The notes under the pieces: generated by a model
Seen by the model: only the letters and a program-made list of their open reading frames with translations
The model's database searches: none
What the model was told of the DNA's origin: nothing
Made by a program: the position numbers and the translations under genes
Shown: one piece after another, positions 1 to 64,000 of the stretch
Layout of the letters: the number at the start of each line of letters is the position of its first letter
Position numbering within the stretch: the stretch's first letter is position 1
Source: Dimorphilus gyrociliatus
Taxonomy: Eukaryota; Animalia; Annelida
Direction of reading: 5' to 3'
Length of the DNA: 64,000 bases
NCBI GenBank assembly: GCA_904063045.1
Contig: CAJFCJ010000001.1
Location: forward strand, 1,302,001 to 1,366,000

Positions 1-186
1 ATCAAAGTTGACGGTCTCTTGTGGGGAGCCTCCAAATTGGTACCTGTTGGTTATGGTATCAGCAAGCTCCAAATTTCCTGCGTTATCGAAGACGATAAAG
101 TCAGCGTCGACGACCTTACAGATAAAATCACAGAAAACGAAGATTACGTTCAAAGCGTCGATATTGCTGCTTTCAACAAAGTTTAA
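1..186 (+). CDS. EEF1B: Elongation factor 1-beta/delta, C-terminal GEF domain (3' end; gene starts upstream of the window)
   Basis: Frame 1 reads [39 protein letters not shown]...[14 protein letters not shown], the diagnostic EF1B C-terminus. The track ORF 8..244 is a shadow frame. Beta versus delta paralog is not resolvable here. Confidence 0.95.
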
Positions 187-240
187 AATTTCAAAAGTTG
201 AATACAGATTCACATTTTGCAGTGAACTAAAGCCATTTTT

Positions 241-1558
241 CTAAAAGTAGTCTCTTGTAGATTTTCGTCTTTTAAATACTTCGGGCGTTAGATGACGCTT
301 CCTTTCTTCTATTCTAATTCGAGTTCGATTGTTATTCTTAGTCAACAAATCACCTTTCTTTTTCGCTGTATAACACGAGAGAACACTTCCAAGAAGAATT
401 AATACGAAATTCACTGTCATAATGACAGTTATTTCATTTAAGTTTTTAGAGCTAACTATCCCTTTATAATTATCCTTTTTGTAGCACATTTTTCTTTCCG
501 TGTCCTCGAGTCCGCAATCACGAATATTAGAAATTGGCTCAGGTGAAGAGCAATTTCGAAATCGTTCTTGAAACTGTATTTTATTTAAGTTTGGATTTAA
601 TTGCAAACAGTTTCCCCACTGTCCCCATTCAGACCATTCACCAAATAGTGGACGCCAGCAAACGGTTGCGTGCTTCTCGGAACAACTCTTAAGGTTAAAC
701 TCTATATCATGATCAAGTGTTTTTAGATTTGCAGTCACGCATTTTTCAACATTTGACGAGAGGAGGCCAATCTCCCTGATGATTTCTGATTTTGTTGAAA
801 ATATTTCTGTATCCCATTTAAAGTGATAATCTTTAGACGTTAAACTAGTCCAAATCATAACCTCTCTGCTTAACAATGTAAATAATCTTGTATGGAAGAA
901 ATTCCTAATTTGTGGAAGATCAAATTTAACTACGTGCATTTCCCTGATATGACAGAATTTTCTAGCTTGCGAGTAGTTTAAACTTTCTTTATTATACAAA
1001 GTGAAACAATACCCAGATGACTCGTCAAAGAGAAAAATCTCATTTTGACTATTTCTATTAAGATTACACTCTGGAGAAGATTTAACGAAATATTCGTATT
1101 GTTCAGAATTGATGTGAGTATTAGATTCTTGGCAAAAACGTCTATTTAGCCAACACTTTCTATTAAGCTTATCAAAAATGATACCAACACAAGAAGGATC
1201 AGTCAAACATTGTTTAAAGCAGATAGTTGAGGTATCAACATACGATAATACAGTATTATATTCATTTCTCTTATCGTCAACTTTCCTATAAAAATATAAT
1301 AATTGTATGTTTTATTAGTATTTTTCTCAATTAAAGAGCATAAGCAGACGTAAAGAAAGTATTAACAAACCTATAAAATGACGTTGAACCAAAGCACAAC
1401 TGTTTTAAATTAGTAATTGGTCTCATTTCAAATCGAAAGTTTTGATTTTCTTGATAGAAAATCGCCAATTTTCTCTTATTACTAAAACTATTAACCGTAT
1501 CAGATTTATTTTTATTAATAAAGGCACAATAAACAAAAAATAAACGAATAAAGAGCAT
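241..1558 (-). CDS. Type I membrane protein: signal peptide, PAN/Apple-like, C-type lectin-like, TSP1, TM, basic tail (exons 1558-1371, 1285-241)
   Basis: Intron 1370-1286 (GTTTGT...TTTTATAG) joins the two ORFs in frame (SFYR|KVDDKR). Motifs: CFKQCLTDPSCVGIIFDKLNRKCWL (PAN), CFTLY..YSQARKFC..WTSL..KC..SC....VC (CTLD), WSEWGQWGNC..QERFRNCSSPEP..C (TSP1), hydrophobic ITVIMTVNFVLILLGSVLSCY. Confidence 0.75.
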
Positions 1559-1765
1559 TATTAAAAGAGGAAAGAGGAGAAGGAAGAAAAAATAAAGAGT
1601 TAATAATGATTATTCCGCTGTGTTTAAAATTAGTTGCCAAATTATTTCTTCCTTTGTTCATACAAACTTAGAAATTTAATATATTGATATACAAGATTAT
1701 TGCAATCCTTGTTAAAACAGTTACAATATTCTCTCTTATGTTATCTCTACCCTTTTTCTCTTTAA

Positions 1766-2777
1766 CTAAGAAAGAGACTTTGCATCGTAGTATATGTTGT
1801 CATTGTTTTGAATCCTGAAAAATATGGAATAAAAATTTAAAATTTTTGTTCAAAATATATAATTCTATTTATAGAAGAGAGAGATATACTGACGTAATAT
1901 CATCGTATATTGGTTCTTTTAGGCAGCCCTATTAGAATAGCATTATAAACAAATATTTTATTAGCTACCTCGGTAAGAGAACAAACTTACGGGAAACTCA
2001 TAATTGTCAGGCATTTTCGTTGGCCATGGAGGCTGTTTCGATAAATTCAAAGGAGGTAGAGGAGCTCTGATATATCTTGCTTCATCTTTAGATTCTATCT
2101 CAGGATATTTAGTACGAAGTTGTGCTTCGGGAGAAGGTCTTGGAGTATATTTAGGTTTTTCCAAGTTAGTATCCTTCTCCATATCTTCCGGAGGATCATT
2201 CTCCAATGAACGAAGAATGACTCTCTTAAATTGTTTGTTTAACGTATTCTGTCCCATATGCTTTATACCTGCAAAAGAGAGGATAAATGTAAACAGCTTT
2301 TTGAATAATAAATAAAAAATATGTGAAATACCTGGTAATATAGTTGTTGTCGGTGCATTATCTTGTTTTCTCTCTCCTACTTCAACTATTGGTTTTTTAT
2401 TGATAGGTGCCTTTTTTGGCATTGTCTTGATTGGTGATGGCTGTTCTTGTTTAAACTTTGCCAAAGTTTCTTGAAAATTCTATAAAAATAAAACAGGAAG
2501 TTAATTTCCCATTGAATTTAACACTTAGCCTACAAAATGTTTCAATAAAATAAAAAGGCTACTGAGCTGTCTACAAGAACTTTATATTAAAAATGCACAA
2601 ATGTATATTTATTTAAGCGATTTCTTCTATACATTAACATCAATTTATGTAGAGGCTTAGTTAAACTTTTGATGTAGTCTAGGTCCATGACTAACTTAGC
2701 TATAGCTAACGAATGTCACATAGAACGTAAACGTATAGAGAACATGCTATTAGAAATATTAATCTTACCTGTGCCAT
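1766..2777 (-). CDS. Hypothetical proline/tyrosine-rich protein, about 170 aa, 5 exons
   Basis: MAQ|gtaaga then NFQETLAKFKQEQP..TILP|GIKHMG..NYEFP|gtaagt, GCLKEPIYDDI(T)|gtcagt, IQNNDNIYYDAKSLS*. All junctions are GT-AG and phase-compatible. No family recognised. Confidence 0.6.
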
Positions 2778-3263
2778 GTTTAGATTCTTATTAAATTAGT
2801 AGGGTATCTCTAAAAGAGTTCGACTGTGTCTGTTTTTGAATCGTGTAGCAGAATCATTCGATTTATTCCAACCTTCGAGTATATTTATTTGAATAAAACT
2901 TCCGGATAGTCATGTGGTATATCATGTGATCGAAAGGAAAGCGTTGACTATTTAACTTAGCTTTTAAAATACTTATTGAGAGCGAAACAAAATAATTTTG
3001 TTCTCTTTTTTTATCAAAATGTAATTTAAATATCTGGCAATATTAAGAAAAGCTATCAATGTTCTATAGCCAAGAAAAGAATCGAATTTGTATCTTTAAC
3101 AAGCTGAGAAGTTTTTACAGAAGCTTTTCTTTAACAACATATTTTATGTATCTTTGAAAACCAAATATAAAATCATCACTTTTTTTACTACCTAAAAAAA
3201 ATTACATTTATTACAATATAGACGAAAACAATGAAAATAAAGTAAATGAGGTCCCCGATTTCA

Positions 3264-3942
3264 TTATGAATTCATAGTAGATTGGGTTTGCATTTTTTGT
3301 TGCATGATCTTTCCATAACCTAAAAATAACAGCGATAATTGAAACAGCGTATTTTTTTGTGAAACTTAAGTATTTACCTCCTCTTCCGCTATCATAATCT
3401 GTACGATATTCGTCTCGAACTTGGCCACCCGATTTTCCCCTTCCATATTGTCTTCCTTCCTTGAAACCTGCATCCCAATCAGTTCTCACAACTCTTTCAT
3501 CCAATCGTGTGCCGTTAACATATCGCATAGCATTTTCAGAATCCTCTCTTGTATAATACTCAACAAAACAAAATCCACAAGGGGTTCGTCTAACCTTATC
3601 CAGGCCCATGATAATTCGTTTTACATCTCCACAACGAGAAAATAGTTCATGAATTTGTTCTTCAGTTGTGTAGAAGGAGAGGTTTCCAACATATAATGTA
3701 GTCGTTTGATTTAATAATCGATCCTGATCTTGGCGAGATCCCTGATTGAGCGATAATATGCGTGTTAAATAAATATATCGCTATTTAAGTTTAAATACTG
3801 ATTTAAATGAACATTATTAAGTAAATTATGAGTTGAATAACGAATAAAATTAAATTCTTACTTTAAAATGTTGGTCGCGATATTGTGAAACAGAGGATAC
3901 TTGATTATTGTTCAATCGCCTTCGTTTGGGAGCGGACGACAT
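3264..3942 (-). CDS. NCBP2: Nuclear cap-binding protein subunit 2 (CBP20), 3 exons
   Basis: SQYRDQHFK|[79 protein letters not shown] matches the CBP20 RRM. Confidence 0.97.
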
Positions 3943-4441
3943 TTTGAAATAAATACGAAAATTCTTTGTGTCTGTCCAACATGAAATAATGGTAGAATAG
4001 TAAAAGATTACTTTATAACTATTTTACTTGATTAAAGGAAGTAACGTATCTTTTTCTATTTGGAAAAATAAAAGCCTATTTTAACCTACTAAAATCTAAA
4101 ATATTTTATTACAACATTATATGTTAATTACAAAAGTTGTCATTCTTATTAAACTAAAAACTGCATATCTTTTCAAATTGTTCTTTTTTTTATCTATATT
4201 ACGAACGTTACAATTAGAATTCAACAATGTGCAAAGTTAAAATACTTGATATTCATCTTAAATATAGTTAAAACAAACGATAAGATAAATTAAAATATAA
4301 TTAAAGACTTTAGAAAAGAATGGTTATTTTAATTTATTTAGTGATTTTTTACATTTTGTTTTTTGTGTTTTTTTAAAGCTTGATTTTTTTATGCGATAGG
4401 TTTAAGTCGTGAATTAAGGAGTACACAAAAAAGTATTTAGT

Positions 4442-7400
4442 TTATTGTACACGGCAGTCGGCATTTCCATCTCTGTCAACAGCAATTTGTAGCGTACGAG
4501 CCACTGCTTTGCACAAATACGACATAGTTCCGTATCTTCCACTAGGCGCCGAATCATAAAAATGTTGGCAAATTCCCGCTACACCTCCACATTTCAACGG
4601 GTTTTGGCTGAATTTTGCGCAACATAGCAACACATCGCCTTCCATATGCTGCTGTTCATCTATAAAAATTGAATTAGCTCTCATAACGATATTAGTTATA
4701 TTTATTATCTGATCCCAACGACTGTTCACAGCGCCGTACTCTGCCACGAGAGATAAAACTGTAAGAGTTTCAACAGCCAACTGTCTAAGCTCGGGTTGAG
4801 TTACTCTGTTCAATGCTGCTTCAACTTGGAGCGCGAATTTCAATTCTCCTCTTGTCATTTCTTTTGTAAGGGATCTTTGTAGACTTGTTTCTTCAATTTG
4901 CAATCCATTACACTAGTTGGAACAATAGTAATAAAAGTCACAAGAATTAAATCAATTTAATAAAAGTACTTTTTCCAAAACCAGCCAAACGTCTGCATAA
5001 AATCCAACTGGTACACGATTTAACGAACCATCTAGTCTCCTTCTCCTTAGCCACTGGCCTTGTCTATCTGAGTCGCTAAGATCAGCTCCAGGCCCTACCG
5101 ACTCTTGCAGTTCCTGTATTTGACAATAAAAAACATTTAAATTAATCTAATTACTACTAGGGCGAAGAGAAGAAAGAGGTTTCTATTTAGTCTAAATCAA
5201 AAATACGTTATATGCATACATATTATTATGTCAATAATTAATTACATAAAAATATCAATGAATAGATATATATATATATATATACATATATACATATACA
5301 TATATACTGTATATATCTACATATACAAATACCGTTTGTTCTTCAATAAGATACTGTATACATATGCATTTACATGTATATAAATATATATATATACATA
5401 TATAATAAACGAAAAGCGTACTGAAAGATTGTGAATGACGTGCCGGTGCTCAAGAAGTATATTTTGACGAAAATCTAGAAAGCAAAGAAAATAAAACAAA
5501 TGCACATAAAGTAGCTATGTGAGATTGAAAAGTGCATAAGAGAAAGAGTATGAGACAAGCTAAGGCATTAAAGCATCCCAAGACTTACCGCTACCATTGA
5601 CGATCGTCTACTGCGAACTTTAGTCGTTGTACGACTACCTTCTCTTATCATATCACCCGCCGATATAAAGACGTTTTCAGCAGCTTAAAGCGCATATTAA
5701 AATCGGATATCAACCAACAATTTTAAGAATTAATCTCTACCAATTAATTATTTTAGGCTAAGCTATTTGAATTATTATAAAATAGTATAGGCCTCATTAC
5801 AAGTACCCTGACCTGCTTGTTATTACAAGATATTTTGCAACGAGGGTATAAGTATTCTGGTCTATACGTTTAATACATGTTAATAGCAATAGAAGTAAAT
5901 AAAGAATCATTAACAGTGCGGAATTAGTTGAAATAATTTTTACACCTTATATAAACTTGTCTTTCTTGTCCTTATAGTGCTGTGTTTTGATCTAGGTTCG
6001 GCTGGAACGATTCTTAAACTCGATCCCGCGCTAGAACCTGACGTAGTTTATATGAAAGAAATGATTGAAAAGATTTAACTGTTTCTTCTAATATTTTCCG
6101 TTTTTTTAATAATATTTTTTTTCTAAAAAATAATCTTTGAAATTTGAATCTTTTGTCAAATTAAATATCAAATAAAGAAACGCTTTGTTAAAAATTCTAA
6201 TAGAATTAACCAGAGATGTGTGTTTTTTCTTTCCTCTTTGTTAAATGAATAAATAGAAAGTCAGGATTCTCTCATTATCGTTACTTAATAAACATTGCAG
6301 AACCCGAATTAAAATGGACAAGTCCAAAAATAGCTTACCGGACGTTATGCCAAATTCTTTGCCGCTAAGTATATGATGAAGTAATGTTTTCATTTCGTAA
6401 GGACTTAAATTCAATAGCTGGTCAGATGCGTCGTCTCCTATATATTTTTCGTATAATAAATTATATAAATTATTCATTGACAATTATGTACAAAATACCA
6501 AATTACCCGAACACTTTAATGTCCTAGCTAATTCGGATGCCATCACTTGAATAATTAAACCAATTCTTAACCTCAACATTTCATGAAATAATTTCGGTTC
6601 TGTTCTAATAAACATGGCTAGATAAACCAAAAGTTCCTGCGTTAACATGGCAATGGACAAATCTCGACCACAAGCCTCATGTATCATATCGGCCAATTCG
6701 TCAGGAGGCAGAGGGCGAGTTATAATTTTTTCCCTCGGTTCGGGAGGTAGACCAACAGCTAATTGTTTTTGTCTGACAAGAATATCAGTAGCTGATAAGG
6801 CTAAATTTTCCACTTTCTTCCTAAGCATACCAGCTGTGTGTCTAACTAGCCACCACTGCTTTAAATCTCCGGCTCGGTCATATAATTCCGCTAATAGATC
6901 TCTAACTTTACAACTTCTATTAGGACCTTCTAAATTCGTTTCCCAATTTACTCCCTTATGGAGATACAAGTAGTAAATAATATCAGCTTGCTCATGTAAA
7001 CTTTCGCTATCTCTCAATTGATCCACCAAATCTATACAATCAATACCTTCATATAAGCTTTCGTTGTGATGAGTTATAGCGGTTGTTCCAGCAAGAACAG
7101 CTTTTAAATGAGATTTAGGTTGAAATAGATCTCGTTCGGGTGGCGTAAATGTAAGAGGACTACAAGGTGGTGTCGGGGATACATTTTCTGACGATGGAGT
7201 CTCTGCAACAAAAATTAAATGAGCTATATGTTGAAAACATCTTAATAAGTCGAAATTATTCAAATTCTCTCATTAGTTTCACAGTGAAATTTATTGAAGT
7301 GCTCAAAGAGTTGAAGAAAAATTACGAAAAGGTGAATATAAATTGAAGTGATTATTATAAAAGTATGTATAAGATATAAACTAATACTAAATGAAATAGA

Positions 7401-10400
7401 TTATATCTCTGCATGCTTAAGCAATCACCTCCAAAATCCTGTGCACCTGTCGGAAGCAGGTGTGATAAGTCTGAAAAATAATAGTTTAAAAGAAATAATA
7501 AAAAAGTCTAAAAAAGAATTAATTTCCTTCGTAGAGTCTATTGTTGTATTGAAGAAGAAAATTATGTAACTTAAGTGATAATTGAAAGTGAGAACAACGT
7601 AATTATAAGAGGTAAGGGATAGGAAATAAATAGAAAAAGGCAATTCTAATTTCAATTATTGATTGGCTTATGAAAGTGATATAGGAAAAAAATTTGACTC
7701 TATTTACCTCCAACGTCTTCGGGAGCAATCTGGATTGAGAGACTCTTCTTTAGGAAACCGGAAACTGTACTCTTTCTTCTAGCTCTTGGCTTTTTGACTT
7801 GGGAACACTTTCGAGAAATTGAATCGAGTATGCGATACGTTGATTTGGCACTGCTAACTTGAAATGCTCCAATATATTCCAATAAATTATCAACTTTAAA
7901 GGAAAATATCGAAAAATAGATGTTAGAAAAATAACATAATTGATAAAATTCATAATATATAAATCGTACTATCTGGCGAATCGTCAGCTTCTGTTAAATA
8001 AGTTAAACAAGTTGCGCATGAGGTATTCATAAAATCTTGTATAAAACCAAGTTGAACTCTATAAACAAAGTATTACCATTAACTAAATAAAATAATAATA
8101 TAAATATATATTGAGTAAAATTCACCTTGTTCCATTTATATAACCTGTCTGCAGTTTTTTCATAGTAGCTATGAGGGCAGGATGTAGATTATTCTTGAAA
8201 TCTGTTGAAAAGTTTATACTTTTATATAAAAAACAATATACCGATCACACCAACCATACGCTATACGAAAACAAGGAACAATGAAAATAGGTCTCCCCAT
8301 ACCCATCCATGAGTTTTTCAAATATAAAAGATTATTTTTGAAACCATCTATTAGATATTCAATATCATGCACCATATAGAAGGTATCAGCATCAGAGAAC
8401 TGCAAAGCGTCAGAAACTCATTCAGAGGGAAAGGACAGGAGAAATATTTTATTTAAAATGGAACATAGAATGTATACCGAAGTTGATTAAAGAGGTTTGA
8501 TTGCATAAAAAAAGATGCAAATTAAGAGTTTCTTTTAGTATTAAGCCTAAATAACAATCCAAAGCTAAACGATCTCGAATAAACAAAACAAATATGCCAT
8601 CCATTAGGAAACTACTTAAGAAATGAAAGGATAGTCTAATATCTTATAACTTAATCATTTTCTATAAAGTTGATTAATGCCTATCCTTAATTTCCCAGTT
8701 TTTGATACAATATTACAGGTGAACATCAATCATAATTTACCCAATAATGACTGCTTGATTGGGAACACCATTAGAGGCCTCCCAATATTGTTCCAGTATC
8801 TTTGTAAGTGTTGAACGTCTGTTTTGAGCATATCCAGCAGTAGTTCCAGATCAAGAGGTAAGTAAAATTCTTGCTTATCTACAAACTTTTTTGAATTTTC
8901 GATCGATATATATATTTTGTAATCAACCTCGATATAGAAGAGAAAATCCTAGAAAAATCTTTTACCTGAGGCATAAACACTAGAGTCTTATCTCCCAAAG
9001 TATAGAGTTTACTAGTTGCTAAAATGCCTGCCATTTCAGTCGGTCTTCCAGTAAGACCCAATTTAGAATTCTTTCCTGTAAGTACATTTGTAAATTATAA
9101 ATCCTCTCTCGTGCTTGTATATTTACTTACCCAAATGAGAGAAAATATGGCTTAATACTTTTGCAGGATAAACTTGAACGGGTGAAGCTTCCGCTAATGT
9201 TTGAACCTTAATATCGTTTTCCGCCAGCTTTTCTTGAATCTTTTCATCTTCTGCCAGAATAACAACTACAAAGAAAACAAAAAAAAATTGATATTAAACT
9301 TTAAAGCTATGTAAATAAATATAAATAGATTACCTTGAACAACTAAATCAGGCTTTTGTTCTGTTACTAATCTCCTATTTAAAGGATCAATTTCACCAGG
9401 TGATAAAAATCCCTATTGGAAAAACATATATCAATATTATTAATTAAACTGCCAAAAAATAAGTGGTTTACCTCCATCAGTAACTTGCATAAAATATATA
9501 ATGATTGTCCCCAAGTTTGAGGAACTTTACCAATTGGCTCTCTGATTTGACTGCCTGGATTGTAGCATTCTTCCTCAACTTTATGTGCTGGCACTCGGTA
9601 CATTTCGGGCATTAATTTTATACCATCCTCTCCTTTGATCATTAAACTTTCCAGTATTGTCATATATTTTTCAATATCAGCCTTAGTATCGTTAAAAATT
9701 GCATCCAATACAAAGAATGCAATAAATAAAGGCCATTCGCATTCGATATTCTCAAACATACTTAATTCCCACGGTTCGTAGTGTAATCTGTTAGGATCTT
9801 CTCTGGCTGTCTTGTATCCATCTCTAATGAATCTACAACATCCATATTCGCCCTAATATCGATATGCAAAAGTGAAAATAAATCGTAAATTGAACCAAAA
9901 TAATAAACAACTAGTACCATTAATTTATCAACAATAGTATTTTTCGTTAATTGTATTAAATCTTGATCATCAACCGCGAAAGCAGGATAGCTAATTATTC
10001 CCATAAGTGCGGCGTCGACCTCTTTCGAATTAGATTCTCGAGGTAAAACTGATTGAAGAATAGCTTGACATTGCTGGGCTTCATCTGGTAAAACGTGTAT
10101 GACGGAATAGGGTCCACCTCTAGCTCCGAACAGGTCTAGTTCATTCATAGCTTCTAGAGCAGCCTTCGCCATACCTATGGAGGTTGTATTCAATTCTGGT
10201 AGACCGTGGTTTGTCTTATCTCCCCTTTCCCAAATACCATAATCCTAATAAAAAATATTTGTGTTCCTAAATACTATTTCATTAAATGGTATGAAGGGAA
10301 TATTTACAGGAGTTCTATAGGCCGATTGAATATAAAATACTAAATTTTGAATGAAGGAGACTTCATCCATCGTGTATATAATTTGTAAACCGGAAGCAGT

Positions 10401-10971
10401 CATTTGAGCCAAAATTAACAAGTAGAAGGAAGTGGCATCGATTTGAAGATGACCCCAACCATCGTCGCTCACAACTGTAGCCCCAGTTGTAACGCTATAT
10501 TTTGCATGGAGAGCATCTTTTGGAGATTGTCTGTTATATGTATTGTTCAATGTAGGTTTTAAATAGACTCATTAGTAATAGCCTTACGTATATTTAAATT
10601 TTTCAACTTTATTCATTTGTCTCATCATACATGTCAAGAGGCCTCTCATTAATTTTACAACGCTTTGCTCTAATTCATAAGCTTTAGCTCTATCCTCGTC
10701 CAAATCTGCGTTCTTCTTATAAGCTAACGCCAAACCCCAAACAGCTAGAATCGAATACACATTGTCTCTAACCCACGCATGATCGTGAAAAGAATGCTTT
10801 GGATCGGCTGTTGCTGGAAGCAGACCCGTCACCGGATTCTACGGGTAAAAATCTTACTTAATTCTAAAATATCAAACGTCGTCTGTTTTTTACCTGGTGT
10901 TTTAAAATGGTTTTGTAGACCATTCGTTGATAAAAATCAAGTCGTACTCCTGAATTACTGCGTGACCTCAT
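4442..10971 (-). CDS. PHKA: Phosphorylase b kinase regulatory subunit alpha, multi-exon
   Basis: Starts [15 protein letters not shown]. Contains [25 protein letters not shown] and [13 protein letters not shown]. Ends in the CaaX box CRVQ*, as in farnesylated PHKA1/2. Confidence 0.97.
8255..8399 (-). other. PHKA: PHKA variable exon B (145 nt, phase 0 to 1), homologous to exon A
   Basis: TTTGCAG|[48 protein letters not shown]+G|GTTGGT. Same length and phases as exon A. Confidence 0.85.
8741..8885 (-). other. PHKA: PHKA variable exon A (145 nt, phase 0 to 1)
   Basis: AAG|[48 protein letters not shown]+G|GTAAAT. Confidence 0.85.
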
Positions 10972-11101
10972 TTTGGAGGATTAATACAAGAGCTTGACTA
11001 TACCATTACATTTAGTACATATTTTTCGCAGTTATGACCTTGAGGTTTTTCACCTTAAAGCCAAAATATATAAAAGTGCAATAATATTAAGCTAAAGCTT
11101 A

Positions 11102-11111
11102 TGCGCATGCG
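11102..11111. promoter_or_regulatory. NRF1/Ewg-type motif upstream of PHKA
   Basis: TGCGCATGCG matches the YGCGCATGCG consensus, about 130 bp upstream of the PHKA ATG, in otherwise AT-rich DNA. Confidence 0.55.
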
Positions 11112-14100
11112 TATTCGTCACAATTTAACAACTGGGTATATATTCCCGCAGTTGATTCGAGTAATAGATTTTGAAACGTTTAAATAGCAAGAGTAAAATA
11201 TGATATTCCATATATTATAGATTAAAAGAATGTCGCTAAGAATAAGGTACAAAATTCCATTTAGAATCTTAACGCAAGAGAGGAATAGGAGATGATATTT
11301 TCCAACTTGTTTATTCAATCTCCCTATTATCACCAATAATTTATATTTAGAATTTCAACAGCGTGCATCAAGGAAAGGAAAAATTTTTGCTTATTTTTAC
11401 AATTACAATAAAATACTTTACCATAAGTATTATTTTCAATCAACAAAATAAAATAAGACCTGAGCGATATAGCGTGACCATATGTAAAAATTTACAAGAA
11501 TTAAGAATGTCCTTGGAGCTAAAAATAATTCTTCGATTTTAATGACAATTTATAATTTCCTGATATTTATATATATATATATATATACAATATTAAAAAG
11601 GGAGGAAATAGCATAAGCCATCTAAAGAAGGGAAAACAAACAAGAAGGTAATTAATGAAAATGGCTTACTTGCAAAAGAAAAGAAGGTTTTTGAAATTTT
11701 TAATTAGTTAAAAAAGGAAATACTTAGAAAAGACTGAAAATATATTCTCCATCTATTATTTAAAGATGTTGATAATATATATCAAAAAAGGTATTTAGTA
11801 TAGACAAAAAGGGGGAGAAGAGTGAAGGTTAGCTGAAATAATGATGAAATTTTTTTTTTATATATTTCTCTATAGATTAGAACATACGTTGAATATTTAT
11901 TTGATATATTACTTTTATTACATTAGATCTTCCACTTCTATTTTCGGTTCTACTATCTTACGTCTATACCTTAAAGTCCTATTTCATTAGGGATTTTACC
12001 TTTATTGCAAAGATATTAATCTCCTTTGAAGTTAAAACGTAAGGCATGTTATACTAGCACCTATATAACTTATTTATCTATTCTAAATAAGAAGTTTCAT
12101 TATTCTCTAGGTACTTTTTATCATTTTAAAGATGAATTTTTGCAAAGTCAACTATAAATGCCATTATGCACTTTTCGAGTCTTGGGAGTACTTTGATCCT
12201 CTTCTCGAGAAATATATAAGAGTAATTTTAGTTCTTCTATATTGTAGAAAAATGACTAAAAGGATCTCTTCGTCCAATCGAATGAAATAACTATACCAAT
12301 TGAAACATAACAACTTATCATCTATCGAATTATTTATTACAGTTAAAGAGAATAATTCAATTGACCATTCATAAAGAAAACCTTTAATATAATTTCAACA
12401 GCTTTTTATTGTCCTATTATTTCTCTCTCCTTCTTGTTTAGACTATTTTTGATATCAACGAAATTATGAATGACATTTTATCCTTTGACAAAAACTTTCA
12501 ATTATCCATAAACCATTATTATAATGTTTTTAAGAATATATGATCAAAATCTCTCTTTTCAGGCTTAAAAAAAGGAGGGAAGGGGGATAAAAAATCTATA
12601 TAAGTTGTTTAAAATTATTAGATTGTTGACTAAATGCACAAACAAGTGATATTCTACTGAATTAAAATATTTTTTTGTTCAGTAATATAATGAAAACGAT
12701 AAAGTTTATATTACAAATGAAATATAAATTATCTATTAACTGTGCTATAATTAAAACTATGAGAATAATGATTATTAATTATTCCTTTGTTGGAACAAAA
12801 AAAAGGCCAATAGAAGAAATGAATGTTTTAAGAGAACGTTATTTTTCTATCTAGGTGTTTGATTAGCGTATTGGATTCAATAGTTTTTAGTACGGACATT
12901 TTGTTCCCTTTATCCCTAATTTCCGTTTCTTCTCATTAAAAGTGACTTGTTGCAGACTACTGAAATCTGCAAAATTTGAATGGTATTATTATATATATAT
13001 ACTGTATATACAGCGTAATGCGTGAATAACAAACTCATGCCAAGAAATCATATCGTTTACGTCAAAGATTTAAGATTATAAAATAGCTGTCTGTCACGTG
13101 GTATTAGAGAGAGAAAAAAAGGAATTTATAATATCATTTAGAAAATTCATGTTTATCAATTTTTCAATAAGAGACAAACTTGTGCAGTAAAAAAAAAATA
13201 TCCGCATTTTCTACTTTATACAGTTGTTAAAGTGTTAAATTATTCAAGTATTCAAGAGATGATCATCTTTCATAGGGGATTAAATCTATATATTAAAGAG
13301 ATTTATCTATTTATAGCATTAGGCATAGCAAACTTGAAAACTATTTATTTAAAATCATAAAATGAATTAATTTACTTTTTATTCTAATTAACAAAATTGT
13401 TTATTTTACTTATGGAAGTTGCAGTATCAACATTCTTCATTCGTACAATTCTCTATTAAACATACACATAGGATTGTTTGTATTTGATTTTTTATCTTAT
13501 AAAAAAACTTAAATGAGGAGATGAATTAAGAGAAAACCAAAAGAAAAGCTTAAACAAATACCTATAAAGTATTCTTTTATTATTGTAGGTTGTTGCTTTC
13601 TTTATCCAGTATACTATCTTCTATATATAGTGTGTATATAGAGTATACTTTCTATATTGCAGTGTTTTTTTTTTTAAAAAAAAAAAGAAACCTAGAAAAT
13701 AAATTTAATAAAACTGTCATAATTCAGTGAATATTGTAAAAAATTTATTATAAAATGATAGACAAACGATTTATAACGGAATTTAAAAAAAGTATATTCT
13801 ATGACTATTCCACTCTTTCAACAACATAATAAACTCTATATATTTAGAGGGAAAAAAAACTAATTTCATCCCTTTGCTGCTGATCAATCGATAGAAAATG
13901 AGTACAGTGTCCGTAATCATCGTCACTTTCCGGTTCGACTCTTATAAACATTTCTTCTTTTGGAAAATTTCCCCTAGGATAGGCTACAATCGTTATTATA
14001 TTCTTATTGATTTTCAAAAGCCAAAATTTTCAATCTATTAAGTAGAAAATGAAGAATTTTTTTTGCCCAATAACTGTGACATATTTAATTTACAGATTTG

Positions 14101-15545
14101 TCTTCTTAAGATGTTTTCTTTCTTTAATTTCTTACAAATAATGTTATATTCACTCACTACTCGATAATCTAGTGGACCTATTGTCAAGTTAGAATTTTTG
14201 GACAGCTGATTATTTATTTAAATTGTATAGATTCTTAATGCAAATAAACCTGAAGTTGATTATCTGATATTGCGTCTCACGTCCTTCAACTCTTTTCTTC
14301 ATCTATACGAGAACTATAAGACTTCTCCTATTTGAATTACAATATGCTACTATTAGTTGTCTTGAATTCTGCATAATTCCGCTCTCATTACTGAAGACGA
14401 AGCGTCCTTATGAAAGATTATCTTTATTTAGAAATGAATAAATCGATAATGTAGAGAAAAGTGTAAATTTTCCTTTAAAAACAACTGTAATATGTTAAGA
14501 AAAGCAAGAATAAATTACAAACCAGCACATTACTTTGTAGATTGATATGTAGCAATCCGGAAATTAGTTAGTTCGACATATAAAATAGTTATTCATGAGA
14601 AAATTAAGCTTTGGTAACAATTCGTTACTATTCGTAAAAACAAAAAATCTTTAAACTTACTTATATATATATAGCTATATTGAACATAATGTACAATGAT
14701 CGATAATCTAATGGATTTATTGAAGAATATTCAAATAACTTTTTTTTCATTCTACCATAAAACATTGACAGTCTTATCGAAATACGAAACTAAGGATATA
14801 ATAGAACATATTTAGATCAATGCTTTTGTCTTTTTTTCTTTCGTTATTCCCTACCTCTTTCTTCTTAAATGTATCCATAATATTCTGTAATTTTTGTTTA
14901 TTCATCGTTAAAAGCCTTATTCTATAATGAACTAATTAGAACAATCAATATTTAAAAAAAAAGAAGAAAAAATAGAATAAAGAACTTAATTATATTAAAT
15001 TTGTATTTTTAATGAAGAATTAATAAATCGTTAGAAAATATGAAACTTTTAATAAAGTTTCAAAAGTAGTATAATTAACATTAAAGATAATAAATGTAGT
15101 TAATTACATATAGACGTATATATAATTTGGAAATTCCCGAATGTCGAAAGGATAATGCAATTCTTTTTTGTCGTTATAGCTAGAATATTTTAAACGAATG
15201 AGATGTTGGAAGACTATAAGGAAGAGGAATGAGAGTAAGTAGAAGAAGAAAAAGGTTAATAAAGGGAAAGAGACTATATACCGTATATATACTACAATTT
15301 CGTGACATTTATTATATAAAAATAATAAGTAAAAAATTACCATAAATTCATTTTTCTAGTAAACTTATTTTATGTGATAAAAAAAAACTGGTTTTAGATG
15401 AAGGTGACAATTCTTATTGTCTAGTCATATTCATTACTGAAAAGGATATAAGGCAATAAAGAAATCACTTGGTTAAACCTAGAATGCCAGTTGTATTACA
15501 ATGAAGTTAACCTTTATACAATTTATATATAGTATATACTATAAA

Positions 15546-15548
<3 letters not shown>

Positions 15549-15576
<28 letters not shown>
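15549..15576. repeat. (TA)14 microsatellite
   Basis: Direct reading. Similar (TA)n runs occur near 5270, 11570, 24585, 25140, 31785 and 33170. Confidence 0.9.
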
Positions 15577-16376
15577 CAAACAAACACCAATCCTAAGGAG
15601 ATGCATAAGAAATAATTATTAATTATAATACAAAAAAATATGAATTATTTATGAATATGATATATAATTTACAGAATATAAAATATGGTTGTAAATTATA
15701 AATATACATTGTTTTCTTATTCTAATAGCTTTTAAATTAAGTGTATATAGAAACTAACATAAGTGCTATATAGTAATATTATTTGTAGGAACGAAATTAT
15801 ATTTTTGTAAAGCATCTCAAGAATACATTTATTTTTTATCGTGTGCAAAAAAAAAAAAAGAAAAAAAAGGGTGATGGGCAACTTAATTTTTCCCTCTTCT
15901 CCCTCTCCCTCACTCACTCTCTCTCTCTCTCTCTCTCTTTATAAGTCAGTTTTTTTTACAGAAGGCCTATATAGACCTATATATATATATATATATTTTT
16001 TTTTTTTTCCCCAGTTACTTTTGTGGGAAAAATGAATGATATTATATTAAAAGCTTACTCTCGAGAACAGATACTGTGAATCGTATATTTTCTATATTCA
16101 GTTTAAATTAACCTTGTATTTTTTAAAGAGTCTAGTTTTTAAGTACTTGACTTATTTTCTTATAGATGAGTAAGAAAACAGAACGGGAAATGGAAAGATA
16201 TGGTAGAACGATTAGTATTGTTACAGTGGTCTCTCTCTCTCTCTCTTTATTTCTTTCTTTCCTTCTCGTTTTGTGTATAAGGTAACAAATTGCTTTATAA
16301 GAATAAAAGAAAACATAAATTGCTTTAAATTAGCTTATTTTTCTCCTTTTCCACTCAAATTCCTCTCTTTCCTTCC

Positions 16377-16407
<31 letters not shown>

Positions 16408-16975
16408 TTTCAAAACTTATGTACAATTTATTTACTTTATAGTACTTTATTACTTCCTCTTATCTTCCTTTCTCCTCTTTCTAATCTCTAAACATAAAGA
16501 GAGAAAATAAAGAAGAAGCAAGAGTATTGTCACATCTTAAAACCATTTTTGAATTGTTTTGCCCATTACCAACTTGCCAGATAGTAATAGAATGAACTGA
16601 AAGGATAATAAGATGATTAGGTCATATGTAAAAAGTTTCCAGAGTCTAATTAATTATTTCCGTAATGTCCTTCAAAGTTAATGATATACTTATAATAATT
16701 AAAAAGCTTTCATCTCTGGTGCATACTTTGATTATAACTAGAAGATTATTAAGAAATTTCTCTAATTACAACCAAACAAAAGTAATTATACAAATGCCAT
16801 TAAAAACTATAACAATATATACATTTTAAATAAATCTCAAGTAATTTATTATTACTGTATAATGTACTTATTATACAATGTACTATAAGGATATACATAT
16901 CACATAGTAGATGCCATATTATATACAGTATTTAGTCATAAATAAATATTAATACGTGTAATAAGCATATTCGAA

Positions 16976-18684
16976 ATGGTTAAGACCCTCATAATTGAAA
17001 TTAGTAGCGGTATACCTTTGAATTTTGTTGAGTTGGTTGAAATGGAACTTGAAATTTTAACAATTGCCCTAATAACTGCCGCATCTTTTGGAGTAGCATG
17101 CTTTTTCTCTATGTTAGGACCCTTTTTCCCTATTATGGTAAGTTGAGTACCTTCATACATGCAATAAGTCTTCCATTTATTTCTTTTTTTTTAAATAGGC
17201 CTTAAAAAAAGGAGCGTCTTTGACTCAAATCGGTTTTATTCTAGCAGTTTTTCCTTTGGTTGTTGCTTTTATCTCTCCGATTGCAGCTAAAGCGGTTCGT
17301 GAGACGTATTTATTTTTCTCTAGATTATTTAAAGGTTAATTAAGACCGTTTTTAGATGGTCTTTATCGGGGTGAAGAGAATGTACGTTACAGGTGTCGTT
17401 GGAACTGGCCTAGTCTCAATTATTTATGGGTTTCTATATCTAGACCCTTTCAAACAAGGCTATAATCTAATTAGTTTCTTTTCTTTCTTTATGTTAAAAA
17501 CAGCACAATAGAATGGATGCCTCAAGGTTATGTTGCTATTTTTGCGAGTTTCACCTTAAGGGCTGCTGAAGCGTTTTTTGCCGCTCCAGCAATGGTCGGC
17601 GTAATGACATTGGTTTCGTTAACTTTTCCCCAGAAAAGATCTTCTATTGCCGTAAAAAAAGACTAGATACAATAAATCCTAATATCAATATCCTTCTAAG
17701 CCAGAAATTACGTCACAGGGCATATCCGGAGCTGCTCAATCGATAGGAATGCTACTAGGGCCAAGTATAGGTTCTTTCCTGTACGCAAGAGGAGGCTTTC
17801 ATCTGCCATTTTTTGTTACGGGTACTATGTATACGTTAATAGGTCTTGTAATGATGCCACTTTTACCATCCCCAAGCCGTTCACCGGAAATCTCACAGAA
17901 ATCAGATTTAACGAGAAAAATGCTATGCAACTCGATTGTTATGATATTATGTTCAAGTCTTGCCGTTATATATTCGGCAATAGGCTATCTTAGCTCTACT
18001 CTAGCAATCCACCTTAAGTCCTCTCTAGGAATGAACGAATACGAAATAGGTTTCACATTTTTAATAGCCCCAGGCATTATTGCAATAGGATCCCCTATGC
18101 TTGGGAGATACAGCGATAAACGAGTAAGTAAATAACTTTTCTACCATAGGAGTTAATTATTTTGTCCACTGAACTCGAAAATTTCGTGCAGAAAAACGGA
18201 TTAAACATTCTGCTATACGGAGGTCTATCGCATGTCGTTGGATTTCTCCTACTTGTGCCTTGGAATATGAATATATCAACCAATTATCGTATCTTTATTG
18301 CTCTAACTTTACTAGGCTTCGGTCTTAGTTCCTTAGTTGTTATTATGCAAGTTATGACGGAAACAGTTGGCCTACCGCCGGACGATATACAAAGCCAAAC
18401 ATCAATAGCAGCTTTTGTTAATACATCCAGATTTATTGGGTATATATAGCTTATTTTAGTATTGTATAATTAAGAAGGCTAATTATCTTCCTTAGTGAAT
18501 TCTTTGGCATGAGCGGTGGTGGAATCCTTATAGATAACTTCTCTTTTACAACTGGATGCTATGCGATGGCTGCTTCTAATTTGGTATGCGTTGTAAGTAA
18601 ATACAATAACCGAAGTGTAGCACAACATGATACAACTACCATTATCAGGTCTTAATGGCAGCAATGAGGAAAATTACAGTGTGA
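16976..18684 (+). CDS. SLC18B1: MFS-type transporter, SLC18B1-like, multi-exon
   Basis: Assembled: FFSMLGPFFPIM|ALKKGASLTQIGFI..|MVFIGVKRMY..IIYG|TIEWMPQG..LRAAEAF..TFPQKRSSIA|GISGAAQSIGMLLGPSIGSFLYARGGFHLPF. Aligns to the recalled SLC18B1 LGPFFPKEAEKKGAS and LGPPVGGFLY. Start codon uncertain (16976 or 17042). Confidence 0.8.
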
Positions 18685-18855
18685 CTCGGATGATTTTATT
18701 ATAAGTAAATAGAGTAAAACATGGCAACATTTTATTTTTTGAAAGCTTAATTTAAAGATAGAACCTATAATCAGTTTAATTGGAATACTTGAAAGATATA
18801 TAAATTCTGCATTTTTTTTTTTTAAATAAGAGATTCTTTGGAACATACAACAAAC

Positions 18856-21800
18856 TCAAACGTCTGTTATAGGACTATCATTTAACAGCAGTTTTGTTTC
18901 CGTTTCTGATAAATAAGCACCGTGCGGATAGCCTCTACCAGCCGAACTGTAGTGGTTATTTACACCATCGTAGGCCAACTGATTCGAAGACGAATCCGGC
19001 GAATGACGCTCGTAGGACATATCGTTGTCAAAGGCTAGTTTGTATCCTTGTTCAGCTTCTTTTAGCTTCTCTTCGATTCTTTTTTCTTCTGCTGTCATGT
19101 CGAAGGATGGTTCCGTCTGAAAGAGAACTTGTCGACAGCTGTTGTCAGAGGACGGTCGAACCGGAAATAAAGTTTCTGTTTGCATAGGGGTTGATTGGGC
19201 AATGGGATCAGTTTCCAGCACAACTGATAAACGTTGAGATTCCTCAAATGTTGTTTGAGGCGTCTGGTCCGTGAAAGATTCTTGCGCTGCAAGAGGAGCG
19301 TCAGTTGAGCAACCTCCGTGGTGATATGCATCATCCCAACTAAGATTGGGTTGTTCAAGTAGACCTTGAGTTTCGTCGTGAATGATGGGCTCGGGGGTGG
19401 TAACCTTGTGAATGTAGGGATAAAACAAAAATGAAGAGAAGAAAAAGACAAGAAAATCTTGTTTATATCAAAAAAAAAGAGATAAACATTTAATCGTTGG
19501 ATATACTATCCATTGGGACAATTTTTATATATTTAGCGTTTAAGAGAACGATAAACAGAGAAAATTTTCCAGATAAAATGGTCTAATTAAGATACAACAA
19601 GAAGATTAAGTTGCAAGGACAGGACTTAAATCATACTATCTTGAAAGAAATCTGGCATGTTTCGATGCAACAAGCGAGATAGATTTCTGAGTATCATTTT
19701 TTTTACCTAACGGCTAGTTAAACATTAAGAAAAATTAATCGGCTGCACGCCGTCTGTTTTGCATTAAGCTTAAAGTTTCGGCAGACTACGCCTTCTAATT
19801 TTCATCTATCTTTGTTATACCAGATGATAGGACAATCTTTTGAATTTCAAACCCTACTCACCTGTTGAAGTGCTTTCAACATGATGTGAGGCATATGATC
19901 GTTAAGCATTGTAGGAGAAATGAGGACTTCGTCGAAGTCGTCGTTATTTACCCAAACGCCATTATATAACGGATTTTTGTTCCGACATCCTTTCTTAGAT
20001 GAATGATTGCGTACAATATGCAGAATACTACCGGGCGGATGTAGAGCTTGATGCGTGCTCAAATGAATCTGTTGACTCTTGCTTTTAGCATATTTTAGTC
20101 TAAATGATTGCTGTTCCATACTTACATCTTTATCCCTAGGATGAATGAATCCTTTTCCCCTCGTTTTTTCTTCCTGATCAAACACAGTCATTGTATCCTC
20201 AGCAACACCCGAATCTTTACAGCAGCAACAACAAAATAAATTCCCCCCTATAACTTTCCATTTTGTACTTTTACAAGTCTTGATTACATTTATTAGATCA
20301 TTTCGCAAAACCTCTAGCTGAGATAAACCTATTCGTGGAACAACATCTTTGCCAAGAACGCACGATGTTATAAAATGTTTTGTCTTCTCCACACAAATTT
20401 TACTGAGTAAACCACCCGGAGGAGCGAAAGCGTAACAATGTAAACTAGGGTATTCTTTTTTTAATAAAACAGCTAGAATAGCTGCTGTTCCTGCCCCTAA
20501 CGAGTGACCAACTAATACGAGATCGTAATCTTTCGTTGCCTTTTCCTTGATGGATGGAAAAAAAAGATAGCCTTTCTTAATGAATTGAAATGGTATCGTC
20601 TTAAAAGTATTTTACCGGATATTTATTAAAAGCTTTCTTTAGTACATTGTCTTCTTGCAACTTATTACGGATGTAAAGGGCAGTTTGTACCATTCCCTGA
20701 AAAAAAAATTATCTATTTAATGTAAAAGAGCCTCTCATTTCCTTTTGGCAAAGAAATAAAGAACCTTATGTCCGAGCCATTCTTCGTCGACTGGATCAAG
20801 GGGCAGTGGTTCCGCATCCGCTTTCAAATCGGTTAAGACATCCTGAAATAAGCCATTTAAATCTCTAAATACCGGAAAATTTGCCGAATAAACTAACTCT
20901 TAAAGATAATGTTCCCCTTACGGCAACAACAACAACTTTCTCATTATGATCAAGAGCCACGTAAAACGGCGTCTCCTCAATCTGGATGAGAAACATGCGA
21001 AATTATATTTTCTTTAAAAAAATATTTTTTTATTTTCATCAACTTACATCTACGTGATAATTTGCGTAAACCAATTCGATGTTTTGTAAACCGTCGACTT
21101 TCTTTATGGCCGTTAAATTACACAAACAACAATTATCATCTATCACTTCGCAGTCAGGCTTTTTGCTGCAGCAGCATCTGGAAACGTTATTAAAATGTAT
21201 ATATTAGCGTTTAATTCGAATTTATTCATTCAATTTTACCTCAAATCGGGTAAAATTCTGCACAAACCCGTGAATGGATTATTAAAACAAAACATAGGCC
21301 AGCCATAGGCAGCCATAGCATAACGCATATATAGAACAATTTTATCAAATCGTAGTTTTTCTTCCGCAACTTGTAAATTCAAAAATTTGCTTTGTGGAGT
21401 AATGGGAACGCCTGATAAGTAGTCGAATACATCATCCTTCTTCTACATTAAAACGATAATAAGTAAATAGGAAAAGACGGTATCCGTTTACAAATTACCC
21501 GTGAAATTATATACTTTTGTTTATTCTTCTGATGCTGTCGAAGTAAAACTAGACCGGCGATAATATCTGATGGAACTACATCGAGATCTCGAAAGAAGTC
21601 CGTAAATAATTTTGCGACTTCGCTGAAAGAGTTCTGTAAAAAAAAATAAAACGTTGTTTCTATTAGACGCCAACAAAGAACGACCTATTTACTCTGTTAT
21701 GTTCGTCCTTGATGCAGCAAAAGAAAAGTCCACACCGTTTGTCCCAAGATTGCTGGTAGGCTCTCGTTGCTTTTCTGAAAAAAGGAATAATTAGGATATT

Positions 21801-24800
21801 AGATCGTTTCGTATATCCGGAAGGCGGCGAAGGAGAGAATACTGCAGTTAAGATTAAGTATTTTGTTAAAAAAAAAAAAAGAAGCGTCTATGCTGATTTG
21901 ATGTTAAAAAAAAAAGTAATAAAAAAAGCGTTAATCAACAAAATTCCCTAAAGAATAAAAACTTACACGTTTTCAATAAAACTTACGTGTTTAACGGCTG
22001 ATATCCATTTCTGCCATGCAATAATTATGTACAATATACATATATATACATATAGAAGGAAAAACTAAAAAAAGGGATATTGGGATAAATCAAAAAATAA
22101 ATAGTTCTATGAAATGAATAAATAAATAAATAATAAACATTTAAATCAATAAAATAAGATTTACAATCAAAAAAATTCGCTAAGTATAAATAATTAAATG
22201 TAAAAAATCCCCGTTTCCTTTCCGAGATATTTATAATATTCTATAAAGTAGTAGCCCAGTTACACGTGGACAATATGTAACGCATTTTTATAAAGTACTC
22301 CAAATATGAAAGTTACAACTAATTAAAGACGCACCGTTGGCGCCAATTACGCCTAGTGTTCCCGGAAGTGCGCTTCGAACGATGGCTACCCCGTTGACTA
22401 TTCTTCGTACTATCTTGAAATCTTTTCATACGAACCCAATGCCTGTTTTTAGATCGACGCGTTAATGTCTTTGCGTCGCAAATAGAAAAACAGTGTGATT
22501 TTAGTGAGAAATATAAAACTCTTAGTAATAATATAAGTGAAATAAAAATCCCTTTTATTTATTTTAAGTGATTCTAAAATGGATATAAAGTGAAAAATAC
22601 ATCCTTTATTATATAATTATTACTGTTATTCCTTAGTTATAAAATATGTATGTATTTGTGTGCATAACCTCTAGTACCTTTCTGCCCCCTCACCCCACCC
22701 CCTCAAAAGAAAAGTATATATCAATATTTTGATGTTTTTGTAACAAAGTTATTGCATGTCAAGGAAAAATCTACAAATTAGATAACAAAAAAAGCGTCTG
22801 CTAAAAAAAAGTTTGTCAAATTATTGATTTTTTCTAAAAATAATCTTCCTCTCTCTCTCTCTCTCTTACTAACTAAAATTTTAGCTGTACTACCTCTAAT
22901 TTATGTAGATTTTTTAGGTAATTCTCTATAATTATTATTACAACTAAAATCACACTGATATAGGCTTAGTTTTACCTCCCACCGGAATCAAAGGAGCACC
23001 ATAAGGCTAGGATGACTGCAAAAATCACCACCCAGTTGAAAACTACAACTCCAAGAATAGTTCGCTTAGCTTCGATTTCCTCACAACTTGTATAATTCGT
23101 GCCAATCCAAACCGAACTGTATGTCAACCAACCTACCTCACAGATATATAAACCTAAAACAATAAAAATGTTGGAAATTTGAGGGCGCTGCATTTTTTTC
23201 TATAACATTACCTAATCTAATATATAGGGCTGGTCTTATTGCTTGCCGTTTATCCGTGTCCAAAATAGTCCCACGAGTACTTAATACACCAATGACTAGT
23301 TCGACAAAGAAATTGAGACATTTCGAACATAAGTAGACAATTAAATGAATTTTAAGCGTCTTAGAGCAACCATCTGTCTTCCATTCGTAGGTTGATAGCA
23401 CAACGGTTAGGCCTATTATCCTGGAAAAAAATGCAGATCCTTATCGATAAACTCTATGCAACAGATTTTTTTCTGTGATTTTTAGATCTATTTACACAAT
23501 CAATTGTTTTGAGTTTTCCATTTGATGAGACATCTTTTAAATAAATATTTCATAAGCAAAACGATAAACAAAAGACCCTAACACTCGAGATTCTCTATTT
23601 ATATGCAAAACGCTTGCGCGTAAATGAGATCGTTTCGCAAGTCTTATATGGTTTTTATGAGAGGCAGAGCGACGTGATAAATGTCGGATGAGAATTGACT
23701 ATGTCGGAGAGCAATTTTTCTTCAAATGATCAATGAGCTACATGCCTATAAAAATATCATATACTGTACTAAGGAGACGTTTTCTCGTATATTTATTTTT
23801 TTCTCTATCCCTCTCCCTATCCTAAAGATCATCGTGACAATATTTGGAAAGAAACAACCTTAAAAAAAATAGCTCTAATAAGGTACATCAATTACTAACA
23901 GTATACGTAAATCTAAAGTAGAAATAATAGTGTATTCCGAGCTAAAAGGTCAGGAATAATTTGCTTCAGCGCAGAAGCGCAAAACGGAAAAAGGCATTTC
24001 AAAGAAATAGAACAACTTGGGACCTAAAAATGTTTTACACATTCTATCATGTCAATAAGTAATCATTCGCATAAGGCAAACAGACACTAATCCATATATC
24101 TATCTATAGACGATATATAAAGTAACAAGCTTTGAGTTATGTAATCTCCAAGCTTTATTACAAGGAAATAAATGAGAACATTAGAAATAAGTATTAATTT
24201 TTATAATACTTTTGCAGTAGTACATTTCTTTATACATATATATATATATATATTTGCGTGTTGATAAGTCCAGTATATATTACACTTCTTGTATTTAATA
24301 GTATACAATAACAGTGAACCATGGCGATATGATTTTTGCCGTTATTTTCTGCCGCAGATCTACATGGTAAATATTAGACTTTCAAATTCGAATACCATAA
24401 AATATCCCTTATTAGTTTAGTGAGAGAAAATAGAATCTATGCTTTGCTAATTTGATTGAATATAGAGCGATTACTTTGGCATTGGATCAGTTAAGTTTAT
24501 ATCGATCGCTAACGTGCAATAAACTTTACCGTAAAAATATATATACATATATATAAATATATTAGTATATAACGTCTTCATAATATATATATATATATAT
24601 ATATATATACAGTACATATCTTTTAAATAGAATAGTATACAAAATACAGTATATACATATAAATAAAACGTATTTGTGTATTTGTTATATGTCTGTGAAT
24701 AGACTATACTTTCTAAGCACAATTAACATCCAATATAAATCGATAATGAATTATGATAAAAAAAATTTATTAACAAAACAGCTAATTTTGTTTTTAATCA

Positions 24801-26225
24801 ATTAATTCTTCAAAAAAAGCATGAAAAGAGAAAATAACTAATTAAAGTGACATTGACTCTTATCTAAGTTGACATTGACAATTTTGCCCTAGTGATCATA
24901 TAAATTCTGATAATCAACTGAAGGAAAAAGTGGTCTTTTGATAAACTACATCACTAACTTAGGATTTTTAATTTTAGAAGTATGATTCCATTTCTCTCTG
25001 ATTACATTACGTGATTTAGCAATAATACAGTCGTAAAGTCTAAAAGCAGCTAGATATGAAGGAAATTTTGCAGCTCACTCTGTTTATTGAATCACCCAAT
25101 ATGATATATTAGCTTAATTTATCAAAACGCCATCTATATATATATATTAAATATATATATATATATATGTGTATATGTATGTGTAATATATATATATATA
25201 TATCTATACATACATACTTTTATTTTATTCCTTATTCATATTATTTATACATATGCAGTGTTACATAGAAGAAGATTGTCGCATATTTTCCCAATGGTAT
25301 AGAAACGGCTCATAGGATTAAGAATTGCTCTTGACGGCCTGCTACAGTGGAAGTGTCGTCTTTTTTTAGGTTCTCACTCAATTTTATTCGACGTCTCCTA
25401 TTTGCCTGCTTATTATTTATTACTTATACTGATATAATTGTCAACTCTTAGCAGTTCTTCATTTCTACTATATACGTTAAATATAAATGAACACGTGCTG
25501 ATATTAAACTGTATAATATTAGATTTTATATTAGTATTACAGAGTAACTATTAAGAGCTACATTGTTTAAATAATATCAATTGTCTAATTAAATGACCCA
25601 CATCCTGTGTTTGCCTTATTACGCTTTATTCCTTTCCCTTTTGTCAATTAGGCCCTAACCTCTAATTTCTTTTTTCTCAAGACAACTGCTAAATGACTGA
25701 AGCTTTTAATTAAGTTGGAGACGTTTCTCCTCTAATACATAATTGCTAAATTGAATATTACTACTGAACGAATATACCAATTGCTTTTCTATTTGAGCAA
25801 AACCACTAAAAGTCAACAGAAAATCAAATTTTTATCATAATGCAAAAGAAACTGAGTAATTTTAACGTAACACTAGGAGCATTGCCAGAGAAAGAGGCAA
25901 ATATGAATATAGAAAATAGCTTGCTAAATATTTTACGTGATTTTTGTTACGAAAATTACTTTATCTCTGGTCATTTATCGTATGCTAAGCAAATTGATTC
26001 CTGAATATTAAATACCGTAAAACAGAGAATAAACTATGTCTTTTCCAAACAAATGACTAAGCTCATTAATAATGAATACGCCTAATGCACCTGTAGATAA
26101 GAAAACATATTATACAAAAAGCAGACTAACCAGAAAAGATTTAAAGAAGATAGAGCGGACGCCGGAAGAACAAGATCGTCCGAGCCGATTCCCCATCTTC
26201 TGTTGAACAAAACCAATCCAGGCAT
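18856..26225 (-). CDS. DAGLA: Diacylglycerol lipase alpha, multi-exon, first intron about 2.7 kb
   Basis: Exon 1 reads [21 protein letters not shown]. Also [21 protein letters not shown], the lipase motif GHSLGAG, catalytic NDHMPH, and a long alpha-type C-tail. Confidence 0.95.
21987..22010 (-). other. DAGLA: Candidate 24-nt in-frame microexon of DAGLA
   Basis: TGCATGGCAG|AAATGGATATCAGCCGTTAAACAC|GTAAGT, phase 2 to 2. Gives [18 protein letters not shown] when included and WRQ-R-KATRAY when skipped. Confidence 0.65.
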
Positions 26226-26634
26226 AGTTTTTATTAATCAAGATATTTGTTTAATTTTAATTTCCATTGTGGCTTATGTTTTTCAAAGGAGACGCCAAGA
26301 ATTGAAAATAAAGCCTTCAAAACAGGGATGTTAATTTAGTTAGTAAGAGTAAGTAACGTGATTCCGCGCCGTTTCATTCGCGTCTGTTTTGGCGCGAAAG
26401 TCTAGCAGTAATGTCTGACTATCAGCTGATTGGCTTATAATAAATTGTAAAAATTTTCCTTTAAAATGCAGGAAATATTTCTAAAATATATCAAATAAAT
26501 TTAGGTAATTTTTTAAATTTTATACATGAAAAAAAGTACATAGTTACGAATCGATATGAGATTTTTCACCCAGTTGACAAAATGGGATTGAACAGGAGAA
26601 TGATTCTGCAAATTTTTGCAATCAAATATCCAAA
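26226..26634. promoter_or_regulatory. Probable bidirectional promoter DAGLA/TCP1
   Basis: Head-to-head ATGs are 410 bp apart. Overlapping E2F-like TTTGGCGCGAAA (26388-26399), inverted CCAAT (CTGATTGG near 26426) and YY1-like CAAAATGGCGG over the TCP1 ATG. Confidence 0.6.
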
Positions 26635-29203
26635 ATGGCGGACGTGGTTAGCGCTCTTGCTGTAAGCGGTCAAAGAACTACAGGACAATCTATCAGAACA
26701 CAAAATGGTAAGTTATAGTTCAGTATAACTTAAATTACTTTACTTATTCTATCAATTTGCGGTCAATTTGCTCTTTTTTATCTCGTAAAAAGAGAATTTT
26801 TTGATTACCGGAAAAATGAACACGTGCATTCTTGTTTCAACCTATTTCTTAATTATGACTTTTTATTACAGTTACGGCCGCTCTTTCCATTGCTAACATC
26901 GTCAAAAGCAGTTTAGGACCAGTCGGTCTCGATAAGATGTTGGTTGACGATGTTGGAGACGTCACTATTACTAACGATGGGGCAACCATATTAAAACTGC
27001 TAGAAGTTGAACATCCAGCAGCAAAAGTTTTGGTTGAACTTGCTCAACTGCAGGACGAGGAAGTTGGTGATGGCACTACTTCAGTCGTAAGTACACAATA
27101 TCGCGAAATTAGCATATTACGAAGAATTAATTTATTCAGGTTATGATCGCCGCTGAGTTGCTTAGGAATGCTGACGAATTAGTAAAATGTAAAATTCATC
27201 CCACCTCTATAATCAGTGGCTATCGTCTAGCATGCAAGTAAGTTTAGCGACAAACAACAAACTCCCAACAACTTGCTGTTGAAATAATTAATTGTTTCAA
27301 TAGTATATACATTGGGAAAGATAAAGAAATGATACAGCTTTATGTCTTTTATAACTCTTTACTAGACAAAATAGTATTTTGTAACAATCTTAATTTTTTC
27401 AGGGAAGCTTGTAAATATATTCTAGAGAATTTTACAATAAGTGTTGACGATTTGAAGAGTGAATGCATTGTTAACGCTGCTAAGACTAGCATGTCGAGTA
27501 AAATTATTGGAACGTATCCTTTTTTCAAAAATTATTCAATGAACACCCTCACCCATTCCTGAGTATTTCGATACCCAGATTAGTTACGGGGGTTAAATTA
27601 AACTACAGCGTTATTTTATCATTTATTTTAAAATAGGTGATCTATATGTGCTCTAAACAATTATTTTTTCCTTGACTTTTCATTAGTGATGCAGATTTCT
27701 TTTCGAATATGGTAGTTGAAGCAGCTTTCGCCATAAAAACCTCTGATGGAAAGGGATCCTACAAATATCCCATTAAAGCTATAAATGTATTGAAAGCCCA
27801 CGGTGGAAGTACGAAAGAATCTATCTTAGTTAATGGTTACGCTCTCAACTGTACAATCGGTTCTCAACTCATGCCGAAGCGAATCACTAACGCTAAAATA
27901 GCCTTCCTTGATTTCTCTTTACAAAAAACAAAGATGAAATTAGGAGTACAGGTCTTAGTTGAAGACCCTGAAAATCTAGGAAAGATTAGGGAAAGAGAAT
28001 CAGATATTACCAAAGAACGTATTCAAAAAATACTAGCGTCTGGGGCTAATGTTATTTTGACAACTGGGGGAATAGACGATTTATGCCTCAAATATTTTGT
28101 TGAAGCAGGGGCAATGGCAGTTAGAAGGTGTACAAAGAAGGATCTTAAAAGATTGGCTAAAGCCACTGGAGGTAAGAATTGATTTGCACTTTTATTTTTA
28201 ATTCCTTCTATTGCTACATCCTGTTCGAAATAAGGGCAGGCTGAAATCTCTTGGAGGATATAGTAGTATTATGTTTTACTGGGTATTAATAGTTAACTTA
28301 TTCTATTAATACATTCGTACGCATCTAACAATCTCTACTTTTCAGGTCAGTTAGTAGTAACTTTGGCCAATTTGGAAGGAGAGGAAACCTTTGAATCTGC
28401 CTTGTTGGGAAACGCTGAAGAGGTTATACAGGAACGAATCTGTGATGACGAGTTGATTCTTATTAAGGGGTAATTAATATTTACCTTAATACCATGATAT
28501 TTAGTTGAATATTTTATATAAAACGGAGTTACCCATATCACTTTGCTAATAGGTTTTTATATAGCCTATTGGTTATACCATTGGGTGAAAGTAGAGAAAA
28601 TATAGCTAGTAAATAGTGGCTTATGATCTTGGTCATTATTTTAATATCTTATTCTACAGAACGAAAGCACGATCTGCCGCGTCCATAATTTTACGTGGAG
28701 CGAATGATTTCATGGTTGATGAGATGGAACGCTCTATTCATGACGCTCTTTGTGTAGTCAAGCGTGTGCTTGAGTCCAAGACGGTTGTTCCTGGCGGTGG
28801 AGCCGTAGAATCGGGCCTGTCAATTTATTTGGAGAACCTCGCAACATCTTTAAGCTCCAGAGAACAATTAGCGATTGCTGAATACGCTCACTCTCTGCTT
28901 GTCATTCCCAAGCAACTGGCCGTCAATGCCGCAAAAGACTCTACGGATTTGGTAGCAAAATTGAGAGCTTATCACAATACGGCCCAGACAAAGAAGGATC
29001 GTGCAGACTTAAAATGGATTGGTCTGGATTTGGAGAAGGGTGTAGTTAGAGATAATAAAAAGGCTGGTGTGTTGGAACCAACAATTAGTAAAATTAAATC
29101 TCTGAAGTTTGCTACCGAGGCCGCTATCACGATATTGAGAATTGATGATATGATAAAATTGGAACCTGAAAGAAAAGATCCAAGAGGAGGTTATGAGCAA
29201 TAA
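26635..29203 (+). CDS. TCP1: T-complex protein 1 subunit alpha (CCT1)
   Basis: [92 protein letters not shown]. Confidence 0.98.
27262..27389 (+). ncRNA. Candidate box H/ACA snoRNA (SNORA20-like 5' hairpin) in TCP1 intron 27238-27402
   Basis: Stem TCCCAA/TTGGGA, pocket CAACTT/ATATAC, 12-13 bp upper stem, H box AGATAA (27319-24) exactly 14 nt from the pocket. Second hairpin TGTCT/AGACA, with ACA (27384-86) 15 nt from its pocket plus 3 nt. Confidence 0.8.
27514..27686 (+). other. TCP1: U12-type (minor spliceosome) GT-AG intron in TCP1
   Basis: 5' splice site GTATCCTTT, branch site TTCCTTGAC (27668-76) about 10 nt before AG. Splicing gives SSKIIGT|DADFFSNM in frame. Confidence 0.9.
27545..27662 (+). 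ncRNA. Candidate box H/ACA snoRNA inside the U12 intron
   Basis: Hairpin 1: ACCCTC/GGGGGT lower stem, UUCG-capped upper stem, H box AAATTA (27595-600). Hairpin 2: ATCATTTATT/AATAGGTGAT, ACA (27657-59) 15 nt from the pocket plus ATT. Confidence 0.65.
28202..28333 (+). ncRNA. Candidate dual-guide box H/ACA snoRNA in TCP1 intron 28172-28345
   Basis: TCCTTC/GGAGGA stem, pocket TATTGCT/ATCTC, H box ATAGTA at 14 nt. Perfect 10-bp GTATTAATAG/CTATTAATAC stem, pocket TTACTGG/ATTC, ACA (28328-30) at 15 nt. Confidence 0.85.
28529..28649 (+). ncRNA. Candidate SNORA20-like H/ACA snoRNA in TCP1 intron 28470-28659 (5' hairpin clear, 3' half uncertain)
   Basis: TTACCCA/TGGGTGA stem, pocket ACTTT/TATAC, GCTAATAGG/CCTATTGGT upper stem, H box AAAGTA (28588-93) at 14 nt. 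The 3' hairpin is weak and has only an ATA variant box (28644-46). Confidence 0.55.
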
Positions 29204-29459
29204 CGATTTAAGTTTTTTTGTGCTTTTTTAATTTCTGACTGTATAAGAAAATAAAAATTTGCTATTGAACAGTTTTGTTTCAAAAATTTAATACTTAAAA
29301 GAATATATACAATATTAAAAATGTCCAAAAAAAATTGTTTTTCATACAAATAAATGCATTAGTAGTTCATATATAATCGCGAAAAACACTAGATGTCACT
29401 GCTTGTATCAAATCACGCTATACTACATATCGATATTTCTTAAGATCTCTTCGTGCAAG

Positions 29460-30478
29460 ATGGAAAAACCCCCGCTAGAACAACAACTACACCTAGCAGC
29501 TATTCAAGGTGACGCCTCTAATATTTATGATTTAGTCATGGGTGAGAAATTAAACGTCGATTGCCCGGACAAGGAAAATACAACACCCCTAATGTTCGCC
29601 TCTGCTAACGCTCATCTTGACTGTGTTGAAGAACTCTTGGGCCTTGGTGCTGACCCATCAGCCAGACGTCAAACAGGAACAACTGCCTTATTTTTAGCAT
29701 CACAGTGTGGCTCTCTTGATATAGTTCAAGAACTTCTCAAAAAAAATCCTTCCGTAGTTGATTTACCAAATTATGAAGGAGCAACGCCACTAATAGTAGC
29801 ATGTCAATGTAAGCTATATATTTAATTAGGGATATTGCTTATGCAAAACAATCTCTTGCTTAGGTAACCATCTGGACGTTGCTACTTTGCTGATTGAGAC
29901 TGGGGCCGATATACAAGCACAGATGAGTGATGGAACAACCGCTTTATTTCTAGCGGCTCAAAATGGCCATTGCCGAATTATAGAATTATTATATAAACAC
30001 GAAGCCTCTGTAAATGAGCAAAGGAAAGACAAAGCCAGTCCTTTGTGGTTAGTGAAAGACACAAATAGAAACATTCTCATGTATACTTAAATATATATTG
30101 TAAATTTTTAACAGGATAGCTTGCCAAATGGGTCACTTGGATGTAGTAAAGCTTCTTTTGAAACTAGGTGCAGAAGTAGACGCTGCGAGAGAAGATGGAG
30201 CAACACCACTATTTAAAGCCACTCACAAAGGACATTTGGAAATAGTTCAAGAATTAATTAAACACAAGGCGAATTTAAATTTGTTGCCAATTGGGGAAAG
30301 TGCTCTTCATGCAGCTGCTCTTTTCGGTCACGGTAAGATCGTTAAAGAATTATTCGAAAGTGGAGCCGATCCCCAGTTGAAGAATTCTTATGCACAAACT
30401 CCGGCTGATTTGGCAAAAGACGCTGGTTACGACGCTATTTATAACTATCTAAATAATCCATCGTCTTCTGTTATATAA
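29460..30478 (+). CDS. ANKRD29: Ankyrin repeat protein, ANKRD29-like, 3 exons
   Basis: About 8 ankyrin repeats (TPLMFASANAH, GTTALFLASQCG, GATPLFKATHKGH, GESALHAAALFGH). Ortholog assignment is tentative. Confidence 0.75.
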
Positions 30479-30560
30479 AAAGGAAATTGAGACAAAAATA
30501 TTTGTTTAACGTCGTCAAGTTTTTCAGTATCTTTGCAGTGCCTTTTTATTTCTTATTTTT

Positions 30561-31780
30561 TTACGACTGTGCTCCCATAGCTTTTTCGTACGTAGCATGC
30601 ATAAATGAATTGTTACAAACTAATCGAACGTTGATCTGTTCTTCTTCCTTAACAACAAACGTTGGAATGGAGTGTATGAAAGCTGACTGATCGAAGGGAT
30701 TATTCGATTTAATAGTCGAAAATCGAACTTCGTCTGCCATCTGCATTTCGAACCAGTAAACAAGTGCGTCTACTCTTCCACTTTCTATAGTTTCAACAGA
30801 TATCGTTCTTTCGAACATTCCCTTTGTATCTTTCAAGCATTGATTGAACAATTCAAATACCGGTGACAATTTTACGTGATTCAGTCTATTTAGAGATATG
30901 CATTGATGATTGATTGTTTGATAATCGTTCATAGCCGACACATTAAAGCCACAAACATCTTTCTGAATACCCCCTTCCTCGACCAGAGAACGACTTTCTA
31001 CAAATACTCCAAGGCATTTAAGGGCTTGAGGTATAACTATAACGTCTTCCACAGCCCTAGATATCAAAACATCCATATGATCAAGAACGTTAACACTTAG
31101 TCGTCCGTTGCGGTCTACAGCATTGACAATCAACACATTGAATTCGGGTAAATCTTCACAGCCACATATCACCTTCGAACTATCTAAATTTATCTTTTCA
31201 CATATTTTTTGTACTATCTCTTCTTCGTTTTCTGCCCAATTTGGTCCAAGAACATAATCAACTCCCATTTGTAAGCACTGAAAGGCAATAGGACTTACTC
31301 CTGAAGAATAAATGCATACTTTAGGTGATTTTCTATTTTTTAGAACAGCCTCAACTCCTTGGCACATTGCCCGATTATATTCAATATCATTGAATTCAGC
31401 AAGGGTTTTCTTACCGCAGAGAATTGATTCAAATGAACTTGGCATACCCCCCCTACATTTGATATTAATTAAGTCATCTTGAATCGATATAGTCACTTGT
31501 ACTTGTTCCTCTTTCGAATAGTAGCTATCAATTCTGCCTAAATCTTCTGGTAAAACAAAATAAACAGCTTGTTGCCAGCTACCGTTCGAACTAGGAGAGG
31601 TCACAATATGATGATTTTTGCAAACTTCCAAGTCGAACCAAGTAACAACCGCGTCGATTTTTCCAGATGAGGTCAACCTGATATTCATTGACTTTTCCAA
31701 ACCGTTTTCGGATAACTTAATGATTTCCTGAAAAGGAAAAATAGCGTTTGATGTAAAATTGATTAGCTATATTTAAATGA

Positions 31781-31819
<39 letters not shown>

Positions 31820-32880
31820 ACATCGCGATTATTAAAATCTATATCTAGAATTTTAAACTCTTCTGATAGCCGAACAAATCCACCCTCAAGTTTATTCAGG
31901 GTAGCACAGTCGTAAGGTTTTGATTTTCGATCGGCAACGCTTGGTAATTTCCGGTAGAGTAGACGAACATCCGATAAGTTGAGATTTCTTAGAGCGGGAA
32001 AAGCAAGCGAAAAATTACGTCTCAATTCGCCGCTTTGTACGAGGCAACCATATACTGATGCTTTTTTTGGTATCACTTGTCCACTATCTGTTAGTAAGCG
32101 TTTCCATGCATCGGCTATTGTTGATAGAGCTCTTTCACCCAATAAACCTGCATCGAATGTTTCAGTTACTACTAAGGGTACACGTTCCTCAATGTCCGAC
32201 GGAATAAGAATTTCATTCGAGCATTTCTCATAAAGAACAACAGATTGTTTCATTTTCGAATCATTTAATTCGAACGTTTTTCTTGCAACTTTACAGATGG
32301 TTGGGCAAACTTCACAGGCGTAAATTTTCTTGAAGTTACAAATGCTAGCTATCATACTTAGCAAACCAGATCCAGTTCCAATATCCAAAATTGTCGAGAT
32401 TTCTTTGCTCATTCTACGTATTGCCTTAAAATAGGCTTGATTTCTTACTCTATCGTTTAGCATCTTAAAGTGCCACCTTTCCACTAATCTTGATTTTGTA
32501 TTATCCGATAATTCTGTATTAACTGGATCGGTTTCATCTATGTGGAGAGCTCTAGTAAGGACAGATAAAGCAAATTCATATTGCTCTAGCTTGTGTAAAA
32601 GACCTCCTAATAATCCTAGAATCTCTTTACAATAAGGATAAAGTTCTAAAATCTGTGGAAAACAATCGATAATTTGAGAAGGGCAATTCTTATCCATTAA
32701 AATTGTGCACCATTCTTGAACGCAATAAATAAAATCTGATTTATATTCTTCCTTTTTTGACGGACATAATTTAAATAAAATACAAAAACTAGCCAATGCT
32801 TCGTCAAAATTCTTTAATTTAACAGAATCTATAGCTTTATGCTCGATAAACTCTGCATGCTTTGTTGTTAATTCCGCCAT
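30561..32880 (-). CDS. PRMT9: Protein arginine methyltransferase 9 (TPR plus duplicated PRMT module), 2 exons
   Basis: N-terminal TPR-like helices, LVERWHFKMLNDRVRN, ILDIGTGSGLLSM, double-E loop VVTETFDAGLLGE, and a degenerate second module. Confidence 0.9.
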
Positions 32881-33163
32881 TATCGCCCAAGAAATCAGCT
32901 TTTTATCAAAATCAAATCAAATAAACAGAACTTGTATTGACTAATAAATTGTATTTAAATATTATTAGAAGCTTTAGCTTAATAGTTGAATAATTGTGGT
33001 AAAAACCTCTCCTCAATCCTTTTTAGGCTAAGACTTAAGAGGTAACAATCGTTTTGCTGCGTTCTACACGAACACAATACATCAGGAAACATTTTAAATA
33101 TCCCGCCAAATGAAGAAAATCCCAGAAGCATCGAACAGTTTTACTGCAAATTTTGTATCATTT

Positions 33164-33200
<37 letters not shown>

Positions 33201-33409
33201 CAGATGAGAGAATTTTGAAAGTGCTGTATCTAATTAACTGCATTTATTTAAAACCCAGGTGAATAGGCCAAATTGATTTATAGAAGATCAATAAAATACG
33301 TTTGCAAAATCTTACAGGGTATACAGGCTAGAATTGTTATGATACAGACAATGAATTAATATGCATGGCCTATATTTTGGTTTTTTTATTTATTTAAATT
33401 AGTGTCTCA

Positions 33410-33948
33410 ATGGAGAAATTTCTGGGTAAGTGGGTTAGTGTATCCGCAGAGAATATAGATGGCTTTATGAAGGAGATGAACGTCAATTACTTCCTTCGTA
33501 AAATAGCAGCTTATACAACAACCTATTTTGAAATTCTCGAGAAAGGTAATGGTTATGTACTACGTTGGAGAGTTGCTATTTTGAGCGGCTCTCAAGCATT
33601 TCCTATGAATGAAGAGTTTACTCATGGTCTTCCAGATGGACGAACTGTTGTGGTAAAGTATTTTTCGCTAGTTTACTAGCACCTTTATCCCGCTTGAGTT
33701 ATATCAATCTTACCAACTATATAGAGTCTAGTGACTATAGAGGATGGTGTGTGGATATGGAAACAATTTGGTAAACCTCATGACGCAACGTTTAGAAGAT
33801 GTATCAAAGACGATGATACAATGATTGAGGTAGATTTACTTTTACTTGGTGAAAGCTTATTAATTATTTCTCAAGTATATTCCTATTATAATAGACTGCA
33901 GAAGCCAATGGGGTTGTATGCTCAAAAACCTACGTCAGACGAAGATGA
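33410..33948 (+). CDS. Fatty acid-binding protein family (iLBP), copy A, 3 coding exons
   Basis: MEKFLGKWVSVSAENIDGFMKEMNVNYFLRK..LPDGRTVV|SLVTIEDG..MIE|TAEANGVVCSKTYVRRR*. Confidence 0.9.
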
Positions 33949-34212
33949 AGAGCTTTCAGTTTTGACATTATTTAATCAATTAATGTTTTCATATTGTAAG
34001 CTACAAAATTTATAAAATATAATGGTTCTATCGTGTTTATTGAATTCGTTTTCTCTTTAATTAAAAAGAGTACTTTTAGCCCTTTTAAATTAGTTCAGCT
34101 TATCAAATCTTTCTGTACGGAGAAATAAGATAAATATCTATGTAATCTTATCTAAATAAGTATAAAAATTAAATATTTTATCATTAAATTTCATACTTTA
34201 TTGAGATACAAA

Positions 34213-34865
34213 ATGGAAAGGTTCGTAGGGAAATGGAAGAGTACGACGAGTGAAAACTTTGACAATCTAATGAAGGAGTTGGGTAATGAGATACTCTAAG
34301 CTCATATTTTATTATATTATTCAATACAGTGGCTTATTTATCATCATTTTTTTTGCAGGTGTAAGTATGATTCTAAGGAAAGCCGGCGCTCTGGCAACAA
34401 CCTATATGGATATATCCATGGATGGTGATACATTCTCACTTAAATGGAAGATTGCATTCAAAGGTGGTACTACAGTATATAAAATGGATACCGAATTTGA
34501 CGATACTTCTCCTGACGGTAGGAAGATTAAGGTATAGCAAATAGATATTTTATCAGTTCTTACTCTTATCAAGTAATTAGTACGATATATGGATAAATTT
34601 GCTTTAAATTAATCAAATAAACAACTATTCAGAGTCGCGTTGGTTACAAGGATGGTATCTGGACTTGGTTACAAATTGGTAAACCACACGATTGCGATAT
34701 AAAAAGATGGATAGGAGAAGACGGTAATATGATAGAAGTTCGTATTGATTAAGTTTTCTTTCATATTTGTTAAACACCTTGTGTTGATGTTTAATTTAAT
34801 TTCTTTATTAGACGGCAGAAGCTAATGGAGTGAAATGTACAAAGATTTTCGTTCGTGATGAGTAA
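34213..34865 (+). CDS. Fatty acid-binding protein family (iLBP), copy B, 4 coding exons
   Basis: MERFVGKWKSTTSENFDNLMKELG|VSMILRK..SPDGRKIK|SRVGYKDG..MIE|TAEANGVKCTKIFVRDE*. Confidence 0.9.
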
Positions 34866-35207
34866 AAAGCTTTAAATTAAGAAACGTAATAGCAAATTGA
34901 CCACGAATTTTTCATCGATTTTTCACATTTCTTAGAAACTTTTCAAGGGAACGATGAAAGGTCATTAATAAATTATTTAATATTGACTAAATTCCCAAGA
35001 TTGTGTTTCTGTACTAATATACGCATACATGCACCTTATCCTCTCATTTCTTTTTAAAATTCCGATATCTGATTAACATAATAAGTCGTTTAATTAGGAA
35101 AGAAATTATAATAACTTCCATTCGAACGTTAAAAATAACAATATATCTAACATCGTCAAAATTAGCCTACATTGTAACTAAAGTTCCCTGCTTTACTTCA
35201 TTGGCAA

Positions 35208-35489
35208 TTATTTCTGGGCTTGCGCTTGCATTTTTTTCATAGCCTCTTCATCTTGTTGAGTCGCTTGAGTTAATTTTTTTCCGATTCTATCATGTATATC
35301 CATATATTTGGCGACACATCTATCCAAACATACAGCTTCACCTTTACTCAGCTCTGATTCTTTGAATTTAGGGGGAACGCATTTCTTTTGACACGATGAA
35401 ACCATTCTGTTATACATATCGGCCATCATCTCAATTTCCAAATCCCCTATCAATTTAATTTGTTGTTCGTGAGTTAAATTTGATGCCAT
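35208..35489 (-). CDS. TIMM10: Mitochondrial import inner membrane translocase Tim10 (single coding exon)
   Basis: [49 protein letters not shown], with twin CX3C. Confidence 0.97.
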
Positions 35490-38037
35490 TTTTTAATAAT
35501 TCGAATTTCTGTAAAGCATGCGACTTCAAGGTCAAGGTTTTGATAGATGGCGTAAATGTCGCAAGTTGCAAAAGTATTATTATTACGAGCTTTTAACAGG
35601 AAGTAATAGATAGTGAGTGGCTCCGTCTATGGTTTCGCGCCTAATTTTCGATTATCCGTGAATATTTCTGCCTATATACACACTTTACATTGGCTTTGTA
35701 TCTTCACTGCCATTATGATTCTTTTTTAGGCAACTAATTTCAATGTTTTACACATGTCATTAACTTTGTTAATAATTAATTGAAATAAAGCACAGAGGAA
35801 TAAATAAATGCATCATTTTCCTTTATCGTTTAGATTTATCAGATGAGAATATAAGCTAGTCGCTTAACACAATAACTATACAATAACTATGGGAAGACTA
35901 GGATTGCAATTTTATCTTTGACCAAAGTAGTGCTTCAATCTCCATTCTTCTGAAAAGAGTAGGCGTAATTCCAGGAAAGAAATGACACAAGTCTCGTATT
36001 AAGTAGGAATATGAATAGATTGTAAAAATTAGTCGATTAAGCTGTATTTAAGTCTGCCTGCTTCAACCCGTCCATCTTCGGTGTCTCTTCCATTCGCTCT
36101 CTCTCTCTCTCTTCCTTCTTCCGCTTACAATGAAATGTTTATACTTTTATTAGCTTTTTGTTTCATTAATAAAAAACAGAGAGGAAGGTGAAAAGATGGG
36201 AATGAAGACTGATCTTAAGTGTAAACGAACCCTTTCATTGTGACGAAATAAAGGGAAGAAAAAGCTCTGGTTATAAGGCTTTAAAATTTATCAAAAGATA
36301 TAGAATCATAGGAAAACGATGAGAAAATATATATTAGTCTACGTCTAGGGCAACCATGAGTTAATTGATCGATTAATTTATTAAATATTTGTACGATTAT
36401 TTCGATTAGGCCTTCTTTTAATGTTTAAACAGAAAAAGACGAATTACTTTCGAATAAAAGATGAAAGGAATATGGATTGAAGAGAAGAGAGAATATAGGT
36501 GAAACTAGTCTATGAAAAGGTAAAAGTACTGTAGTGAGTTGTAACGCCATTACATTGTGTATGTCAACATCTGCTGGAAAACTATAGATAAATAGTCCCT
36601 TTAGGCGTAAGAACACGACAGTACTTCGGTATTTCATTCTATCTGATCCCGTCATCCAAGATTATGGGAATCTTAGCCAAACCTTTTAAGTTGGAGAACA
36701 TGATCGCTAAATAGCTACATCCTTACCTATCCTTCTCTTTTTCTTTTTTCTTTTCCATGGTAAAGAAAAGGATATAGGTAGGGTAAAAAATATTCTTTTC
36801 ATTATTATGAGCTTGTACTTAAAAAAAGAGAAGAAACTCGGGTGTATGTTCTCTTTTTACTTGCTCAATAGACGAAGAACAAGGCTACACGAAATAAAAA
36901 ATTTTCTTAATAAAGTAGTCCGAAAAGATTGGTATGCAACAGAATTAGTAAGCGTTTTGGGAAATTGAATAATTAGAAAGTTAAATCCATAGACGTCGTG
37001 CAAAGACTTATATAGATAATTAGACCTTTAATTAATGTTTGAAAATTGCTCCAGTTGTATAAATAATGTATAGTCAAAAAATAGTTTCTCTCTCGTTCGT
37101 TCTATTTCTCTACTATTTCTATATAGACTTACTTTTAACGCCACAATATCATATTTGTCCTCTATATCCTTCGCTATAACCATATATATCGACTGTATTA
37201 GAGAAGATGAACAGAAAAGAGTCTGAGATGAATGTGAAATTTACAGTTTATTTCATCAAAGTTATTAAAAAAGAATGATAAGCTTTCTTTCTTTTTTAAT
37301 CATTATTTAAGATTGACTTAAAGACAAGTGAAGATTCTATTTCCTTAGTTTATTTCATCATCCACGGCAATTCGTGTGAGAGAATCAATTTTATACCGCT
37401 TGACATACGATCTACTCGAAATATTGTTACTTAAAAAGAGAAAACTCCTATTCGTTTACAGTCTTTTACTACTTTTTAACTAATAATTTAAATAGTTTTT
37501 TTTTGTTTTTCTTTTCTTTTCTCTTTTATATAAAACCCTCATAAATTTAAAAATAAACTTTTAGGACGATATTATAGATATTTAGACAATAGAATAGTTT
37601 ATCAACGATTCTTTTTTCTTTTTATAGATTAACTACTAGATATATAAATAAAGACTAAATGAATAATTTTTGTATATAATTTATAAATAGTTTATTACTA
37701 ATTCGTTGTATAATCAGGTTTTTCTGCATGAATTTCGCATTACACACACGTGCGTTTTATACTTGCGTCCATCTTACTTTTATGTACAAGCAGGTGCTCG
37801 CGTTGAAAATTTCGCAACAGTTTGTCTCCTTTATCTTTTGCAAAAAGAGCATCAGCGAAGAGAAAAAAAGGAACAGATGAAAGAAAAGAAAGCAGATTCT
37901 AGAAGAGAAAAGAGGAGGCTCATTTTCTGTACTTTTTTTGTGCCATTAAAAAAAAGACCGAGTGAATATTTTACAAGAGAAACCGGGTTGTTTTTTTTTT
38001 GCTTCTTTGCTTCTTTTTTTTTAATAAGAGATTAAAA

Positions 38038-41000
38038 TCAATCATCCCAAGGAGCAACGACATTCGGTACTGCAATGGTTTCAACGCCGCAAGAATCGTT
38101 AGCCTGGTTTGAATTTACAATCGGTCCCCGACTGTTCTTAGGTACAGAAAGTTTTTGTTCTTTGGGTGAGACGAGATCGTCAAGCTTCTGTTTGAGAGAT
38201 TTGGCAGAGAACTTTCTTCTAATTTCTTTTTCGTCTTTCAAGTCAGTGCTAGACCTATTTGGAGAAGAAAGAGGTTATTATCATAATCTAATTTTTTCAA
38301 TTGAAAGGAACCGGTAATGCCTAGCATTCCAAAAAATTTGACCGGTTACTTTTTTAGGGTAAACCTTAAGTGACAGTCTTTTATCGATTACACGTTCTAA
38401 ATATCGTATTATTTGTCATATATTCTGAGAGAAATTGGTTACGATTTAATTAACGATCTTATATATAGATATTGATAACAGATTGAAACGATAAGAAACT
38501 TGTTGGAAAAAATTCCGTTATACTGCTCTAGCTATATGTATCTATATACAGTATATACAGTATATATATAAATTTATATATATATATGTATTCCATAGGA
38601 TTTGTAACTGTAATGAAAAGAGCCGCAAAACGATACGGCTAGGGGAAAGGAAAAGAAAAAACGAAATAGGAAGAAAGAAAGAATAAATGAAAGAAAGAGA
38701 TATATAAACAGAAAAGGCATATATTTCTTTATACAATTAACAGTATGTAAAAGTATATTTGCAGTATATATGTTCGTGTATCTGTCTGTGGGGGGAAGGG
38801 GGAGGGGGGAGGTTGGAAAAAAAGACAGCTAATGCATATATTTATTATTTACCCGTTTGGTGAACTTTTAGTAGATCTGTCGTCTAGTTCTCTTAGATTT
38901 CCGGTTGAAAAAGAATGTTGAGAAAGTCCACCGTTTCCGGCTTTTCCTTCTAAACCTGTTGCGCTTCCCCTTCTTTTGGCGCTTGGACTCAAATTGGGTG
39001 TTTTTTGTTTCTTATTAGCCGCAGTCACAGTTGACACGAAGGAGAAGAATCTTAGATTAGATTCAATATATTATTAATACTTGGCAAAGTCAGTAAATTA
39101 AGTACTCACTTCTTCCTACTACTAGGACAAACTGCATTGGCCAAAAGTGTTTGATAATCGTCACCCCTGATAAACCTTACGTAGCTGTCTTTCTTCATGA
39201 GCAAGTAGATATGTTCCTGAGCCTCGCGAAATGTAAATCGATCAGCCTTCTTTAGAGCCTGCCTTGTGTTCTCCATAGTTCTTCCGTCAATATTTACTTC
39301 GGACGATGCGTGCTTCGCCAGAAATTCATAAAAGATTTCCTCTCCCCTCTTTTCCACCTTGGATAATGGTAAAAACCTCAATTTTTCGCATTCTTTCCAA
39401 AAACGTATATTCTCTGAACTATATTCCTTCTTTAAATAGTTTTCAAATTCTTGAATACCAGCGGGATCTCGCAATAATTCATCGAAACTGAAAGCCCATC
39501 TCTTCATCCTCTTCTCCGTATAGACTGCAGCATTTGGATCGTCAATATTCCATAATGTAGAGTCATCGCTAATCCAAGGATTCGATGGTTGAGGACTAGT
39601 TAGAAATGGATCATGCTCAGCGTATTGGTGACAATGGTGTTGAAGTGATTCGAACGAATGCGAACACTTAGCCCGACTTCGGTCGATTGACTTTAAAAGG
39701 AAAGCGATCTAAAAATGTAAAGAGAGAGAAAAAAAGATACTGATATAGAAAAATGACAACGGGAAGAAATATTAGAACGTAATTAATCTTTTAATAGTTT
39801 CTAACGTCATTCATTCTCATTCTTTTTTTTTTATGTTGTGTTTATTTCATTGCTTTTTTTTCGACTACAGAATCGTCACAGAAAATCGATCATTAGAAAA
39901 TTCGTAAACATAGCATAACAAGTAATTCATAAATTATTTAACTAACCTCCCTTTGCAGGAAGTCTGCAGATTTACGCTTCGGACGAGTGGCCGCCAATTT
40001 TTTCTTATCCTCCTCGAAGGCGTTTAATTGAGATGGCTGGTATGCGTAAATGGAATGGGGGAAAAGAATTTGTTGACATTAAAAAACATATGGAAATGAA
40101 AGAAAAGTAATGGAATAGTTCATCAGAATAAACGCCATTTTTGCTCGAAGGCTTGCAGGAAATACGCGCTTCCTAGTTGCCTTTCTTCCATGCATGCAGT
40201 ATAAGCCTATAAAAAGCCTCGATGTTCTCTTTTAGGTTTGTTATTTACAGTAGCTCTTGGTTGGCTTATGAAATGTTACGTTAAGCCTCAGGACTGGTTT
40301 GAAAGTCTAATTTATTTACGTCGTAAGTAAAATGTTATGCTTTAAACGAATTTCTAAGGCCCCGGGATTTAATTTAGAATCGGCAGGCCGAATCCATCAT
40401 TCTCTCTGTCTAACAGACGAATGTAAGCGTCGTCCCTCTTATTTCATGGTTCATTTCAAATTAATCTATATAAAAAAAATGTACACGCAAGTTGTCTAAA
40501 ATTTATAATTAACCCTTCATTTATCAATACGATTATAATTATGTTGCAACTCTTGTAGGCATACATAATTTTCATTCTCCCCCTCCCCCCCTATTAGGGA
40601 AAAAGTCGACGGAATATAATCTTTTTCTTTACCTATACCATTCGAAGGGCCTAATTAGTGAAGCTATAAAATAGATACTACTGCAACAAAGTAAAGACAA
40701 AGAAAAGAGGAAAGGAAGGGTGATTTTGGGAGGAAAGATAGATGGCTAGATAGAGAGATAGATAGATAGATTATAAATATATATATATATATAGAAGGAG
40801 AAAGAGAGACACAGAAAAAGAAAGAGGGAAGGAAGGAGAGAGGGAGGGTAGAGTGAGAGCGACGCCGGATATCTATAAATATATTCTATTCTATTCTTTT
40901 CTCGATTCTATTTTTTTTTTTTTGAGTATTGATTGAATAACAATCCGGCTAAAAAAAAACAAATTACACGTATCGACTATTCTATTAAATATAGTTGAAA

Positions 41001-41189
41001 CAAAAATTTCTATTTAATCAGTTATGCAAAAGAAATAGGTGTAAGTAAATAGTATACTAAAAATGGAATATATACAGTATATCGTTCAAACTGAAATTAA
41101 TTAATAAGCGCTAGATGTTTTCACTATATAATGACGTATACTACTCCTATTCCACTTTTATCGACTAGCTGTAAGCCTATATATACTTG

Positions 41190-41231
<42 letters not shown>

Positions 41232-43597
41232 ATCTCTCTCTATTTCTTTCATTCATTCTTTCTTTCATTCTTTTGCCTCTCCATTATAATGAAATTAATA
41301 AAAGAGAACAAAAAAGAGGTAAAAAAAAATTAAAGGGAAAACACTTACGCCTGGTTTCCTGACCCTCCAAAAAGCTCGTTCTTGGCTATCCCTCACGACT
41401 TTATCAGCCTTTTTACATTCCTTTAACAATCTTTGAAAATAGAGAAGAAAAATAAGGTAAGTTAAAAAAGAAGGATGTTATATACTGTACTATACTATAT
41501 ATAATCATATATTATATAAATCATATGCTATGTTGATAAGGAGGAATAGAAATGATTAAATGAACGAAGAGAAATGAAGAAAAGAAAAGAAAAGAAAAGA
41601 GAAGAAAAGAGAAGAAAAAGAAAAGAAGAAAAAAAAGATAGTATAGGAAGGTGCTTTAGTTTAATATTTTCATTAATTGGTAGGAACAGAAGAAATTATT
41701 CATCTTACTTAACTTGCTCCTCGGCTTGCATGCGTATAAAATCCCATTTGTCGCACAATGTCTTTTGAAGTCTAGCGTGCTCGATCTGAGTCACGAAACA
41801 GCTTTTTATTATTATAACTATTATTGTAACTATTATTATTACTGTTATTATTATTTCTAATTATTATTTTTTTCATTTGTGTAACTATGAACATTAGAAG
41901 GAAAAAAAAACATAAAAATGTTAAATTAATACATGTATATTAATATCGTCATGTTCTCATTTTCGTATATATCTTTTCTATATAATTTAGATTGTCTCTG
42001 TATATTTGGTCAATAGTCAATTTCAAAGAGAATTAATTAAGAGTATAGTATGTACGCAATGAAAGTGCATGCAATATAAACACAACTGTAAATCTTATCG
42101 GCTTAAACAGTCTTTTGTGTTTGTTTTTTTGTTTGTTTTTTTCCTTCCATATCCTTTAAAATAACATTTAAATTAGAGGATTATAGAGATTTCTTTTAGG
42201 AATCATTATTAAAACAAAAAGAGATGTAAATAAAAGGAAAGTTTTAAGAGTTTAGTTTTAAAAAGAAATATGAAAATATTTACCAATTCGAAGTCTTCTA
42301 AGCCGTGCTTCTGCTTGTTGCGCATCATGCGTTTAGTCAAGTAGATTGCTTTGGAAAGAGAGAGAAAAAAAAGAAAAAGAGTAACAAGCTACCTTTCATA
42401 TGGAAATCTATGATGATTGAATACCGTAATAGACGTCGTCAGGTTTACTATTATAGGATGGCCAGAAGGCGGGAGTCTGAGTTTAAAAATAGAATGAAAA
42501 AGAGGAACAATAAGGTTTATAAATTCATTAATATTTAAACAAAATCCGTCTCAACTTACTTGGAATCTGTAAAGAGATCCGTCGTCCCTAACCTGCAATG
42601 ATTTTGTATCCGTAACCGGGAATAGATAACCGTATTGGCATAGTAAGGACGCCAAATGCATAGCTTCGGCTGAATCTTCGATATTTAACTTTTCGCATAG
42701 CCATTCGACAACGTCATAACCTACGAAAGAAAAAATCTCCTTTAATTTATAACGAGTTAAAAGGTTAATGGAGAACCGGAAAAAAGGGCTAAACGGTCGC
42801 TCCCGTAAAAGTAATTTGCCTTTTGGTTTGTAGAAGTAAAAGAGAAAAGAGGAGAAAGAAATCCAAAGATAATATAAACGGTTATATGGGTATAAAAAAC
42901 TGAAGATAAACAAAAAACAAACTGGCTGTTGTATAATAATCGATATAGCTACTGCTGACGTCACGAATCGACCAAAGGCGAACAACATGACCAGTATATA
43001 CATATATATATATATATATATACATATGCATATGTAGTAATTTCGGGGCAAATAGCCCGAATCGAGTAATTACGCTCGATTTAGAAAAGACGAAACGAAT
43101 GCTTATCTAATAAAAAATAAAATTAGCAAACCTGTAAAGGCGCATGGAATTGTCGTTAGGAAGATCTTCTGGCATCTCACAGGTACTCCCGTGTTGTCTT
43201 GTTGCATCCATTCCACTATTTCGCTCATCTGTATTTTTTTATTAATAATAGACCTATTAGATATAGAAGAAGAACAAGCGATTATCCGTTAGATTTGAGT
43301 TTTTTTGTTTGAATAATAGGAAACTATTTTAAGCGTCGAATACAAATGCATTTTTAACGAAAGAGAGAAAAAGAGCGAAAAGATGGACAAATCATTATTA
43401 TTTTTTTAATAAAAGAAAAATATATATAGGATTATAGGGTTTACGTAGTCTACTTAATGTCCTATGTACACGCTTAATTGCTTGGTATTATTTAACCTGG
43501 TAATAATTAATGTGCTGTGCTGGACTTATCCTTAAGACCTTGAAACGGAAAATATAGCTTTAAAATCAATAATTCCCTTAAGGTATATGCAGCACTG

Positions 43598-43655
<58 letters not shown>

Positions 43656-45621
43656 CAAACATACAAACCAACACAAACACATTCATATTTATTTATTTAT
43701 TTATTATATTTCTATATATCTAAAGCTCGTTAGCATGAAATTCCCTTTGGCGGCTAACCTAAAGTTCATTGTAACAGTAGAATCTTGATAATAGTGTAAA
43801 TTGCTAATTAAGATAAACAAATATGTTCTTTTATATTTTTAATATATAATAATTAAAAAGAGAAATAGAATAGAAAATGTAAAAAAAAAAAAAATTGGAA
43901 GAAAAAACAATTTAAAGTTTTTTTCAACGGAAAATAAAAAGTATTTTCTTTTTTTTTATTAAAAACAAAAAAAGTCAATGATTTTATTTTAGTGGAAAAA
44001 CTTACAACCAAAAAAAAAAAGAAACAAAATGAAAGAAAAAGTTTGGAAAAGGGGAAAAAAAAACTTTTATTCCATCTGGATAAAATAAACAAAGGGAAAA
44101 AAATTGATTTATATGAAAAAGGTTCAATTTGATGAGGGATGTATTTTGTTTGTTCTAAATGAAAATCATATTGAAGACTATGTATAAATATATAACACAT
44201 TCGAGTATATTATATATACAGTATATATATATACAGTATATATATAAAATAAACAGTCATTACCATTATACTATATATTTTCCATAAATGCGTCTATTAT
44301 AACCTTTTTCTACGAAATTTTAATATAATTGTAGTATTTTAACAATAAGCCTTATATTGCATATAAATAAAGCAATTAAAAACATGATACGATAGCTTCG
44401 GATTATTCTTAATTCATGTTTAATATAAATTTTTGTTTTTATTTTTTCTTTTCGCTCCTACTTTATACATTTTCTCTCTCTCTCTCTCTCTCTCGTTCCA
44501 GACGTATAATGTAGAATATATCTCCTTCAATAGGCCTATACGAATAATCTAATAAGCTAAATTACACTTTTCTCACTTTAAAGAAAACATTAATGCTATT
44601 TTTCGAGATTTTGAAAGCTTTATACCTCGGATAGAGCATTTTTTTTTATATTATCAAGAATACAATCTTAATTAACAAATTCACTTTACCACACTTCATG
44701 AATTCTTAATATGGAAAAAAAAAGGGAGAGAGAGAGAGAGAGAGAAAAAGATAAATTGAAGGAAAAGAAACAACGTGTCTGCTTTTTTTCAAATTAGTTA
44801 ACTAATTAACTATCTAAGATAATTGTAAGAAATAATGGCAGATTGTTGATAGGATTGAGAATTGTCAAACAGTTGTAGAATTTTTACGAAATTCATCAAA
44901 GCAGTAACGAAGTACTCACTCAACCGTGAAATTAACAGTAATGTTTAGTAAAAAAAAAAGTGCAGTGGACATATTTTTATGTATCTACTTAGTTTCTGAT
45001 ATATTCTTTCTTATGTAATGCTTATAATGTTTGTCTATATATTATTTATATTTTTCAAGGTTATTTCCTGGAGCGGTTTATTGTTTTATAATACTGTACA
45101 AATCTTTATCTGTCTATCTATTCTTCATTATTATTATTATCGTCATTTTTTTTGTTCTTTTTCTTCTTTGTCTTCATCTTATCGCAGTCAATCTTTCTCT
45201 CTCTCTCTTTTCCTAATTAACTTATTTAAACTTCTAAAAATGAAAACTGACACAAAATTTAATTAGATTAAAATTTTATGAATAATGAATAGAAATTTAT
45301 TAGCTCATTTTTTCTCAGTATTATATATATATTGTTTTATATATTTAATAATAAATAGTTAAGTAAACGTTCCTTAAAATAGAAGTAATTGCTTTATTGA
45401 TTGTTTTTAATCGATAAGAATGGGGAAGGGAACAAGTTTTTAAAAAATCGTTCGGGCTGAGAGCTTATTATAAAAACTTATCTGACAGAGTGAGATAGAG
45501 AGAGAGCGGGAAGAGGAGAGGAGAAGGCGAAGAGAGGAGAGAAGAGAGGGAAGCGAGGGAAGGAGGAGAGAGAAAAACAGAAAGACGAAGAGAGATAGAT
45601 AGATAGATAGATAGATAGATG

Positions 45622-45668
<47 letters not shown>

Positions 45669-47350
45669 TCTGAGAGATTGAGAAAGTTAAAGAAGGAGAA
45701 AATATGGAATATTATTATTTTCTATATTTTATTACTTAAAGAAATCGTAACAAATTCAATCAAGAGAAAATGCCTATTAAGAGGCTGGTGAGAAATTAAA
45801 GAAAGAAAATATAAATTGTCAGTTTTGGTTAGTAATTTCATAAATATAAAACACTAAAAAGATGTGGCTTCTTAAGCTATTAAGTCTCTGAAGAATTCCC
45901 TTTGGTTTGAAGCATTTGCATTTGAATCCTTTAAAAGCTAAGCCGAAGCCTCTAATATAAACTACATATCATAAGGAAAAATATAAAAGTAATAATAAAA
46001 ATAATAATAATAAAACGTCCTTCTTAAAGTATTATACGTTACAACGCTTTTACTGTCAATAGATCATAAATTACAGATGTCTATACATATATGTTATTAT
46101 TCAGTATACTATATTCAAACAGTAAATTATCAAACAAATATAACATGTAAACCTCATGATTATCATTTAGTTGGGAAAAAAATCTGTAAAAAGTAGGCCT
46201 TATCACCCCCAAAAACCGGAAGTTGCATGAGAGAATATAATTTTTTTTTATAGAAAATTACTACGTGGTAAAAACTATTTTACAGTAATTTATTAATTAA
46301 TTCTTTAAAATACTCTTGAAAAACCGCTTGTATCTACTTAGGAATAGAAAAAAGGCAATGTTGAAATTATACAAGAGAGAGAGAGAGAGAGTGAGAGAGG
46401 GAAAGAGTTTTTAGGAAGAAAAATGAAAATAAATAAAGAAAAAATTTTGGGCCCTTTAAAAAAATTGTCCTAAATTGGGTAATTCCTCATCTAGAATCGA
46501 TAATCTCTGTATCATAGAATATTTTCTTTCTTGTTTTTTTTTTTGTTTTTTACAAAGGAAACTAATTATTTATCAGGAAAGCGTCTAAAAACAAAATTTG
46601 GAAAGGCTAAATTAACAAATAAAGAACGTCCGTTAATTAATTAAAAGAAAGAAAGAAAGAAAAGACTGGTAAGATGAAGAAGAAGAAGAAGAAGAGGAGG
46701 AGGAGGAGGTGGAGTAGGAGGAAGAAAACTATTAATAAAAATATATATATATATAAATATAAATTTATAAATATTAAGAAGACTATAAAGAGTATTACAC
46801 AATCAATTGCTTCTCAACGTAGCTGCCATTATTTTTACTTAGTTTAATTAATACTAACAATCAAGTTCTCACACTGGAAAAGGTAGAATAATGTCTTTAA
46901 ACGGAAGAGGTAAAAAAAAATTGAAGCAATTTAGTATCGAGTTGAAAAAAAAACTCTAATAGTTTAGTATACAATATGAAGGATAAATGGAAAATGTTGT
47001 ACAATTGATCGAAATCCATTAATACAGTTTCTCTTACATAGACTTATATTTTGGAGGAGATAAAACATCAACTGAATATCTTTCCTTTAAGTCGAGATAC
47101 TCACTCAGAGCGAAATCAATAACAATTACTTTAAATTATTTTACCAGCTATTTCTATTAAACTACAACAACACAAGAAGCGACAAATTCAATAAGATATG
47201 GCGTCTTGCTTAAAAAATTCTTTTCCATGATTCATAATTGAACCAAAATCGATAGGCCTAGCTAATTGACAAACAACCGTCTATATTCCTTACCCTACTC
47301 AGCGCTGATCGTCTATAAGCGTCTTGCAAATCCATATCAATCCTAGTCAT
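38038..47350 (-). CDS. R7-family regulator of G-protein signalling (DEP-DHEX-GGL-RGS)
   Basis: DEP: QKIFLTTIPCAFTGYDVVEW..LCQYGYLFPV. DHEX: VRDSQERAFW. GGL: HDPFLTSPQPSNPWISDD. RGS: RWAFSFDELLRDPAG..EYSSENIRFW. First coding exon 47350-47294 (MTRIDMDLQDAYRRSALSR|gtaagg) is inferred. RGS6/7 versus RGS9/11 branch not resolved. Confidence 0.9.
41193..41228. repeat. (TC)18 microsatellite in RGS intron
   Basis: Direct reading. Confidence 0.9.
43598..43651. repeat. Compound (CA)n(TA)n microsatellite in RGS intron 1
   Basis: Direct reading. Confidence 0.9.
45487..45665. repeat. Purine-rich tract with (GATA)n and (GA)n arrays
   Basis: About 180 nt dominated by G/A on the + strand. Confidence 0.85.
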
Positions 47351-49713
47351 TTTCGCTTGAGATCATCATAATTATTAGCAGGGATTATGTCAAGGTATCT
47401 CAGAGATGAAAAAAATTTTCTTCTCTCCTCAGTCCCGTCGCGTTCGGCGGTCTGCTACGAGACTGAAACGATACAGGTGCCCATGAATAATTCAAATTTA
47501 TGCAAATAATCCTGTGACGTCACTATTATAGAATAGGCTGGATGTCTTTCTCTTTTTTCAACACTCTTCTCTCAATTAATTATTTATGAACTATTTATTT
47601 AACGCTGGTTGTTTAGATACTATCGACCTTTCCAATGAAAACCGATCGTAGATAATAGATAAGAAGATTATTTAAGACATTGATTTTATTCGAGCGTCTA
47701 ATATTCAGAACGCTGATTGGTTGTTTAGGGTGCAAGCAATCCGTTGTAGGCGTTTCTATGGTGACATACGCCGTCTAGGCCTTTACATTTGCAAAGTTAT
47801 TCAGTGCATTCCAGTTATTCAATATTTTAGCAATCGGTTAATTATAAATAAATATTAATTGACCAGGTTAAGCAATCAAATATTATTAAGCAACAGTTCA
47901 CAATAAACTTTTAACGTAAAAACGAAAATTTTCCAACTCATAAATATTCATTTTAATATAAAATTCTTCTGTTAAAGAACTTCTTCAATGGCCCATTTAG
48001 TAAAACAAAATAATAAAACTAGTAATGCAGAATAGTGAAAGCAGCTTTCCACTCCTCTCCTATCCACTGAATCAATAAGCTATTAATTCAAAACAAATGA
48101 ACACTTTATTTCAAAAGAAATTATCAATATTATTGTTTTGCAGTTATTTCCAAAATAATTTATTTTCAATGAATCTTATTAGTAATTAAATAATAGTAAA
48201 CAAGAAAAAAAAAAAAGTGTTTATCAGTGGAATGGAACGGTCTAGATCTATGTCATATTTTTCTCCTTATCAACTGCAATTGAATTAGTTTGATATACAA
48301 TCTACATAACGCTTAGGATGCCATTTATATTACATTCCTTTTTTCTAATTGGTTTAAAGAAATTGTATTATTTAATAGAAAACGTTTGGTATTCTTTTTT
48401 AATTTGACATACTAATTTCACTACTCCCAAACCAAACTAATATTTCTTCCTAATACGTTACATAATGCGTATATATGACCTTTTATCGTGATAATTAGGA
48501 TTAAAAAAATTTTAATAGACATTCCCTTCCTTTAGATGTAAGTTATTAACAATCTAATAAAAACATGTATATGCTCAATTCTATTAGCGAATACGTTTTT
48601 ACGTTCATTTACGTTTTGTCTACAAAAACAATTCTCGTCGACGATATTCTAAACAAATGAGTCGGAAAAATAACGGATCTCGTAGAAATATTGGGCTTGA
48701 TAGTCGGGAATACTTGTTTTTCAAATACGAATAGAGAAAGTGATTGATAATAATAAGCTAAAGCCAACTTTGTACTATACGTGCTGGGCATTTTTTTTCT
48801 TCGGGAAGCCGCCCGTTCTATGTCCGTGTACTGATTTTTGTCTTCTAATTACCGGTTTTTTAAGGTATCCCGACTACCTAGTAAAAATAATAATAATAAT
48901 AATAAAATTCGTTATTCATAGGTGGCGCTCCGGGAGAACGTTCTTTTATTCTAAGTAAAATCTTCATTACCTTGAAAAATTCATTAATTATTTACATTGT
49001 CATTATGTAAACTGGTAAGGAATTCTACTCGAAATATGTATGTACATTTCCACTCATTTAATATTTACGATTTCCCATACATTTCTCCAGGCTAGTTTGT
49101 TGTTTCAGTTAATTCATTTGCGGTTTATTATTAAGTAACAAAATGTCAACGAACCTAGTTATAAAAAAAAAGCAAAACTTATTTTTTTCACTAGTTAATT
49201 CACAAAGATATCATTTTGCAATAAAATAAACACATGTGCAACCGTTTTCATTAGTTAGGTCGATTTTCAAAATATATAAAGCCTATCAAAGCCAATTTTT
49301 CTGTCCATTTTCCATATGACTTTTTTTCGTTCTGTTGATCGTACTGCTTCCTTTCGCATTTTATTTATAGACAAAATTACAAACTAGCCCTATCTTTTAT
49401 CAAAGCTATTAATTTTCTTCTTTTTATATCCCCTCTCACCCATTTATTTTGTATAAAAATATTACGTAATTGAGTATTTCATTTTGTTCGTTTTGTTTTC
49501 ACTGTATCAACTTATTAAACATGTATACTTATTCATATACATATATAAAAAAGTACTTCAAAAAAATTTTTAGATGTCGCGATAATCGCCCTATCGAATA
49601 CTGTTCGGTCGAATAGGAATATAGTCCACGTTCGCTGTTCAGTATTTTTGGATTTTTTCTCGTTTATTGAAAATTAATTGACTTGAAATCTAATATCTTT
49701 AATAATTAAGATA

Positions 49714-51667
49714 ATGGATGTTACAGAAGTTTTTAATAATGCGGTTTGAATTATTTTTACGTAGTAAATATATAATTGATTAATGGTATCTTCATTGTCG
49801 CTCATCAGGAGCAAACACCGAATCGAGCTCTGCCTGGAAACTCTCATCAAGGTGAAAAACGTCCGGCAGGGGATGAACCAGATGTTGTGCCTCGCAAAAT
49901 ATCAGCGGAGGAGCATAAAAGACGACTATTAGAATTAGTTGAACAAGCAGAGGATGTACCAGATAGCATAGATGAAACTGGATTAAAGAGAATGATACTC
50001 TCTTTTGAAAAGAGGGTTAACAAAAATCAGGAACTTCGTATCAAATATTCCAACCAGCCTACAAAGTAATTTATCTTAGAGAAAACTTCTTTTCTTAACC
50101 TTTGATCATTCTTTTTCATAGATTTGTCGACTCTGAAGTCGACTTGCACGCAGCTATACAGGAACTTCACGTTATCGCTACGCAGCCTAATCTTTACGGA
50201 ATCCTTGTTCAATTTAAAGCCCATTCCACCTTGTTACAATTACTCCTTCACTCGAATACGGATATTGCTGTTGCGGTTGTTGATTTACTTCAAGAATTGA
50301 CCGATATTGACGAAGACAATCAAGAGGACAGCGGTATCGATTCCCTAATTGATGCCTTAGTAAGTTTTTTATTCATAAATTTAAATGCAAATAGTGAATG
50401 TTTACATTTCTAGATGGATGAACAACTGCCATTGACGTTAGTGCAGAATATGGATAGAATGGATGAATCAATTAAAGAAGAAGCATCCGCGATACATAAT
50501 AGCCTTGGTAAATACATATTAAAGTAGATGAATTTTTTAAATCTGAAATTGAAAATATTATATATATTTGTAGGAATAATTGAAAATATCATTGACGTTC
50601 AACCCGAATTAACGGTTACGATTGCCAAACAAGGTATACTTGCATGGATACTTAAACGACTAAAACTCAAAGCTTTCGAAGCCAATAAGCTGTACTGTAG
50701 TGAAATTTTATCCATTCTACTACAAAATCAAACAGGTATTTGATTAATAAATAAAAAGCCAGAGAATTTCCTTCTTCCATTACAAATTATTAAAAATCAA
50801 ACAGAAGTACAAAAGATGCTCGGAGAAGCGGATGGTATAGACATTCTTCTACAACAGTTAGCTACGTATAAACGAAATGAGCCATCTTCAAACGAAGAAA
50901 TTGAGTATATGGAAAATATTTTCAATTGCGTCTGCTCTATTTTGAGCCTAAACGAGAATAGAGTACGTTTTGTTAAGGGAGAAGGAATACAACTAATGAT
51001 TTTGATGTTGAAAGAAAAACACGCCTCCAGAAACTGCGCTATAAAAGTTCTAAATCATGCCTGCAGTGGAGATGACGGTGGTCCCTGTTGTTCGAAGCTA
51101 ATTGAATCTCTAGGACTAAGAGCAATATTTCCACTGTTTATGAGAACTCCTAAACGTCATAAAAAAGCCGGTCCAAATCAAGAGGAATTAGAAGAGCATA
51201 TTATAAGTATCGTCACATCTCTAGTTAGACACAGTGAAGGAGCTCAACGTCAGCGTTTAATGACCAAGTTTTCTGAAAACAATCACGAAAAGATCGAAAG
51301 ATTGCTCGAATTACATTTTAAATATTTGGAACGAGTTGAGGTTGTTAATAAGAAAGTGGAAAAAGAAAGAGAGCAGCTTCTAAAATACGGTGAAGTTGAC
51401 GAAGAAAATGAAGAAGAATTTTATATGCAGCGATTGGAAGCTGGTTTGTTTTGTCTCCAAATGGTTGATTATACTCTAGTTGAGGTATCCCAAGCTGGTC
51501 AAGATGTAAAAAATCGAATATTTGAAATTCTCCGAATGCGTGGAGCCTCTTCAAAAGTAATCAAGACTGTCGTTCGAGAATACGCCGATAATATTGGAGA
51601 TGCAATGGATGAGGATGACAGACGACATGAACAGGAGCGGATTTTGCAATTGGTTGATGAATTCTAA
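49714..51667 (+). CDS. CTNNBL1: Beta-catenin-like protein 1, 6 exons
   Basis: MDVTEVFNNA|..LKRMILSFEKRVNKNQELRIKYSNQPTK|FVDSEVDL..ANKLYCSEILSILLQ..EEFYMQRLEAGLFCLQMVDY. Confidence 0.95.
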
Positions 51668-51907
51668 GACATTAGCTTATCGTGTAGATTTAGTATCCAC
51701 ATCATTAACTGAACTCTTTCCGAGTACAGTAATATCTTTTCTAGTTATATTACAGTTTTATATATGTATATACAATAATTTATAGTGCGTTATTTCCTGT
51801 AGATTAAATATCAAGTTTCTTTTTATAAGTTCATAAGTCTTGATATTCACCTGGTCCACTGACTCTTTAAAAGTTATACCCGCTTAAGTTTTAAGTGATG
51901 AAAACGT

Positions 51908-52373
51908 CTAGAGTGTCGCCAAGAATCTTGTGAACGATATAAATAATGAGGTAGCTGTTTGCCCAACTCCAAATAGCATGGCATGGTATCCATTTAACGT
52001 AAAGGTTGAAGCGTTATATACAAAGGCAATTACGGCACCTATTCAATAATGATAATAATAGATCTACGTATAAAATATGTAAATAAAAGACTAACTGGTA
52101 ATAACACCGCCAGTTATTGAAAATAGAACACCAGCAGCAAATATTAAAGCAGGAACAAATCTACCAATTTTATGTCTTCTTAATCTGACGAAGGCTATTA
52201 TCGTGGCTATTGTATGAGTTATAAGATTTGATAAAAAACACCACATCCATATTTGATGCCACATATCTGCATGAAAAAGTAAAATATAGAACAAAATTTT
52301 ACATTTAAGTAGACAAAGAGGATATACCCGAGAAAGAATCGGAAAATTTCTCAAAACTGTAATATATGGCCAT
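51908..52373 (-). CDS. TMEM170: Transmembrane protein 170, 3 exons
   Basis: DMWHQIWMW..LRRHKIGRF..GGVITS|AVIAFVY..GVGQTA..SFTRFLATL*. Confidence 0.9.
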
Positions 52374-52708
52374 GATGACTTCTACCCTAACCCGTCACGA
52401 TTAAAATTTGTAAAGAGACAGCTATATCTATTCAATAGAAATAAATAGTTTTGTCATCTAATACAAACGAAATAAACAGAGATTGTCATTCGAGTTATTA
52501 TATGTTTGGTATATTTTACTAAAATATATCAGAAAACTGGTAGTAGGCCTATGTGCGCGCATGCGTCTAAACTTTGGCGCGCGGTTCATTTGGTACGATT
52601 TCAACTGAAACTGTCCCACATACAGATAATAAGTACGACGCAAATGACTATAGTTAAATTTAATTAACAGAAGTAATTTGATGTTAAAAAGAAACTGAAA
52701 ACTTGATA
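52374..52708. promoter_or_regulatory. Probable bidirectional promoter TMEM170/Bcl-2 family gene
   Basis: Divergent ATGs are 335 bp apart. NRF1-type CGCGCATGCG (52556-65) and E2F-like TTTGGCGCG (52573-81). Confidence 0.55.
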
Positions 52709-53556
52709 ATGTTTAGAAAAGATAAAGCTTTGTTTCGTAAAAATAGCTCGTCGTCTATAATTATTGGAAACGTAATTGATTATATCAGCAAGGGCAAGAG
52801 GAAAAAATTGAGTCCGGGTTTGGTCAATTCAATTCATCAGTTTTCGGAGAAAATCTCTGAGGAGCTATTAGAAATGGTTGATAATGTACCGGTAACTTCA
52901 AGGGAATCTTTACAACAGTCTTTTTTATATGTAATGGAAAATATGTTCGAAGATAAGATATATACTTACGAAAGAATTTTATGTATACTAGTATTCGGAG
53001 GTCTTATAGCCAAAAGATGTATTAAGGAAGGAAGAAAGAATCTTATAAATATAGTAAAAGAATTACTAGAGCAATTCATAAATGATAATATATTGGATTG
53101 GTTAAACAAACACGGAGGATGGGTAAGTGTATTAATATGAGAACAAAGATGTAAATATATTAGAGAAAATGTATTTTTTTTTTACAATCCTACGAAAATC
53201 AGTAACCAAGTTTTACATTTTAGGAATTAAAATAATCTGTGTTCTATGGAATTATAACAAAGGGAAACACATAGCTTAAATATATTTCTCATATATTTAA
53301 CTGTTGGCTTTATAATCTCCTATTGTAGCTTCTATTTGATTTCTACTTAAATAATATTCAATAGAATTACTAGACAATATACTGAGTCTACGATGAAAAT
53401 TTGATAAATCTAAAATATTACTTATTACTTATTTACAAACAGGAAGGATACTCTGCATATTTTGAAGAAGAAACTATTGGGGTATTACTTCTGAAAACTG
53501 GTCTTGCCGCTGCTGGTGTAGTAACATTAGCTATAGCTGCAATCAGACTTTATTAG
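52709..53556 (+). CDS. Bcl-2 family protein, about 175 aa, tail-anchored (exons 52709-53122, 53443-53556)
   Basis: BH1-like MFEDKIYTYERILCILVFGG, BH2 ILDWLNKHGGW|EGY with a phase-0 intron after GGW as in Bcl-2/Bcl-xL, and C-terminal TM GVLLLKTGLAAAGVVTLAIAAIRLY*. Confidence 0.8.
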
Positions 53557-54642
53557 TGTTTCTCTCATACTAAAACGTAATTTTCTAATTATTCCGTTTG
53601 ATTAGTAGTGATAATGTTTTTTTTTAAATTTCTTTTTCAACGATTTTCACCTCAAGTGCCATTTATTACTCATCAACTAATTAAATTATTATAAAATTTA
53701 CGTGCAGGTATATAACTATCAATGCAAATTTATTTTATTGTTATCATATCGCTATTGTTATTTAATGTGTAATGAATAATAAAATTTTGGTTCTAACGTA
53801 CAATATTGTTGTATTTTACAATCTTAACCAGTTATATACAGTATATCCGTACCATCTAAAAACATACACTATTCAATATTTAACACTATGGTTCTGTCGT
53901 TAATTATTCATATTAATATCATATCAAATATATTAATGATTATTTGATACATCTCTCTCTCTCTCTCTTTCTCTTTCAAGACAAATTAGGGTCGCTTTTA
54001 TTATTATTATTTGTTTTAATATTTTCTTTAATTTTTAATATACCGCTATCACTTTTAATACAAGATATTCATTTAGGACGTTTTTAATTGGTTCTATCTT
54101 CAATATAGATTGAATGGTTTCATTGATTTTTTTTTTTTTGTAGAAATAGGAAGATAAGATATACGATTGGACTTTTTTCTTGCAAAGTAGGGTAAAGGCA
54201 ATTGGCTTTTACTTGCATTTGGGATTAGAGAAATTAGGATGAATTCTCTTTCGTTTGCTAAGATTCGATGAAGTGACCTAAGATACATAAATTATGTGTA
54301 GGCTGAATCAAAGTATGGACACTAGTTTCTGTATACAAATTGGAAGCGCGAGGCGAATAGATGAGTAGTTTGGTCGATTTGCGAATATATTTTAATTACG
54401 TTGCAAGGCAACGTCTATTCTAAACTATCGGAAGAGTTTTCTTCGTCAGTTTACATTTATTGATTATCAACAATTGCGAAAGGTCTAATCTAGTAGAAAC
54501 CACTTGCGGCCTACATTAAATTTACCGAAACTTGCTGCAGAATAATTTTATCGAATTGTAATGGCTGTAAATCTTTAATTCAGTTGATAAATTTTAAGAC
54601 ATTTAGTTCGTACTCACACAATTTATCTAAAGATAAACAGTG

Positions 54643-55635
54643 TTAACCAACTAACAAAGTGTCATCATCGACAAATTCGTATTGGGGAACTTCTAAATTC
54701 AATGGTGCAGGGCCTTTACGAATTCTACCAGAGGAATCGTAATGGGATCCGTGGCATGGACAATAATAACCTCCGTATTCGCCGGCATTGGCAATAGGAA
54801 CGCAACCTAAATGAGTGCAGACTCCAATCAAAACTAACCATTCAGGTTTCTGAATTCTATCATCGTCGTGTTGAGGATCACGGAGGGATGCCACATCAAC
54901 TTGGCGTTCTTGCTCTATTTCCTCTGCTGTCCTATGCCTGACGAATAATGGTTTTCCTCTCCATTTGAATGTCACGCTCTTTCCCTCAGGAACGTCTCCC
55001 AATTTTACTTCAATCTTGGCTAGAGCGAGAACATCAGCAGAAGCCGCCATTGACATAACAAATTGCGTTACAACAGACTTTGCTGAATAAGTGGTTGCTA
55101 CAGCTCCTCCTACAAGAATATAACTTTAATTTAGTTACGTAAATAAATTGTTTTTATAATACAATTCATTTCTCGAGCAAGTTCTTTTTATTAAAGTTGC
55201 AGCTCGAAGGCAATGATTGTTTATAATCTCACCTCCAACTACTAAATACGTAAACGCCTTTCTGGGCAAGTCAGTCTGCTGGTTTCGAGCATTTGGTGAC
55301 TTGACAGAGTCTTTCCTATAGGCGGAAAAGTCGGGTACCTTAGCTATATCTGTATGCGCAAAACGCACTTGGGTGGCTGTGAAAAGATGAAAATTAAATG
55401 AAGCTGAAGTGATCTATTAAAAGAACCTACAGTTAAGACCACTGGATGCGAAATTCTGTTTCCACAACACACTCTGGTTCTTAGAAGCAATATCCTTGCT
55501 GGTATTAGGAGAGAAAACGGCTTGTTCTGCTTTCACGGTCGCTAAAGGTAACAATGGTTTCAGACTCGTGACGGACAAATGGGTTGCCGACAAATGCGGC
55601 ATAATAGAACTGGATCTAGCAAATATTGTTGCCAT
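54643..55635 (-). CDS. UQCRFS1: Cytochrome b-c1 Rieske iron-sulfur subunit, 3 exons
   Basis: [39 protein letters not shown] and CPCHGSHYD. Confidence 0.98.
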
Positions 55636-56370
55636 TTATATGAACTTATACTTTCGAAAGGTGACTTCTGCAAAATATGGACGACCAAGGACACTGAACT
55701 TTAATCGAACACTTCTCGTATAAATTTCAGAGGTACTACTAGAGACCTCTTTATTGTGAAAAGTTTAAATTTCCAATAGTTCACAAAACAGGCTTCAAGT
55801 ATGACCATAAGCTTTAGTTACATTTAAAAGAATATTAATAATTCATCGAAGTAAGAAATGTTATTATGACAATTATAAAGAAAAGAAGGAAATTATTTGA
55901 TATATACAAGTATATTGGTTAATATTTTGATAGTGACAATACAATCTTATATTTATAATTGAAGAAAAATATAATTTAATTTATTTATCCTAAAATTATT
56001 TATGTCTTCTATCTAGAATTATAAAATAGATAGAAATTCTCTATCCTTGTTATATCCGTTTATGAAATTTCATTAAGAAATAGCGTTTAATATCTTTAGA
56101 ACTGTTACTATAAAAAGAACAGATGGGTAGAGCTAGATTTACAAATTACTAAAATTAAAAAGATTTATCATGCTAAAAGAGCATGTAACATGAATATTTC
56201 CTTCCCATAATACTGGATTTATAATTATTGCTCTTATTTTTGGACATTACATTATGGAAATAAAAATAATAAAAACTCTTTTTCAAATATGGATAGTGTT
56301 TATTGGAAAACAATTTCTAAGCTAAAGAATTAATAAGAAGCTATATTAATAAGATTTCTTCTTAATAATT

Positions 56371-58130
56371 TTACGCTTTGTTGTAAATAACTTCTCCTTT
56401 TTTAATTACAGCCTCTATAAGATAAGAATGACTTCCTAATTGATATATCAAGTGTTCCCATCTGTAATAAAAATAATTGATAAATACACATGAATATATG
56501 CAGTTTTATGTAATTAAAGAACTCGTAAACGGGATAGTACCTCGGAGCATCCAGGATAATCAAGTCGGCAAATTTTCCTGTTTGTAAAGAACCATGCGTC
56601 TTTGAAAGACCTAGAGAATAGGCCGCATTCAATGTACTTGCTACAAGCGCTTCGTTCATTGACATCTCAAATAATACGCATGCTAAATTCATAACCATTG
56701 GCTATGGAATTAATAATATATGTAAATATAAAGTATATACTATGGAGTCTTTGATCATAGCCTAACGAACCATAGAGAAGCAATGGGCATTTGGATTAAA
56801 GTCACTCCCTAAAGCCAAAGGAATTCCAGCCTTTATCATTTTCCTTGCCGGTGGACGTTTCAAACGAAGGGTATAAGCTGTAGTCGGTAGGAGGACAGCA
56901 GCTGTCGACTTTTCAGCCATCTTTTCAATCCCTTGTTCCGAAATTTCTTCTAAATGACTGATAGCACGAGCGCCAAGATCTGCTCCCATCTGGTTAAAGT
57001 AACCTTAATTAAATTTCTATTATTACAATGTTGTCTTTTCTAGTATACTAACACTAGCCGATTCCAGCAAACTAAGTTCTTCGCCGTGAAAGTTAATTTG
57101 GAGTCCAATCGATTTTCCAGCATTTAACATCCTTCTAGTTTGCTCAACGTTAAATACTCCCTATTTTTTTTTCCAAATAAACGTAACCGAATATAGAATC
57201 TAATTAAAAGATTTTACAAACCTTTTCGCAGAAAACGTCAATGTTCTTGACATTTAAAATATTATCCCTAATTAGTTTATCAATCTGTGGTATTTGATTG
57301 CTTATTATGTCTTCAACGGCTTCGTCAGCAGTTTTTCCCCTTATTAGAATTATATTAAAATATTTATTAACATAATATATTATTATATTACTTGGGGATA
57401 GAATGAGCGCCGCAATATGTTGAAACAATATCAATTGGGACAAGTTTTCTAGCTTTTTCTATAACTTTTAACATTTTTATTTCGTTTTCTAGATCTAATC
57501 CGTATCCACTTTTTATCTCGACGGTTGTAGTTCCGCATTCCATCATTTTTCGTAAGTAATCTCTTAATGAGCTTAAAAGTTCGTCTTCTGTTGCCTTTCT
57601 AACGTGATCAACAGTGAAATTTATACCCCCACCAGCATTATGTACTTCCATATAACTCGCTCCTGCAAGCTTTTTCGTAGAAGGATCAATTAGATTTGGC
57701 CTATTTTTATTGTAATAATAAAACAGAAAACCTTTAACACAAACTCGTGAACTCGATCCCCACTCCAAACAGCGTGCGTGTGAGCGTCTATAAAACCCGG
57801 TATAATACTTTTCCCAGAAGCGTCTATTATCTTTTCAAAATTCGATTTTTCATATTTATTCAAAATATCTTTATTATATCCAATATCTTCTATATTCCCA
57901 TCCCTTTGTACAATTGAAAAAAATCATTACAATTGGTAACAAAAAAAACTGTAGGGCGATAAATCAACTTACAATCCAACTATCAAACAACATCCAGAGT
58001 TTTCAGTTTCGTTTAGAATTTTTGCAGTTTTCATACAGTCGCCGGTTAAGAATTCATTTTGATTGTCAATTATTTGGACAATCTGAGTTGCTGAGTGTAT
58101 TAGTAGTCTTTTACTCAATTTCTCTGCCAT
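56371..58130 (-). CDS. AMDHD1: Imidazolonepropionase (HutI-like amidohydrolase)
   Basis: IDAHTHAVWSGDRVHEF, GTTTVEIKSGYGL, TYCGAH, NFHGEEL, ALGSDFNPNA, GSLQTGKFADLIIL. Confidence 0.95.
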
Positions 58131-58865
58131 CTTCAAAAAAAAAATCGCGCTATGACTGAACAATTGCTTTAACGAACCGATTGTGTGCTTCTAATTGTGG
58201 TCTCGGATGACAATCTTTAAAAGACAATAAGCTTTTTCGGGTATCTTTTTAATAGTTTTTCTTAAAGAATTATTATCAATTGTTAAAGCACTCTGTATAC
58301 GGAGAATAGAACTTTAGTGCATGAAACGTAATCGAACAAATCGCATAATTTCGCTCATATTCATAAAAAGAGAAACTACTCAATTTTTTCAACTGCTCTG
58401 TCATAAGGTATTTATTTTTAAACAAAAAAGTAAAGCTAACGCTACGCAAGTTATTCTCAAAATAGAATACATTTATTAAGGCAACAGTTCATTTTATATT
58501 ACTCGTGTTACTTTTGCTCGGTTGAGCAGAATTTTTAAGACAATACAAGGTATAAAATCACATCACATTACTATTCATACAGTACATCCTGACAATTAAC
58601 GTACAATTTTATAGTTTCAATATATCTCTTGTTTATTTTTCAATTAATTATTATGCACTATTTAATAGGTTTGGTATTCTTCATTAATATCCTTTTTTAC
58701 CGGGAGATATTCGTTTAAATGGATATCTTAAGCAATAAATTTTATGCATAATTATGATATTAATTGAAAAAAAAGAACGTTTATACAAATATCTATGTTA
58801 GACTGAGGTTGTAAGTTTTATAGAGTCACAATTTTTGAGAATAGATGGTCGCATTTAAAAAAAAG

Positions 58866-58889
58866 GCGCCTTTATTCGAATAAAGGCGC
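58866..58889. repeat. Perfect 24-bp palindrome
   Basis: GCGCCTTTATTC|GAATAAAGGCGC. Confidence 0.9.
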
Positions 58890-59618
58890 AATTTCGATTA
58901 CAACCTGTTGTTGTATAACTCTTACCTACATCCCTTCTTTAGAGACAGTTCCACAATAATATACCCTTACCCATCTGGAAAATATTTTGCCTGAAAGTTT
59001 ATAAAGAATGTAGCCTCGGTCTGACATACAGTACACATATTTAGTCCGTTTTAAAGTAAACCACTTTTATAGGTTAGTCATTCTATGGCACTAGTTTTCT
59101 AGAATAAAAACTTTCACTGGCAGAAATTGATGATTAATTTAAAAAAAAAAGGCTTTTAATTTTATACGTAAATTCTTTCCTATTAAAACAAGTCATTATT
59201 ATGAATGGATCTTCCTTAAAACGGAATATACAGTAGCGATAAGCTACAAGGAGCACCACGTTTTTTTTATAAAAGTCAAAGTTTTCTTTAGCTTTAGCAT
59301 GAGCAAGATGTTTTTATTAACGAAGATAATTTACCTATCTTCAATTGAGAATTGATAATTATTTAATACAAACTATTCTTACTAAATTATTATTTCCATT
59401 GTAATAAACAAAGATTTTATATCTCAATTAAAGATAGGTAAATTATCTTCATTAATAAAAACATCTTGCTCATGTCGAAAAAAGGGATGCAAGTGTCCTT
59501 TTAGCTTATTTGTACTGTTTACCTTATCAGAAATAAAGAATACAAAGTCAGAGAAACACTGGAAGAAACTTGTAAAAATGAACACCCAAAAAAAAACAAA
59601 AAGAAACGAAACGTAGCG

Positions 59619-62009
59619 TTAAATATCGACTTCGGGTTTAGTATCAGTTCCGAAATACCTGTCTCCAAAGTTACCTAGAAATATGAATGAAAATTTATAA
59701 TAAGATCAACTTTCTTTTGTTTTTAAAAGATAGAAATTTACCTATCCCAGGTATAATATGGAACCTATCATTTATTTCTTTATCAACAGCTGTTGTCACT
59801 AATTTAACTTTTGGGAAGGCGTAAGCTATTGAATGAACTCCTGGAAAAAAATTTGTTTATTTACTTCAATTGTTAGACACGTGAAAAGTTCCGTTGACTT
59901 CGGATTTCTTTAATAAAACTCACCAACTTCAGCCATTATTAAACTTAAAAGCATAATTTGATCTTCAGGCACGTCATGATCCAATAGAATTCGTATTGCC
60001 ATAATTGCTGCTGCACCGGTAGCAACGGTAGGATCCAACAGAAATACGTGATGTTCTCCTATGTCCTTTGGAAGGCGTATATAATGCAACTCAGGTTCTC
60101 CAGTTTCAAAATTAGTTTGTATAAGTAACTTTCCAAGTCGAATGTCTTTGCACACTTCTGTTAAAGCAGGTTCCATTGTTTCTCCAGCTCTTAAAATTGA
60201 TACACCACATAACTGTAAGAAATTTTCAAAAGATATTCCATTAAAATCCTGAAGCAGATTATATTATATAATAGATAATTTACTTTTTTAGCTTTGCAAG
60301 CTTTTCCTTCGTATACACTCCCTTGAGGAGTTTCTATTTTCCTTTTCTACAAAACAATGAAAAAATTTTTATAACCGCTGACCAATAAACTAAAATATTA
60401 CTTCATATGGTAGATAAGATAAAGCCAATTCAACTAACAATCGCATTAACCGGTTTGAATAGAATATAAATTCATCTCTCGGTGTATCTTTACGTCTAAA
60501 AACAAAAGGAAAAATATTCAAGAACTATTACACGTTAAATACAAAAAACTAAAATAAACCTTATCATGGTATGTAGACTTTGTATTTGTTTAGTCTTTTG
60601 AAGTTGACATAGTTTAGGTGGCAAGGGTTGATCATCATGAGCACTTTCTTTCAATTCTGAGCGAAATTTATGACCTCTCTACAAAAGTAAAAAACGATTT
60701 TAATTATTCTATTACACACGGAATACCAGCTGGTTTTTTTAATTGATGAAAAATAAACTAATTTTACCTTTAACAGTTGTGAATGAACATGATTTTTGAT
60801 TAAAGATATGGCGATTAAATTTTCTCCTCCTCTTGGCACAATAATATCAGCAACGTGTGTCATTGGTTCGATATAGTGATTATAAGCTGGCTTAACAAAT
60901 TTATCATATTGTTTCATTACACCGGTCATATCTCTGCCTCTTTCACCAATATCTCGCTTTAATCTCCTTACCAACCTAATGTCAGCATCGGTATCGACGA
61001 ATACTTTCATGTCTAACAACTTTTTTATAAAAAAAAAGTAACGTTTATTAGTGTGTCATTTGCAAAACTTGACCGTAATAACTTACATCTCTCAGCTCTT
61101 TCGAGTGGAAAGCCAATATACCTTCAAATATCACAACGTTTGCACCATAAAGAGTTTTCTGAATGATTTTCGGTTAATTAAATGGAACAAAACTAAGAAA
61201 TAAAAATATTCTCAGAACCTTTTCTTTCTCTCTGGAATGAGTTGTAAAATTATAAATTGGAATTTCAATTGATTTTCCTTTTTTTAATCTCTTTAGAGTT
61301 TTTATCATTAGTTCAAAGTCAAAGGCATCAGGATGATCAAAGTTATATTCATTATTACAAGCATCTTTATGTTGCTCTTCAGTTAAAACCTATCAATAGA
61401 ATGAATGTAATTATCATATTCTTAAAGTTTTTCTTATTGCAGATTATACTTTATAAAAAGAGTCCATAGACAAGAGAGAAACCCATTGGATACTTAGGGA
61501 TTCTATGATTTTGGTTGCAACAGTTGTCTTTCCAGAAGCACTGCCACCGCATATACCTATAAAATTTTATTTAATATTTAATTTATATTAAAAGATCTAT
61601 AGTATAGTTGTTTTTTATTACCGATCATAAAGGCTTGTTCCAGTTGTCCCCGAGAATCATACCATGGCGGCCTTCCTTGTGTATAGATAGTTCGAATTCC
61701 CGATCTAACAACAGGATTTGCTGTGTTACTTGACGAAGTCGTTCTCTGTCTAAGTTTTTTGTTAACTTTTGGTGGTTGTAATTTAGAGAGTGTAGCATCA
61801 TCAGTAATCGCTGATGAATCAACATCGGCTTCTATCGAACTGTGAAAGAGAGTAAGAATATCTAGAGCCAATATGATATCGGAAGTCAAATGAATCGAAC
61901 AATTGATACTTTATTAAGTATTATACCTTTCTGAAGAGGCAGATTGCAGCTCAACAGTTTTAATTCCTTGATTTGCGCAATCTGCCGAGTTACACGTTGG
62001 TGCCGCCAT
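59619..62009 (-). CDS. UCKL1: Uridine-cytidine kinase-like 1 (UCK plus UPRT-like domains)
   Basis: [12 protein letters not shown]-loop [61 protein letters not shown]. Confidence 0.95.
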
Positions 62010-62317
62010 CTTTTTCGTTCTATCTAAATACCAACTGGCAAGACGTCAAGCACTCAAATTTCGTCCTTCTTTTTATAATCTCTGTTTTAATATAAAATTT
62101 ACTTATAAATATATTTATTAAAACCAAGATTTAGAAATAACCATATAAATGTAAAATTTTTGATATATCGATTTTAAACATAAGTGAATGGGCTTGTTTT
62201 GAGGGATATAGTTAATCCAGACTATTTATCAATCATCAAATAGGATAGTTTATTATTCAGAATTGATATCTAATGACTAGATTTCAGTATATAACATTTA
62301 ATATGGTTCGAACAACG

Positions 62318-64000
62318 TTACAATTTTTCAAAAATTATACACCAGTTGCCCTGATCATAAAACGAGTTGAGTATTTTAGCACTGGGAAAACTTTGAACCA
62401 ATTCATTTATTTCACCTTCTTTAAAGACATGATAGAATCTATTATAAACTGCTTCAGACTTCTTGCCATCTTTTCTTAGATGCCATGGAACAAATAAATC
62501 TTGACTTTCAAATTTTGTCCTATTATCATGAACGGGTAGTAAATCTTTAGCTTGTTGCGTAGATTCTTTATTTTTTGCCAAATATTTTGATTTAACATTT
62601 CCTCTCTCTTGCTCCAATGCCCAAACGCATATTAAGGCTTTACCTTTTTTACGAAGTATTCTTAGGATTTCTTTTATTGCTCTCTTTCGTCTTTCCTTTT
62701 TAAAATAACAATAAATTGAAGGACTTTTTATAAAAAAGTTTTTTTTAATACATACTTCTGTTGCAAAATGATGAATAACAGCTATAGATATGACGGCGTC
62801 AACACAATTGTCTCTTAAAGGTACATTTAGAGCATCGGCAACAAAAACTGGTATACTTTTTTCAGCGCATATACTACAAAGATTTTTACAAGTATCACAT
62901 CCCATCTGGAAATGAATTAATATTATACAGTATATAGAAAAATATTAAATGATTTATAACCAACTTTGAACACATCTAGATTTTCTGATCCTAAATATTT
63001 ACCATTTCCACAGCCAATATCAGCTAAAATCGATCCTGGCTGAATTTCAGCTAAAAACTCTGTTACTTTTGGCCATTGTTTATGTCTAGTAGCGTCAAAG
63101 TGAGTTGAAATGGTCTCATAAACTTTTAGCACATGTTCTTTTTCAAATTTTTCTGCCTCTTGTGATGTATTTGGAAGGATTTTATTATTTTCTTGTTTCT
63201 TATAATCATCGCATTGATCTTTCCAATCTAAAGTTACGGAAACGATTGGTACTGGTATTTTTCCAAAAAAGAGTAAAAAACTATAATAAGAACTTACTAC
63301 AATCGCAAATTTTTTTCGGATCCAGAACTTTACGAAATGTAAAACTTATCCTCTTTCGACGGGGAACTAGAGTAATAGCATTCGATCCGTTTACTGGTAT
63401 TAAGTCAGAATGACGTGGAACAATAGCATGGGACCATAAATAACGCGACTCTTTTTGTAAAATTGTTAAGCTCCTTTGGGGTAGTAGGACAGGTAGCTTT
63501 ACTCCATCTGGATTTTTAAATTCCATAACTGTTTGCGAGCCCAAACTGATTATAATAATTCCATCCTCGAAGGCTGAATGAGTGTCGATATGTGGAGGAA
63601 TTCCCTGACCAGGCTCGTATTGATTAATTGTCAGTTGGTCGGGATAATGTATTGATGGAAATTCACTACAAATCTTATCCAGCACAGTTTTACAGTAATT
63701 GGGAATGCCTTCGGGTAACGGAGAATCCTTCTTTACATTGTTAATAGAGTACAAAAATTCGTAACCATAATGTTTAACTCTCCGGTGTTTCATCACTGCC
63801 TTAGAGTCCTCCTCCTGTTCATTTAAACTTAGCTGATTCAGCCACAATTCCTCCTCTTCTGGACTTATATAATCTTCAAATAATAATAAATCTTGCGGTT
63901 TACTGGAGGATGGTCTTTCCAAACCAGGTACTAAGCGAAAATAATTTTTATTATTTCAAAAGCGGCATAATACAAACAAACCATCTGTTATAAAGTCTGT
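62318..64000 (-). CDS. ALKBH8: tRNA wobble-U methyltransferase/dioxygenase ALKBH8 (5' end beyond the window)
   Basis: RRVKHYGYEF, PGQGIPPHID..WSHAI..RISFTFR (AlkB), CDC|NWKDQC (Zn knuckle), HFDATRHKQWP, DIGCGNGKY, YNRFYHVF (Trm9-like). Confidence 0.95.

Follow-up and report, generated by a model that had tools for sequence, protein, structure and literature searches.

A conserved intronic RNA helix predicted to guide the choice between two mutually exclusive exons of an annelid phosphorylase kinase alpha gene

Long-range RNA pairings have been reviewed for Dscam1, 14-3-3xi, MHC, SF1, DNM1, PLP1, and ATE1, all of them in insects or mammals (PMC11802352). The selection of mutually exclusive exons by an RNA helix has been established by experiment in insects (Dscam1, 14-3-3xi, Mhc, and srp), and has been reported for some mammalian genes, ATE1 and DNM1 among them (PMC11802352). 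For example, in the two-exon mutually exclusive cluster of Drosophila serpent (srp; exons 4.1 and 4.2), an upstream pairing designated stem I (Ud-Ds) is formed by a conserved element that follows the upstream constitutive exon and a second conserved element located between the variants, by which the proximal exon is enclosed. Through this upstream pairing the distal exon is included; its use is lowered in disruptive mutants and restored in compensatory mutants, while a second, competing downstream pairing (Us-Dd) activates the proximal exon (Yue et al. 2016, PMC4691838). Docking/selector systems are defined by several selectors that compete for a single docking site (PMC6071210). The exon 6 cluster of Dscam1 (Graveley 2005; PMC6071210, PMC11802352) has its docking element just past the constitutive exon and one selector before each variant, and the pairing draws the chosen exon close to the upstream donor. 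Human ATE1 exons 7a and 7b (elements R1-R5, PMC7797038) form a two-exon pair with conserved intronic complements in a non-neuronal enzyme gene, in which two elements compete for a third and an ultra-long-range helix spans 30 kb. Moreover, a structure masks the branch site in the case of the SF3B3 poison exon (PMC11802352). The literature search found no paper that ties phosphorylase kinase alpha to mutually exclusive exons or to RNA pairing.

This work concerns a 17-bp intronic complementarity, designated H1, in the gene for the alpha regulatory subunit of phosphorylase kinase (PHKA) on the minus strand of a 64-kb stretch of annelid DNA, the whole of which is referred to as the window. Two homologous exons, A and B, constitute a real and expressed mutually exclusive pair in this gene, and the arms of H1 are located in the introns on either side of exon A (Table 1). 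On the basis of the conservation of these arms, the rarity of their complementarity, and the predicted folding of the transcript, H1 is rather likely to be a functional long-range RNA helix of the PHKA pre-mRNA that favours exon B.

Among the described systems, stem I of srp appears to be the closest analogue of H1, since both belong to a two-exon mutually exclusive cluster and in both an element behind the upstream constitutive exon pairs with an element between the variants, enclosing the proximal exon. The upstream docking-selector pairing of the bidirectional srp model is present in PHKA, whereas its second pairing is not, and intron 3 is only 53 nt long here. In further distinction from srp, the introns of PHKA are considerably shorter, the likely branch point coincides with part of the docking arm, the host is an annelid, and the effect of H1 on splicing is a prediction. 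Comparison with the Dscam1 exon 6 type reveals tandem homologous exons of equal length and a conserved docking site in PHKA as well, and likewise a predicted approach of the chosen exon to the upstream donor upon pairing; multiple selectors are not found, as PHKA has a conserved selector for exon B only and none for exon A. With ATE1 the locus shares the two-exon pair, the non-neuronal enzyme gene, and the conserved intronic complements, but in place of competing elements and a 30-kb helix it has a single 17-bp helix over 430 nt. The masking of a branch site would be shared with SF3B3, although the branch point of PHKA is a putative one, placed by a yUnAy motif. By analogy, H1 would work like the upstream half of the docking/selector and bidirectional systems, in a simpler form. 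An earlier note on this DNA, which was made from the sequence, had proposed competing intronic pairing; one conserved docking/selector helix was indeed found, whereas a set of competing selectors and a downstream pairing were not.

The assignment of the gene to PHKA follows from a downstream exon of 259 aa that matches proteins named phosphorylase b kinase regulatory subunit alpha and contains Pfam domains PF00723 and PF19292. Exon A corresponds to residues 524-571 of human PHKA1 (match to 8jfk_M, E 1.3e-8), and exon B to residues 581-619 of PHKB, the stretch that is homologous to the match of exon A. The PHKA gene is AT-rich and compact in this organism, matches were found in marine and coral metatranscriptomes, and molluscs rank among the closest named protein matches, all of which is in keeping with an annelid source.

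Analysis of RNA contigs revealed both exons between the same flanking exons. In run X4, the sequence of which is identical to that of the window, a 202-nt unitig joins the upstream exon, exon A, and the downstream exon at a depth of 314, and a second unitig joins the upstream exon, exon B, and the downstream exon at a depth of 189. Exons A and B were both found spliced in organism C (run X6), exon B was joined to both flanking exons in organism D (run X8), and a contig of marine metatranscriptome X9 links exon B to the downstream exon. Among the RNA contigs of the four runs, no junction between A and B was encountered. Since the RNA contains either A or B at one and the same place, and the two are not joined to each other, the pair is real and expressed, and the mutual exclusivity that the earlier note had suggested for it is confirmed by these contigs. 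Translation of the spliced products indicated that exon A alone or exon B alone keeps the reading frame, while inclusion of both exons or of neither leads to premature stops because both are 145 nt long, so that the frame, too, supports the exclusive use of the two exons in the mRNA. By unitig depth, which is a rough measure, exon A was at least as abundant as exon B in two runs (314 versus 189, and 61 versus 41).

Exon B stands out in the comparison with L001, a contig of another species, by a nucleotide identity of 96.6%, while exon A reaches 87.6% and eight other exons 78-90%. Together with its weak donor GUUGGU, this outlying identity marks exon B as a regulated exon, and its synonymous sites are under strong constraint. 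The RNA-like run of organism C contained an unspliced contig (8388-8770) over intron 2 only, at a depth of 11.7 versus 41-61 for spliced contigs, and no unspliced contig over introns 1 or 3; removal of intron 2 may perhaps be slow in this organism.

Table 1. Positions of the exons, introns, helix arms, and neighbouring elements of the PHKA locus in the window, and of the tandem exons of distant PHKA loci (positions in the respective contigs).
Feature	Position	Strand	Remarks
Upstream constitutive exon	8966..9074	-	Donor GU 8965-8964; RNA joints 8399>8966, 8885>8966
Intron 1, 80 nt	8886..8965	-	Carries docking arm; 80-nt skip in X4 contigs
Docking arm of H1, UAUAUCGAGGUUGAUUA	8920..8936	-	In intron 1; conserved block reaches 8939
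Exon A, 145 nt, PHKA1-like	8741..8885	-	RNA contig upstream exon-A-downstream exon; A-only product in frame
Intron 2, 341 nt	8400..8740	-	Contains hairpin H2, non-conserved partial selector copy, and selector arm; alignment blocks; unspliced X6 contig
Hairpin H2	8612..8700	-	Conserved stem arms 8700-8678 and ~8634-8612; variable ~44-nt loop
Partial second selector copy, UAAUCAACUUU	8666..8676	-	Direct repeat D8; in H2 loop
Selector arm of H1, UAAUCAACUUCGGUAUA	8473..8489	-	In intron 2, 73 nt before exon B; conserved block 8491-8473
Exon B, 145 nt, homologous to exon A	8255..8399	-	Weak donor GUUGGU; RNA contigs
Intron 3, 53 nt	8202..8254	-	53-nt skip in RNA contigs
Downstream constitutive exon	8126..8201	-	RNA joints 8201>8255, 8201>8741
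Tandem exons (L004, L006) and B-type exon (L008) of distant loci	L004 5554-5698, 5927-6071; L006 3597-3741, 3954-4098; L008 463-609		

H1 is an unbroken 17-bp complementarity in which 8936-8920 pairs with 8489-8473 through 15 Watson-Crick pairs and two G-U pairs (U8932-G8477 and G8928-U8481), with all 17 positions pairing exactly where the earlier note had located the duplex. Its arms were also recovered by an inverted-repeat finder (inverted repeat I3), with 430 nt between them. The docking arm starts 29 nt past the first base of intron 1 and ends 34 nt before exon A, while the selector arm is located 73 nt from the exon B acceptor and 251 nt from the exon A donor. The RNA joints hereby bear out the proposed placement of the docking arm in an 80-nt intron and set the distance from the selector to the exon B acceptor, which had been put at about 75 nt, at 73 nt. 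The isolated duplex has an energy of -19.9 kcal/mol on the sense strand versus -11.9 kcal/mol on the antisense strand, because both wobbles turn into A-C mismatches in the latter, and the argument that these wobbles point to RNA of the transcribed strand thus holds modestly. No other strong partner for either arm was found within the gene.

The frequency of such helices was determined in shuffled sequences and in the window itself. A continuous helix of at least 17 bp between the two introns occurred in 7 of 2000 dinucleotide shuffles in which G-U pairs were allowed, and an energy of -19.9 kcal/mol was reached in 0 of 300 mononucleotide shuffles. Whole-intron RNAduplex, which permits huge loops, gave no difference from shuffles (665 of 2000 were as good), and continuous-helix statistics were used in its place. 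On both strands of the whole 64-kb window, four helices of at least 17 bp with loops of 60-1500 nt were encountered after removal of microsatellite arms; a helix like H1 is therefore uncommon in the window, though not unique. Since comparable helices occur a few times per window, it is conservation that decides the matter. Random sets of five blocks, with the observed sizes and the intron composition, reached 17 bp in 0 of 20,000 trials, with a maximum of 16, and the complementarity between the conserved blocks is not by chance.

Several other structures were encountered during these scans. Long (CT)n/(GA)n and (TA)n/(TG)n microsatellites at 44470-45665 and 42994-43652 swamp naive helix scans of the window. 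A perfect 53-bp inverted repeat (59298-59350 and 59422-59474) with a 71-nt loop, at -78 kcal/mol as RNA, may be a hairpin element or the end pair of a small transposon, and it is adjoined by a 20-bp helix on the plus strand (58794-58813 with 59009-59028) that includes five G-U pairs. Within the PHKA gene, a 15-bp helix on the minus strand (5085-5071 with 4723-4709, -21.3 kcal/mol) was set aside as probably due to chance, its upstream arm having no counterpart in L001. A search of Rfam yielded nothing relevant, with one chance match at E 0.74.

Conservation of the arms was assessed in L001, a Logan contig that was reached via protein P0001 (95% identity with the 259-aa exon) and that is colinear with the whole gene of the window. 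Identity between the window and L001 amounts to 66% in intron 1 (54% outside the docking block), 65% in intron 2, and 62% in intron 3. In these diverged introns, the docking block of 20 nt (8939-8920) and the selector block of 19 nt (8491-8473) are both 100% identical and bordered by diverged sequence on both sides, and the arms are spaced by 426 nt in L001 versus 430 nt in the window. Moreover, the unspliced contig of organism C has 29 listed substitutions in intron 2, none of which fall in 8473-8491, while positions 8468, 8472, and 8492 do change; the selector is very likely to be fully identical in organism C, as judged from a contig of which 3 of 32 differences are unlisted. The docking arm was compared with one relative, L001; of the four runs, three gave none but spliced contigs, and X6 adds the single unspliced contig, which spans intron 2 with the selector. 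A scan of JGI metagenome contigs with exon A peptides found no further relatives. No covariation or compensatory change is visible between the window and L001, because the arms never vary and all 17 pairs are identical. The expectation that relatives would preserve the two elements is borne out for both arms in L001, although not in the form of compensatory substitutions, and the distinction between pairing and two linear motifs is argued from complementarity instead.

Folding of approximately 0.9 kb of pre-mRNA, a check that had been suggested in the earlier note, resulted in a predicted ensemble that is dominated by H1 in the window as well as in L001. The pairs of H1 have probabilities of 0.77-0.999 (window) and 0.90-1.0 (L001), and the helix is present in the minimum free energy fold, the centroid fold, and the two-species consensus fold, while the region as a whole does not stand out in folding energy (z -0.15). 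Besides H1, the consensus fold contains approximately 20 pairs of hairpin H2 with one one-sided change, and this hairpin has a fold z-score of -1.6 for the window and -4.1 for L001. The partial selector copy in the loop of H2 pairs over 11 bp with the docking arm (-9.8 kcal/mol); it was rejected as a competing selector, since it follows exon A rather than preceding an exon and is absent from L001. A downstream pairing comparable to stem II was likewise rejected, as none is conserved between the window and L001: the strongest helices that intron 2 can form with intron 3 or with intron 4 are at -6.7 kcal/mol or weaker in the window, and they differ between the species. The docking core GAG/GUUGAU resembles the exon B donor AUG/GUUGGU, and the selector can therefore pair with the exon B 5' splice site as well, over 7 bp in the window (8247-8256 with 8478-8484) and over 10 bp in L001 (4902-4911 with 4672-4681). 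This splice site may, speculatively, be a weak competitor for the selector.

The only yUnAy motif of intron 1 in the window, UUGAU, is located inside the docking arm, with its A at 8923 (approximately -38), and on basis of this motif the pairing would probably hide the branch point of exon A. Upon formation of H1, exon A and both its splice sites would be enclosed in a loop of approximately 430 nt, the likeliest branch point of the intron of exon A would be buried in the stem, and the path from the upstream donor to the exon B acceptor would be shortened from 566 to approximately 100 nt. The proposal of the earlier note that the pairing sequesters exon A and brings the upstream donor near the exon B acceptor agrees with this arrangement and with the predicted fold. 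From this geometry we infer the direction of the effect, namely that exon B would be used when H1 is formed. When H1 is absent, splicing from the upstream donor would remove the short 80-nt intron and take up exon A, and exon B, the donor of which is weak, would be skipped. Formation of the helix in vivo is a prediction. Equilibrium folding predicts its near-constant presence, which does not fit the two runs in which exon A equals or exceeds exon B in abundance, and formation of the helix must accordingly be limited and gated by co-transcriptional kinetics or by proteins.

The two conserved blocks could also be independent, single-stranded linear splicing signals of which the complementarity is incidental, i.e., the docking block would supply a branch point or enhancer to exon A, and the selector block would be a silencer or enhancer, bound by a protein, in front of exon B. 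The presence of the sole branch-point-like motif of intron 1 in the docking arm would fit such signals, as would the lack of covariation and the occurrence in intron 2 of other conserved blocks that have no long-range partner. However, linear signals would leave unexplained why conservation and pairing extend over nearly the same nucleotides and why 20 nt are conserved, which is far more than a branch point needs. Both mismatches of the inverted repeat in DNA are, moreover, G-U pairs on the sense strand, and not one of the 20,000 random block sets matched the 17 bp, which together make this explanation quite unlikely. A coincidence of patchy intron conservation with a chance helix that has no function deserves even less credence and is judged highly improbable. 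It could appeal to the few comparable helices elsewhere in the window and to the non-conserved 15-bp helix of the same gene, but a 17-mer placed in introns 1 and 2 would lie entirely within a perfect block in an estimated ~4% of cases, which for both arms would come to ~0.2%, the helix itself is rare under shuffling, and the selector is conserved in a second relative.

Alternatively, the helix may be real and have another role, either in the formation of a 145-nt circular RNA from exon A by back-splicing, as intronic complements around an exon bring about elsewhere, or in fidelity against the joining of A to B, instead of in the setting of the A:B ratio. With one arm on each side of a single exon, H1 has the layout that classically promotes circularisation, and the lack of an A-B junction contig would be in line with such another role. 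Contrary to circularisation, no backward joint was present in the four runs, as read from contigs in which rare forms are dropped, and the position of the selector, much nearer to the exon B acceptor than to the exon A donor, fits approximation to exon B better. Such another role is considered improbable; circularisation would, moreover, also skip exon A, and in that respect it overlaps with the preferred explanation, a helix that favours exon B.

Tandem exons at the same position were also encountered in distant PHKA loci. Two tandem 145-nt exons are present in L004/L005 and in L006/L007, and one B-type exon in L008, while the mite-like locus L003 has one exon copy only. The proteins of L004/L005, L006/L007, and L008 are approximately 76% identical to a Musca fragment, and are arthropod-like by protein identity. 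The same helix system was rejected for L004 and L006, in which no significant helix was obtained between intron 1 and intron 2 (p ~0.08 and ~0.19, respectively, for the best ones). The intron between the alternative exons of L006 (3742-3953) contains three (U)GCAUG motifs (Rbfox-type), which together with the lack of a significant helix suggests a different control in that lineage. The worm exon B has 11-15 of 48 identities to everything, and 48 residues do not discriminate for or against its orthology to the distant B-type exon or a duplication shared with the worm. The PHKA exon pair may be old or repeatedly duplicated.

These findings indicate that an invertebrate PHKA gene has two alternative exons under regulation, at the place that corresponds to residues 524-571 of human PHKA1. 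What is new here is the probable occurrence of a known helix mechanism, at the strength argued above, in an annelid and in a metabolic gene. In a broader and tentative reading, which we regard as possible but doubtful, helix-guided exon choice would be a regular device of annelids, either ancestral to protostomes or repeatedly invented, and the PHKA pair would be an old protostome feature of which the control has been rewired, with a helix in dinophilids versus protein motifs elsewhere. If that reading is true, the locus would represent a minimal short-intron model, in which a 17-bp helix with a loop of 430 nt is anchored in a docking intron of 80 nt. The PHKA case would offer an unusually compact system that fits a minigene of approximately 900 nt. 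Finally, a conserved annelid case would extend the mechanism beyond the taxa in which it is known, and would tie exon-choosing helices to a gene of glycogen metabolism.

Follow-up and report, generated by a model that had tools for sequence, protein, structure and literature searches.

One gene for the regulatory subunit alpha of phosphorylase b kinase (PHKA) in the annelid Dimorphilus gyrociliatus carries two neighbouring, homologous exons of 145 nucleotides (nt), here called A and B, of which a readable message can hold exactly one. Phosphorylase kinase is a textbook enzyme, and both vertebrate gene duplicates and cassette exons are known to give rise to isoforms of its alpha subunit. Our analysis covers a 64,000-nt stretch of contig CAJFCJ010000001.1 (assembly GCA_904063045.1, positions 1,302,001 to 1,366,000 of the forward strand; hereafter, the window), within which all positions are counted. 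Taken as a whole, our reading is that A and B form a functional, mutually exclusive pair, with exclusivity enforced by the reading frame, a choice biased by a duplex between introns, a function in restraining the kinase, and a cluster position common to molluscs and an insect; we give this reading a probability of about 0.8. Each PHKA message would then take either A or B, yielding two forms of the alpha subunit whose sole difference is in the 48 residues corresponding to human PHKA1 524-571.

Two homologous exons in one PHKA gene

The gene lies on the minus strand of the window. Residues 1-1191 of a mollusc PHKA (P0207) are matched in order from position 10971 to 4448 by local tblastn, exon pieces of the gene match the glucoamylase-like N-terminal domain (Pfam PF00723), and the closest relatives of the gene carry the name PHKA. 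Exon A corresponds, along its entire length, to human PHKA1 524-571 (E 1.3e-8) and is more distant from the human beta subunit (E 2e-4). The Pfam domain, the collinear mollusc match and the greater closeness of exon A to human alpha than to human beta together identify the gene, at the level of sequence, as PHKA. Its C-terminal exon has a paralogue that is 39% identical, on contig C9 (2238969-2239454, plus strand), which from this similarity we take to be PHKB.

For comparison we used the PHKA locus of a related lineage (hereafter L010), which lies on a 43-kb public contig from run SRR23372228. It was found by the long C-terminal exon, whose protein is 95% identical in the two, and it shows approximately 77% nucleotide identity over the whole PHKA gene. 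In the window, PHKA is flanked by frames at 19-186 (plus strand) and 3211-3609 (minus strand) whose translations read as resembling the C terminus of elongation factor 1-beta and a cap-binding-protein-20-like RNA-binding domain, respectively. An elongation factor 1-beta gene also follows PHKA in the contig of the relative (L010:12171-12684, Pfam PF00736), so gene order seems to have been kept. A simple TA-rich stretch lies inside a PHKA intron at 5287-5325.

The initial annotation, made from the letters of the window alone, had described two consecutive 145-nt exons running from phase 0 to phase 1 between AG and GT ends, and reading of the minus strand bears this out: each exon consists of 48 codons plus 1 nt (Table 1). 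The gap-free alignment it had claimed for the two translations is likewise recovered by BLASTP, with 15 of 43 residues identical (35%; E 2e-11). It had also matched each exon to the same segment of human PHKA; this stands for exon A and fails for exon B, which has no match to PHKA1 at E<10 and hits the equivalent place in the paralogous human PHKB (residues 581-619; E 1e-4). Among invertebrates, exon B does find its match in that segment of many PHKA proteins. A search of its frame against proteins of 35-110 amino acids, in a collection that seemingly lacks the proteins of this genome itself, gave no match. In a search of the species' own genome (77.9 Mb, 349 contigs), A and B were the only copies of this exon.

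Table 1 Features of the PHKA exon pair and their comparison with the related locus L010 (dS and dN from Nei-Gojobori counts, window versus L010)
Feature	Position in window	Strand	Length, ends and remarks	Nucleotide identity to L010	Residues identical to L010	dS	dN
PHKA gene (phosphorylase b kinase regulatory subunit alpha)	10971-4448 (approximate coding span)	minus	assigned by collinear tblastn				
Constitutive upstream exon	9075-8966	minus	phase 0 end, residues ...MPQ	87%		0.83	0.012
Intron preceding exon A		minus	80 nt; carries duplex arm 1	66%			
Duplex arm 1 (predicted)	8936-8920	minus	in intron before exon A; within conserved island 8920-8939 (20 nt)				
Exon A	8885-8741	minus	145 nt; AG at 8887-8886 before, GTAAAT after; FYLPLD motif as in mollusc A-type	88%	47/48	1.10	0.009
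A-B intron	8740-8400	minus	341 nt, GT-AG ends	65%			
Duplex arm 2 (predicted)	8489-8473	minus	73 nt before exon B; within conserved island 8473-8491 (19 nt)				
Exon B	8399-8255	minus	145 nt; pyrimidine-rich tract and CAG before, GTTGGT after	97% (5 differences/145 nt)	47/48	0.16	0.009
Intron 3′ of exon B	8254-8202	minus	53 nt	62%			
Constitutive downstream exon	8201-8125	minus	phase 1 start	88%	25/25		

Judged by the criteria set out for mutually exclusive exons that arise from tandem exon duplication (PMC3228551), A and B are homologous neighbours of similar length and equal phase, with valid splice sites. The junction residues of the constitutive exons on either side agree with those of mollusc PHKA. 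Splicing of A to B reads GTT CTC TGA, placing a stop at the third codon of B, as expected from the frame break that had been predicted for joint inclusion; when both exons are skipped, ten codons of the downstream exon are read before the eleventh, which is a stop. Because messages with both exons and messages with neither run into an early stop, a readable message contains exactly one of A and B. The reading frame would thereby enforce exclusivity at the least, with messages of either other kind probably degraded through their early stops.

Two splice sites of the pair look weak, the exon-B donor (GTTGGT) and the A-rich acceptor of exon A. Later GT donors for exon B were considered and rejected: the resulting exons, 149 or 151 nt long, are out of phase or not kept in L010, which leaves 8255 as the sole conserved, in-phase end. 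We also rejected two general causes of exclusivity, namely a steric block or distant branch point, given an A-B intron of 341 nt with many AG dinucleotides, and an incompatibility of U2 and U12 sites, given that all sites are GT-AG and lack the U12 donor consensus. With an intron of this length and ordinary GT-AG ends, neither steric block nor U2/U12 mismatch explains the exclusivity.

Constraint on the exons and predicted pairing between their introns

Comparison with L010 shows that exons A and B are both under purifying selection. Each has kept 47 of its 48 residues, at a dN of 0.009, and the pair has lost none of its four splice sites, which bears out the long-term selection on both copies that had been proposed from their open frames. 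A single non-synonymous change in 116 sites, set against the intron mismatch rate of 0.32, has a probability of about 1e-18. The synonymous divergence of exon B is about sevenfold below that of exon A and three constitutive exons (dS 0.16 versus 0.83-1.38; Fisher P 4e-5). Possible causes of this low synonymous divergence include splicing signals and RNA pairing.

The best inverted repeat of the region joins the intron before exon A to the sequence upstream of exon B, pairing arm 1 with arm 2 (Table 1) through 17 contiguous RNA pairs, including two G-U pairs, with a predicted duplex energy of -19.9 kcal/mol. In the fold predicted for a 951-nt stretch, the helix belongs to the minimum-energy structure and its pairs have probabilities of 0.8-1.0. 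When the two introns were shuffled with their dinucleotides preserved, a contiguous helix of at least 17 pairs arose in 13 of 2000 shuffles (P 0.0065); run over the introns in full, duplexfold (ViennaRNA) gave no such distinction between real and shuffled sequence. Introns of the pair contain six islands of at least 12 nt that are perfectly conserved in L010, two of which coincide with the arms, and the chance of this coincidence is, as a rough estimate, about 0.002. Neither arm differs in sequence between the window and L010, in introns with approximately 65% identity, so there is no compensatory change between the two.

The remaining four islands all lie in the A-B intron (8740-8723, 8700-8678, 8588-8577 and 8427-8414). 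A search for their pairing partners returned none that is convincing, with island pairings of 7-9 bp at most, and no Rfam family reaches threshold over 8100-9100. The first of these islands lies directly 3′ of the exon-A donor. The last is located 15-28 nt before the exon-B acceptor, beside a conserved CTGAC that is a possible branch point.

In the mechanism that we propose, the 17-bp duplex probably biases the choice between A and B by looping out exon A and bringing the upstream donor near exon B. Such an arrangement would resemble the docking site and selectors of Dscam exon 6, the pairing in ATE1 (PMC7797038) and the general model of such systems (PMC6071210), in which an element after a constitutive exon pairs upstream of a variable exon and loops out the exon between them. 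Unlike the systems of the Dscam and ATE1 type, the worm pair has a predicted pairing with no covariation, and a search for a second selector, as in one per variable exon, found none: the conserved pairing of arm 1 with arm 2 is the only one, which leaves no selectors to compete.

These differences feed the strongest rival, in which the switch is real, the complementarity is coincidental, and the islands are protein-binding splicing elements or other regulatory elements. The identity of the arms in L010, with no compensatory change to report on pairing, fits this view, as do the four islands that lack a convincing partner, the single selector where classic docking-site systems have one per exon, and the result in the wasp Trichogramma, in which no significant equivalent helix was found (P 0.13). 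However, a helix of this length is rare in shuffles, its arms make up two of the six conserved islands, it dominates the predicted ensemble, and no Rfam family accounts for the islands. We regard coincidental pairing as a serious but less likely account than a duplex that biases the choice.

Homologous exon clusters in other animals

The same switch can be read directly from public protein records. In the wasp Trichogramma pretiosum, the RefSeq PHKA isoforms X1 and X2 (P0156 and P0155; 1211 amino acids each) differ solely at residues 524-571, and the locus (L007) carries both exons in tandem, each 148 nt long, with equal boundaries and phase. In the snail Biomphalaria, isoforms X18 and X19 are identical outside this segment, and oyster proteins of 1196 amino acids derived from short transcript contigs differ at the segment plus one to three single-residue (allelic) changes; homologous exons are thus mutually exclusive at the RNA level in Biomphalaria and oyster. 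Many mollusc isoforms were retrieved with a snail PHKA as query; sorted by this segment, they fall into recurrent A-like and B-like versions, and the oyster Magallana gigas has four versions. The four corresponding copies stand in tandem in its genome (L009:8649-12167), 0.9-1.5 kb apart, all of them used in RefSeq isoforms and with the B-type copy last.

The initial annotation had suggested comparison with PHKA loci of other spiralians and of ecdysozoans, and there the oyster (four copies), the snail Batillaria (two) and Trichogramma (two) indeed have tandem copies at the same position. Vertebrates and the sea star Patiria have a single copy there. Judging from these loci, a tandem exon cluster at one position is common to the worm, molluscs (two to four copies) and an insect (two), and not to the sea star. 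The initial annotation had known of no switch at this position of PHKA; one is annotated, however, in mollusc and insect entries of public protein databases, although we looked in the literature for a description of exclusive exons in PHKA and found none. With annotations already in place for snails, oysters and a wasp, the switch is real but no new kind of thing, and mutually exclusive tandem exons are a well-known class of mechanism.

The clusters differ in detail. The Trichogramma pair resembles that of the worm in gene, protein position, boundaries, phase and the presence of two tandem copies, whereas its exons are 148 rather than 145 nt long, the copy with the ‘FLKSSW’ signature comes first, and the introns hold no significant duplex. 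Mollusc clusters share with the worm the position, the use of 48-residue alternatives one at a time and the placement of the B-type copy last in the array, but have up to four copies (four in Magallana gigas, two in Batillaria and Biomphalaria), and their B-type clade is not clearly joined by worm exon B. Human PHKB has mutually exclusive exons 26 and 27. That switch is also between tandem-duplicated exons, in a paralogous subunit of the same enzyme complex, but it belongs to another subunit than the worm pair and lies at a more C-terminal position.

The kinship of the individual copies is only partly visible in so short a segment. Exon A scores 69.8 bits against a hidden Markov model of the mollusc A-type and 55.1 bits against the B-type, and exon B has about the same score against every group. 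The tree of the 48 columns is mostly unresolved; mollusc B-type exons form a well-supported clade, and worm exon B falls on a long branch outside any clear grouping. Approximately unbiased (AU) tests reject neither a clade of A and B (p 0.32), nor a grouping of B with the mollusc B-type (0.18), nor one of A with the mollusc A-type (0.23). Exon B is a fast-diverged copy in which the invariant residues of the family are retained.

These comparisons also bear on what exon B is for. It might be a ‘poison’ exon, spliced after A so that the early stop lowers PHKA output, with its conservation reflecting splicing control and not the protein that it encodes. The stop at the third codon of B when it follows A suits such a role, and so does the combination of 97% nucleotide identity and a dS of 0.16, a pattern that is also typical of conserved poison exons. 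Yet B keeps an open frame of 48 codons and all invariant residues of the family although it is only 35% identical to A, and the homologous copies in molluscs and the wasp serve as coding alternatives. A purely poisonous exon B is accordingly improbable; a dual role, as both coding alternative and poison exon, is compatible with the same data. That exon B is an unused relic or pseudo-exon of an old duplication, in a gene that makes the A form alone, is barely credible: B is the more diverged copy, on a long branch and with a weak donor, yet it differs from L010 at 5 of 145 nt and one residue between introns that are 32% mismatched (P about 3e-18), its splice sites are kept there, and the intron with its upstream region runs to 341 nt in a compact genome whose median intron is 66 nt (PMC7854359). 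With a dN of 0.009, a dS of 0.16 and a P of about 1e-18, exon B is therefore almost certainly no relic, and constraint acts on it at the protein level and at the RNA level alike.

The cluster seems to mislead gene predictors. The Batillaria attramentaria model KAK7498731.1 (L006:6025-8144) begins exactly at the second exon copy and is missing the N-terminal half of PHKA. In models from Elysia (P0208), Biomphalaria (P0210), Magallana (P0211) and Mytilus (P0270), two or three copies are strung together in series.

The exchanged segment and its probable role in restraint of the kinase

In the structure of the human complex, residues Lys588 and Tyr593 of the D2 domain of the alpha subunit (D2-alpha) bind the N-lobe of the kinase, and D2-alpha meets D2-beta and helps to hold the kinase inactive (PMC10978961). 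The segment exchanged between A and B probably belongs to D2-alpha, a placement that we infer from the neighbouring residues named in that study rather than from stated domain limits. As human residues 524-571 come shortly before Lys588 and Tyr593, the exchange of A for B would most likely tune how firmly the alpha subunit keeps the kinase inactive.

A wider account can be offered tentatively, and we hold it with much less confidence than the reading above. In this account the PHKA switch is old in lophotrochozoans, and perhaps in all protostomes, and rewrites part of D2-alpha to set the restraint on the kinase; in dinophilids the choice would be made by the long-range duplex, and the synonymous constraint on exon B would be part of the RNA control.

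One PHKA gene would thus offer two versions of a 48-residue segment placed shortly before the D2-alpha residues that contact the kinase, and the exact segment for biochemical swap tests is named. In a genome whose introns are very short, the conserved 17-bp duplex and the low synonymous change of exon B together provide a compact model, open to test, of how one exon is chosen; if true, it would make a clear annelid case of RNA-structure-guided exclusive splicing. A practical consequence is that the exon cluster breaks gene models. Together with the molluscs and the insect, which have two to four copies, the worm pair suggests that the tuning of glycogen breakdown by this route is widespread among invertebrates, a route that we have found described in no paper.

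Follow-up and report, generated by a model that had tools for sequence, protein, structure and literature searches.

Two introns of the CCT-alpha/TCP1 gene of Dimorphilus gyrociliatus each carry an element with the anatomy of an H/ACA snoRNA. Our favoured reading, held with moderate confidence, is that both are intron-encoded guides of the SNORA20/SNORA29 clan, candidate 2 being directed to U613 of 18S rRNA and candidate 1 to the adjacent U614. The window analysed is a 64,000-nucleotide stretch of the forward strand (assembly GCA_904063045.1, contig CAJFCJ010000001.1, positions 1,302,001-1,366,000), and coordinates are given relative to it (Table 1).

Table 1. Features of the two candidate snoRNAs and their host introns, in window coordinates.
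Feature	Position	Strand	Remarks
TCP1 intron with candidate 1	27238..27402	+	after ...GYRLAC
Candidate 1, predicted H/ACA snoRNA	27261..27389	+	5' hairpin, H box, 3' hairpin, ACA plus 3 nt; predicted ends
Candidate 1, 5' hairpin with guide pocket	27263..27318	+	fold: lower stem, pocket, upper stem
Candidate 1, 5' pocket strand CAACUU	27269..27274	+	pairs with 18S 616-621 (AAGUUG); identical in related species
Candidate 1, 3' pocket strand AUAUAC	27305..27310	+	pairs with 18S 608-613 (GUAUAU); U614-A615 left unpaired
Candidate 1, H box AGAUAA	27319..27324	+	14 nt past top of pocket; AAAUAA in related species
Candidate 1, 3' hairpin	27330..27383	+	weak, AU-rich, without conserved guide
Candidate 1, ACA box	27384..27386	+	16 nt upstream of 3' splice site; room for 3-nt tail
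TCP1 intron with candidate 2	28470..28659	+	phase 2, ...ELILIK / TKAR...ILRGAN; RNA joints
Candidate 2, predicted H/ACA snoRNA	28529..28659	+	predicted 3' end coincides with intron end
Candidate 2, 5' hairpin with guide pocket	28529..28588	+	fold: lower stem, pocket, upper stem
Candidate 2, 5' pocket strand ACUUU	28540..28544	+	pairs with 18S 615-619 (AAAGU)
Candidate 2, 3' pocket strand UAUAC	28574..28578	+	pairs with 18S 608-612 (GUAUA); U613-U614 left unpaired
Candidate 2, H box AAAGUA	28588..28593	+	14 nt past top of pocket; AAAUUA in related species
Candidate 2, 3' hairpin	28599..28653	+	hairpin fold in both species, differing stem sequences; 55% identity
Only ACA open to candidate 2	28656..28658	+	within 3' splice site CUACAG

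Anatomy and conservation of the intronic elements

Exon identity was established by translating the TCP1 exons and running tblastn one exon at a time. RNA contigs from four public runs confirm both host introns as spliced, and the GT..AG joint of the candidate 1 intron is present in contigs from three runs. These contigs represent spliced mRNA without intron coverage and are therefore uninformative on either predicted snoRNA. The host introns are 165 and 190 nt long, and introns 2 and 3 of the same gene 173-174 nt. The position of the candidate 2 intron is common to nearly all animal TCP1 matches. Exon mapping shows the vertebrate counterpart of the candidate 1 intron to be short and empty, and in some other animals' TCP1 loci the equivalents of both host introns measure 100 nt or less.

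Both candidates, and their orthologues in the one related species used for comparison, adopt a hairpin-hinge-hairpin-tail fold in which the 3' hairpins are weak yet present in both species. Each is single-copy in the genome, with whole-RNA fold z-scores of -4.3 (candidate 1) and -3.0 (candidate 2). The two 5' hairpins share the arrangement CCCA...(A)ACUU(U)GCU...upper stem...(A)UAUAC...UUGGG, and the distance from the first base of the 3' pocket strand to the start of the H box is exactly 14 nt in each. A sequence-only reading had drawn attention to this common architecture and spacing at 27263-27318 and 28529-28587; our folds agree, and the 14-nt distance can be read directly in both elements.

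Identity to the related species is 77-85% in the 5' hairpins, 24-43% in the flanking intron and 39-55% in the 3' hairpins. The candidate 1 5' hairpin (77%, against 24% for its upstream intron flank) contains one compensatory change in the upper stem, from U-A to C-G; that of candidate 2 aligns gap-free (85%, upstream flank 43%) and is 100% identical in the pocket and lower stem. Despite substitutions, the H boxes of both candidates fit ANANNA at aligned positions in the two species.

The 3' halves are less constrained. The candidate 1 3' hairpin (39% identity) folds at -6 kcal/mol with a z-score of -0.2, and a guide scan of rRNA returned no convincing target for it; in both species the hairpin fold ends at the ACA, where ACAAU is kept. 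This ACA overlaps UGUAAC, which resembles a branch site. The ACA of candidate 2 lies 14 nt past the upper stem of its 3' hairpin and 1 nt before the intron end, leaving no usual 3-nt tail. The surrounding AUUCUACAG is identical in the related species, and the triplet would presumably act as the ACA box.

It is very improbable, in our judgement, that one or both elements are relics no longer made or acting, their conservation reflecting short divergence or splicing signals. Such a reading could appeal to the lack of intron-derived RNA contigs (the runs being spliced mRNA contigs), to the placing of the ACA in the splice site (candidate 2) or over the branch-site-like UGUAAC (candidate 1), to the weak 3' hairpin of candidate 1 and to the single comparison species. 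However, the flanks have decayed to the low identities given above and have acquired indels. By contrast, candidate 2 is invariant and gap-free in its pockets and lower stem, and the H boxes of both elements keep their consensus through substitutions. Moreover, equivalent introns can be as short as 100 nt or less, whereas the two host introns are just long enough to fit an RNA of ~130 nt.

Family membership and the host gene

We searched 115 kb with R1, a covariance model of the 5' hairpin built from vertebrate SNORA20-family members only. The four best matches were candidate 1 at 28.0 bits (E 3e-4), the candidate 1 orthologue at 26.2, the candidate 2 orthologue at 21.6 and candidate 2 itself at 19.8 bits (E 0.03). 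No other significant match occurred in the 115 kb, in which six further TCP1 loci from invertebrates were represented. A true SNORA29 scored 19.8 bits against R1. That the model picks out exactly these elements supports their assignment, at the level of sequence, as putative H/ACA snoRNA genes of the SNORA20/SNORA29 clan. In the family alignment 92% of stem cells are paired, against ~40% in slid controls, compensatory changes occur in 6 of the 12 pairs, and none of 500 shuffles reached the covariation score. When eleven family members were aligned with MAFFT, RNAalifold found no structure because the pocket lengths differ, and a model-based alignment was used in its place.

Rfam at gathering thresholds gave no match in the window, and its SNORA20 model none genome-wide. 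The same model, which the earlier reading had named as a check, does recognize candidate 1 below threshold (20.2 bits, E 8.9, 5' hairpin only; threshold 60) but finds no match to candidate 2 at E up to 10.

Relative to candidate 2 and all vertebrate members, the sequence of candidate 1 contains one additional A ahead of UAUAC (A27305, the inserted, register-shifting base) and lacks one U ahead of GCU. Both guide strands are therefore shifted by one base, and the dinucleotide left unpaired is U614-A615 rather than U613-U614.

The family is tied to TCP1 in vertebrates as well. Chicken ACA20 resides in TCP1 intron 9, and its 5' hairpin guides 18S-612 with 3+7 bp (PMC2653536). In L047, one of two vertebrate metagenome contigs (L047 and L048) whose exon peptide is unlike the mammal-type matches and which we do not take as human, SNORA20 (130 bits) occupies 3839-3968, between exons at 3669-3776 and 4058-4249. 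These exons read ...ELILIK and TKAR..., and the intron is thus the same phase-2 intron that holds candidate 2. Candidate 1 lies in a different one, the intron-4 equivalent. In fishes the family shifts among TCP1 introns, and so the intron common to candidate 2 and vertebrates could be chance, at roughly 1 in 6; at the fish loci the copy number is three to five, and the UAUACGC strand is common to the copies. At invertebrate TCP1 loci L005-L011, L020 and L049 the equivalent introns are short or empty, with no family match. Together, the R1 matches and the location of candidate 2 in the vertebrate SNORA20 intron support a deeply conserved snoRNA-host pairing, as had been suggested, and with it a link between TCP1 and the SNORA20 family that would be older than the annelid/vertebrate split.

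Pairing with rRNA and competing target assignments

The target motif GCGUAUAUUAAAGUUG, to which the sequence-only reading had matched both pockets, occurs exactly in this genome's own rDNA at 18S 606-621. Worm U613 corresponds to human Psi651 and U614 to human 652. In the human 18S map, Psi649 and Psi651 are present and position 652 is unmodified (PMC6182160), in line with the earlier statement that 652 was not known as a modified site. A literature search found no report of a 652-equivalent pseudouridine or of fly Psi18S-640.

Candidate 1 forms a 6+6 bp duplex around U614, the second uridine, as had been read from its one-base shift. In the related species the next bases, GUUG, lengthen the 3'-strand pairing to 10 bp, giving up to 6+10. 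U614 is the best rRNA target with a score of 15, the next best scoring 8 for the window copy and 9 for the related species. The 12-bp bipartite match was equalled by 3 of 1500 pocket shuffles, and the related species' version by 1 of 1500. The method was controlled with the neighbouring intron-3 snoRNA, for which it selects 18S U1602 in both species; this site is pseudouridylated in human.

In the minimum-energy fold of free candidate 1, A27305 is paired with U27274. Were this pair retained, candidate 1 might, like every other member of the family, still direct U613 through a looser pocket with three or four target bases unpaired, and the two RNAs would be redundant, with no new site. Since a mere 3 bp on the 5' side suffice for vertebrate SNORA20 (PMC2653536), the family can accommodate weak or irregular pairing, and redundant paralogues are common, as the multiple fish copies illustrate. 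The U613 register, however, would leave candidate 1 with no more than 2 bp on the 5' side and a pocket 13, not 14, nt from the H box. In the shifted register there are 12 Watson-Crick pairs and, as is canonical, two bases left unpaired, and both shifted strands are kept in the related species. We therefore regard the looser pocket as improbable.

Candidate 2 pairs 5+5 bp around U613, the highest-scoring target that the two species have in common, and its 3' pocket strand stands in the same register as vertebrate GUUAUACGC; selection of the first U, the other half of the earlier proposal, agrees with this. The 10-bp match was equalled by 60 of 1500 shuffled pockets (4%) and is therefore weak on complementarity alone. 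A loose guide scan gave equal scores elsewhere in the window; run over all loci, that scan produced many AT-rich false positives and was set aside. The predicted target of candidate 2 rests on the family register more than on statistics.

A second rRNA site competes for the same pocket. Candidate 2 also pairs 7+3 with the 28S U2617 site (human Psi3694), scoring 9.5 against 10 for U613 in both species. On 28S ...UGAAUG-UC-AAAGUGAA the 5' strand contributes 7 bp, the extended UCACUUU (28538-28544) pairing with AAAGUGA of AUG[UC]AAAGUGA, and the 3' strand 3 bp including one G.U. Candidate 2 might then be a SNORA27-type guide for this 28S site, alone or together with 18S U613, in which case the TCP1 RNAs would not simply split two adjacent uridines. 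SNORA27 is the best Rfam match of candidate 2 (25.3 bits) and of its orthologue (27.6), and the run UCACUUUGCCAA is identical to the SNORA27 consensus. Human 28S Psi3694 is fully modified (PMC6182160), so a guide for the 28S equivalent is expected. The host of chicken ACA27 is RPL21 (PMC2653536), and worm RPL21 contains a C/D-like element and no such guide. The sole other SNORA27-like match in the genome (33.8 bits, on another contig) was rejected, having neither the guide motif nor the stem nor an ACA.

Against this reading, both Rfam scores are far under the 64-bit threshold, and the 3' strand offers the 28S only U.G, A-U and U-A, where vertebrate SNORA27 has CAUUCA. The 18S and 28S targets both contain U[CU]AAAGU, so part of the SNORA27 resemblance comes free. 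In addition, GUUAUAC...UGGG of candidate 2 fits the SNORA20 family without indels, and the element lies in the SNORA20 intron of TCP1. On balance we judge a SNORA27-type identity unlikely. Searching the whole genome with gapped patterns for further guides returned >1000 matches for 18S U613 and >3000 for 28S U2617, near or below the reversed-pattern control; such patterns are useless without a structure filter.

Proposed origin and comparison with known families

We envisage that TCP1 has hosted the SNORA20 family since before annelids and vertebrates diverged. Each RNA would be freed from its spliced intron, trimmed to a hairpin-hinge-hairpin-tail RNA of ~130 nt and joined by dyskerin/Cbf5, Nop10, Nhp2 and Gar1. 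The 5' hairpin pocket would clamp 18S 608-621 and offer one unpaired uridine, 14 nt upstream of the H box, to the synthase. Candidate 2 would retain the ancestral register in the vertebrate SNORA20 intron and present U613 (human Psi651). Candidate 1 would be a paralogue in another intron whose 3' guide strand gained one base and whose 5' strand lost one, and its 6+6 bp duplex would present U614 (human 652). The 3' hairpins of both would play a structural role only.

If this holds, the pair would be a clean, datable case of guide retargeting, a duplication within the host gene followed by a one-base shift of both pocket strands, and it predicts a specific rRNA pseudouridine at U614. A snoRNA family would have stayed with its host gene, and perhaps in the very same intron, for over half a billion years, despite compaction of the genome to 78 Mb. 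It would also show snoRNA and splicing signals packed into minimal introns, with the ACA box at the branch site or within the 3' splice site. As a more tentative possibility, 18S may carry a pseudouridine doublet at 613-614, the second made by the re-aimed SNORA20 duplicate, while the ancestral pocket may serve both U613 and the 28S Psi3694 equivalent. If true, the ancestral copy would be a surviving intermediate, part SNORA20 and part SNORA27 in its specificity.

Among the closest known systems is vertebrate SNORA20/ACA20 (RF00401, clan CL00030), a box H/ACA guide that engages 18S GCGUAUA-UU-AAAG through its 5' pocket, the first U of the pair being the one selected (human Psi651, chicken 18S-612). 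Candidate 2 occupies the phase-2 TCP1 intron in which SNORA20 stands in L047 and keeps both GUUAUAC...UGGG and the 14-nt spacing. However, neither worm RNA reaches the Rfam gathering score, and candidate 2 pairs 5+5 rather than 3+7, has an upper stem and 3' hairpin unrelated in sequence, and abuts the splice site with its 3' end. Candidate 1 differs further in its intron and in its one-base shift to the second U.

SNORA29/ACA29 (RF00429, same clan) is a second TCP1 paralogue, and vertebrates thus also have a family pair in one host. It is located in TCP1 intron 1 and catalogued as an orphan (PMC2653536). The candidate 1 hinge GGGAAAGAUAAA resembles its GGGA(U/G)AGAU(U)AAA, and a true SNORA29 and candidate 2 score equally on R1 (19.8 bits). 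As we read its consensus, the SNORA29 pocket no longer makes a canonical duplex with 18S, whereas candidate 1 has a perfect 12-bp duplex and sits in the intron-4 equivalent instead of intron 1.

With SNORA27/ACA27 (RF00443) candidate 2 shares UCACUUUGC(C/U)AA, a GCCAA/UUGGU stem base and the ability to pair 7+3 with the SNORA27 28S site. SNORA27 differs in its host, RPL21 rather than TCP1, and in its 3' guide strand CAUUCA, replaced by UAUACC in candidate 2. The 25-28 bits that its model assigns to candidate 2 and the orthologue fall far short of the 64-bit threshold.

Host introns and anatomy of the two candidates

CCT-alpha/TCP1 is encoded on the + strand of the window, as Cpn60_TCP1 exons, and four of its introns were defined by spliced RNA contigs from three runs, the contigs consisting of spliced mRNA. 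The two SNORA20-like hairpins that the sequence-only reading had described in TCP1 fall within two of these RNA-confirmed introns, the first and the last, an observation that was correct as written. Each is the 5' hairpin of a predicted H/ACA snoRNA (candidates 1 and 2), and in both the H box starts 14 nt past the first base of the 3' pocket strand, the spacing originally claimed.

TCP1 introns and predicted H/ACA snoRNA elements (window coordinates)
Feature	Position	Strand	Evidence or detail
TCP1 intron	27238-27402	+	Spliced RNA contigs; contains candidate 1
Candidate 1, predicted H/ACA snoRNA	about 27261-27389	+	Sequence and fold
Candidate 1 lower stem		+	UCCCAA/UUGGGA
Candidate 1 pocket strands	27269-27274; 27305-27310	+	CAACUU; AUAUAC
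Candidate 1 upper stem			13-14 bp
Candidate 1 H box	27319-27324	+	AGAUAA
Candidate 1 3' hairpin			Weak
Candidate 1 ACA	27384-27386	+	
TCP1 intron	27514-27686	+	Spliced RNA contigs; U12-type
TCP1 intron 3	28172-28345	+	Spliced RNA contigs; third H/ACA-type element inside
TCP1 intron	28470-28659	+	Spliced RNA contigs; contains candidate 2
Candidate 2, predicted H/ACA snoRNA	28529-28659	+	Sequence and fold
Candidate 2 lower stem		+	UUACCCA/UGGGUGA
Candidate 2 pocket strands		+	UAUCACUUU and UAUACCAU
Candidate 2 upper stem			11 bp
Candidate 2 H box	28588-28593	+	AAAGUA
Candidate 2 3' hairpin			Present
Candidate 2 sole ACA	28656-28658	+	Within 3' splice site CUACAG

These introns are minimal, and snoRNA and splicing signals overlap at 27380-27402 and 28640-28659. 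In candidate 1 the ACA shares bases with UGUAAC, which resembles a branch site, and 16 nt separate the box from the 3' splice site. In candidate 2 the ACA falls within the splice site, so the splicing reaction would generate the snoRNA's 3' end and leave a tail of 1 nt. This ACA placement is unusual in both candidates, and the mature ends are predicted. The 3' pocket strand of the candidate 2 3' hairpin (28641-28649, UUUUAAUAU) is complementary to 18S 610-618, the stretch predicted to be bound by the 5' pockets as well, and would put U619 in the pocket with 4+9 pairing and a spacing of 17. The relative, a related species, retains only 7 bp of this match, which is probably fortuitous, the region being AU-rich and including the branch site.

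Conservation was assessed at the syntenic locus of this species, the sole close relative compared (TCP1, an ankyrin gene and a PRMT-like gene), where exon peptides are 94-100% identical to those of the window. The 5' hairpins of candidates 1 and 2 are 77% and 85% identical and nearly gap-free; the intron upstream of them is 24% and 43% identical, with indels, and the 3' hairpins, at 39% and 55%, still fold as hairpins ending at ACA. The pocket and lower stem of candidate 2 are the same in the two species, and the candidate 1 upper stem carries one double change, from U-A to C-G. The H boxes differ in sequence between species, with the ANANNA pattern retained. Each candidate is single copy in the 77.9-Mb genome searched.

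Intron 3 holds a third H/ACA-type candidate (28202-28333), with both hairpins 84% identical to the relative versus 37-42% for the flanks, H box AUAGUA/AAAGCA and ACA at 28328-28330; Rfam returned no match to it at E up to 10. An H/ACA snoRNA in the U12-type intron is unsupported: shuffled sequences fold equally well (z -0.25), and conservation with the relative is limited to the first ~24 nt.

Family membership and intron orthology

All Rfam matches of the two candidates were below threshold: candidate 1 matched SNORA20 at 20.2 bits (E 8.9), and candidate 2 matched SNORA27 (25.3 bits, E 0.22; 27.6 bits for its orthologue in the relative). For a non-circular test of family membership, vertebrate TCP1 loci were obtained through exon-level protein matches. 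One vertebrate contig (L047) contains SNORA20 at 130 bits, and two fish-like loci (L045 and L046) carry multiple copies that are SNORA20-like or SNORA29; Rfam places the two families in a single clan. A covariance model trained on four vertebrate 5' hairpins, with no worm sequence, was searched against 115 kb comprising, besides the window and the relative, seven further TCP1 loci from invertebrates. It matched candidate 1 (28.0 bits, E 3e-4), its orthologue (26.2 bits, E 8e-4), the candidate 2 orthologue (21.6 bits, E 0.011) and candidate 2 (19.8 bits, E 0.028); beyond these four, no match in the 115 kb had E < 3. A bona fide SNORA29 scored 19.8 bits on the same model. In a ten-member alignment, which was fitted to the model and therefore somewhat favours the structure, 92% of stem cells were paired and 6 of 12 pairs had compensatory changes; none of 500 shuffles reached its covariation score, and pairing was ~40% after sliding partners. 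The most fitting classification of candidate 2 is a divergent orthologue of SNORA20, which adds a member to an established family. Elsewhere in the worm genome, L050 1501-1571 on the minus strand (G000:C7:37290-37360) matches the SNORA20-family model at 22.6 bits; the GCUG/CAGU stem base is present, yet the 3' pocket reads UUUUACG.

According to a chicken survey, intron 9 of TCP1 hosts the homologue of ACA20, whose 5' hairpin guides 18S-612 with 3+7 bp, intron 1 of TCP1 hosts ACA29, listed as an orphan, and RPL21 hosts ACA27 (PMC2653536). The proposed snoRNA-host pairing is borne out by SNORA20 in vertebrate TCP1 (chicken and L047) and by the covariance-model matches in worm TCP1. Many animals share an intron directly ahead of the (S/R)(T/P)KAR...ILRGAN exon, judging by exon-level matches that start exactly at this sequence. 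In L047 this intron lies between an exon end at 3776 and the TKAR exon start at 4058 and contains SNORA20 at 3839-3968. Candidate 2 lies in the same intron, and the phase agrees as well: in the worm and in L047 alike, the intron interrupts a codon between its second and third bases. In the two fish-like loci the counterpart of the candidate 1 intron (following GYRLAC) is empty, at 83-97 nt, and family members occupy introns 1, 3, 6, 7 and 10. Each of these loci has three to five clan copies (L045: 1432-1565, 2608-2734, 5435-5574; L046: 390-529, 959-1100, 1806-1887, 2198-2329). The SNORA20/SNORA29 family duplicates and moves inside its host gene, and the intron shared by candidate 2 and L047 SNORA20 is thus suggestive, not proof. 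In six other invertebrate TCP1 loci the equivalent introns either lack the length to accommodate a snoRNA or give no family match.

Predicted 18S targets and the one-base shift

The worm rDNA unit was delimited with Rfam, and the target motif GCGUAUAUUAAAGUUG is present in it at 18S 606-621. The human 18S map lists Gm644, Psi649, Psi651 and Am668, and does not list 652 (PMC6182160). These sites fit the motif's G, U, U and A only with worm 606 as human 644, so that U613 equals 651 and U614 equals 652. A literature search, which covered supplementary tables poorly, found no record of pseudouridine at the 652 equivalent.

All uridines of 18S, 5.8S and 28S were scanned for canonical bipartite pairing that left two bases unpaired, kept the upper stem intact and lay 13-17 nt from the box. 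As a control, the neighbouring intron-3 snoRNA candidate selected 18S U1602, paired 8+4 by its 3' pocket in both species; motif counting equates U1602 with human Psi1643. For candidate 1, 18S U614 ranked first in both species (score 15; runner-up 8 in the window's copy, 9 in the relative's). The core duplex has 6+6 Watson-Crick pairs; its 5' side is extendable to 9 in the window's copy, and its 3' side reaches 10 bp in the relative's because CA became CG. Shuffled pockets matched the score in 3 of 1500 cases (1 of 1500 for the relative's copy).

Family alignments show that the upper stem is followed by ...GU-UAUAC(G/C)C... in all vertebrate members and in candidate 2, and by GU-A-UAUAC, with one base fewer further on, in candidate 1 of both worm species. 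It is preceded by ACUUU-GC in candidate 2 and by AACUU-GC in candidate 1. Together, these differences displace both candidate 1 guide strands by one base relative to the family, and the 14-nt H-box spacing is kept because the first base to pair is now the inserted A. With the ancestral register, the 5' side of candidate 1 would form at most 2 bp. By parsimony the shifted register is derived; it is older than the split of the two worm species. The alignments and rRNA scan thus support the earlier proposal of a one-base shift on both strands, and candidate 1 is a SNORA20-clan paralogue, a predicted guide re-aimed to the adjacent uridine.

The top targets of candidate 2 common to both species were 18S U613 (5+5, score 10) and 28S U2617 (7+3, score 9.5). 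As 4% of shuffled pockets equal candidate 2, complementarity alone leaves its target unsettled. Candidate 2 might guide the 28S Psi3694 equivalent, instead of or besides 18S U613: the 18S and 28S sites have U(C/U)AAAGU in common, its 5' strand fits 28S better than 18S (7 versus 5 bp), and genome-wide, non-exhaustive searches found no other SNORA27-like guide.

Proposed mechanism and comparison with known guides

We infer each step from rules established for H/ACA RNPs. The intron would be released and then trimmed exonucleolytically down to the RNP-protected core, and 18S 608-621 would then be bound in the 5' pocket. In candidate 2 the unpaired bases would be U613-U614, U613 being the one positioned for catalysis; in candidate 1, A27305 would pair with U613, leaving U614-A615 unpaired. 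The two guides would bind overlapping rRNA and would have to take turns. The 3' hairpins, with no conserved guide, probably have a role in assembly only.

An RPL21 intron of the worm (L051 about 1735-1920, G000:C9) contains a C/D-box-like element (UGAUGA ... CUGA). Vertebrate SNORA27/ACA27 is RPL21-hosted in chicken, whereas the worm RPL21 intron has no SNORA27-type H/ACA RNA; vertebrate SNORA20/ACA20 is TCP1-hosted, as are both worm candidates. It is already known that H/ACA paralogues can guide neighbouring sites and that paralogues can become orphans, as SNORA29 has in TCP1, which makes the finding instructive, not startling.

Follow-up and report, generated by a model that had tools for sequence, protein, structure and literature searches.

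A candidate H/ACA-like unit inside the U12-type intron of TCP1 in the annelid Dimorphilus gyrociliatus

The fourth intron of TCP1 in Dimorphilus gyrociliatus is almost certainly a genuine U12-type intron, and its interior holds a compact hairpin-AAAUUA-hairpin-ACA unit that appears to be confined to this annelid lineage. On balance the geometry of the unit and the company it keeps within the gene favour a putative lineage-specific H/ACA snoRNA. The survival of the intron is not owed to the unit.

The minor intron of TCP1

The donor of intron 4, GTATCCTTT, agrees with the /RTATCCTTT signal and is one of 13 matches to RTATCCTT within the 64-kb window (the whole stretch of DNA that was analysed, 64,000 nucleotides). 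The branch adenosine lies 11 nt from the terminal AG at 27685-86, a spacing typical of the TTCCTTRAY motif (about 10-15 nt before the 3' splice site), and there is no long polypyrimidine tract. Splicing at these positions is apparent from RNA-derived contigs, with the junction 27513/27687 found in four runs from three studies, each skipping 173 nt with GT..AG ends and zero ambiguity. In the TCP1 protein search exon 5 alone served as the query, and the exon peptides were queried one by one.

An initial sequence-only reading had described this as the only U12-type intron in the window, which is true for strict-consensus signals. The minus strand has a second U12-like donor/branch pair (53451/53029), which was rejected on the ground that it runs antisense to a BCL-2-like coding exon.

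Table 1. Features of TCP1 intron 4, its flanking exons and the candidate unit within it (positions are those of the window)
Feature	Positions	Strand	Basis or remark
TCP1 exon 4	27404..27513	+	RNA contig joints; translation matches TCP1; peptide ends ...SSKIIG, then AC, phase 2
TCP1 intron 4, U12-type GT-AG, 173 nt	27514..27686	+	RNA junction, signals, orthologous introns
U12 5' splice site GTATCCTTT	27514..27522	+	sequence; same signal in 4 other species
H/ACA-like unit, candidate	27545..27662	+	RNAfold and geometry scanner
5' hairpin of the unit	27545..27593	+	fold -11.9 kcal/mol; geometry scanner
5' hairpin lower stem ACCCUC/GGGGGU	27545-50 / 27588-93	+	fold
5' hairpin pocket ACCCAUUC / AUUAGUUAC	27551-58 and 27579-87	+	fold
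5' hairpin upper stem, 8 bp, loop UUCG	27559-66 / 27571-78	+	fold
H-box candidate AAATTA (ANANNA)	27595..27600	+	16 nt from 5' pocket top / upper stem
3' hairpin of the unit	27607..27652	+	fold -8.7 kcal/mol, z = -1.8; geometry scanner
3' hairpin lower stem AGCG/UGCU	27607-10 / 27649-52	+	fold
3' hairpin pocket 7/7	27611-17 and 27642-48	+	fold
3' hairpin upper stem, 10 bp	27618-27 / 27632-41	+	fold
ACA box (27657-59) plus 3 nt, predicted 3' end	27657..27662	+	15 nt from 3' pocket
U12 branch-site motif TTCCTTGAC	27668..27676	+	sequence; branch A 27675
TCP1 exon 5	27687..28171	+	RNA contigs and protein search

When the class of the orthologous intron was compared, as had been proposed, the GTATCCTTT donor was found at the identical phase-2 codon position in four other species (loci L001, L007, L008 and L009), in introns of 73, 150 (the sister species), 187 and about 678 nt with unrelated interiors. 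U2-type introns occupy the position in loci L005 and L010, and there is no intron there in L006. Mouse and human TCP1 are both in published lists of minor-intron genes, with the signals GTATCCTTG, after the exon end AAT, and TCCTTAAC (Olthof et al. 2019, PMC6717393; see also PMC8034651), and the mammalian intron is spliced and at times retained (PMC6717393). It resembles intron 4 in being in the same gene, in having GT-AG U12 signals and in exon-end letters that fit phase 2 after ...KIIG; it differs in being longer (mouse 350 nt, human 538 nt) than the 173-nt intron of Dimorphilus. Positional identity between mammal and worm is drawn from three exon letters in the supplement of PMC6717393 together with five invertebrate loci, and on this comparison of sequences intron 4 is the ortholog of the mammalian TCP1 minor intron, which would have been retained since at least the bilaterian ancestor. 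The U12 status of the TCP1 intron is real, but was known already from mouse and human, and a minor intron common to mammals and annelids that persists in a very compact genome adds little to the deep conservation already known.

Structure of the unit and its neighbours

All of the features first claimed for the unit are found at the coordinates given to them, with a predicted end that lies 5 nt rather than about 6 nt upstream of the branch-site motif. Both pocketed hairpins are recovered by RNAfold and are arranged in the hairpin-hinge-hairpin-tail order of box H/ACA RNAs, with AAAUUA in the hinge and ACA in the tail, and the distance from pocket to box falls within 14-16 nt twice, being 16 nt to AAAUUA and 15 nt to ACA.

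Human TCP1 is host to the H/ACA snoRNAs SNORA20 and SNORA29 (PMC4824147), and in Dimorphilus conserved H/ACA RNAs are found in introns 3, 5 and 6 of the same gene. Those of introns 3 and 6 are SNORA20-like guides directed at the GCGUAUAUUAAAGUUG site of 18S rRNA. Their best Rfam scores fall short of the threshold, with 20 bits for SNORA20 in intron 3 and 25 bits for SNORA27 in intron 6. The intron-4 unit shares its host gene with the human pair, but resembles neither family in Rfam searches; SNORA29 is said to lie in "intron 4" of human TCP1, a numbering that is not equated here with the minor intron.

The intron-4 unit and the snoRNAs of introns 5 and 6 are alike in form, as all have a 6-bp C-rich/G-rich lower stem, an 8/9-nt pocket, 14-16 nt from pocket to box, a 3' hairpin whose lower stem is 4 bp long and a 3' end of the ...CUAAACAAU type. 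They differ in that the intron-5 and intron-6 snoRNAs are conserved in the sister species with compensatory changes, whereas the intron-4 unit is not conserved. They also lie in U2-type introns in which 15-16 nt separate the ACA box from the 3' splice site, whereas in intron 4 this distance is 27 nt and the ACA lies upstream of the U12 branch site.

A candidate target in 18S rRNA

Two pairings with rRNA had been suggested for the 5' hairpin, and both of the quoted rRNA strings are present in real eukaryotic rDNA. The pairing of the 5' pocket with 18S UAAU-U-G-GAAUG stands as far as the string and the 16-nt spacing are concerned, but the duplex is a modest one of 4+5 bp that is AU-rich and is followed by an A.C mismatch, and the label Psi572 looks wrong, since in the 18S genes that were retrieved the uridine falls at about nt 509-519, which we take to be close to U557 in human numbering. 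A test against conserved 18-mers was too strict and was replaced by one against shuffled pockets, in which the 5' pocket scores p about 0.01 and the SNORA20-like guide of intron 6 scores p = 0.013; the 3' pocket has no target (p = 0.59). The surrounding 18S site is conserved, though the target uridine itself is C in some eukaryotes, and to our knowledge the uridine in GUAAU-U-GGAAUG is not among the known pseudouridines.

Guide RNA, chance resemblance or intron structure

That intron 4 hosts an H/ACA snoRNA was the central proposal of the sequence-only reading, and the evidence on it is divided: the geometry is rare and like that of introns 5 and 6, but the unit is not conserved and has no match in Rfam. 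The MFE of intron 4 is not better than that of shuffled sequences for either the whole intron or the whole unit (z about -0.9), and as fold energy is too coarse a measure of H/ACA pockets a geometry scanner was written for the H/ACA layout, its thresholds being set with the candidate already known. Run on 3000 dinucleotide-shuffled copies of the intron-4 interior, the scanner finds the full layout in none, and the reversed window gives one messy match in 128 kb. The forward window gives 11 matches, of which exactly one full unit falls in each of TCP1 introns 4, 5 and 6 with near-identical parameters; only these three are compact with symmetric pockets and the 8 remaining matches look spurious.

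Conservation points the other way. Between Dimorphilus gyrociliatus and its sister species, which have diverged at 4-fold sites to K4 = 0.62, the interior of intron 4 gives no alignment (z = 0.3), whereas introns 1, 3, 5 and 6 align with z of 7.6-31.8; the intron sequence of the sister species is the same in four independent contigs. The scanner finds no H/ACA layout in the orthologous introns at six other loci, and the intron-4 unit lacks the conserved boxes, pocket and covarying stems that related species share in a box H/ACA RNA. A search of 27400-27800 against Rfam gives no H/ACA family, SNORA20, SNORA27 and SNORA29 included, even at E <= 10. Searches with blastn-short and nhmmer give neither a paralog nor an ortholog of the unit in the window or the fetched loci, and global alignment with the snoRNAs of introns 3, 5 and 6 shows no clear paralogy, the highest z being 2.2 for intron 6.

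It is possible, although we consider it somewhat doubtful, that within a real U12 intron the interior is neutral, fast-evolving, AT-rich filler which mimics an H/ACA RNA by chance and yields no stable RNA. Such filler would explain an intron that lacks the conserved core of every other long TCP1 intron, and it agrees with the absent Rfam match, the unremarkable MFE, the spurious scanner matches elsewhere in the window and a target uridine that is not conserved and is not known to be a pseudouridine. The length of intron 4, 173 nt where the element-free intron 2 has 53 nt, speaks for a hosted RNA, but the sister intron is also long at 150 nt without an H/ACA layout, so that length alone is no sign of cargo. 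Against chance are the shuffled and reversed sequences, in which the layout is so seldom seen, and the compact, symmetric form that the unit shares with its two conserved neighbours and not with the 8 spurious matches. The complementarity of its pocket to a conserved 18S site and its location, on the sense strand within an intron of a multi-snoRNA host gene, also argue against filler.

An improbable alternative is that the hairpins serve the intron as structure, for example by shortening the effective distance from donor to branch site or by modulating minor splicing, without any guide RNA being made. The unit does occupy the space between donor and branch site, ending just before the branch motif, and one run has an unspliced contig over intron 4, with a depth about 5% of that of the mRNA. 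However, the varied lengths and unrelated interiors of the orthologous U12 introns show that no such structure is required, and the exact box spacing of 14-16 nt would be without a role.

Least credible of all is the second pairing, in which the 5' hairpin would take up another fold that exposes GAGU/UAGUUAC and would guide the pseudouridine in helix 69 of the LSU rRNA. In its favour are a perfect 7+4 bp match to GUAACUA-U-G-ACUC in 11 of 11 rDNA loci and a 14-nt spacing to the H box. Against it, the upper stem that it needs (AUUUCGAUACCCAGAU) is worth 0.0 kcal/mol, the refolded hairpin lies 8.2 kcal/mol above the MFE fold, and an equal score is reached by 14% of shuffles (p = 0.14) when the split point is free. 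A guide for so universal and essential a site should also have been retained by the sister species, where the intron-4 unit is missing.

Survival of the intron and possible production of a guide RNA

It had also been suggested that the snoRNA explains why this U12 intron survived genome compaction. This idea is refuted, as relatives retain the intron without the unit: the sister species keeps it with an unrelated interior and another species keeps it at 73 nt. The persistence of minor introns is left unexplained by the H/ACA-like unit.

If the unit is a lineage-specific H/ACA snoRNA, it would be either a recent gain in Dimorphilus gyrociliatus or a loss in its sister species, and would thus be a clear case of the birth or loss of a snoRNA between two close species. 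The RNA would presumably be bound by dyskerin-type proteins while the transcript is still nascent, and trimming would then free it either from the excised minor intron or from unspliced RNA. Its 5' pocket may then guide modification of the non-canonical 18S uridine described above, or the RNA may be an orphan. A fuller version of this reading, which we put forward tentatively and with less than even confidence, is that a young H/ACA guide arose, or uniquely survives, in an ancient minor intron, with its output tied to the kinetics of the minor spliceosome, and may place a lineage-specific pseudouridine in 18S rRNA near the GUAAUUGGAAUG segment. No description of a snoRNA hosted by a U12-type intron was found in the literature searched. 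A guide RNA released by way of the slow minor spliceosome would, if true, provide a simple system in which to ask whether the rate of minor splicing limits snoRNA dosage.

The RNA data consist of assembled contigs from what appear to be poly(A)-type libraries. No contig in them represents the conserved intron-5 and intron-6 snoRNAs either, so the data speak neither for nor against a 120-nt RNA from intron 4. In run X2 a contig that enters the intron from exon 4 ends at 27658, within the ACA box, which at the level of a single contig is a weak but suggestive observation.

The minor intron of TCP1

TCP1 (CCT-alpha) lies on the + strand in seven exons, with 6/6 junctions covered by RNA-derived contigs (four runs, three studies). 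Intron 4 had been read from sequence as the only U12-type intron in the window. It is U12-type, as donor and branch motif match the consensus, an RNA junction places the intron and orthologous introns of several species are U12-type; that it is the only one holds for strict-consensus signals. The branch A lies 11 nt before the AG, and the donor motif is the only one in the window with a suitably placed branch motif on the same strand. A second U12-like pair on the minus strand (53451/53029) is spurious, lying opposite coding sequence in an exon of a BCL-2-like gene on the other strand. That BCL-2-family-like gene (52703-53556, +) encodes …DWLNKHGGW…, then has an exon for a C-terminal membrane anchor.

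The same intron was sought in other species by a protein search with the TCP1 exon-5 peptide alone, the contigs encoding the best matches being fetched, exon peptides placed one by one in each locus and the sequence separating exon 4 from exon 5 then read. The check across animals that had been proposed finds it U12-type in the sister species (L001), three further fetched loci (L007, L008, L009), mouse and human. Minor-intron gene lists include Tcp1 of mouse (intron of 350 nt) and TCP1 of human (intron of 538 nt) (PMC6717393, PMC8034651), the mammalian signals are AAT/GTATCCTTG and TCCTTAAC (PMC6717393), and the exon letters AAT fit GGA AT/, the same phase-2 position, three letters being compared. 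As listing, signals and exon letters agree, intron 4 is on this comparison orthologous to the mammalian minor intron and ancient; the TCP1 minor intron as such is already known. Across L005, L010 and L006 this one site shows U12-to-U2 conversion and intron loss.

Features of TCP1 and its introns, and the intron-4 position in other fetched loci (coordinates of each locus; in splice signals a slash marks the exon end)
Feature	Position	Strand	Description
TCP1 intron 4	27514-27686	+	173 nt, GT..AG, junction without positional ambiguity (RNA contigs)
Intron 4 5' end GTATCCTTT	from 27514	+	full U12-type consensus match
Intron 4 branch motif TTCCTTGAC	27668-27676	+	full U12-type consensus match
Intron-4 unit, 5' hairpin			lower stem ACCCUC/GGGGGU, pocket ACCCAUUC / AUUAGUUAC, upper stem 8 bp, UUCG loop; pocket to AAAUUA 16 nt
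Intron-4 unit, 3' hairpin			lower stem AGCG/UGCU, pocket 7/7, upper stem 10 bp; pocket to ACA (27657-59) 15 nt
Conserved H/ACA snoRNA, intron 3	27262-27389		5' hairpin pairs 6+6 with 18S GCGUAUAUUAAAGUUG, SNORA20-type
Conserved H/ACA snoRNA, intron 5	28203-28333		3' hairpin pairs 4+8 with 18S GAAU-UC-CCAGUAAG
Conserved H/ACA snoRNA, intron 6	28530-28650		5' hairpin pairs 5+5 with 18S GCGUAUAUUAAAGUUG, SNORA20-type
L001 (sister species; syntenic; 94% aa identity)			GGA AC/GTATCCTTTTT ... TTTCTTAAC(9)AG, 150 nt
L007			GTATCCTTT ... TTTTCTTAACC, about 678 nt
L008			GTATCCTTTC, only 73 nt
L009			GTATCCTTTC ... TTTTCCTGAGC, 187 nt
L005	2009-2164		U2-type (GTAGGT)
L010	1466-1539		GC-AG / U2-like
L006	2668-2672		no intron

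The H/ACA-like unit

The hairpin-AAATTA-hairpin-ACA unit proposed within the intron is recovered, RNAfold giving two hairpins with internal pockets. The fold energy of intron 4 is unremarkable against shuffles (plain MFE z = -0.9), and therefore a scanner for the defining H/ACA geometry was written, which for each hairpin takes a lower stem of 4 bp or more, a two-sided pocket, a closed upper stem and 14-16 nt to the box, and for a full unit two such hairpins linked by an H box and followed by ACA. In TCP1 it calls introns 4, 5 and 6 with exactly one full unit apiece, the intron-4 unit being almost equal to that of intron 5 in these parameters. None arose in 3000 dinucleotide shuffles of the intron-4 interior, and reversing the window, a control in which composition and hairpin content stay unchanged, gave one messy match in 128 kb; the layout is therefore far from chance expectation, with thresholds that were chosen only after the candidate was known. 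The forward window has 11 matches, and the eight outside TCP1 look spurious, with long and branched hairpins or lopsided pockets. A CT-rich/AG-rich near-palindrome (36721-36884) resembles H/ACA both forward and reversed, a false positive to watch in simple H/ACA scans.

Candidate rRNA targets

Eukaryotic rDNA units were retrieved by way of the helix-69 motif. With the 5' pocket fixed as in the MFE, 18S UAAU-U-G-GAAUG (4+5 bp) scores best among conserved sites, a score equalled by shuffled pockets with p about 0.01. The duplex is AU-rich and followed by an A.C mismatch in all rDNA examined, and the target U is C in several eukaryotes. This U sits at about nt 509-519 in the fetched 18S genes, which, with Um627, Gm644 and Psi649/651 as anchors, we take to be human U557, Psi572 presumably lying 15 nt further 3' in CACUU-Psi-AAAUCC; the pairing and 16-nt spacing of the sequence-only reading stand, but its Psi572 label looks wrong on this numbering. 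Positive controls gave the expected outcome, the intron-6 hairpin pairing with GUAUA-UU-AAAGU (p = 0.013) and the intron-3 hairpin with the adjacent uridine (p < 0.004). The 3' pocket of the intron-4 unit has no conserved rRNA target (p = 0.59).

The alternative pairing with LSU helix 69 is a perfect 7+4 bp match and was rejected, as its upper stem has 0.0 kcal/mol, the fold is 8.2 kcal/mol worse than the MFE and, with the split point free, 14% of shuffles score equally.

Conservation, RNA evidence and readings

Aligned with their sister-species counterparts, the interiors of introns 1, 3, 5 and 6 give z = 16.5, 7.6, 31.8 and 16.1, with compensatory changes in the alignments, whilst intron 4 gives z = 0.3 and no alignment signal. 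Divergence at 4-fold sites is K4 = 0.62, and unconstrained intron flanks are practically unalignable. The sister-species intron 4, the same in four independent contigs, folds no better than shuffles and, even with the thresholds relaxed, has no H/ACA layout; the scanner likewise finds none in the orthologous introns of L005, L007, L008, L009 and L010. No paralog of the unit occurs in the window or fetched loci, nor is there clear paralogy with the neighbouring TCP1 snoRNAs. Rfam has no match in intron 4, which carries little weight because the clearly conserved intron-5 RNA has none either, and introns 3 and 6 match only below threshold (SNORA20 and SNORA27). Non-conservation, on these alignments, is the main evidence against an intron-4 snoRNA; between species this far apart, a functional guide for rRNA is not usually so unconserved.

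RNA evidence comes from assembled contigs. In run X2 a 156-nt contig (27503-27658, about 5% of mRNA depth) runs from exon 4 into intron 4 and ends within the ACA box, and in run X3 another (27220-27386) runs from the upstream exon into intron 3 and ends at its ACA (27384-86). Such ends weakly fit unspliced RNA trimmed 3'-to-5' to an assembled snoRNP. The same libraries hold nothing of the conserved intron-5 and intron-6 RNAs, so a mature intron-4 snoRNA is neither shown nor excluded by them.

The hosted snoRNA that had been proposed has a geometry rare by chance in its favour but no conservation with sister species or orthologous introns. A lineage-specific H/ACA snoRNA fits both geometry and non-conservation and is, on balance, probable; it may have been gained in this lineage, perhaps by duplication from another locus, or might have been lost in the sister lineage. 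That the unit is neutral look-alike sequence agrees with the z of the intron-4 interior, but geometry and pocket match on the sense strand, in an intron of a gene hosting several snoRNAs, argue against chance, and this reading is possible though less likely. Other readings have a small probability.

The snoRNA cannot be why the U12 intron survived, as had been suggested, because the sister species and L008 keep the intron without the unit. Putative dependence of snoRNA yield on minor splicing is a reasonable idea, one that fits any intronic snoRNA. The literature searched describes no H/ACA RNA hosted by a minor intron; if confirmed, this one would add a member to known kinds, not a new mechanism.

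Neighbouring introns

The 5' hairpins of introns 3 and 6 pair with adjacent uridines of the same 18S segment. In intron 5 (stretch 28320-28345) the ACA box lies inside CTAACAAT, 15 nt from the 3' splice site, and therefore probably overlaps the U2 branch site in this compact genome. Intron 1 (26708-26871) has a core at about 26790-26830 that is kept in the sister species (...TTACCGGAAAAATGAACACGTGCATTC..., holding a CACGTG E-box); the scanner calls no H/ACA unit in it, and an intronic enhancer or another small RNA is possible there.
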